Shown here in pieces: positions 1 through 31,317 of a stretch of 31,317 nt of DNA. The stretch is taken from contig JBHLLG010000032.1 of the NCBI GenBank assembly GCA_048885925.1, forward strand, positions 1 to 31,317, read 5' to 3'. Position 1 is the stretch's first letter; each line of letters begins with the position of its first letter. The translations under genes and the position numbers were made by a program. Under the pieces are notes generated by a model. The model worked only from the letters and a program-made list of their open reading frames with translations. It had not been told where the DNA came from and searched no databases. Origin of the DNA: Candidatus Hermodarchaeota archaeon. GTDB taxonomy: Archaea; Asgardarchaeota; Lokiarchaeia; Sigyniarchaeales; SOKP01.

Positions 1-241
1 TAAAATTTGTTATGTCATAATCTTCGTTTTTAGGACCCGTTACTCTTTTTATACTTTCAATCCATGAATAATGATGATATTTATTTACTCTTGAACTTAG
101 GTCGCCAAAAAAAGAAGATTCTATAACGGGATAATTTTTAAAGACACTTTTTAATGATAAAACTCGTATCTTTGTTAATTCACCTGTTTTAAGATTATCC
201 CATGCATCAGTTAATGTATAGACTGTAAAAAATTCAGCCAT
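1..241 (-). CDS. hypothetical protein, partial (5' end only; runs off the window start)
   Basis: Manually translated open frame from ATG at 241: MAEFFTVYTLTDAWDNLKTGELTKIRVLSLKSVFKNYPVIESSFFGDLSSRVNKYHHYSWIESIKRVTGPKNEDYDITNF. There are 80 codons with no stop in AT-rich DNA. Not in the ORF track. Confidence 0.65.
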   Translation of the reverse strand, partial: MAEFFTVYTLTDAWDNLKTGELTKIRVLSLKSVFKNYPVIESSFFGDLSSRVNKYHHYSWIESIKRVTGPKNEDYDITNF

Positions 242-327
242 ATAATACCAATAGAGCCAATTAATAAAAATGCATTTATAATTTTAATTAACAATATTTA
301 AAATTGAGGTTCAACATTTTAATTTGT

Positions 328-1479
328 ATGAATACAATTTGGGATATTAAAGCTGATGCTGTGGAAAAAGGAGATAATTTAAGAGAAGTTTCTCCTTTAT
401 ATGATAAAACTGTAGTAGATGAAAATGGCTTTACTCACTATATATTCAGTAAGTTGATGTTTAATAATCCCTGGTATAATATGCCGAATGATGACTTGGA
501 ATTGTTTAAGAAGTTTTTAGATGGGGGGTCAAGAGCATATCCTTCTGATGGGAAAATTCCTTGTGATATTGTAGCAGGAGAAGCGAGGAAAGTTTTAAAT
601 CATATTGTCATATGTTCAGAAGATTCAAATAATCCTTTCTGTGTCAATGCTAAAAAAGCCTTAAAAAGCGGAACCAAAGAAATGATACGAGGTACTTTGA
701 AACTATATTTGGGGAAATATACAACTAGAGATTGGAGAAGAAAACGTTTTACTGATGATATTGATTTTTGGTGTTTTGAAATTGGAGTTTTAGATCATGC
801 TTTAAAAGAATGTGGATGGATAAAGAATAAAGATACTGGTGAGTATGAGAAACAAGTACAATGGACTAATCCCGATACAGGTGAGATAAGATATGAGGCA
901 CTTTGCGCTGCAAATAATTTAAATCAATTACTTGATTTTGGAGCAGGAAGTTATTTAGAAGGAACAAAACTTAGAGATATTTTTAATAAAAAGATAAAAA
1001 GAGGACATGATGTTGATCTCAGTGATATAATGAATGTAGCTTTATACAACGATGGTCTAATTAATAGTCATAAGGAAGAAATAAATGGAGCATGGATTTC
1101 TTTCGAAGCTGCAACTAATACTAGAAATTCTAGAACTACCTCAAATTTAATTACTTTATGTCGATATTCATTGGGTACAGCTGATTATTTAGAAAGAGTG
1201 AGTAATGTTATTAATAAGTACCATGAAAAAATCTTCGATATAAATGAGTATCCAAACGAAAGGATAGAAAAAGTTTGCAGAATCTCTGTTCATTGGATGA
1301 ATTATTTAAAGAAAAACGGTTTTGATGATACTAGAAAGATGATATACGAGTTTTTAATAGAACAGATTGATGAAAAGCAGGTTCAGGCAAACAATCTTAG
1401 GAAATTTGTTGATCGTGTTTTGAAATTATTAAATTCGAAATATGAATATCTTAAGATTATATTTGAAATTGACCATTAA
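328..1479 (+). CDS. putative Pol-beta superfamily nucleotidyltransferase (AbiEii/DUF1814-like motifs)
   Basis: Long ORF (track TTG start at 304, likely ATG at 328). Motifs MIRGTLKLYL...RKRFTDDIDFW (hG[T/S]...R.T.DxD) and KKIKRGHDVDLSDI (K..R..D..D). Confidence 0.5.
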   Translation: MNTIWDIKADAVEKGDNLREVSPLYDKTVVDENGFTHYIFSKLMFNNPWYNMPNDDLELFKKFLDGGSRAYPSDGKIPCDIVAGEARKVLNHIVICSEDSNNPFCVNAKKALKSGTKEMIRGTLKLYLGKYTTRDWRRKRFTDDIDFWCFEIGVLDHALKECGWIKNKDTGEYEKQVQWTNPDTGEIRYEALCAANNLNQLLDFGAGSYLEGTKLRDIFNKKIKRGHDVDLSDIMNVALYNDGLINSHKEEINGAWISFEAATNTRNSRTTSNLITLCRYSLGTADYLERVSNVINKYHEKIFDINEYPNERIEKVCRISVHWMNYLKKNGFDDTRKMIYEFLIEQIDEKQVQANNLRKFVDRVLKLLNSKYEYLKIIFEIDH

Positions 1480-1561
1480 TTGTAATATTAAAATCGCATT
1501 TTAATTTATCTTCATAATTTATAGGAAAAATATTTAAAAATAGATAAAGACAAATTTCTGT

Positions 1562-1858
1562 ATGACAAAATTTAAGATAATCACTAAAAAAGATTGTTTT
1601 TTTTGTAATAAACTTAAGGATTGGTTATCAGATAAAGATGTAGATCATATTATATTAGATTATCAAGATCCCAAAGATTTTGATGATCCTATTATGGAAA
1701 ATGAGACATTTAATGCATTATATTGTGATATGAGTGCATGTGTTGAAGGAGTACCCATAATCGTGAAAGATGATAAAGAATTTTATTATGCGGAGATTTG
1801 GGATTTGGTTCAAAATAAAATAATAGAAAAAAAGGCTAGAGAGATTTTTGAGATTTAA
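1562..1858 (+). CDS. glutaredoxin-like thioredoxin-fold protein
   Basis: N-terminal beta strand followed by CFFC (CxxC); cis-Pro loop GVPII; 98 aa. Confidence 0.8.
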   Translation: MTKFKIITKKDCFFCNKLKDWLSDKDVDHIILDYQDPKDFDDPIMENETFNALYCDMSACVEGVPIIVKDDKEFYYAEIWDLVQNKIIEKKAREIFEI

Positions 1859-1903
1859 CTAATCCATATTTTATTCTAATATAATACTTAAATCTATATA
1901 ATA

Positions 1904-1929
1904 AATCGTGAAAGATGCGTTTCACGATT
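1904..1929. terminator. hairpin between convergent genes (possible bidirectional terminator or RNA-stability element)
   Basis: Perfect 10-bp inverted repeat AATCGTGAAA-gatgcg-TTTCACGATT, followed by a T-rich tract on the + strand. Confidence 0.45.
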
Positions 1930-1975
1930 ATTATTTTTGTAGATTTATTTACTAATAAAAAATTATTTAAATTGC

Positions 1976-3244
1976 TCATTCAAGTGAAGGAATTGTATAT
2001 TCAATGATTTCTTCTTTTTCAGGTTTTTTTTCTTTTACAAAACGTTCCTTAGTTGTCCCATGGAGTAACCAAAATCCTAACATTGATAATAAAGATAGTA
2101 TCCCAGCGAAATACCACACCCAATTCGCTCCAAGACGTTCCATAATTAATCCAGCGGCTAAAACTCCAAATAGATTTGGAATATTCCATTGGAACGCAAA
2201 CACGGCCATATATCGCCCTCGCTTATCTTCAGGAGCAAAAGATGCAGCTGTACTTTGTCCAATAGGGAATACAATCATTTCTCCGACTGTGATAATAATC
2301 ATAGCTATAAAAAACAGGTATACATCAGAAATAAAACCATACATACCAAAACCGATCATAAGAAAAATGGTTCCGAAAGCCATTATCTTCATGGGTGCAT
2401 ATTTTGAAATCTTCCTAGTTATCCAGAATTGAAATAATACCACCATAGCGGCATTCATACTTAACAACAAACCAAACGCTTGTGCTGGAAACCCATGAAC
2501 ATCCCGTAGGAAAACTGATAGAGTACTATTCATTTGCATATATACTAAAACTGTTATAGCAGCCACAGATACAAATAACATATATTTCCAATCTTTTATT
2601 ACTTCTTTATATCCAATAATAGTTTTCATTACGGTTTCATCTCGATTTATATCTAACTTTTGAGGAATAGTTTCTGGAATAACAAGATACACAATAACAG
2701 CAGTAATTAAGCTACTTACAGCATCAGCAATAAATAATAACAAAAAGGATTGAGTCGCTACAAGTCCACCAAGAATTGGACCAATCACTGCTGAAAGATT
2801 AAAAGCTACTCGTAATATCCCAAATCCTTCTGCTTGTTTCTCCTTTGGGAGTAAATCTGCTACCATTGCTTGTCGAGCAGGACGTCCAAAATTTCCTATC
2901 AGACCTAAAAAACCAGCTAATATATAAAAAGTATTCAAATTATTAACTAATCCCATAAAGATACTTCCTATTCCACTTACAATTAAACCAATTAAGATCA
3001 TCGCACGACGACCATATTTATCAGCTAAGGCTCCTCCAATCACTACACCAAACATATTCCCTATTGCTAAGATCGAGAAAAGGATCCCTACTTCGATCAT
3101 CCCTACTCCAAAATGTTCGGTTATATATAAAGCGTAAAAAGGATATAATAAGAAACTTCCTAACATATCAATGAAAGTGGCGAGGGTTAGCACTTTAAAT
3201 GCATTCGGATATTCCTTATATATATTTTTAGCTTTAGTGAACAT
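1976..3244 (-). CDS. MFS transporter (MdtH/YttB-like multidrug-type)
   Basis: About 12 hydrophobic segments; MFS motif A GGALADKYGRR; C-terminal half APEDKRGRYMA. Confidence 0.9.
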   Translation of the reverse strand: MFTKAKNIYKEYPNAFKVLTLATFIDMLGSFLLYPFYALYITEHFGVGMIEVGILFSILAIGNMFGVVIGGALADKYGRRAMILIGLIVSGIGSIFMGLVNNLNTFYILAGFLGLIGNFGRPARQAMVADLLPKEKQAEGFGILRVAFNLSAVIGPILGGLVATQSFLLLFIADAVSSLITAVIVYLVIPETIPQKLDINRDETVMKTIIGYKEVIKDWKYMLFVSVAAITVLVYMQMNSTLSVFLRDVHGFPAQAFGLLLSMNAAMVVLFQFWITRKISKYAPMKIMAFGTIFLMIGFGMYGFISDVYLFFIAMIIITVGEMIVFPIGQSTAASFAPEDKRGRYMAVFAFQWNIPNLFGVLAAGLIMERLGANWVWYFAGILSLLSMLGFWLLHGTTKERFVKEKKPEKEEIIEYTIPSLE

Positions 3245-3471
3245 AGTTAAATTAATTCTAAGGATATAATAATTATAATAAATACTCTATAAATTCGCTA
3301 TAGACTGCGTAAGAAAATGAAATTTAAATATTTATAGTTTAAAATGTTGAACTATAATGGAACTTTGAATTAAAGAAAAAAAAGTAAACTAATAATATTA
3401 GATCAAATCTTTATTTTTAGTAAACCTATCTTTATTTACTCATAATATAAATCTTTTAGGGAAAATTGAAA

Positions 3472-4716
3472 ATGTACGATTATTTAATAAGCGAAGAGAA
3501 TAAAAAGTTTAGAGATGAAGTAAGACACCTTGTAAAAGATTCTGTTCAACCCTCACTTCTAAAGCAAATGGATAGGGATGAAATTCAATATCCTAGCGAA
3601 TGGCTGCATGCATTAGCAAAACATAATCTCATCGGAATACGGTTTTCCAAGGAATTTGGTGGAAGAGGACTAAATTGGGAGAGTGAAGTCATTGCCCAAG
3701 AAGAGGTGGGTGTGTTGGGGAGCTCTCTTGCTTGTTTATTCTCCTTACCTAGTATATGTGGTGAAGCCTTGAATATTTTTGGGACGGAAGTACAGAAACA
3801 AGAATATCTCAGACCGATGTGTGAGGGAAAAAAATTCACTGCTGAAGCGCTAACCGAACCAAGAGGAGGGTCAGACTTCTTTGGTGCAACTTGTACTGCT
3901 GTTAAAGAAGAAGATTACTATATTTTGAATGGGGAGAAACGCTTTGTTGTAGGTGCTGAAGGCGCTGATTTCTTTTTAGTCTATGCGAAAACTAATTTAG
4001 AAGCAAATGCAGATCCTCATAAAGCTTTAAGTTTATTCATAGTGGACAGAACTGAAGGTGTTAGTACAGAATATATTTATGGTATACTTGGAACCAGAGG
4101 TGGTGGTGCTGGTAGAATTAAATTTGATAACGTTACAGTACCAAAGGAAAATGTTATTTTGGAGGAAGGTGCTGGTGGAAAAATATTTTATCAAATGATG
4201 GTTCCAGAGCGATTAACTACTGCTTCGGGTTTCATAGGTCTTGCTCGCGCTTGTTTAAGAATTGCTACAAAATATAGTGCCAAAAGAAAAGCTTTTGGAC
4301 AAGTTATCAGGAATTTTCAAGGAGTTAGTTTTTTAGTTGCAGATAGCATAACTTTATTAGATGCAGCTCGAGCTATAGTGTATAATACTGCTAAAAGTAT
4401 TGATGCTGGGGCACCTCCAGCACTTCAAAGAAGACTTGTTTCTGAATCAAAAAAATTTTCAACTAAAGCTTGTTGGAAAGTAATTAATAATGCAATGCAA
4501 ATTATGGGAGGAATAGGGTATACAACTGTTTATCCAATCGAAAGGCTATTGCGAGATGCTCGAATAGGCGAAATTTGGACGGGAACAACAGAAATAATGA
4601 ACTTAATAATCCAGCATGAATATTACAAGGAAATTTTAAGTGAGAAATGGCTTGGTCGGGATGTGGAGAAAGATGCCTTAGATGGAGATCAAGAGGAAGA
4701 GAAAAATTATGGATAA
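3472..4716 (+). CDS. acyl-CoA dehydrogenase
   Basis: [41 protein letters not shown] and [19 protein letters not shown] motifs. Start is TTG at 3466 or ATG at 3472. Confidence 0.93.
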
Positions 4717-4864
4717 AAACTTAACCTCTTTATCTAACTTTTTCAAAAATATCTCATTTAGAGTTATGAATCAATTATTATTATTTTTTTTTGATTTTGC
4801 ATATTATTTTAATAAGCAATGTACAAAATAAATTGTTAAGAATTTTTTTTACAAATTTCAAATT

Positions 4865-5896
4865 TTATAGATTAGTTTTTAGTAGTTTAAGACTATTATA
4901 ATTGAGATAAATAAACTCTATGTTATTAATTTTTTTCCTTTCTAACAGACTAAAATTATCCATTTTATTTATGTATTTAGAGACTGTGTTAAAATGCATA
5001 TTAAGAGCCTTAGAAATCTGATTCTTTGTACTGCCTTCTTCCTTTTTCTTTAAAAAGTTGATAATTCTTATACATTTATCTCTTGAAATGGTATGAAGAA
5101 GTAAATCATTTTCTTGCCTTAATGACGAATCAAAATATGAAGTATAAATACTCAATTTTTGTTGTCTGACTAAATTAAACTTAATCAGCATTGAAGCATG
5201 CCAATTTATCAAGTAAGTACTAAAACCCAATTTTCTTGCGATTTTATTTCTATGAACTCCTGGATTTTCTTTAATAAAATCATATATCTGTTTTCTGTTT
5301 GAATTTAGAAATATTTCATTTCTTGTCAGTGTTGATCCTTCCACAATGAGATACTTTTCTATTAGTGAATTTATCACTGCCTTTATTCCATTATGATTTA
5401 AACTACCATTAGTTTTATTATATCTTGATTTAACATATTCAATAGCTTTATCTTTGCTAAAAATCCTATTTGGTTTTAGAAATTCTCGGATTAATATAAA
5501 AATGTTTATCTCTTCTCCATTTATTTTGACACCCTCGATTTCTATGGATGGATCATCTTTAATTTTGTCACTCCTCGAAAGATTAGAATAAAATAGAGGG
5601 ATAATGAAAGAGAGGGGTGCTCCAATAGAAAATGCTGTTGTAATAATGGAGTTATTATCAATGGGGAGGAGTTCACATATGGTATTAAACCTATATATTT
5701 CAATTGATCTATCATATATTATTTCATAAGAATTAGTTATGATTAAATCATTATTGGTTTGTATTTGATCTATTGTCAGAGCTTCATCTCTGAACCTTAG
5801 CCTATCCATTTTAAAATAGAGTAAATAAGAAAAAAGTGAAGTTAAAATCCCTATAAAAATTAAAAGGATAATAAATAATATTTTGCTTTTCTTCAT
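4865..5896 (-). CDS. membrane-anchored winged helix-turn-helix transcriptional regulator (tandem ArsR-like wHTH)
   Basis: N-terminal TM helix and a second hydrophobic segment. C-terminal NRKQIYDFIKENPGVHRNKIARKLG...WHASML and IINFLKKKEEGSTKNQISKALNMHFNTVSKYINKM are wHTH patterns. Confidence 0.72.
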   Translation of the reverse strand: MKKSKILFIILLIFIGILTSLFSYLLYFKMDRLRFRDEALTIDQIQTNNDLIITNSYEIIYDRSIEIYRFNTICELLPIDNNSIITTAFSIGAPLSFIIPLFYSNLSRSDKIKDDPSIEIEGVKINGEEINIFILIREFLKPNRIFSKDKAIEYVKSRYNKTNGSLNHNGIKAVINSLIEKYLIVEGSTLTRNEIFLNSNRKQIYDFIKENPGVHRNKIARKLGFSTYLINWHASMLIKFNLVRQQKLSIYTSYFDSSLRQENDLLLHTISRDKCIRIINFLKKKEEGSTKNQISKALNMHFNTVSKYINKMDNFSLLERKKINNIEFIYLNYNSLKLLKTNL

Positions 5897-6060
5897 TTGA
5901 ATAAGTTTTAACTTGGATTAAATGAATAATAGGTTTTAATTGAAAATATCCAATTTAGTATTATAAACTTTATTGGTTCATTATTCACTTTTTTGATTGA
6001 TGGTTTTAAATTGATGATTATATTTTCATTCTATATTAGTAATTTAAGATTATCTAAAAT

Positions 6061-7353
6061 ATGGCAAATCACTTTCTGAAAAAAATTTTCATTAAAAGTA
6101 AAAACAAAGTTGTTTTGAAACAAATTATTAGCATAGTCTTTTTCATTTCTTCTGGGTTTTTACCTTATAAAATTAATATTCATTTTAATACTTATGAAAT
6201 TGGATTTAATTTGATTTCATTCTATTTAATATTAGTAACGATTCTATTTTCATTTTCTATTGTTTTTGTTTATTTTGAAATTTATTTGAATGCAATTTTG
6301 ATTAGTTTTATTGGATGTTCAATAGCTGGAGTAAGATTAATAATGGATTTAGCCCCAATTTCGTCTCCTGAGTATTTAGGTATTGGATTTTATTTCGCTT
6401 ATTTCTCATGGTTATGTTTTTGTATTATTAGCATATTTTTAGTTAAGCCTAGAATCAAATTACCACAGAGTAATCTCTATAAGACACTTAACGAAGATGA
6501 GATAAAAAATTTAACAGAATTAAAAAGATTATATTTATTTTCTTTAGTAGTATTTTATATCTTAACTTCTTTTCCTTTTGTGTTTGGATATTCATTTGGT
6601 GCATTTATTTACGAAACTGGATTTTATCTTTTTATTATAATAGGAGGAGGATGGATTGGGTTTGCATTGTTAGTGATTAGTTATATTTACCTTTACATCT
6701 TTCACATTCAGAAATCTGTAATAATTGGAATAATAGGAAATTTTATTATAGGTATTACCCTAATCGGGATATTTTTATCAGCAGAATTATCAAAAGGGTT
6801 ATTAACTACCGCTTATTTAATGAGTATTATGTTTTGGATGATAATTTTTTATATAAATATTGCTCAATTAATCTTTTTAATCCGTAAATATGGATCTCCG
6901 AAAAGAGATTTAATAAAATTAAACTGGAATAAATCAGAAGTTAATCTACTAAAGTGGATTAATGTCTTTTATCTGATTTGCGCAATTGGATTCATCATCA
7001 CAACTTTATTTCCATATTCACCATATTCACCAGCTTATGATTTGTCTAAAATCGGACTTTATTATTTATGGATGGGAGGATGGCAAGGGTTTTTTCTGAT
7101 TAATCTTTCAATAATTTTCTTATATTTCTTGCAAATACGTACTGTGTATATTTTAGGATTATTTGGTTCAATTCTATTAGGGATTAACTTTATAATTTTA
7201 CTTAATCTTATTTTTGTTGATGACCAACAAATATTTTTTATTAATTTTTATATATCAGTAAGTTTATTGACTATATTATTTTTAACAAACATTTTACTAC
7301 TTCTTTTTCATATTAAATATAAAGGATTTTTCAGAATAGCAAAACATTATTAA
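6061..7353 (+). CDS. polytopic membrane protein of unknown function with internal repeats
   Basis: About 12 hydrophobic segments; repeated GG(G)WxGF...G(I/L)(I/F)G units. Confidence 0.7.
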   Translation: MANHFLKKIFIKSKNKVVLKQIISIVFFISSGFLPYKINIHFNTYEIGFNLISFYLILVTILFSFSIVFVYFEIYLNAILISFIGCSIAGVRLIMDLAPISSPEYLGIGFYFAYFSWLCFCIISIFLVKPRIKLPQSNLYKTLNEDEIKNLTELKRLYLFSLVVFYILTSFPFVFGYSFGAFIYETGFYLFIIIGGGWIGFALLVISYIYLYIFHIQKSVIIGIIGNFIIGITLIGIFLSAELSKGLLTTAYLMSIMFWMIIFYINIAQLIFLIRKYGSPKRDLIKLNWNKSEVNLLKWINVFYLICAIGFIITTLFPYSPYSPAYDLSKIGLYYLWMGGWQGFFLINLSIIFLYFLQIRTVYILGLFGSILLGINFIILLNLIFVDDQQIFFINFYISVSLLTILFLTNILLLLFHIKYKGFFRIAKHY

Positions 7354-7396
7354 ATAATAATTTTGCATCAATTAAAATTAAATTCATAGTAAAAAA

Positions 7397-7975
7397 ATGA
7401 AAAAAGCAGAAAAAAAAACTACATATCGGAAAATTTCATGGATTTTCTTTTTTATAATATTATTTAGCAGCGTTAGTATATGCCTATTATTTATACCTTA
7501 TTCAGAAACTGAAGTTATTTCGGAAGGTGGAATTCTTGCTACAAAATATAACCTTTCTAGCGATAATTCATATGCTATATTTCCCATTGATTTTCCATGG
7601 AGATCAAACTCTCAAATAATTTTTCTAAACATAACTGTTACTGAGGGAAATATTTCTCTTCAGATAACCGATACAATTGCAATAGGAAATTTTCTTTCAG
7701 GTCAACCTTACGTCTCTTACTGGGAAATCATTAATACTACAGGCTTTACTATGGATATTCAAATATCTCCATCTGTTTATGGTCCTAGATATATTTTAAT
7801 TTATGCTGAAACCAATACTTGGTTCACTATAGATTTAAAAATAAGTTATCTTAACTATGCTTCAACTTATGGATTCTTTTTTCTTGGTGTTGCTGTTATA
7901 TTAATTTTTTATTATATATATCACAGAAATATATGGAAAATTCATAGTGAAGTAGAGGAGAAAAAGATGCTATAG
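7397..7975 (+). CDS. hypothetical membrane protein (two TM helices flanking a beta-rich extracellular domain)
   Basis: Hydrophobic N- and C-terminal segments; central beta-strand-like region with NxS/T sequons (NLS, NIT, NIS, NTT). Confidence 0.7.
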   Translation: MKKAEKKTTYRKISWIFFFIILFSSVSICLLFIPYSETEVISEGGILATKYNLSSDNSYAIFPIDFPWRSNSQIIFLNITVTEGNISLQITDTIAIGNFLSGQPYVSYWEIINTTGFTMDIQISPSVYGPRYILIYAETNTWFTIDLKISYLNYASTYGFFFLGVAVILIFYYIYHRNIWKIHSEVEEKKML

Positions 7976-8052
7976 ATAATATGCCAGAAAAAAAAACTTT
8001 GGTAAAAATAATTAAAAAATAAAAAAATATTTTAAATTGTATATTTTTTCTG

Positions 8053-9282
8053 TTATTTAAATGATTCTATTACCCCTAGACTTGATTCTAATGGATTTCC
8101 TAAGCAAAAATGAATAGAATTTTTATGATCAATAAAGAAAGAACCAACTGTTCCCACTTCGAATGGGTCTCCTGTTGAAAATCTTCTTGAAATTAGTGTA
8201 TCTGAGCAGATATTGAATAAATCATTAAAGTCTAGATTTCCATCTTGGCTGTAAGTGTAGCATAATTCAGAAACTCTATGATAACGTTCTATATATTTGG
8301 AGGGATAAATCATGAACATCTTGAATATTGTATTTTCATAGATATTGGCATCAAAAGTATAACTTCCCCTTACAATTCTCTCTATTGAGTAAGAATTAGG
8401 AATAGTTTCGATTGCTATCATCGTTTTTTTAGTTCTTATAATATAATTCCATCCTAATGTAAAGTCATTAGAAATAATAATATCTTTTGCATGTTTAATT
8501 AATCTTGCATTTTCCAATACAGTCCTATAAATAATTGATATTGGAATCCCTGAGCATCCATAATTAAAAACTTCTATTAGATTGGCAGAAATTGATAGCC
8601 CCCATTTATTTATTCCACCCATAGCCAACATACTACCCATTCTAAATGAGAATACTTTTTTGCCATTTATCTTAGTAAAAACCCATGATACAGTGGGCAT
8701 CATTAAAAAGCTAATGTCAATTGTTTGTCCGAAAACTGTATTCTTTGCTGTATGAGATCCTATAGCGGTACAACCTCCAACTATTAATGGCGATTGTGGA
8801 TAACCTGTTAGCATTGGAATAATTTTTCCATAATAGATATCCCAAAAACAATTTTGAGCTAATACGTCTAGAAAATCAACTGAAATTTCATAAATTTCTC
8901 CCATAAATGGAATATATACAGCATCAATAGCATCAGCTATTCCCTGCATTTCATTTAAATAGTCTTCTGGGATAAATCCACGATAATCTAATGTGTAATA
9001 TAGGGCATGATCATAAGAAATTCCTATTTCTTGAACTTGAAGCATTATCATAAGTTTCATCCAAGCGATTTGAAAGGCTAGGTTTTGTCCTTCTAAAAAT
9101 CCAAGAGTATAGTAATCATCCGCTTCTACATATAAATAGGGTTGATTGTTGGAATATCTCCATTCAGCATAATTGCCTTTAGTATTATCAAGTCTGCAAG
9201 CATTAGCAAATGAAATAGATACTGAACAAAAACTTATTCCCAAAATGAATAGTAATAAAACTGATTTGTTTTTTAATTTCAT
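8053..9282 (-). CDS. secreted C45-family (Ntn-hydrolase) autoproteolytic acyltransferase/peptidase
   Basis: Signal-peptide-like MKLKNKSVLLLFILGISF; YTLGFLEGQ; EMQGIAD; cleavage-site GG|CTAIG; FGQTID; GGINKWGLSISAN. Likely ATG start at 9282 (track GTG start at 9345). Confidence 0.78.
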   Translation of the reverse strand: MKLKNKSVLLLFILGISFCSVSISFANACRLDNTKGNYAEWRYSNNQPYLYVEADDYYTLGFLEGQNLAFQIAWMKLMIMLQVQEIGISYDHALYYTLDYRGFIPEDYLNEMQGIADAIDAVYIPFMGEIYEISVDFLDVLAQNCFWDIYYGKIIPMLTGYPQSPLIVGGCTAIGSHTAKNTVFGQTIDISFLMMPTVSWVFTKINGKKVFSFRMGSMLAMGGINKWGLSISANLIEVFNYGCSGIPISIIYRTVLENARLIKHAKDIIISNDFTLGWNYIIRTKKTMIAIETIPNSYSIERIVRGSYTFDANIYENTIFKMFMIYPSKYIERYHRVSELCYTYSQDGNLDFNDLFNICSDTLISRRFSTGDPFEVGTVGSFFIDHKNSIHFCLGNPLESSLGVIESFK

Positions 9283-9385
9283 AATTCTTATACCTAATAA
9301 AATGGTTTGTAATACTATTTCTATATAAAGAAATTTAAATCCCACACTTTCTCTTTTTATAAGTTAAGAAAAATTTATGAATAAG

Positions 9386-9646
9386 TTATTCTAATAGCTC
9401 TATTTTTGAATAATCAACTGTAATAGTACTCTTTGTTTCAATTATATCTCCAATTATCGCTACTTTTTTATCTAAGTATTTATGCAATTCAGGATCGCTC
9501 TCCCACATATGATTTTTTTTCCTAACCAGTATTTCAGACCATCTAATTTTATAGTCATCAATTGGCTTAATAAAGTATTCTGGTCCTTCTGAACGTGTTC
9601 CCTTTCCTTTTATTATAGCGAAAAGAATTCCTTTTATCTCATCAAT
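9386..9646 (-). CDS. small hypothetical protein (86 aa, possible OB-fold-like) with putative ATT start
   Basis: Manually translated: IDEIKGILFAIIKGKGTRSEGPEYFIKPIDDYKIRWSEILVRKKNHMWESDPELHKYLDKKVAIIGDIIETKSTITVDYSKIELLE*. It fills the gap between the hydrolase and pfk and is co-directional with both. An in-frame TAA lies two codons upstream of ATT. Confidence 0.62.
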   Translation of the reverse strand: MDEIKGILFAIIKGKGTRSEGPEYFIKPIDDYKIRWSEILVRKKNHMWESDPELHKYLDKKVAIIGDIIETKSTITVDYSKIELLE

Positions 9647-9686
9647 AGGTTAAATAATATAATATTTCAAAAAAAAATATCTATAT

Positions 9687-10841
9687 TTATTTTTGTTTCG
9701 ACAAATACCTTATTTTTACTAGTAAATCACGTAATTCCATTTTATCATTTTGTGGGGTAATATATTTCTTTTTTACTCCTTCTGAAAGTGGAACTGTCTC
9801 AATTTTATTTCCTTGGAGAGAAACCATATTTCCAAATTTACCTTCTAAGACTAATTTCATTGCTGCTAAGCCGAATCTTAAACCAAGAATTCTATCAAAA
9901 GAGTTAGGATGTCCAGCACGCATAGTATGTCCAAGTATTACACTACGGCATTCAAAATCTATATCATTTTTTTGAAATTCATTCTTTAAATCGTCTCTTA
10001 AATTTAATTCATCAACAATTATTTTAGACATACCTAAATTAGCTAATAAAGGATTTCCATATGTATCTTTAGGCAATTTATCAATTGTTTCTTTCGATAT
10101 TGTCCTAAAATCTCGATTTAAAGATTCTAAACTTGGATATGCTCCCTCTGATACAGCAATTATATGATATTTATATCCTGCATTAACTCTTTTTATCAAA
10201 ATATCTATCACATCCCTTTTTAAATCGAAAGGTGTTTCTGGAATTAAAATTATATCTGCTCCAGCAGAAATCCCGCTATACATTGTTAAAAATCCTGCAT
10301 CTCTTCCCATGATTTCAACTACAAATACTCTTTGATGAGAATTTGCTGTAGTTGTTAAGTTATCCAGTGTATCCGAAGCTAATTGTACTGCACTCCAAAA
10401 ACCAAAAGTATAATGTGTTCCTGCCAGGTCATTATCAATAGTTTTAGGGACACCAATTACTTTAGCATTAGCAAATTTAAACATAGAATTGGCAACTCCA
10501 AGAGTATCATCCCCTCCAATCGCTATTAGAGCATCAATTCCTAATTCTTCAAATTTTTTTGTTAATTCTTTTGCTTTTTCCTCCTTAGAGCTAACTCCTT
10601 TAAAAGGATTGGTTCTACTTGTATAGAGAATTGTCCCACCGATAGTATGTAAATCATCGTGCTCAGCAATTTTGAGAGGAAGAGTCTGATTCTTCAAAAA
10701 TCCTTTCCAGCCTTTGAGGATTCCAACACATTCAACACCTACATCATATGCTTTAAGCATAATTCCATAAAGAACAGAATTTAAACCAGGACAGTCACCA
10801 CCACCAGTAAGTATTCCAACCTTTTTTATTTGATTTCCCAT
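9687..10841 (-). CDS. pfp: 6-phosphofructokinase, PfkA family, predicted pyrophosphate-dependent
   Basis: GILTGGGDCPGLN, GGTILYTSR, IGGDDT, PKTIDND, VEIMGR and LGHTMRAG motifs. Confidence 0.88.
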   Translation of the reverse strand: MGNQIKKVGILTGGGDCPGLNSVLYGIMLKAYDVGVECVGILKGWKGFLKNQTLPLKIAEHDDLHTIGGTILYTSRTNPFKGVSSKEEKAKELTKKFEELGIDALIAIGGDDTLGVANSMFKFANAKVIGVPKTIDNDLAGTHYTFGFWSAVQLASDTLDNLTTTANSHQRVFVVEIMGRDAGFLTMYSGISAGADIILIPETPFDLKRDVIDILIKRVNAGYKYHIIAVSEGAYPSLESLNRDFRTISKETIDKLPKDTYGNPLLANLGMSKIIVDELNLRDDLKNEFQKNDIDFECRSVILGHTMRAGHPNSFDRILGLRFGLAAMKLVLEGKFGNMVSLQGNKIETVPLSEGVKKKYITPQNDKMELRDLLVKIRYLSKQK

Positions 10842-10921
10842 GTTATTTCACAAATTCAGTTTAATCAGATTAATAGAAAATATTTTATAATAAAAAATTA
10901 TGAATATTTCATATTTTAGAT

Positions 10922-11491
10922 TTATTCTAAATCAATTTTATCAATTTTCGAAAAATTATATTTTGATTTATCTTGTGGGATTATATAACTACCACCCTGA
11001 GGATCGGTTATTTTAAGAGTGAATTTAAATCTCCCCTCTATTGCTTGGTTCAAATTGTATAGAAGTGCATCTATTTCACTTCTCTCTGGATCATTTTCTT
11101 CAAGATTATTTCTATAAATTGAAACTGCATTTTCAAATCTGAATAATATTCCTTGCACGTTTGTATAATAAAAATCTGCTCGTGGTCCTGGTTCAACAAT
11201 TAAATCTAATTCTGGGATTTCTAATTTTCCTAATGGTGAACGATAGATCTTTGACTTTAGATCCTCTTCATCAGTTACTCTTAAAGTCATAATTCCAGGG
11301 CTCATGTTAGTAGTTAAAGGAATAATATCGTTTTTATGAAAGTTACATTTATTGCATTCAAATTTTAAAATAAGCATTTTATCTCCATCTGGGAGATCAT
11401 AAACAGTTTTAAAAATATCGATTGTTCCTTCTTGACATGAAGGACATTTAAAGGAAAATGCACTCTTACTCTTATCATTCTTACTTGACAT
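10922..11491 (-). CDS. zpr1: ZPR1-type zinc finger protein (archaeal single-module form)
   Basis: CPSC...CNKC zinc ribbon; IPELDLIVEPGP; TNVQGIL; FTLKITDPQGGSYI. Confidence 0.9.
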   Translation of the reverse strand: MSSKNDKSKSAFSFKCPSCQEGTIDIFKTVYDLPDGDKMLILKFECNKCNFHKNDIIPLTTNMSPGIMTLRVTDEEDLKSKIYRSPLGKLEIPELDLIVEPGPRADFYYTNVQGILFRFENAVSIYRNNLEENDPERSEIDALLYNLNQAIEGRFKFTLKITDPQGGSYIIPQDKSKYNFSKIDKIDLE

Positions 11492-11711
11492 TTTATTATT
11501 TCAAATTAAATTTGAATGATTATCTTTTTAAATTTCCAAAATCAAATTACAATAATAGTTTTCTGAAAATAAATTAATTGATATAACAATTATTATTATA
11601 AATTCTATACTATTGTTTCATATTGCAGTTATATCATTAAAATCAATAGAACTTTTATTTATTGTGCCTTTATTGGACATATTATAATCATTTGAAATAA
11701 AGTTAGGTTAG

Positions 11712-12302
11712 TTGAATAAGTTGTCAAATATCGAAAAAATTGTTGAAATATCAATGCATTGTAGAGGGGGTCAAACTTGTATTACCGCTAGCCAATTATT
11801 AGCTGAAATGGCATTTGAGGAAGGTTTCAAGGATACAATCGCAATTCCAATAATAGGAGCTGAACGAAGAGGTGCCCCAATACAAGCATTTACAAAAGTT
11901 TCTAAGAGTAAATCAATCAAAACCTATGATAGTGTTGTTAATCCAGATTATATACTTATGTTTGATATTTCTTTATTGGAGATCCCAACAATAAAAGCAA
12001 CAATAAAGGAAGGAGTAAATCTTATAATAAATAGTCCAAATCCTATAGATACTAGTGGTCTGCCAAGAAATATAAAAATATTTATTGTTGATGCAACAGG
12101 AATTTGCATTAAGAGAAATTTTATGCATGCAAGTGGCCCCATTCTGAATATTCCCATGTTAGGGGCTTTTGGAAAGGTCACTGGATATTATAATCTTGAG
12201 ACCATGGAAAAAGTGATTAAAAAGGAATTTGGAGAGGGTAGATTAGAAAAAAATATGAGCGTTGCAAAAGACGCTTATGAATCAGTAAGAGAGATGTATT
12301 AA
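11712..12302 (+). CDS. porG: pyruvate/2-oxoacid:ferredoxin oxidoreductase gamma subunit
   Basis: RGGQ, GAERRGAP, VDATGI and NIPMLGA motifs; first gene of a gamma-delta-alpha-beta operon. Confidence 0.9.
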   Translation: MNKLSNIEKIVEISMHCRGGQTCITASQLLAEMAFEEGFKDTIAIPIIGAERRGAPIQAFTKVSKSKSIKTYDSVVNPDYILMFDISLLEIPTIKATIKEGVNLIINSPNPIDTSGLPRNIKIFIVDATGICIKRNFMHASGPILNIPMLGAFGKVTGYYNLETMEKVIKKEFGEGRLEKNMSVAKDAYESVREMY

Positions 12303-12649
12303 TGTCTGAATCAAAAAAATGGAAAAAAATTAATAAATCAGTTAAGGAACGTCCTAAAGTTCAAGAATATAAAAATTGGAAGGAATTATCACCTATACCA
12401 ATTTCATTGCCGATTGATGGAAATATAGGTACAACTGGTGATTGGAGAACTTTTAGACCCACTATTAAAGAAGGATGTAATAAATGTGGGATATGCTGGA
12501 TGTATTGTCCTGAGGGTGTAATTAAAAGGAGAGATGATGGTACCTTTGAAATAGATTTGCGTTACTGTAAAGGATGTGGGATATGTGCAAAAGAATGTCC
12601 AACAAATAATATAGAAATGGTAAGAGAGAGTGAAATAAAAGATGGTTGA
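12302..12649 (+). CDS. porD: pyruvate/2-oxoacid:ferredoxin oxidoreductase delta subunit (2x[4Fe-4S])
   Basis: TGDWRTFRP; CNKCGICWMYCP and CKGCGICAKECP. Confidence 0.93.
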   Translation: MSESKKWKKINKSVKERPKVQEYKNWKELSPIPISLPIDGNIGTTGDWRTFRPTIKEGCNKCGICWMYCPEGVIKRRDDGTFEIDLRYCKGCGICAKECPTNNIEMVRESEIKDG

Positions 12650-13898
12650 AGCTAAAAAGGATTTTTTACAAAAAAGAGAAAATATCATAATAAAAGGAAA
12701 TGAAGCGGCTGCTTATGCAGCTAAATCCGCACGAGTTCAAGTAATAAGTGCTTATCCTATAACACCACAAACAACAGTAGTTGAAAAATTATCTGAATTT
12801 GTAGATAATGGAGAAATGCCAGGTACTGAATATATAAAAATGGAATCAGAACATAGTGTTTTTGCTGCTGTTATTGGCGCAAGTAAGGCAGGAACTCGAA
12901 CTTTCACAGCAACCTCTGGACAAGGCATTTTCTATGCTCATGAAATGATTCACTGGGCAGCAGGAGCCAGATTACCTATTGTTGTTGCAATTGCTTCACG
13001 AGGTCCAGCTCCACCATGGAATATTTGGGCTGATTTTACCGATGTATTAAGTCAGCGTGATACAGGGTGGATGAGTTCATTTTGTGCTACACATCAAGAA
13101 ATATATGATGAAATTTTAATGTCTTATAAACTTTGTGAAGATTCTGATATTCTTTTACCCAAATTCGTAGCTTATGGTGGATTTATTCTTTCTCATACAT
13201 CAAAACCAGTCATTATTGAAGATCAAGACCTTGTAGATCAGTTTTTACCACCATTACCAAGTGAGGAGGGTTGGCCACACATTTGGATGGATCCAAAAAG
13301 ACCAATGATGTTCGGAAATCTTATTATGCCATCAAGTTTTTATTTAGAATTTAGATTAAAAATTCAAGAGGCATTTTTTAGAGCAAAGGAGAAAATTAAA
13401 CATGTTGCTAAAGAATTTGAGACTGTTTTTGGTAGAAATTACGGGAATGGTTTAATTCAAGAGTATTATATGAATGACGCTGAAGTAGGGGTAATAATTT
13501 ATGGAGATTTAGCATTACAAATGGAACAAGCAATAGACGATTTGAGAGAAGAAGGTTATAAAGTTGGAATGGTAAAACTTCGTCATTTTCGACCTTTTCC
13601 AACTGAAGATATTATTAAATCTGCTAAAAAAGTGAAAGTTCTTGGAGTTATAGATAGAGCTACAGCATTTGGTTCTCAAACGGGAGGACCGGTAAGTTGC
13701 GAAGTTAAAACTGCATTACACGAAACTAAAGGAACTGCTAAAATAATGCCACTTATTAATGGATTAGGGGGTCGGGAAGTTACACTTGAACAGCAAAAAA
13801 ACCAATTAAAAGCATTGGTTAAGTTCAAAGAGACTGGAGAACTCCCAAAGGATGTAATTTATGGAACTTTATGGGATGGATTATTGGAGGTTGAATAA
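12642..13898 (+). CDS. porA: pyruvate/2-oxoacid:ferredoxin oxidoreductase alpha subunit
   Basis: GNEAAA, AYPITPQT, ESEHS, TATSGQG, RPFP and GLGGRE motifs. Confidence 0.93.
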   Translation: MVEAKKDFLQKRENIIIKGNEAAAYAAKSARVQVISAYPITPQTTVVEKLSEFVDNGEMPGTEYIKMESEHSVFAAVIGASKAGTRTFTATSGQGIFYAHEMIHWAAGARLPIVVAIASRGPAPPWNIWADFTDVLSQRDTGWMSSFCATHQEIYDEILMSYKLCEDSDILLPKFVAYGGFILSHTSKPVIIEDQDLVDQFLPPLPSEEGWPHIWMDPKRPMMFGNLIMPSSFYLEFRLKIQEAFFRAKEKIKHVAKEFETVFGRNYGNGLIQEYYMNDAEVGVIIYGDLALQMEQAIDDLREEGYKVGMVKLRHFRPFPTEDIIKSAKKVKVLGVIDRATAFGSQTGGPVSCEVKTALHETKGTAKIMPLINGLGGREVTLEQQKNQLKALVKFKETGELPKDVIYGTLWDGLLEVE

Positions 13899-13903
13899 AT
13901 AAT

Positions 13904-14845
13904 ATGGTTAAATTAAAAGAAGCATTAGAATCCTGCCAGGAGGAGTTTTTCCTTCCAGGAAATTCGTGTTGTGCCGGATGTGGATTAGAGCTTGCACTTA
14001 GATGGGCGATAAAAGCGTTAGGACCAAATACAGCTCTTGTTACACCCGCTTCTTGCTTAAATGTCGTGGTGGGTTTATGGCCTAAAACAGCACCAAATTT
14101 TCCATTTACAAATATGGCTTTTGCGGCAGGAGCTGCTGCTGCTACAGGTATGTCTGCGGCTTTTAAAGCTAAAGCATATAGATTTCCCGGAAAGGGATGG
14201 GACGAAATAACGACAATCACTTTTGCTGGTGATGGAGGTACTGCAGATATTGGAATTCAAGGTTTAAGTGGTGCTGCAGAAAGAAATTCAGACCAAATTT
14301 ATGTCTGTTATGATAATGAAGCATATATGAACACAGGAATTCAGAGATCTTCAAGTACTCCGCATGGTGCGTGGACAAGCACAACCACAAAGGGAAAAGA
14401 TCGGTTTAAGAAGAATCTTCCTGCAATTATAGCTGCTCATGATATTCCTTATGTAGCAACTTGTGCGATTAGTGAACCGCTAGATCTATATGATAAATTT
14501 AAAAAAGCTAAGTTAATTAAAGGTTGTAGGTATATCCATATTCTTGCTCCATGCCCACCCGGTTGGGGACTCGAAAGTTCAGAGTCAATAGAAGTATCAA
14601 AATTAGCGGTTAAAACAGGATCTTGGATTTTATATGAAGTTGAAAATGGAATTATGACGTTATCTAAAGCAAGTAGACCACTATTAGATCCCTCTAAGAG
14701 AATTCCACTTGTAGAATATCTTTCAAAGCAAAAACGATTTGCTAATATTTCAGAAAAGGATTTAATTGAACTCCAAGAATACTTAGAACATACTTGGAAA
14801 CGATTGGAAGCAGATTTAAGTTGTCAAGACATGTATCCAAAATAA
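13904..14845 (+). CDS. porB: pyruvate/2-oxoacid:ferredoxin oxidoreductase beta subunit (TPP-binding)
   Basis: CAGCG; TPP motif GDGGTADIG...YDNEAYMNTGIQRS; PCPPGW. Confidence 0.93.
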   Translation: MVKLKEALESCQEEFFLPGNSCCAGCGLELALRWAIKALGPNTALVTPASCLNVVVGLWPKTAPNFPFTNMAFAAGAAAATGMSAAFKAKAYRFPGKGWDEITTITFAGDGGTADIGIQGLSGAAERNSDQIYVCYDNEAYMNTGIQRSSSTPHGAWTSTTTKGKDRFKKNLPAIIAAHDIPYVATCAISEPLDLYDKFKKAKLIKGCRYIHILAPCPPGWGLESSESIEVSKLAVKTGSWILYEVENGIMTLSKASRPLLDPSKRIPLVEYLSKQKRFANISEKDLIELQEYLEHTWKRLEADLSCQDMYPK

Positions 14846-14903
14846 CTTTATATGTTTTCTTCCTCATTTTTAATTAAGAGTTTTAAAGAGAAAAAGTGTT
14901 TAA

Positions 14904-15563
14904 ATGGGTTTTTTAGTAAAACTTGCTGGAAAAGAAATTAAAGAAATCGAAATTTATTTGAAAATTGCAGTTGAAAATATAATTGAAGGAAAAGTAATCT
15001 CCTTTCCTACAGACTCAGTTTATGGAATTGGAGGGGATCCTCTAAATTTAGAGGTAATAAATAAAATCTATGAGATTAAATTTCGCGATAGATCAAAAGG
15101 TTTATTATTATTAGTTTCAGATTATGACGAAGCTAGTAAAATAGCTGAATTCAACGAAATTGCTAAAAAATTAGCTAAAAAATATTGGCCAGGACAATTA
15201 ACTTTAATATTGAAAAGAAAAGAAAACTGTTTTATACCTTCAGAAGTCTCTGCTTTTCAAGATACAATAGGCTTACGAGTTCCCGAAAATGAAATTATAC
15301 TAAACATTCTAAAACTTTTAAAATCAGAGGGACATTTTGGAGGGATTATAGGTACATCAGCTAATTACTCTGGTGAATCTCCTTCTATTTCTGGAGAAGA
15401 AGTGAGCAAAAAAATATTAAGTCCAATAGATTTAATTATTGATGGAGGTATATCAAAATCAAGGCTTCCTACTACTATTGTTGATTGTACCTCAGATGAA
15501 ATAAAGTTTTTACGTATAGGGGAGATATCTGATGAAGAAATATTAGGATTTTTATCAAAATAA
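14904..15563 (+). CDS. tsaC: L-threonylcarbamoyladenylate synthase (TsaC/Sua5/YrdC, short form)
   Basis: FPTDSVYG, KFR (KxR), WPGQLTLIL, GLRVP, TSAN and PTTIVD motifs; 219 aa with no SUA5 C-terminal domain. Confidence 0.9.
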   Translation: MGFLVKLAGKEIKEIEIYLKIAVENIIEGKVISFPTDSVYGIGGDPLNLEVINKIYEIKFRDRSKGLLLLVSDYDEASKIAEFNEIAKKLAKKYWPGQLTLILKRKENCFIPSEVSAFQDTIGLRVPENEIILNILKLLKSEGHFGGIIGTSANYSGESPSISGEEVSKKILSPIDLIIDGGISKSRLPTTIVDCTSDEIKFLRIGEISDEEILGFLSK

Positions 15564-15577
15564 AAAGAGCTTTGCAA

Positions 15578-16102
15578 ATGAAGAATTTTAATTTATTAAT
15601 ATCAACACCTCGATATAATGAAATGGAAGCAAAGTCGGAATTATGGTTTACATTATTAATCTGTGGTGATAAATATCCAATTATTTCAGGAATCCATTTT
15701 CCCGGGTTAATTACGGCTTTTACAAATTTAGATATAAAAAAAGTTATTTCTAATATTAAAAAAATCCTTCAAAAAAATCCGCAATATTTCCAATTTATTC
15801 TTAAAATTGTTCCTATTAATTTTATTTGTGAAACTGATGTTAAAGTTATAAAGTATATAATAGATAAGAATTATAGAAATTTCATTAAGAAAAAAGACAC
15901 ATTTAGAATTACACTAAAACGGAGGCATCACGAGAGTATAGAAAGATCTAATTTCATTGATAGCATCGCTAAAAACATCAAAAACAAAGTCAATCTTAAT
16001 AATCCAGATAAAATTATACGAATTGAAATTTTAGGGAATATTTGTGGAATATCATTTTTAGAAAAAGGGGATATAATTAAAAATAATAATATAAAAATGT
16101 GA
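15578..16102 (+). CDS. stand-alone THUMP-domain RNA-binding protein
   Basis: N-terminal ferredoxin-like part plus TFRITLKRR...KVNLNNPDKIIRIEILG. Start is TTG at 15572 or ATG at 15578. Confidence 0.85.
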   Translation: MKNFNLLISTPRYNEMEAKSELWFTLLICGDKYPIISGIHFPGLITAFTNLDIKKVISNIKKILQKNPQYFQFILKIVPINFICETDVKVIKYIIDKNYRNFIKKKDTFRITLKRRHHESIERSNFIDSIAKNIKNKVNLNNPDKIIRIEILGNICGISFLEKGDIIKNNNIKM

Positions 16103-16110
16103 AAATAAGA

Positions 16111-16785
16111 TTATCTTGTTTTTTCCACACTTAGAAGTGCCATTTTTTCACAAATAAGATCAAATAAAGCTGAAAATTTTAATGTTAAATTAAATTCAAT
16201 TTTTTTCTTATCATTTCCGTAGGATCTTAAAACAGAATCAACTTGATTATCTAAAATCCCATAAAAATCTTTAATCAAATTATATTTAGTTAATGATTTG
16301 TGATCGATTGTTAATTTCTGTTCCTGAGCAAAAACAGCAGGATATAGATCATTCCAAACACTATTTATTATATCAAATGGTGAAACGATGCAAAGAGTTA
16401 ATAAACTATTTTTTAAATCAAAAAATTCAATCCCAAAGGCTTGAATACTCTTATTAATTTGCCGATTAACTGCTAAATATAATAAAAATTCAATATTTTT
16501 TTTATTCGAAATATTTATTTTTTGTTTGAATGCTTTCTGAAGAAAATAAGATGCAATAAATATATGATCTTGACTTAGAATATACTTATCTTTAATAAAT
16601 TGTATCATTAAATTTTCATTTTTATCTTGAATTCCATCAATAATATTGAAAAATTGAACTATAGCTTTTTCTTCATTATTTATATTATAATGATGTAAAA
16701 ATTTTTCTAGATCTATTTTAACCTGTTCAATTCCGACAAAATAATTTAAATTTAAATCCTCAATATAAAATTCTTTTACAATCAC
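16111..16785 (-). CDS. cgi121: KEOPS complex subunit Cgi121
   Basis: QFIKDKYILSQDHI..A; NISNKKNIEFLLYLAVNRQINKSIQAFGI; C-terminal EKMALL. The real start is probably GTG at 16785 overlapping the ecfT TGA (GTGA), not 16887. Confidence 0.85.
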   Translation of the reverse strand: MIVKEFYIEDLNLNYFVGIEQVKIDLEKFLHHYNINNEEKAIVQFFNIIDGIQDKNENLMIQFIKDKYILSQDHIFIASYFLQKAFKQKINISNKKNIEFLLYLAVNRQINKSIQAFGIEFFDLKNSLLTLCIVSPFDIINSVWNDLYPAVFAQEQKLTIDHKSLTKYNLIKDFYGILDNQVDSVLRSYGNDKKKIEFNLTLKFSALFDLICEKMALLSVEKTR

Positions 16786-17549
16786 ACAGGGAGACTCCAC
16801 ATTAAGAATTCTGGCATGATACTGAATTGTATTCGTACAAAAATCAAAAAAGTCAAGAAAAATAATAAATAGATTGTGAAAATCCAATCTTTAAGGGAAT
16901 ATTTAATAATGTAATAATAGGATCGTTCTTTTCGACTTCCAAAACCTCTTGATTCTAGAGCTTCCGCAACGTTAAAGGCTCTTTTGATGGAACAAATTAT
17001 TAGAGGTATTAAGAGAGGAAAAAGGTTTTTTATCTGATTTATAAGTCCTTTTTTTTGCATTTCATATCCTCTACTTTGTTGAGCATCTAGAATATTTTGA
17101 GCTTCAATTGCAATTGTTGGTACAAATCTAAATGCTAATGAGAAAGAAAAAGCAAATTCATAAGGTAATTTCATCGCAATCAAAGAAAGTGCTAAATCAT
17201 TTGGATCAACTGTAAGAAAAAAAATTGAAAAAGCTGAAATCATGATACTTATTCTTAAAATCATTGCTATGGCAAATGACAAAGATATAAATAAGCTGTT
17301 TAAAATAATTATAAAAATTATTAAAAATGATATACTACGCATACTTTTAATCCATTGTTTACATAATTTTCCTAAAATAATCAAGGGGATTAAACTCATA
17401 AAAATAAGAAATAAGGGAACTATTTCTGTATATAACAGTGCACTAATAGTGTATATAATTGAAAAAAACAATTTTGCTCGTGGATCCAAATTATGCAAGA
17501 AGGAATCTTTTTTCATAAATTTAAAAGCATTTAAAAATTCTAATGACAT
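16782..17549 (-). CDS. ecfT: ECF transporter transmembrane T component
   Basis: LHNLDPRAKL, FRFVPT, and the conserved AQQSRG and ALESRG Arg motifs. Confidence 0.92.
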   Translation of the reverse strand: MSLEFLNAFKFMKKDSFLHNLDPRAKLFFSIIYTISALLYTEIVPLFLIFMSLIPLIILGKLCKQWIKSMRSISFLIIFIIILNSLFISLSFAIAMILRISIMISAFSIFFLTVDPNDLALSLIAMKLPYEFAFSFSLAFRFVPTIAIEAQNILDAQQSRGYEMQKKGLINQIKNLFPLLIPLIICSIKRAFNVAEALESRGFGSRKERSYYYIIKYSLKDWIFTIYLLFFLTFLIFVRIQFSIMPEFLMWSLPV

Positions 17550-17564
17550 TTATTAGGTTTCCTC

Positions 17565-18419
17565 CTATATGTTTGAAGTTTTTTGTTTTAGAAAATTCCT
17601 TAGGTAATTTATCATATCATTTTTAGAGACTATATTCTCCATTTCTAGAAATCCATTATTTTGTAATGCTATTTGAAATTGGGTGATTTGTGGTAAAATC
17701 AAGGAAGTTTGATTGATTAAAAAATGATTATTTAATACATCTTTAGCAAGTCCATCAGCAATTATTTGTCCATTTTTCATTAATATTATACGAGGTAAGA
17801 ATTCATATGCAAACTCAACATTATGAGTAATGATAATAATTGTTTTTCCTTTTTTTCTTTCATTGGTAATTAAGTTTATAAAAAATTCAATTTCTTTTGC
17901 ATCTTGACCTAAGGTTGGTTCATCAAAAATTAAAATTTCAGGATCTCTACAAATAATTGAAGCAACAGCTAGTTTTTTCGATTCTCCTCCTGACAAATTT
18001 AATGGAGATCGATTTTTGTATTTTTCAAGTTCAAATTCTTTTAAGATTAAATTTATTTTTGACTGAATTTCATCTTTATTTTGATAAATAGTTTTTAAAG
18101 AAAATTTGATTTCTTCCTCTACCGAATTAGCAAATAATTGATGAAAAGGATTTTGAAAAATTATTCCTACTTTTTTAGACAATGTTGCGATGGTTTTAGA
18201 ATTAATATCTTCATTATCAATATAGATATTACCTTTGGTTGGTCGAATTAATCCATTCAAAGTTCGAATAAGACTAGTCTTACCAGCTCCATTTTTTCCC
18301 ATTATTCCGACTAATTCTCCTTGATAAATATTCAAATTTATATTTCTTAAAGCTACTGTTTCATTTGGATAAGTATAACTAACTTCTCTAATCATAATCA
18401 AAGGTATTTCCTTAGACAT
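17565..18419 (-). CDS. ecfA2: ECF transporter ATPase A'
   Basis: Walker A GKNGAGKT, FQNP Q-loop, LSGGE, Walker B ILIFDEPT, ITH. ATG at 18419 or GTG at 18428. Confidence 0.9.
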   Translation of the reverse strand: MSKEIPLIMIREVSYTYPNETVALRNINLNIYQGELVGIMGKNGAGKTSLIRTLNGLIRPTKGNIYIDNEDINSKTIATLSKKVGIIFQNPFHQLFANSVEEEIKFSLKTIYQNKDEIQSKINLILKEFELEKYKNRSPLNLSGGESKKLAVASIICRDPEILIFDEPTLGQDAKEIEFFINLITNERKKGKTIIIITHNVEFAYEFLPRIILMKNGQIIADGLAKDVLNNHFLINQTSLILPQITQFQIALQNNGFLEMENIVSKNDMINYLRNFLKQKTSNI

Positions 18420-18440
18420 TTTTATCACATACTATATTAA

Positions 18441-19274
18441 TTAGGTTGTTAAAGATTTTACTGCCTCTTGAATGGAAGTAGGTATATTTTTATTAAACAA
18501 TTTTTCTTTGTTAAGTTTTTTAAAGATTGAATAAATGATAGGTTTATTTAACCTTAAATTTTGAAAATTAACACCATTTATGACATTTTCACTAGATCCA
18601 TACTCGATAATCGCTCCATTCTTCATTAAAATTATATGATCTGATAAAGGTAAAATTAAATCAAGTCGATGTTCACTAACCATAATAGTTATATTTTTGT
18701 CCTGTCTGATCTCCTGTAATAAACGGATTATTTTTCTTGCCATATAAGGATCTAATAAGGCAGTCGGCTCATCTAGTATTAAGATTTTAGGTCTTAGTAC
18801 CAAGATAGACGCAATAGCAACTCTTTGTTGTTCTCCACCACTCAATTCAAAAGGTGCCTTATCTAAAATATGTTCAATTTCAGTTAAAGATGCACTCTCC
18901 ATTATTCGGTTTGAAATTTCTTTAGGTGATATGCCTAAGTTTTCTAAACCAAAAGCAATTTCATGTTCTACATTCATTGAAATTAACTGATTTTCTGGAT
19001 TTTGAAAGACTATTCCTACTTCTGTTGATAAATTGGCAATAGAAGTTTCAATAGTATCTTTTCCATTAACAATAATTTTCCCCTTATAAAAACCGGAATA
19101 GAATTGAGGAATCAAACCATTCATACATCTAATTAATGTGGTTTTTCCACTCCCAGTTTCTCCACATAATAAAATAAATGTATTATCCTCAATCTTTAAA
19201 TTGATGTTATTTAAAGCATAATCATCATTTCCTTTATATCTATAATAAAAATTTATAAAATTTACTAAATCCAT
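18441..19274 (-). CDS. ecfA1: ECF transporter ATPase A
   Basis: GETGSGKTT, FQNPENQ, LSGGEQQR, ILILDEPT, EHR. Confidence 0.9.
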   Translation of the reverse strand: MDLVNFINFYYRYKGNDDYALNNINLKIEDNTFILLCGETGSGKTTLIRCMNGLIPQFYSGFYKGKIIVNGKDTIETSIANLSTEVGIVFQNPENQLISMNVEHEIAFGLENLGISPKEISNRIMESASLTEIEHILDKAPFELSGGEQQRVAIASILVLRPKILILDEPTALLDPYMARKIIRLLQEIRQDKNITIMVSEHRLDLILPLSDHIILMKNGAIIEYGSSENVINGVNFQNLRLNKPIIYSIFKKLNKEKLFNKNIPTSIQEAVKSLTT

Positions 19275-19335
19275 GATAAGGATTAATCTGTGTAGATCTT
19301 GTTTTTTATTAATTTATAATTACTTAAAATCTAAA

Positions 19336-20340
19336 TTATAAATATTGTTTAATTTTCTCAATTATTTGTGTTATAATTAAATTACTTTCTTTATCGCTAG
19401 TAATAGAGGCAGCACCATCGTGTCCTCCACCATTTCCTTCGTATATCTCGGATATTTCTGCTAAGATTTTTCCTAAATGTAATCCAGTCTTTAAACAAAA
19501 TCCTTTTTTGGCTCTTGTATTAATTCGATAATGATCTCCTTCTTTTGAGAGAACAATAGCAATATCAAATCCCAGCTTTATTAACATTGTTGCAACACTT
19601 GAACCAAAACTGCTAACATTTGTAATACCTATTAAATAATTTTTTTCGCGAATTAGGTTAACTCTTTGCATTCCCTTTATTCTCGCTATTTTTTCTGAAA
19701 TATCTGTATCACTTTTAAGAAGATAAAAAACATCTTGAATGTCTATATCATCACACATCAATTTAACTACATTTTTAATACTTTTATTATTGGCATGCTT
19801 GAAAAAGCCTGTATCAGTTATTATTGCTGCAATAATTAGATTTTTTAATGGTATTGTTAAATGAGTGTTAGTGGATTCAAATAAATCTAATATTATTTCT
19901 GTTGTAGATGAATAGTTATCAAGAATAAAATTAAATGGATTTAAATTAGCTTCAGAGCTATCTAAAAAAAAATGATGATCTATAAAAATATAAGGTAGTT
20001 TTAAATGTGAAATATTTGTATTATTTTCTAATTTAACTTGATTTAAATTATTTGTATCTACTATTAAAAGGAGATCACATTTGGAACCATTAAAAGTTTT
20101 ATCAAAATTAAGATAAAAATCGGGAAATTTTTCAGAAAACCTTTTTATATAATCTTTTGTAGGTTTTGAAAGTTCCGAAAAATATATTGAGATCTCTTGA
20201 TTTTCAAGGATTTGATTTAAAAAATATTTCAAAGTAAAGCAGGAAGCTAAACCGTCAATATCCACTAAATCATGGGTTAAAATTGTTATTTTTTTATTTT
20301 CTAAAAAAGATAAAAAAGTTTCAAATTTAGATTTCAACAT
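19336..20340 (-). CDS. DHH/DHHA1 family phosphoesterase (NrnA-like)
   Basis: THDLVDIDG, IVDT, IDHH, TDTGFF and GGGHDGAAS motifs; usual neighbour of pfdB in archaea. Confidence 0.9.
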   Translation of the reverse strand: MLKSKFETFLSFLENKKITILTHDLVDIDGLASCFTLKYFLNQILENQEISIYFSELSKPTKDYIKRFSEKFPDFYLNFDKTFNGSKCDLLLIVDTNNLNQVKLENNTNISHLKLPYIFIDHHFFLDSSEANLNPFNFILDNYSSTTEIILDLFESTNTHLTIPLKNLIIAAIITDTGFFKHANNKSIKNVVKLMCDDIDIQDVFYLLKSDTDISEKIARIKGMQRVNLIREKNYLIGITNVSSFGSSVATMLIKLGFDIAIVLSKEGDHYRINTRAKKGFCLKTGLHLGKILAEISEIYEGNGGGHDGAASITSDKESNLIITQIIEKIKQYL

Positions 20341-20357
20341 AAAAATATCAAATAATT

Positions 20358-20711
20358 TTATTTTTGAAATTCAGCTTCGAGAGATTTTCTTAATGTTTCA
20401 ATCTGGTTTCGAACACGATCTTCTTTTTGCTTTAAAGTTTTTAACCGCATCTCATAAGTGACTTTTAAACTTTTTTTCTCATCTAATAACTTATTCTTTT
20501 CACTTTTAACTAAAATTCCTCCTATTGCTTTATAAACTGTGTCATCAGGATTTATTTTAGATAATTCCTCAATTGCTAATTCAGTATCCCTTAATGTACT
20601 CTCTATTTGTAATCTTTGAGTTGTTATAAATTCATAAGATTGCTGTAATTTATTTAGATTTATTAATTTGTTTCTTTGTTCTTCATTTAAATTTTCAAGA
20701 TTTATTGACAT
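20358..20711 (-). CDS. pfdB: prefoldin beta subunit
   Basis: Coiled coils flanking the VYKAIGGILVK hairpin; superoperon position. Confidence 0.92.
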   Translation of the reverse strand: MSINLENLNEEQRNKLINLNKLQQSYEFITTQRLQIESTLRDTELAIEELSKINPDDTVYKAIGGILVKSEKNKLLDEKKSLKVTYEMRLKTLKQKEDRVRNQIETLRKSLEAEFQK

Positions 20712-20775
20712 AATTAATCAAATAAACGCGAGTTCTTTTATAATTTAATTTAGAATGTAAATAATTTATTTTTTT

Positions 20776-21048
20776 CTATGTATTATCAACTATTTTCAAG
20801 CTATTTGTTAAAACTTTCCCAAAACTTATAATTTCATTAATAGAAGCACGAAAAGAAGTAATATCATTACTTTTTATCTTAAAAATGAGAAAATTTTCAT
20901 TTTTTTTTTCCATAGAGACTTTAGATCTTTTAGTTTGTAATTTTTTAAATTCTGGTAAAAAAGCATCGTAAGAAATATCTCTTAATTTAGAAGTAGTAAA
21001 TTTTAGTTCTATTATTGAATTTATAGAAAAAGAATTAATTTGATTCAT
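20776..21048 (-). CDS. pcc1: KEOPS complex subunit Pcc1
   Basis: LPE...KRSKV...IKSNDITSFRASINE pattern; lies between rpl37ae and pfdB. Confidence 0.85.
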   Translation of the reverse strand: MNQINSFSINSIIELKFTTSKLRDISYDAFLPEFKKLQTKRSKVSMEKKNENFLIFKIKSNDITSFRASINEIISFGKVLTNSLKIVDNT

Positions 21049-21335
21049 TATTCTTCTATGACATCTAATTCTCTTTGTTTTCGTTTTGCTATTCTGAAAG
21101 ATTCTGATCCTCGAGGTGTTTCTATATAATATGCTCCTCCTGTAAAACGCGCATTACATTTTTTACAGTACCAAATGCCTGTTGATATTCGATATACAGT
21201 ACCCTGTGATTCACATTTAGGACATTTAATATCTCCTTTCATCTTCTCTAAAATTGAACGAGTTCTTTTTCTCAATGTACTTCCATAGCGAGCCGCATAA
21301 CGCCCTGTGATACCCACTTTCTTAGTTTTGCCCAT
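21048..21335 (-). CDS. rpl37ae: 50S ribosomal protein L37Ae (eL43)
   Basis: TKKVGITGRYAARYGSTLRK; CPKC...GIWYCKKC; FTGGAY. Confidence 0.96.
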   Translation of the reverse strand: MGKTKKVGITGRYAARYGSTLRKRTRSILEKMKGDIKCPKCESQGTVYRISTGIWYCKKCNARFTGGAYYIETPRGSESFRIAKRKQRELDVIEE

Positions 21336-21366
21336 TTTAATCTAAATTAGTATTGAATAGTTGATG

Positions 21367-21377
21367 TTATATAAAAA
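21367..21377 (-). promoter_or_regulatory. putative archaeal TATA box for rpl37ae
   Basis: Minus strand TTTTTATATAA about 32-42 nt upstream of the rpl37ae ATG. AT-rich background limits specificity. Confidence 0.4.
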
Positions 21378-21532
21378 CTATAATAAACTATAAATTTTTC
21401 TATATTAAAAGAAATTTATTCAATACTTCAGTTTTAAATTAGAAGTTCAAAAAGAGAGTTTTTATATTTCTCAAAATTACAAAATTAAATTATAATTTAT
21501 TAAAATTAAGCTTTTAATTGAAAGTGTAAGAA

Positions 21533-24280
21533 ATGATTAAAAAAAACTCCCTTATTGTTAATTTAAGAGTCATTAAGCAAAAAACTAAGGAAGTAGGAAC
21601 AAAAGCTGCAAATCTTGGTGAACTCATCCAAAATAAATTTTATGTGCCTGATGGATTTGTTATAACCACTAGAGCATATGAGTTATTTCTCAAAAATAAT
21701 AATCTTATGGGAGTTATTGAAAATCTACTAGAAAATCTTGAATACAATAATTTAGAATCATTAAACCAGTCTGTAGACAAGATTCAAAATATGATTATGA
21801 AAAGTGAGTTGCCAAGGGAATTAACAGATGAAATTAAAACAAGACACCAACAGTTTTCTTCATACGGTATAGCCATTAGATCCTCTGCTACTGCTGAAGA
21901 TTTACCAAATGCGTCTTTTGCTGGTCAATACGATACTTATTTAAATGTAAGAGAAATTGACCAAATACTTTATTATATAAAACGATGCTATGCCTCATTA
22001 TGGTCAAATCGAGCAATTATTTATCGATATAAAAATAAGATTCCACATAATCTAATTAAAATGGCGGTTATTATTCAGAAAATGGTTGATGCAAAATCTG
22101 CTGGCGTTTTATTTACAATAAATCCAATAACGTCTAATAATGATGAATTATTAATTGAATCTAATTTTGGGTTAGGAGAATCAATTGTTTCGGGAAAAAT
22201 AAACCCAGATCAGTTTATTATAAAGAAAATTAAAAGAGGCTTACTGAAAATTATAAGTAGACTGATTGGAAAAAAAACAATAGCTGTTTTTCCAAAAAAT
22301 ATAAAGGATGAAGGTGGAATAACATATAATGAATTAAATGACGATTTAATTAATCAAACTTCCTTATCTGATGGTGAAATTCTCCAAATTGCAAAAATAG
22401 GTCTCCAAATAGTAAAAAGTTTTCATGGAATCCCTCAAGACATTGAATGGGCTTTTGATCAAAAGAATACAATTAATATATTACAAACTCGCCCAATTAC
22501 AGCAATAAAAGCTGATCTCAAAACTCCTAAAATTTTGTGGACTAGAGGCTATTCAGATGACTATTGGAATGATAATGTTAGTCCATTATTTTTTGAACTT
22601 TTAGGGGATCAGATAACAAAAGTTGTAAATATAGAATTAAACGATATCATGGGTTATAAAAGAATGGACACTCAATTATTAAAATTATACAATGCTCATG
22701 TCTATTTTAATCTTAATGTAATAAAAAGAAAAATCGAAAATGAAATCCCAAAATTCATGAGAAATGAAGATATACTAAATTATTTTCCAGAAGGTTCAGG
22801 ACCTTATGGGAAAAAAACAATGAAAGAACTTCCTTTTCACCTAATAAAACGGATAGTTGCAGAATTACGTATAATGCTTCATGATCCTAACGGATCCATG
22901 TCTAAAACTGCTGAAGCGTATGATAACTGGAATCAGATACAATTCGAACCTTATTGTAAGTTATTTGATAAGAAATTAGAGGTTATAAAAAAGACGAATA
23001 ATTTAGCTGATTTATTGGACTTAGCTAAAGATTTAGATAAAATTATGATTGATCATTTTCGGTTAATTCGATATGGGATTCCTGTCCACAATATTGGCAT
23101 GAACTTATTGATTCAATATCTACTTACTCGTTTTTTAGGTAAAGAGGCATGCTCAAGATTTTATCCTATTCTTGTTTCTGGCCTTAATCATAAATTAACA
23201 GAAACAAACGATCAAATTCATTATCTAGCCTCCCTTATTAATAAATCTAGCTATCTTAAGAACCTTATAAGTAATAATAAATCAGAAAATGTTTATAAAA
23301 AACTTTTAGAAGAAAAAGAACCTTCAATCAATAAATTTCTAAAAGTATTTGAACATTTTTTAGAAATTCATGGTGATCGTGGCTTTACTAGAGAAATTTA
23401 TTACCCTAGATGGAGAGAACCACCAATGATAAATTTATTTGATATATTCAAATCATTAATAACAGATCAATGGCAGGAATTAGATATCAAAAAAGCCAAA
23501 AATTTACATAAAAGAGAGCTAATTGAAAAGATTGTTGAATCTAAAATTAGATCCCAACGTTTTGGACTACTAAAATGGAAATTCTTATATATAATTTTAA
23601 AAAATAGTCGAAAATATATCATATTTCGTGAAAACCAGAGATTTAATTTAGATAAATGGATTACAAGAAACAGGAACGTATATTTGGAAATTGGAATAAT
23701 ATTTAAAAAAAGAGGACTTATACCAGATGAAAACTTGATCTTCTTTTTTGGTAAAGAGGAAATAGAAAAATTAGCATTAAAAGAATATAATAAAGAAAAA
23801 ATTGAAGAAATGTCAATTGAATTAGAAAAAAGATATAAACTTTTTCTACAACACGTAAATAAATTACCACCTAAATTTCTATTAGGATCTCGGGAATTTA
23901 ATGATGTTTTAAAGAATAAAAAGGAAAATAAAATCTTCCGTGGTATCCCAGCTAGTCAAGGAATTATTACTGCACCTATAAGAGTCCTTGAGAATATTGA
24001 TCTTATTTCTACTGTGCGATCAGGAGAGATTCTCGTAGTATCTCGAACAGATCCCGGTTGGACTCCTGTTTTTTCGAAAATAGCAGGGTTAATCACAGAG
24101 ACTGGGGGAATTTTATCTCATGGTGCTGTTATTTCAAGAGAATATAGTATTCCTGCTGTTACAAATATAGTAAATGCTTGTCATATCTTCAAAACGGGTC
24201 AAATTATTAAAATTGATGGTTTCAATGGCATTGTTACTATACAGGAAAAAGTTAAGGTGAATAAAAATTGGAATCGATAA
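21533..24280 (+). CDS. PEP-synthase-related dikinase-type phosphotransferase/ligase with RPH/PigC/YvkC domain order (ATP-grasp, substrate domain, C-terminal phospho-His swivel)
   Basis: VGTKAANLGEL, RSSATAED..ASFAGQYDT, QDIEWA, QTRPIT; central FLEIHGDRG...PRWRE; C-terminal TDPGWTP and GGILSHGAVISREYSIPAV. No PEP/pyruvate TIM barrel follows. Confidence 0.85.
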   Translation: MIKKNSLIVNLRVIKQKTKEVGTKAANLGELIQNKFYVPDGFVITTRAYELFLKNNNLMGVIENLLENLEYNNLESLNQSVDKIQNMIMKSELPRELTDEIKTRHQQFSSYGIAIRSSATAEDLPNASFAGQYDTYLNVREIDQILYYIKRCYASLWSNRAIIYRYKNKIPHNLIKMAVIIQKMVDAKSAGVLFTINPITSNNDELLIESNFGLGESIVSGKINPDQFIIKKIKRGLLKIISRLIGKKTIAVFPKNIKDEGGITYNELNDDLINQTSLSDGEILQIAKIGLQIVKSFHGIPQDIEWAFDQKNTINILQTRPITAIKADLKTPKILWTRGYSDDYWNDNVSPLFFELLGDQITKVVNIELNDIMGYKRMDTQLLKLYNAHVYFNLNVIKRKIENEIPKFMRNEDILNYFPEGSGPYGKKTMKELPFHLIKRIVAELRIMLHDPNGSMSKTAEAYDNWNQIQFEPYCKLFDKKLEVIKKTNNLADLLDLAKDLDKIMIDHFRLIRYGIPVHNIGMNLLIQYLLTRFLGKEACSRFYPILVSGLNHKLTETNDQIHYLASLINKSSYLKNLISNNKSENVYKKLLEEKEPSINKFLKVFEHFLEIHGDRGFTREIYYPRWREPPMINLFDIFKSLITDQWQELDIKKAKNLHKRELIEKIVESKIRSQRFGLLKWKFLYIILKNSRKYIIFRENQRFNLDKWITRNRNVYLEIGIIFKKRGLIPDENLIFFFGKEEIEKLALKEYNKEKIEEMSIELEKRYKLFLQHVNKLPPKFLLGSREFNDVLKNKKENKIFRGIPASQGIITAPIRVLENIDLISTVRSGEILVVSRTDPGWTPVFSKIAGLITETGGILSHGAVISREYSIPAVTNIVNACHIFKTGQIIKIDGFNGIVTIQEKVKVNKNWNR

Positions 24281-25233
24281 CTCATCTGGATCTTAGTACA
24301 GACCATCCCGAATGGAATGAATCTTATTATTTTGTTTTTTATGACAAGGAAAATAATCTTGGAGGGATGACTAGATTAGGATTTAAGCCAAATAAACTAG
24401 AAGGAATGACTTTTTTCTTTCTATTTTTGCCAAATGGTTCAGCTGCGGGATATTTTAGAGAAAAAACTGTAAAGGATTACAATAAAACTCTGAAAGTAGG
24501 TGGAGTAAGTCATGTTTATCAAAATAATTCTAAATGGAAGTACCTATTTCAAGGGAAAATGATTTTTGTGAAAAATCCTGAAGATTTACCTAAAGTACGT
24601 GAAGAACCCGGATTAATTAGTACAACTAAAAAAGTATTAATAGACATCTCGTTTAATCCAATAAATGATACATATGAATATAGTGATTATATGACACCTG
24701 AATCATTAAAGATTGGAAAGAAAGCTGGTGATAAACATTGGGAACAAATAGGTATCTTATTTGGAAATATTCAAATAGGTAATGACAATTATGTAATAAA
24801 AGATGTACTAGGTCAAAGAGATCATACTTATGGAGTTAGAGATTGGACTAACGTAGGTAACTGGTTATACTATGTGGTATGGTTTGATAAAACTTTAGCA
24901 ATTAATCCAGCAGCAATAATTACTGATGACGGAAGTATGTCTACAGGAGGATTCTTATTTAAAGATGGAGAAAATATCCCTTTAAGAACAATAGAAATAG
25001 TTGATCAAAGATATCGAAAAGATGGGGTGTTCCCAATAAGTTCAGAATTGAAAATTATAGATAAATTAAACAATAAACACATCTTGAAAGCAAAAGTTGG
25101 ATCAATCATCCCAGTTCCTTTTATAGATAGTGAAGGTAATAGTTCAATATTGGTTCAGTCTATGGGGAAATTTGAATTGAATGGGAGAAAAGGTGGTTAT
25201 GGATCATTTGAAACACTGCGAAAAGTTAAATAA
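24268..25233 (+). CDS. lipocalin/tocopherol-cyclase-like (AttH/CrtC-like double beta-barrel) protein
   Basis: WNESYYFVFYD...G.TRLG.KPN, HWEQIG and RDHTYGVRDW motifs; beta-rich. TTG start 7 nt after a GGTGA SD; overlaps the upstream gene by 13 nt. Confidence 0.62.
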   Translation: MESITHLDLSTDHPEWNESYYFVFYDKENNLGGMTRLGFKPNKLEGMTFFFLFLPNGSAAGYFREKTVKDYNKTLKVGGVSHVYQNNSKWKYLFQGKMIFVKNPEDLPKVREEPGLISTTKKVLIDISFNPINDTYEYSDYMTPESLKIGKKAGDKHWEQIGILFGNIQIGNDNYVIKDVLGQRDHTYGVRDWTNVGNWLYYVVWFDKTLAINPAAIITDDGSMSTGGFLFKDGENIPLRTIEIVDQRYRKDGVFPISSELKIIDKLNNKHILKAKVGSIIPVPFIDSEGNSSILVQSMGKFELNGRKGGYGSFETLRKVK

Positions 25234-25341
25234 TAAAGATTTAATGAAATCAATAATCTTAAATAACGAAATAATGAAGAAAATTTTTTAAAAGACTGCT
25301 AAAAAATAAATTATTTAAATAATAAAAATTCTTGTTGAAAA

Positions 25342-26175
25342 TTATTCCATTTTAGCTAAATATTGTTGAAAATTTAAGTCAGTTCTTAATTTATTACTAA
25401 TTTCTAAAGATTTATTACCAAGCATTTTTATCTCGTCGATTGAAAAGGTCGCTGCTCCACTTTTTTGAATTGATGTAATTTTATCTTTGGTGGTTGATAT
25501 TGAAATTTTACCATCGCAAACTAATTCTTCGGGTAAATTAGGATCTAAAAAAATAATATCATCAATTTTTCCATAAGTAGTGATCAAGGGTAATTCATTT
25601 ACAATGTCTTTTCCGGTCAAGTACTTTCCAGTCCATTCAATCTCCCCTTTATCTTCATTCCAAATACCTTCAGGGATATGTGCTGACATTAATGATGTTA
25701 AAGCACTTACACCCCCTGCATCAATTAAATTACCAGAATAATTGATAACATACATATCTACAAAAAGTATATAGACAGCTTTATTTTCTTTGATACAAAG
25801 CTTATTGGTTTGAACACAATCTGCATGTCTGATTCCACGATCAACCACACGTGCTAATTCAATTGATTGCTCATCTGGAGGACCTCTTTCAAATAGTGGA
25901 GATGCTAATGGGAGTAATTCTGCCATAACAGTACATACACCTTCATCAGGAAGATCTGGAAAAGGCTCACCAACTTCATATTTTAAACCTGTTATTATCC
26001 TTGTATCTCCTAATAAAACGTCAGCGGAGCCTTCTGCTGAGGATATAATATCACTTTTAATATTGAACTCACGAAAATCCCACAAACCTCTTCCATCGAG
26101 TCTTTCTTCTTTTTTCAAATTTGAAATTATATAATCTTTTTCAATTTTTGATACAATTCGCTTAACATCCATCAT
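25342..26175 (-). CDS. rrp42: exosome complex subunit Rrp42
   Basis: RLDGR, AEGSADV, EPFPDLPDEG, FERGPPDEQSIELARVVDRGIR, SIQKSG. Confidence 0.96.
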   Translation of the reverse strand: MMDVKRIVSKIEKDYIISNLKKEERLDGRGLWDFREFNIKSDIISSAEGSADVLLGDTRIITGLKYEVGEPFPDLPDEGVCTVMAELLPLASPLFERGPPDEQSIELARVVDRGIRHADCVQTNKLCIKENKAVYILFVDMYVINYSGNLIDAGGVSALTSLMSAHIPEGIWNEDKGEIEWTGKYLTGKDIVNELPLITTYGKIDDIIFLDPNLPEELVCDGKISISTTKDKITSIQKSGAATFSIDEIKMLGNKSLEISNKLRTDLNFQQYLAKME

Positions 26176-26177
26176 TT

Positions 26178-26948
26178 TTATTGATCACCTTTATTATCTT
26201 TCTGAGTTTCTTCATGTAATTTTAAATATTTACTTTTTAAAGTCTGCAATTGAATTTGGTAAATTTCTTTCAATGCATCTTTTGCAATATCCAAAAATTC
26301 ATTCATTTCATCTAAATTCATATCTCCATCAAATTGTAATAGTGATATTTCCTCGTTATACCACGTGATTGCGATAGGGAAATCTGCGTCTCCTGCTTTA
26401 TCTTCAATTCCAGAGAGATCAATCACTTTCTTTCCATCAATTTTTCCTACAGCAATTGCTGAAACTAAACTTCTCATAGGAATCCCCGCATCTGCTAAAG
26501 CTAATGCTGCTACAGTAGTACTTGCACATCTTGTCCCTCCATCTGCATCCATAACATCAATAAAAACTTCAAAACTCGTACCGGGATAAAGTTCAAGAAA
26601 AAGAACAGGTTCTAAACAATCTGCTACAATCATAGAAATTTCTTTTTCACGACGCCCAGGAGCGGGTCTTTTTCTGTCAAAAACAGAAAATGTGGCCATT
26701 CTGTAAAAAACTCTTAAAATTCCCTTATCTGATTTTGCTAAATGGTGAGGATGAACCTCTCTTGGACCGTATACAGCAGCAAAAATTTTGTTATTTCCCC
26801 ATTCAAGATACGCAGATCCATCTGCATTTTTTATGACACCAACTTCCATTTTAATAGGTCTTAACTCTTTTGTGTCTCGACCATCGAGTCTTTTTCCATC
26901 TTTACGAAATAAAATTTCAGGGTATTCATCTTTAATTATTAACGGCAT
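26178..26948 (-). CDS. rrp41: exosome complex phosphorolytic exonuclease Rrp41
   Basis: RLDGR..ELRP, ADGSAYLEWG, VYGPREVHP, RREKEIS, ADGGTR, ALADAGIPM, ED....D.P. Confidence 0.96.
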   Translation of the reverse strand: MPLIIKDEYPEILFRKDGKRLDGRDTKELRPIKMEVGVIKNADGSAYLEWGNNKIFAAVYGPREVHPHHLAKSDKGILRVFYRMATFSVFDRKRPAPGRREKEISMIVADCLEPVLFLELYPGTSFEVFIDVMDADGGTRCASTTVAALALADAGIPMRSLVSAIAVGKIDGKKVIDLSGIEDKAGDADFPIAITWYNEEISLLQFDGDMNLDEMNEFLDIAKDALKEIYQIQLQTLKSKYLKLHEETQKDNKGDQ

Positions 26949-27734
26949 TTATTTAATACCTCTTTTCTTTTTTTCATTTATTATATATTCTTGCATTCTA
27001 TCTGTTAAACCAACAGTATGCGCTTCGGAAGCAATTTTATAAATAGATTCAATAAGTAACCTTTCATGAGCAATATCTTCACCTTTAAGCCAGATTCGTC
27101 CATTCTGCGTAACAAAAATATTACATTTTGTTAAATTTTTTAACATTTTTATCATTGAACCCTTCCTACCAATTACTCTTGGAATCTTGGGTGGATCTAT
27201 CGTAATTACAATACCACCAATTTTTTTACCTAAGTATTTCCCAACAGTAGTTAATTCTGGTTTATTTAAGCGATCTGCTGAGAGAATTTTTACAATTAAA
27301 ATATCCCCTATATCAAATTTTTCGGTACCCGCTTCTTCTCTATCACCACCGCCTCCTCTGAATCCTCTTAGCTTTGTTTTTTTAATTGTGTTCTTAGGTT
27401 TAAGTTGCCCATAGTCTTTAGCATTTATATCACATTTATATTTTACTGGATTTTTATCAACTACTAAAGCTATAACTTTATCTCCAGGGCGAGGAGTGTA
27501 AAAGCCTCTTAAAGGAATTACATTCACATAATTCTTTTTAATTTGTTTTAAGCCAATATTCAAAGAAATTATTTTATTTCTCTCTTTATTTAAGATTGTA
27601 CCTCTTCCAGGTAAAAAGTTTTTTACATCTTCAGTTAAAACTTCTCCGGGAACAACAACTTCTCTAGATGTATCCTCATCTTCATCTTCGAAATCATCGA
27701 ATTCCTCATCTATAGATTCCTCATCTTCTTCCAT
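26949..27734 (-). CDS. rrp4: exosome complex RNA-binding subunit Rrp4 (S1 + KH)
   Basis: VVPGE, YTPRPGDKVI, KH motif KIPRVIGRKGSMI, NGRIW, EAHTVGLTDR. ATG at 27734 follows a GGTGA SD; the track GTG at 27746 is part of that SD. Confidence 0.95.
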   Translation of the reverse strand: MEEDEESIDEEFDDFEDEDEDTSREVVVPGEVLTEDVKNFLPGRGTILNKERNKIISLNIGLKQIKKNYVNVIPLRGFYTPRPGDKVIALVVDKNPVKYKCDINAKDYGQLKPKNTIKKTKLRGFRGGGGDREEAGTEKFDIGDILIVKILSADRLNKPELTTVGKYLGKKIGGIVITIDPPKIPRVIGRKGSMIKMLKNLTKCNIFVTQNGRIWLKGEDIAHERLLIESIYKIASEAHTVGLTDRMQEYIINEKKKRGIK

Positions 27735-27823
27735 AATGTTACTCACCTTTAGTTTAATTAATACTTATTTTACTAACCTATACAAAAAATAATACAAATA
27801 GAGGATAATTAAAGATTTTTAGG

Positions 27824-28615
27824 TTATGATTTTAAAATTTTTGTTTGAACTCTTCCGTGGGTCAACTTATTTAATTTATCAAGTAATTCCATCTGTAATC
27901 CTGCAGGCAAATTTACAACTGCCACCCAGGAACCATCAGATTGCCACTCTTCTTTCTTAATTTGAGCATATTGAGCAACAATATTATAACCCTTAGCTGT
28001 AAAAGCTGTAGGGATTTTGATAGCCATTTCTACTTGCTCTATTCTAATAGGAATAATTGCTTGAATGCTTTTAACAATATCATCAACTTGTTCTTCGGCA
28101 TTTCTCATTAAGTCTATTTTAACCTTGGCTTCTTCAATTGCCTTTTCTATTCTTTGATAAGGATGAGGTTTTTTGTTTTGTGGATTTATAGCATTTTTGC
28201 TTATGATAGTTATTATTTGTTTTAATTTCTTCTCTCTTTCTTCTTCTCTTTGGGTTTTTGTCCATTGTACTTCTCCTTCTAAAAGAATATGAGCAGCAAT
28301 GATTGAGCCTTCTACAGTATTAAATACTGCTTCCATATCTCCATCTGTTGCTTTTTTACCTCTTCTTAAATCTTCAAATACTGTAAAACTCTCAAAAATG
28401 AGTTCTAAATCAACTTTTCGATCATTCATTAACTCTTCCACAGTCAATCGAGATTTTTCTTTACCTTCTTTTAATCGTTTATTAATTTCTTCTCGAATAA
28501 GTTTTTTAGCTTCCCATGCTTTTTCAGGATCCATTAACATTTCAAAGACCCTTCCTGCTTTTTCAATACGCCCAATGATGAAACCGCCCAAATCAATTCT
28601 TGCCCTATCAATCAT
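27824..28615 (-). CDS. sdo1: ribosome maturation factor SBDS/Sdo1
   Basis: FEMLMDP, AINPQNKKPHPYQRIEKAIEEAKVKID, IPIRIE, EEWQSDGSW; superoperon position. Confidence 0.95.
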   Translation of the reverse strand: MIDRARIDLGGFIIGRIEKAGRVFEMLMDPEKAWEAKKLIREEINKRLKEGKEKSRLTVEELMNDRKVDLELIFESFTVFEDLRRGKKATDGDMEAVFNTVEGSIIAAHILLEGEVQWTKTQREEEREKKLKQIITIISKNAINPQNKKPHPYQRIEKAIEEAKVKIDLMRNAEEQVDDIVKSIQAIIPIRIEQVEMAIKIPTAFTAKGYNIVAQYAQIKKEEWQSDGSWVAVVNLPAGLQMELLDKLNKLTHGRVQTKILKS

Positions 28616-28743
28616 ACTAGAATTTCACAAAATAACTGATTGAATTATCTCGATTTTTGTACTTTTCAAACCTTTTGTCTTTCTGTTAAACGATAAATAT
28701 AAAGGGATTTACCTTGATCTTATATATATGCTATTTAAGGAAG

Positions 28744-29460
28744 CTATAACATATTTAATAATTCTTCCTTTTCCTCCAAACTTAATAGCTTAAAAGTTTT
28801 ATCCTCCTTTAATATAAAAGCTATATCACATGTATTTTTACTTAGATTATCACCCATCAATTCTTTTAATGTTCTTAAGGGTAATAATTTTAATTCTTCA
28901 TCATTCATATCTTCTTTATAATGTTCCTCAAGGTAAGCTCTTGCTTCCGTGGCTCCAGAGCCAATAGCAAAAGCTTTATAACCCCAACTAGCGCCCGAAG
29001 GGTCCGTTAAATAAAGACTGGGGCCATTTGGGTCAATTCCAGCAATCAGAAACGACACTCCGAAAGGTCTTACTCCAGCATTCTGTGTAAAAACTTGTTT
29101 ATATTCGCAAATATTTAGCGTACTGTCCTTTACAGAGATTTTTTCATCATAATTTAAAATATTTATTTGAGCTTGAACCCGGGCTCTGTCAATTAAGACG
29201 CGAGCATCAGCCGTAAGTCCTGCAATGGCCACCCCAATATGATCATCAATTTTAAAAATTTTTTCTGAACCAGTACCTTGTTCTTGAAGTTCAGAGCTTT
29301 TCTTTTCAACCGCAAACACTACAGAATTCTTATTCCTACACACAATTGCAGTTGTACCTCGTCGGACGGCTTCAATTGCATATTCAACCTGAAAAAGTCG
29401 ACCTTCAGGTGAAAATTGGGTAATTGCCATATCATAACCTCTTCCTGCTTGCTGAAACAT
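28744..29460 (-). CDS. psmA: 20S proteasome alpha subunit
   Basis: GYD..ITQFSPEGRLFQVEYA, GLTADAR, RPFGVS, TDPSG, AIGSG. Confidence 0.97.
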   Translation of the reverse strand: MFQQAGRGYDMAITQFSPEGRLFQVEYAIEAVRRGTTAIVCRNKNSVVFAVEKKSSELQEQGTGSEKIFKIDDHIGVAIAGLTADARVLIDRARVQAQINILNYDEKISVKDSTLNICEYKQVFTQNAGVRPFGVSFLIAGIDPNGPSLYLTDPSGASWGYKAFAIGSGATEARAYLEEHYKEDMNDEELKLLPLRTLKELMGDNLSKNTCDIAFILKEDKTFKLLSLEEKEELLNML

Positions 29461-29641
29461 TCAGATCCACCTTAAAACTTTTTATTATTTATCTATTTAT
29501 ATTATTTTTTTATTTTTTTTTTACTTTAGTTAAAAAGTATTAATAAATAATCTAATAAATATTTTTTTTATATATTTTAAAAAAAGGATAAGAAAAAAGA
29601 ATAGAAAGGGTTAATTTTAATTTATTCTGTATTTCAGCATT

Positions 29642-30013
29642 TTAAGACCATGCAACTTTATTTATAAAAATAGACCACTCTAATAATATCATACTTTCAT
29701 CTCTAGTATGAGCTACTAGATAATCTCCTTCTCTTGTGATTGAACCAATAATATTACCTTTTCCAGCACCAATATTTTTTGCCGCTAATTGTATTTCATC
29801 ATTTTTTAGTATTGCAAATCTAGAATTCTGAAATGTGATAGCAGGTTCTTTTGTTTTCCAAGCATTCAATAGTGCCTTAGCTTCGTCGGCGGTTAAAGAA
29901 AAATCACCGGATTTAAAAAGGATATTTCCTTTACTATCTAAGAGAAAAATCTCTTCTACTCCTTCAAATTCGTTAAGTTGGTTAACAAATTGATTAAATC
30001 TTTGTTCTTCCAT
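29642..30013 (-). CDS. profilin-like protein (Asgard type)
   Basis: About 123 aa; helix, IFLLDSKGNILF, helix, AITFQNSRFAILK, GKGNIIGS, YLVA, C-terminal helix. This layout resembles Asgard profilins. ATG at 30013 (track TTG at 30022). Confidence 0.68.
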   Translation of the reverse strand: MEEQRFNQFVNQLNEFEGVEEIFLLDSKGNILFKSGDFSLTADEAKALLNAWKTKEPAITFQNSRFAILKNDEIQLAAKNIGAGKGNIIGSITREGDYLVAHTRDESMILLEWSIFINKVAWS

Positions 30014-30189
30014 AATTCTCAATCTTATGCAAAAATCTAATTTTTGTTTTATTGAAAGATAAAAATTTTGAAATATAAATCTATTTAGAACGATGGATTC
30101 TAACTGTTAAAAGTTAGGAAATTTATTTTATGATTAAGACATAATAATACTTATATGCGTTATTGATACTACCACTTAAGTGTTTTTGT

Positions 30190-30981
30190 ATGGTACAAAA
30201 GTTAGTTTTATTTGATAAAATCTACAATATATCAAATCAAGGAAATAAAGAAGATATATATCTCAGATATTTAAAATATTTGAAAGAGCATGTCAAAGAC
30301 TTTCCAAACACTACTATTAAGATTAAAAAGTTAAGAAAATTTGACAAAAGATTTGAAATAATTATTAATGGGCCTGAAGAAATATTTGTTTTTAATCTCC
30401 TAAAGAATGAGATTGGGACAGTCATTGATTTCAAGGATGTTAAAGTTAACAAAGAATACAGAGGCTCTCTTGTTGATGTAGGAAAAGTTGGTTTCGGATT
30501 GTATATTGATTGTGCGATATTAAATCCAAGAGCTGATGTCCTTGTAAATTTACATAGCTTACGTAAGGATTTATGCAATAATAACGAAAGATCTTTAAAG
30601 GAAATAATTGATGCTTATGATTTAATCGATAATTTTCCTATGTATGTTAAAGTTACTAAGATCGATCTAGAAAATAATAAACTTCAAGGTGAGTTAACAC
30701 CAAGAACTTTAAATTTCTTTAAAAAAATCTTAGATGAAAATATTGAAGGTTTGTTCTTAAGTGGAGAGACTAAGGGCCAATTTAAAAAAGTAATAACTAA
30801 AAAAGGACATTTTCGAGACATTATTACTATAAAAAGATATGGATTTTTAGAGAATCTGGCTTTATTAAAAGAAGGAACAGACGCCCCCGGAATTATTTCA
30901 GCGATTGGTAGTGAATTAAGAAATTGTAAATTAAGTGCAATTAGACCCGAAAAAATAAACCAATTATTTAGCCAAAATTAA
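30190..30981 (+). CDS. DUF2110-like conserved archaeal protein (OB-fold-containing)
   Basis: YRGSLVDVGKVGFGLYID, GHFRDII.IKR.GFLE, KEGTDAPGIISAIG. ATG at 30190. Confidence 0.75.
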   Translation: MVQKLVLFDKIYNISNQGNKEDIYLRYLKYLKEHVKDFPNTTIKIKKLRKFDKRFEIIINGPEEIFVFNLLKNEIGTVIDFKDVKVNKEYRGSLVDVGKVGFGLYIDCAILNPRADVLVNLHSLRKDLCNNNERSLKEIIDAYDLIDNFPMYVKVTKIDLENNKLQGELTPRTLNFFKKILDENIEGLFLSGETKGQFKKVITKKGHFRDIITIKRYGFLENLALLKEGTDAPGIISAIGSELRNCKLSAIRPEKINQLFSQN

Positions 30982-30985
30982 TAAG

Positions 30986-31061
30986 TGGTGGGCCAGGAGA
31001 GGATTGAACTCCCGACCTTCGCGGTGTAAGCGCGACGTCATAACCACTAGACCACTGGCCC
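30986..31061 (-). tRNA. tRNA-Val (anticodon TAC), CCA encoded, no intron
   Basis: Reverse complement GGGCCAG TG GTCT AGTGGTTAT GAC G TCGCG CTTACAC CGCGA AGGTC GGGAG TTCAATC CTCTC CTGGCCC A CCA folds to a cloverleaf. Confidence 0.95.
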
Positions 31062-31068
31062 ACTTATA

Positions 31069-31151
31069 CGCCCAGGGTGGGATTTGAACCCACGGATCCA
31101 TCGGACACCGGTTTAGCAGACCGGCGCTCTACCAGGCTAAGCGACCTGAGC
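31069..31151 (-). tRNA. tRNA-Ser (anticodon GCT), long variable arm, CCA not encoded, no intron
   Basis: Reverse complement GCTCAGG TC GCTT AGCCTGGTA GAGC G CCGGT CTGCTAA ACCGG TGTCCGATGGATCC GTGGG TTCAAAT CCCAC CCTGGGC G; G73 discriminator. Confidence 0.95.
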
Positions 31152-31176
31152 TTTTTTACGCGACTTTTATATGTTA

Positions 31177-31185
31177 CTTATAAAA
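31177..31185 (-). promoter_or_regulatory. putative TATA box of the tRNA-Ser/tRNA-Val dicistron
   Basis: Minus strand TTTTATAAG about 26-34 nt upstream of the tRNA-Ser 5' end. Confidence 0.4.
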
Positions 31186-31317
31186 CTTACAATTTCAATA
31201 TAAAGATTTAAAATTTTAATATTTTATTATAGGAGTTAAAAAAATAAAGGAAAAAGAAAAGCTTCAGATTCAAATTTAATATTATTCAGAGATTATCTCA
31301 AAAACCATCTTCTCAAT

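Follow-up and report, generated by a model that had tools for sequence, protein, structure and literature searches.

A dikinase coupled to a relative of 25-phosphosteroid lyase in an Asgard archaeon, a candidate two-step ATP-driven dehydratase

Two overlapping genes and their features

The window, i.e., the whole stretch of 31,317 nucleotides analyzed here from a Candidatus Hermodarchaeota archaeon, carries two consecutive genes (Table 1), the upstream one encoding a kinase built like rifampin phosphotransferase (RPH) and the downstream one a two-barrel protein, hereafter the partner. As read from the sequence, the two reading frames overlap by 13 nt (24268-24280), and 7 nt separate the GGTGA Shine-Dalgarno sequence from the TTG start of the partner. 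Both frames, their overlap and the Shine-Dalgarno sequence had been described in an earlier note on this DNA and were found as described. The TTG start is supported, because the partner's homologs share its N-terminal MEP(I)TH (alignment A1).

Table 1. Features of the kinase and partner genes (positions are those of the window).
Feature	Position	Strand	Details
Kinase ORF, RPH-architecture His-swivel dikinase	21533..24280	+	ATG start, 915 aa
ATP-grasp (PPDK_N) nucleotide-binding domain, aa 19-328	21587..22516	+	Pfam PF01326, E 4.9e-94
Helical middle domain (Rph_4th type), aa ~336-800, presumed phosphoryl-acceptor site	22538..23932	+	Model helices, homolog PF27448
PEP-utilizers mobile (swivel) domain, aa 829-899	24017..24229	+	Pfam PF00391, E 2.9e-21
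Predicted phospho-carrier His863	codon 24119-24121	+	Within swivel domain
Gene junction	24256..24280	+	GGTGA Shine-Dalgarno 24256-24260; partner TTG 24268; kinase TAA stop 24278-24280
Partner ORF, DUF7065 + DUF7064 two-barrel protein, candidate phosphoester C-O lyase	24268..25233	+	TTG start, 321 aa
RDHTYGVRDW motif of the partner, aa 184-193	24817..24846	+	Alignments A1, A2; HMMER alignments to two 25-PSL sequences

Family and fold of the kinase and its partner

Pfam and the AlphaFold model divide the kinase in the way the earlier note had proposed, i.e., into an ATP-grasp domain, a helical middle domain (aa 351-773 are nearly all helix in the model) and a His swivel, and the pyruvate barrel (PEP-utilizers_C) was not found in the protein by Pfam. 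The motif LSHGAVISRE occupies aa 861-870, and His863, which sits in GGILSHGAV, is invariant in all 27 of the 27 orthologs in alignment A3, where the middle-domain motifs RGYSDDYWND, RYGxPxHxxGMNL and FRENQRFNLD are highly conserved as well. In the nearest Atlas clusters, 94-100% of the members carry the Rph_4th domain (PF27448), as do all 17 fused homologs described below.

The whole-length Foldseek match of the kinase was the Listeria rifampin phosphotransferase (5hv1, E 3.7e-43). Its ATP-grasp domain gave PDB sequence matches to the ATP-grasp domains of RPH-Lm and PpsA, and HpeI (9goj) matches this domain too. The best NCBIfam model, PRK06241.1-3, aligned with aa 15-905 at a score under its cut-off. 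Four more specific assignments were rejected by score: rifamycin-inactivating phosphotransferase (NF041857, 374.8 bits vs. an equivalog cut-off of 999), PigC (NF052631, 376.3 vs. 1300), RedH (NF052632, 332.5 vs. 1350) and PEP synthase PpsA (415.7 vs. 598 for NF005057 and 401.6 vs. 739.75 for TIGR01418), the PpsA models aligning only with the ATP-grasp and swivel parts. A separate, canonical PpsA-like frame of 975 aa is present elsewhere in the genome (contig C58). The failed PpsA cut-offs, the absent barrel and the whole-length fold match to RPH bear out the earlier claim that the architecture is that of RPH, PigC and YvkC and that a 'PEP synthase' label would be wrong; by architecture, the kinase is an RPH-type (YvkC/PRK06241-like) small-molecule dikinase.

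The partner exceeded the gathering thresholds of the Pfam families DUF7065 and DUF7064 (PF23213, 42.6 bits vs. 27; PF23212, 39.1 vs. 24.7), and DUF7064 was over its cut-off again in a whole-genome search. The lipocalin/cyclase-like beta-barrel predicted for it earlier turned out by Foldseek and VIA to be a two-barrel, lipocalin-like structure of the AttH/cyclase/hydratase fold (model pLDDT 96, pTM 0.92). The top Foldseek matches of the model were structures of 25-phosphosteroid lyase (25-PSL; 9g2i/9fzn/9g4c, E 1.3e-14, TM 0.69), on which VIA aligned 277 residues with Z 26.2, rmsd 3.1 and ~18% identity. Other proteins of the same fold scored Z 26.7 (AttH, 2ich), ~24 (CghA/Fsa2/Phm7) and 22.8 (kievitone hydratase). 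At the sequence level, 25-PSL was the sole match of the family profile A2 (72 sequences) among 177,635 PDB sequences (E 4.5e-24) and was also matched by the bacterial-only profile A4 (E 4.9e-25), while no hydratase or pericyclase was matched in the PDB at E <= 10 by profile A2 or, for hydratases, by the partner sequence. The single partner sequence had no match among the PDB sequences, and the Asgard-only profile A1 reached only E 0.27 with 25-PSL; it is thus the fold and the wider family that connect the partner with 25-PSL. The two probably belong to different subfamilies of one family.

The best 120 of 413 homologs with E <= 0.001 share 61-100% identity with the partner, whose sequence conservation across phyla is 47-77%. 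Membership in the NCBIfam Rv3169 family (NF053593) was rejected at 24.4 bits vs. 150, the match being local and confined to aa 157-192. Automatic naming has labeled one look-alike cluster in the Atlas 'putative AttH'.

Three motifs singled out in the partner by the earlier note, WNESYYF (aa 16-22), HWEQIG (aa 157-162) and RDHTYGVRDW, are present, and most of their residues are invariant or nearly so throughout the family, which is far beyond chance. Thus alignments A1 and A2 show almost no variation at R184, D185, R191 and W193, and the nearly invariant polar set comprises E18, S19, N42, H157, E159, Q160, R184, D185, R191 and E315. The pattern HYEQ...RDHS.G.R.W, which the note had attributed to some invertebrate proteins, is the exact consensus of the bacterial DUF7065 family. 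Residues H6, Y20, Y21, F22, P41, N42, Q160, R184, D185, R191, the GYG at 310-312 and E315 are kept in 25-PSL. D185 aligns with the Asp mutated to Asn in the phosphate and product complex of 25-PSL (9g4c), and the choice of this variant suggests that the Asp of the G.RD..WG.R motif is catalytic. 25-PSL differs from the family at two residues of the HWEQ motif (H157 to R, E159 to A) and at S19 (to R), and given these changes the chemistry of a typical family member may differ from that of 25-PSL.

Genetic coupling and distribution of the pair

That the two genes form a functional unit, as proposed earlier, is supported by adjacency, co-occurrence, co-loss and fusion. The kinase gene lies directly upstream of the partner gene in 67 of 80 related archaeal loci and nearby in another 9, with 4 of the 80 being uninformative. 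Among 300 Asgard genomes, a full partner was found in 58, a strong match to the kinase middle domain in 59 (plus one weak match) and both in 57, the three single-gene exceptions being cut by contig ends. In three genomes of the same genus, the slot holds a remnant of the partner only and the kinase is absent. Furthermore, 17 Thermoplasmatota proteins of 1119-1228 aa fuse the two in the order kinase then barrel, the two parts sharing 39% (kinase) and 32% (barrel) identity with the window proteins, and in two proteins of high-GC origin a second, independent type of fusion has an ATP-grasp domain linked to the barrel. Fused forms, which the earlier note had expected, thus exist, with the barrel C-terminal in the Thermoplasmatota fusions. 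The N-terminal fusion that the note had proposed for invertebrates, which would make the pair an unfused Asgard counterpart of a eukaryotic enzyme, was found neither among the matches listed (150 of 473) nor in the literature searched.

Nine of 20 genomes of the genus gave any match to the module at E <= 0.001, and in TACK it was found in 10 of 301 genomes. The module is accessory, occurring in about one fifth of the Asgard genomes searched and rarely in TACK, and it is not an Asgard signature, since it is patchy there and also present in TACK and Thermoplasmatota. No third conserved gene able to make an alcohol substrate was found near the pair.

At bacterial DUF7065/DUF7064 loci, a kinase of the APH/EcKL type, unrelated to the dikinase, lies directly upstream in four of seven cases and within 3-5 kb in two, as the steroid kinase/lyase system predicts. 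Acyl-CoA dehydrogenases also occur in the bacterial clusters. In the Lva and ACAD10/11 systems the elimination is carried out by acyl-CoA dehydrogenases, and by this analogy they could be the eliminating enzyme of the bacterial clusters.

DUF7065/DUF7064 is a large bacterial and archaeal family without an assigned function and with one characterized member, solved in 2026. Its genes are tightly linked to kinases with either of two unrelated folds, APH in bacteria and the RPH-type dikinase, even fused, in archaea, suggesting that activated dehydration by a kinase and a phosphoester lyase is general and was invented repeatedly, beyond anaerobic cholesterol degradation. The new point is most likely the identity of the partner as a relative of the phosphosteroid lyase.

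Proposed function and comparison with known systems

We give an even chance to the pair being a two-step ATP-driven dehydratase, in which a hydrophobic alcohol, probably an isoprenoid, would be phosphorylated before the phosphate is eliminated. The analysis shows the domains, the related folds and the coupling of the genes; the two reactions, the sequence in which they occur and the type of substrate are what we infer from relatives of the two proteins. If the kinase works like the RPH family, ATP would be bound in the ATP-grasp domain and its beta-phosphate transferred to His863 with release of AMP and Pi, whereupon the swivel would bring the phosphate to the Rph_4th-type domain for phosphorylation of the hydroxyl of a hydrophobic small molecule or lipid. 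RPH itself is described as converting rifampin and ATP into phospho-rifampin, AMP and Pi via the His swivel (PMC4844700). If the partner in turn works like 25-PSL, its barrel would bind the phosphoester and break the C-O bond, the departing phosphate leaving an alkene or a carbocation quenched by elimination. Taken together, the two steps would irreversibly dehydrate an alcohol that is most likely isoprenoid and tertiary. By spending two anhydride bonds, the dikinase could drive forward a phosphorylation that an ordinary ATP-to-ADP kinase would leave close to equilibrium; in the account given in PMC8449060, the transfer potential of the tertiary 25-phosphoester resembles that of ATP and 25-hydroxysteroid kinase (25-HSK) catalyzes a completely reversible reaction (Keq 0.34). 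The earlier suggestion that the partner binds or transforms a hydrophobic substrate is refined here, as homology to 25-PSL points to a phosphoester C-O lyase acting after the kinase. Most likely, the partner is neither a carrier nor a cyclase acting before the kinase.

Several observations count against the lyase reading. Hydratases and Diels-Alderases have this fold too, with nearly the same Z; the Asgard-only profile reaches only E 0.27 with 25-PSL; H157, E159 and S19 are replaced in 25-PSL; acyl-CoA dehydrogenases could be the eliminating enzyme in the bacterial clusters; no third conserved gene for making the alcohol was found near the pair; and in Sterolibacterium the kinase has another fold, with no lyase candidate near its gene (PMC8449060). 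The barrel might instead act first, hydrating an isoprenoid double bond as AttH, CrtC or Hgs would, with the dikinase phosphorylating the resulting tertiary alcohol and a phosphorylated lipid or metabolite as product. This would account for the association with a kinase equally well, AttH is as good a structural match as 25-PSL, kievitone hydratase belongs to this fold group too, and an AttH-like Hgs is described as making hydroxy-GDGTs in archaea (bioRxiv 10.1101/2025.10.20.683597). The family profile, however, matches 25-PSL and no hydratase in the PDB, and the order in genes and fusions is kinase then barrel. Moreover, we know of no use for a tertiary phosphoester as an end product. Such an ester would be high-energy and labile according to PMC8449060, and overall we regard this order of events as improbable. 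The same leaving group could also serve another end, if the kinase placed phosphate on an oxygen, whether alcohol or carbonyl, and the barrel used its departure for a cyclization, rearrangement or condensation, as in PigC or terpene cyclases. PigC and HapC, which share the kinase architecture, are described as condensing two pyrroles (PMC13534948), the PigC model scores 376 bits, the fold houses the pericyclases CghA, Fsa2 and Phm7, and H157 and E159, conserved in the family and absent from 25-PSL, could serve such extra chemistry. Yet PigC needs no barrel partner, the kinase falls far under the PigC and RedH cut-offs, pericyclases lack a sequence-level link, and no biosynthetic genes were found clustered with the pair, making this alternative rather unlikely.

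Inactivation of a xenobiotic or antibiotic by an RPH-like resistance or detoxification kinase, with the barrel only binding or delivering the hydrophobic compound, would fit the nearest solved relative of the kinase being an antibiotic kinase, and an accessory module that is patchy within the genus, repeatedly deleted and sparse in TACK resembles a niche trait. However, the kinase scores far under the RPH cut-off, a passive carrier would not need the enzyme-like, nearly invariant polar residues of the partner, and conservation across phyla fits a defined substrate; we consider this explanation very improbable.

Returning to phosphorylation followed by elimination, a more specific version, unlikely as it stands, is that the pair remodels archaeal lipids or isoprenoids, the dikinase phosphorylating a tertiary alcohol of an isoprenoid chain and the AttH-fold enzyme ionizing it to give an unsaturated or cyclized chain. 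Example substrates would be hydroxyarchaeol, hydroxy-GDGT or a hydrated polyprenyl or quinone side chain. If true, the remodeler would run the Hgs hydratase step backward at the expense of ATP and be a monophosphate counterpart of terpene-cyclase chemistry; the unit is conserved in Asgard, TACK and, fused, Thermoplasmatota archaea. In the genomes of these three lineages, the dehydratase proposal would offer a function for ~1000 conserved residues mis-annotated as 'PEP synthase / hypothetical protein', and it suggests that sediment archaea have a hydrophobic alcohol in their membranes or metabolism. The natural fusions are ready constructs for biochemistry.

Among known systems, 25-HSK/25-PSL of Sterolibacterium denitrificans (9FZN, 9G2I, 9G4C) has the same proposed logic, in which an alcohol is phosphorylated and the phosphate eliminated to an alkene. 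25-PSL (9G2I/9FZN, released in 2026) shares the fold, the Asp of RD..WG.R and probably the sequence family with the window partner, but it lacks H157 and E159, is ~18% identical and comes from a bacterial host with a steroid substrate. Its kinase, 25-HSK, is described as a 40-kDa APH-type ATP-to-ADP phosphotransferase, which is unrelated to the window dikinase, and the same account places no lyase candidate gene near the kinase gene in Sterolibacterium (PMC8449060). RPH-Lm (5HV1, 5FBS) has the same ATP-grasp, helical Rph_4th acceptor domain and C-terminal His swivel as the window kinase, with 20-24% identity to full-length entries in the fold alignment; RPH works alone, whereas the window kinase type is always paired with or fused to a barrel protein. 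PigC, RedH and HapC have the same domain order and likewise turn an oxygen into a leaving group through phosphoryl transfer, but they lack a barrel partner and are located in pigment gene clusters.

Phenylphosphate synthase is one split small-molecule dikinase. Another is HpeHI of Rhodococcus, PEP-synthase-like ATP-grasp and His-domain proteins described as phosphorylating hydroxyls of hydrophobic aromatics (PMC12167813). The split dikinases differ in having phenolic substrates, in keeping the phosphate for a later carboxylation or catabolic step and in lacking an AttH-fold lyase. ACAD10/ACAD11 and the class III/IV lanthipeptide synthetases, as described in PMC11342911 and PMC13504147, also phosphorylate an alcohol and then eliminate, although they act on acyl-CoAs or peptides and none of their folds is related. 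Finally, the AttH-like hydratases (CrtC, kievitone hydratase and archaeal Hgs) share the two-barrel fold of the partner (Z 22.8-26.7) and make tertiary isoprenoid alcohols without ATP or a kinase, the opposite of what we propose for the pair, and the archaeal ones are described as acting on membrane lipids (bioRxiv 10.1101/2025.10.20.683597).

The overlapping genes and the architecture of the kinase

The earlier note had described two overlapping genes, the first encoding a phospho-His transferase and the second a lipocalin/cyclase-like beta-barrel protein, and this observation was confirmed: both ORFs are present, they overlap by 13 nt when the sequence is read directly, a GGTGA lies at 24256-24260, 7 nt ahead of the partner TTG, and the motifs LSHGAVISRE (kinase residues 861-870), WNESYYF, HWEQIG and RDHTYGVRDW (partner residues 16-22, 157-162 and 184-193) were all found at their sites. 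The TTG start is credible, since 19 homologues in the Asgard-only partner alignment share the beginning ME(P/S)ITH.

Pfam assigned PPDK_N to kinase residues 19-328 (E 4.9e-94) and the PEP-utilizers mobile domain (the swivel) to residues 829-899 (E 2.9e-21), and the PEP-utilizers_C barrel was not found in this search. In NCBIfam, only the PRK06241 'YvkC-like' models align over the whole kinase (residues 15-905), and every curated cut-off was missed (bits/cut-off: PRK06241.1-3, 432.6/945; PpsA, 415.7/598; RPH, 374.8/999; PigC, 376.3/1300). The closest solved relatives by sequence are the Listeria structures 5hv1, 5fbs and 5hv2 (E 9e-88), titled rifampin phosphotransferase (RPH) in the fold search. 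An AlphaFold model from 27 orthologues (pLDDT 82.6, pTM 0.64), helical at residues 351-773, aligned with the Listeria enzyme RPH-Lm (5hv1) over 940 columns in the fold search (E 3.7e-43, 24% identity), as compared to only 333 columns, at the ATP-grasp domain, with PEP synthase 2ols. Pfam PF27448 (Rph_4th, the helical middle domain) lies between both Pfam domains in the nearest Atlas clusters and in all fused homologues, and His863 is invariant in 27/27 orthologues. The missing PEP-utilizers_C barrel, the whole-length RPH-Lm match, the Rph_4th homologues, His863 and a separate PpsA-like frame in the same genome thus make the RPH-architecture reading sound and, with the score below the PpsA cut-off, uphold the earlier objection to a PEP synthase label. 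The kinase is an equivalog of neither RPH nor PigC.

Coordinates of the gene pair and of related features in the window, in other contigs of its genome and in same-genus genomes
Feature	Coordinates	Strand	Remarks
Kinase ORF	window 21533..24280	+	915 aa; ORF listing
Partner ORF	window 24268..25233	+	TTG start, 321 aa; ORF listing
Superoperon around the pair	window 18441-29460	opposite to the pair
Canonical PpsA-like 975-aa frame, ATP-grasp directly then swivel	contig C58 4043-5374	-	separate gene, same genome (G000)
Further ATP-grasp fragment	contig C146 4233-4778	-	at contig end, same genome (G000)
Partner remnants in three same-genus genomes	L094 6862-7092; L095 6848-7057; L096 6954-7305		between Rrp42 and L37ae

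Fold and family of the partner

The partner carries DUF7065 (42.6 bits) and DUF7064 (39.1 bits), both above cut-off, and the single sequence gave no sequence match in the PDB. Its model, built from 72 family members (pLDDT 96.0, pTM 0.92), consists of two stacked beta-barrels. Foldseek against the PDB placed five chains of 25-phosphosteroid lyase (25-PSL; 9g2i, 9fzn, 9g4c), an activity taken from the PDB titles alone, at the top (E 1.3e-14 to 1.4e-13, TMq 0.66-0.69), followed by putative AttH 2ich, the Diels-Alderases Fsa2, Phm7 and CghA, and kievitone hydratase. VIA-align gave Z 26.2 for 9g2i (rmsd 3.1, 277 aligned, 18% identity), 26.7 for 2ich, about 24 for the pericyclases and 22.8 for kievitone hydratase; these values are effectively tied, and therefore the fold alone cannot choose the chemistry of the partner.

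The profile of the 72-member family found 25-PSL as its sole match among 177,635 distinct PDB sequences (E 4.5e-24), and a profile built only from 51 distant members, most of them bacterial-looking, reached it at E 4.9e-25, whereas the Asgard-only profile did not reach significance (E 0.27). Hence, the Asgard clade is a separate subfamily, connected to 25-PSL through the wider family and the fold. The printed alignments show that H6, Y20, Y21, F22, P41, N42, Q160, R184, D185, R191, GYG at 310-312 and E315 are kept in 25-PSL, and that E18 is changed to D, S19 to R, H157 to R and E159 to A. The two deposited 25-PSL sequences differ by a D-to-N change in GSRDRSWGVR, and since it is the Asn variant whose crystals contain phosphate together with the alkene product (9g4c), the Asp aligned with D185 is presumably catalytic in 25-PSL.

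DUF7064 was found in none of 14 control genomes. A literature search found no paper naming DUF7064 or DUF7065, only mentions of Rv3169 in tuberculosis genomics; in M. tuberculosis this gene presumably adjoins the APH-like Rv3168.

Linkage, fusion and distribution of the gene pair

With one genome taken per species, a pattern scan gave 128 candidate stretches, of which 104 encode relatives and the best 80 were kept, from Asgard archaea (Promethearchaeota/Lokiarchaeia, Hod-, Thor- and Atabeyarchaeia) and from Bathy- and Brockarchaeota, Thermoproteota and Methanomethylicia MAGs. By tblastn, 67 of these best 80 of 104 loci have the kinase in the same orientation as the partner, with its C-terminus no more than 200 nt upstream; in seven it lies upstream with an insert of 0.4-2 kb, and in two directly downstream. 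It was unseen in four, where contig ends cut L031, L041 and L051 and L060 is rearranged. Clustering of all 868 ORFs of the 80 loci revealed no third gene travelling with the pair.

The inserts, of one or two genes in some Promethearchaeota loci (L019, L026, L031; L046, L047, L064; L024, L041), encode an Rce1-like CAAX protease homologue, an S33 alpha/beta hydrolase or, on the opposite strand, a second DUF7065 paralogue; the protease and the hydrolase are membrane- or lipid-flavoured neighbours. The two loci of inverted order (L054 and L079, Hodarchaeota MAGs), with the partner first, are flanked by an AMP-binding acyl-CoA-ligase-like gene and a family 4 glycosyl hydrolase.

Among 300 sampled Asgard genomes, the partner profile matched in 101 at E <= 0.001 (31 of the 90 of high quality), a full-length partner orthologue (E <= 3.5e-137, among the matches listed) was present in 58, about a fifth, and the kinase middle domain (residues 331-800) in 60 at E <= 1e-10, 59 of them strong; 57 of the same 300 had both genes. 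The exceptions are G164, with the partner 574 nt from a contig end, G161, with a partner fragment beside the kinase at a contig end, and G203, whose kinase lies at a contig end. Three genomes of the same genus (G177, G275 and G222) lack the pair: their syntenic slot between Rrp42 and L37ae retains only a decayed partner remnant (residues about 201-321, 44-62% identical) and no kinase, which illustrates cleanly how the module was lost in place.

An exhaustive search of representative proteins gave 473 matches at E <= 0.001, and among the best 150 listed was P0125, a protein of 1178 aa whose residues 886-1172 form the barrel. Restricting the search by region brought up 17 fused proteins of this kind (1119-1228 aa), all containing PPDK_N, Rph_4th, PEP-utilizers, DUF7065 and DUF7064; the four named by organism are all from Thermoplasmatota or Thermoplasmata MAGs. 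The kinase part of P0125 shares 39% identity with that of the window over 888 residues, its barrel shares 32% with the partner and keeps every motif, and the join falls at the site of the gene boundary, with fewer than 10 residues between swivel and barrel. A second kind of fusion (P0172, 801 aa; P0178, 766 aa) joins an ATP-grasp domain through a low-complexity linker to the DUF7065/DUF7064 barrel, and the swivel and Rph_4th domains are absent from both. These two are high-GC metagenome proteins with a diverged PPDK_N and a long Pro/Ala/Gly/Glu-rich linker.

Adjacency, co-occurrence, co-loss and fusion in other genomes all bear out the proposal that the two genes are a unit. The complex prediction (kinase residues 330-915 with the partner, both as alignments) gave no answer, with a score of 0.00, and is evidence neither way. 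The motif that the earlier note ascribed to invertebrate proteins is the partner-family consensus, and the fusion described with it, with the barrel N-terminal to the kinase, did not appear among the best 150 of 473 representatives listed; a literature search for it gave nothing usable.

The module is accessory: a partner match of any kind at E <= 0.001 was seen in 9/20 genomes of the window's genus, some near-complete genomes lack the module, and few genomes (10/301 at E <= 1e-60) carry it in the phylum to which the Brockarchaeota locus belongs. Sequence identity across the archaeal phyla of the loci is 47-77%, which suggests a defined substrate, and the module has probably spread laterally among sediment archaea. 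The window and 38-39 of the 80 loci (L006-L055 and others) share one setting: the pair is embedded, on the opposite strand, in an exosome/proteasome superoperon, flanked on one side by Rrp42, Rrp41, Rrp4, SBDS and proteasome alpha and on the other by L37ae, Pcc1, prefoldin beta and a DHH protein. This setting is a position, not a functional link. A housekeeping role, e.g., in the mevalonate pathway, had been prompted by this position and by 60-77% identity, and was rejected, since near-complete genomes of the same genus are without the pair and show remnants of its deletion.

In TACK MAG loci (L070 2045-10949; L069, L071, L081, L085), a second divergent DUF7065/DUF7064 paralogue stands next to the pair, co-oriented with a conserved 392-aa protein without a Pfam match, and the same loci encode a stand-alone 116-aa PEP-utilizers swivel protein and two ferredoxin-domain proteins (289 and 85 aa). 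This set may be a second, split system. The 392-aa protein was ruled out as a detached Rph_4th domain, being unrelated to the kinase by BLASTP and hhalign, and a 465-aa neighbour was ruled out as an ATP-grasp protein.

Bacterial relatives and the proposed chemistry

Searching a plasmid collection with the bacterial-type family member P0130 gave 16 records, 11 of them matched over at least 80% of its length, and seven loci (L087-L093) were examined; H4 and H10 (near-duplicates of H3 and H9) and H7 and H8 (unusable annotation under the match) were left out. In four of the seven, annotation or Pfam places an APH- or EcKL-type kinase immediately upstream (Pseudonocardia, Mycobacterium branderi, Cupriavidus metallidurans CH34 and Diaphorobacter; APH E 5.9e-44 and 3.8e-56, EcKL E 5.4e-11). 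By annotation alone, a 'phosphotransferase family protein' lies within about 3.3-5 kb in two (Sulfitobacter and Variovorax), and no kinase was seen among the six scanned ORFs of the remaining Embleya locus. Kinases of two unrelated folds thus accompany the barrel family, as expected if the shared intermediate is a phosphoester. The bacterial clusters resemble those of beta-oxidation (AMP-binding ligase, acyl-CoA dehydrogenases, enoyl-CoA hydratase, MaoC and SDR), suggesting catabolism of a hydroxylated lipid or side chain.

The earlier interpretation, that the partner binds or transforms a hydrophobic substrate which the kinase phosphorylates or condenses, is supported in part and can be sharpened to a two-step dehydratase, to which we give about an even chance. 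As in RPH, for which the available text of PMC4844700 describes an ATP-grasp/phospho-His route yielding AMP + Pi, the ATP-grasp domain and His863 would form phospho-His with release of AMP + Pi, the swivel would carry the phosphate to a hydroxyl bound in the Rph_4th domain, and the barrel protein would eliminate phosphate from the resulting ester. Our best guess for the substrate, by analogy, is an isoprenoid tertiary alcohol, since 25-PSL acts on the isoprenoid end of the sterol side chain, tertiary isoprenoid alcohols are products of AttH-fold hydratases, and one of these, Hgs, makes archaeal hydroxy-GDGTs (bioRxiv 10.1101/2025.10.20.683597, available part).

Other chemistries have precedents among the structural neighbours of the barrel. 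The Diels-Alderases would fit a cyclisation or condensation driven by the leaving group, and kievitone hydratase and Hgs a barrel that hydrates before the kinase acts; with 25-PSL as the sole match of the family profile in the PDB, we regard both as quite unlikely. Detoxification with the barrel as a passive binder would agree with the RPH architecture of the kinase; set beside the conserved polar residues of the partner and the defined substrate suggested above, it seems very unlikely. The phosphorylation-elimination reading carries a caveat of its own: in the bacterial clusters an acyl-CoA dehydrogenase could perform the elimination, as described for ACAD10/11 in the available text of PMC11342911.

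The nearest known counterpart is the 25-hydroxysteroid kinase (25-HSK) of Sterolibacterium denitrificans, a 40-kDa 'phosphotransferase family' enzyme converting ATP to ADP, after which phosphate is eliminated by a C-O lyase, unidentified when published, to give a delta-24 alkene (PMC8449060; PMC11061730, available parts of both). According to the former, no lyase candidate gene lies near the 25-HSK gene, the transfer potential of the tertiary phosphoester is similar to that of ATP, and the 25-HSK reaction can run fully in reverse, with a Keq of 0.34. The archaeal pair, which is conserved among archaea and in some of them fused, may represent a kinase/phosphoester-lyase dehydration system in which the kinase is a dikinase of the RPH type. 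By spending two anhydride bonds, such a dikinase would drive the phosphorylation of a tertiary alcohol irreversibly; 25-HSK, by contrast, works at equilibrium.
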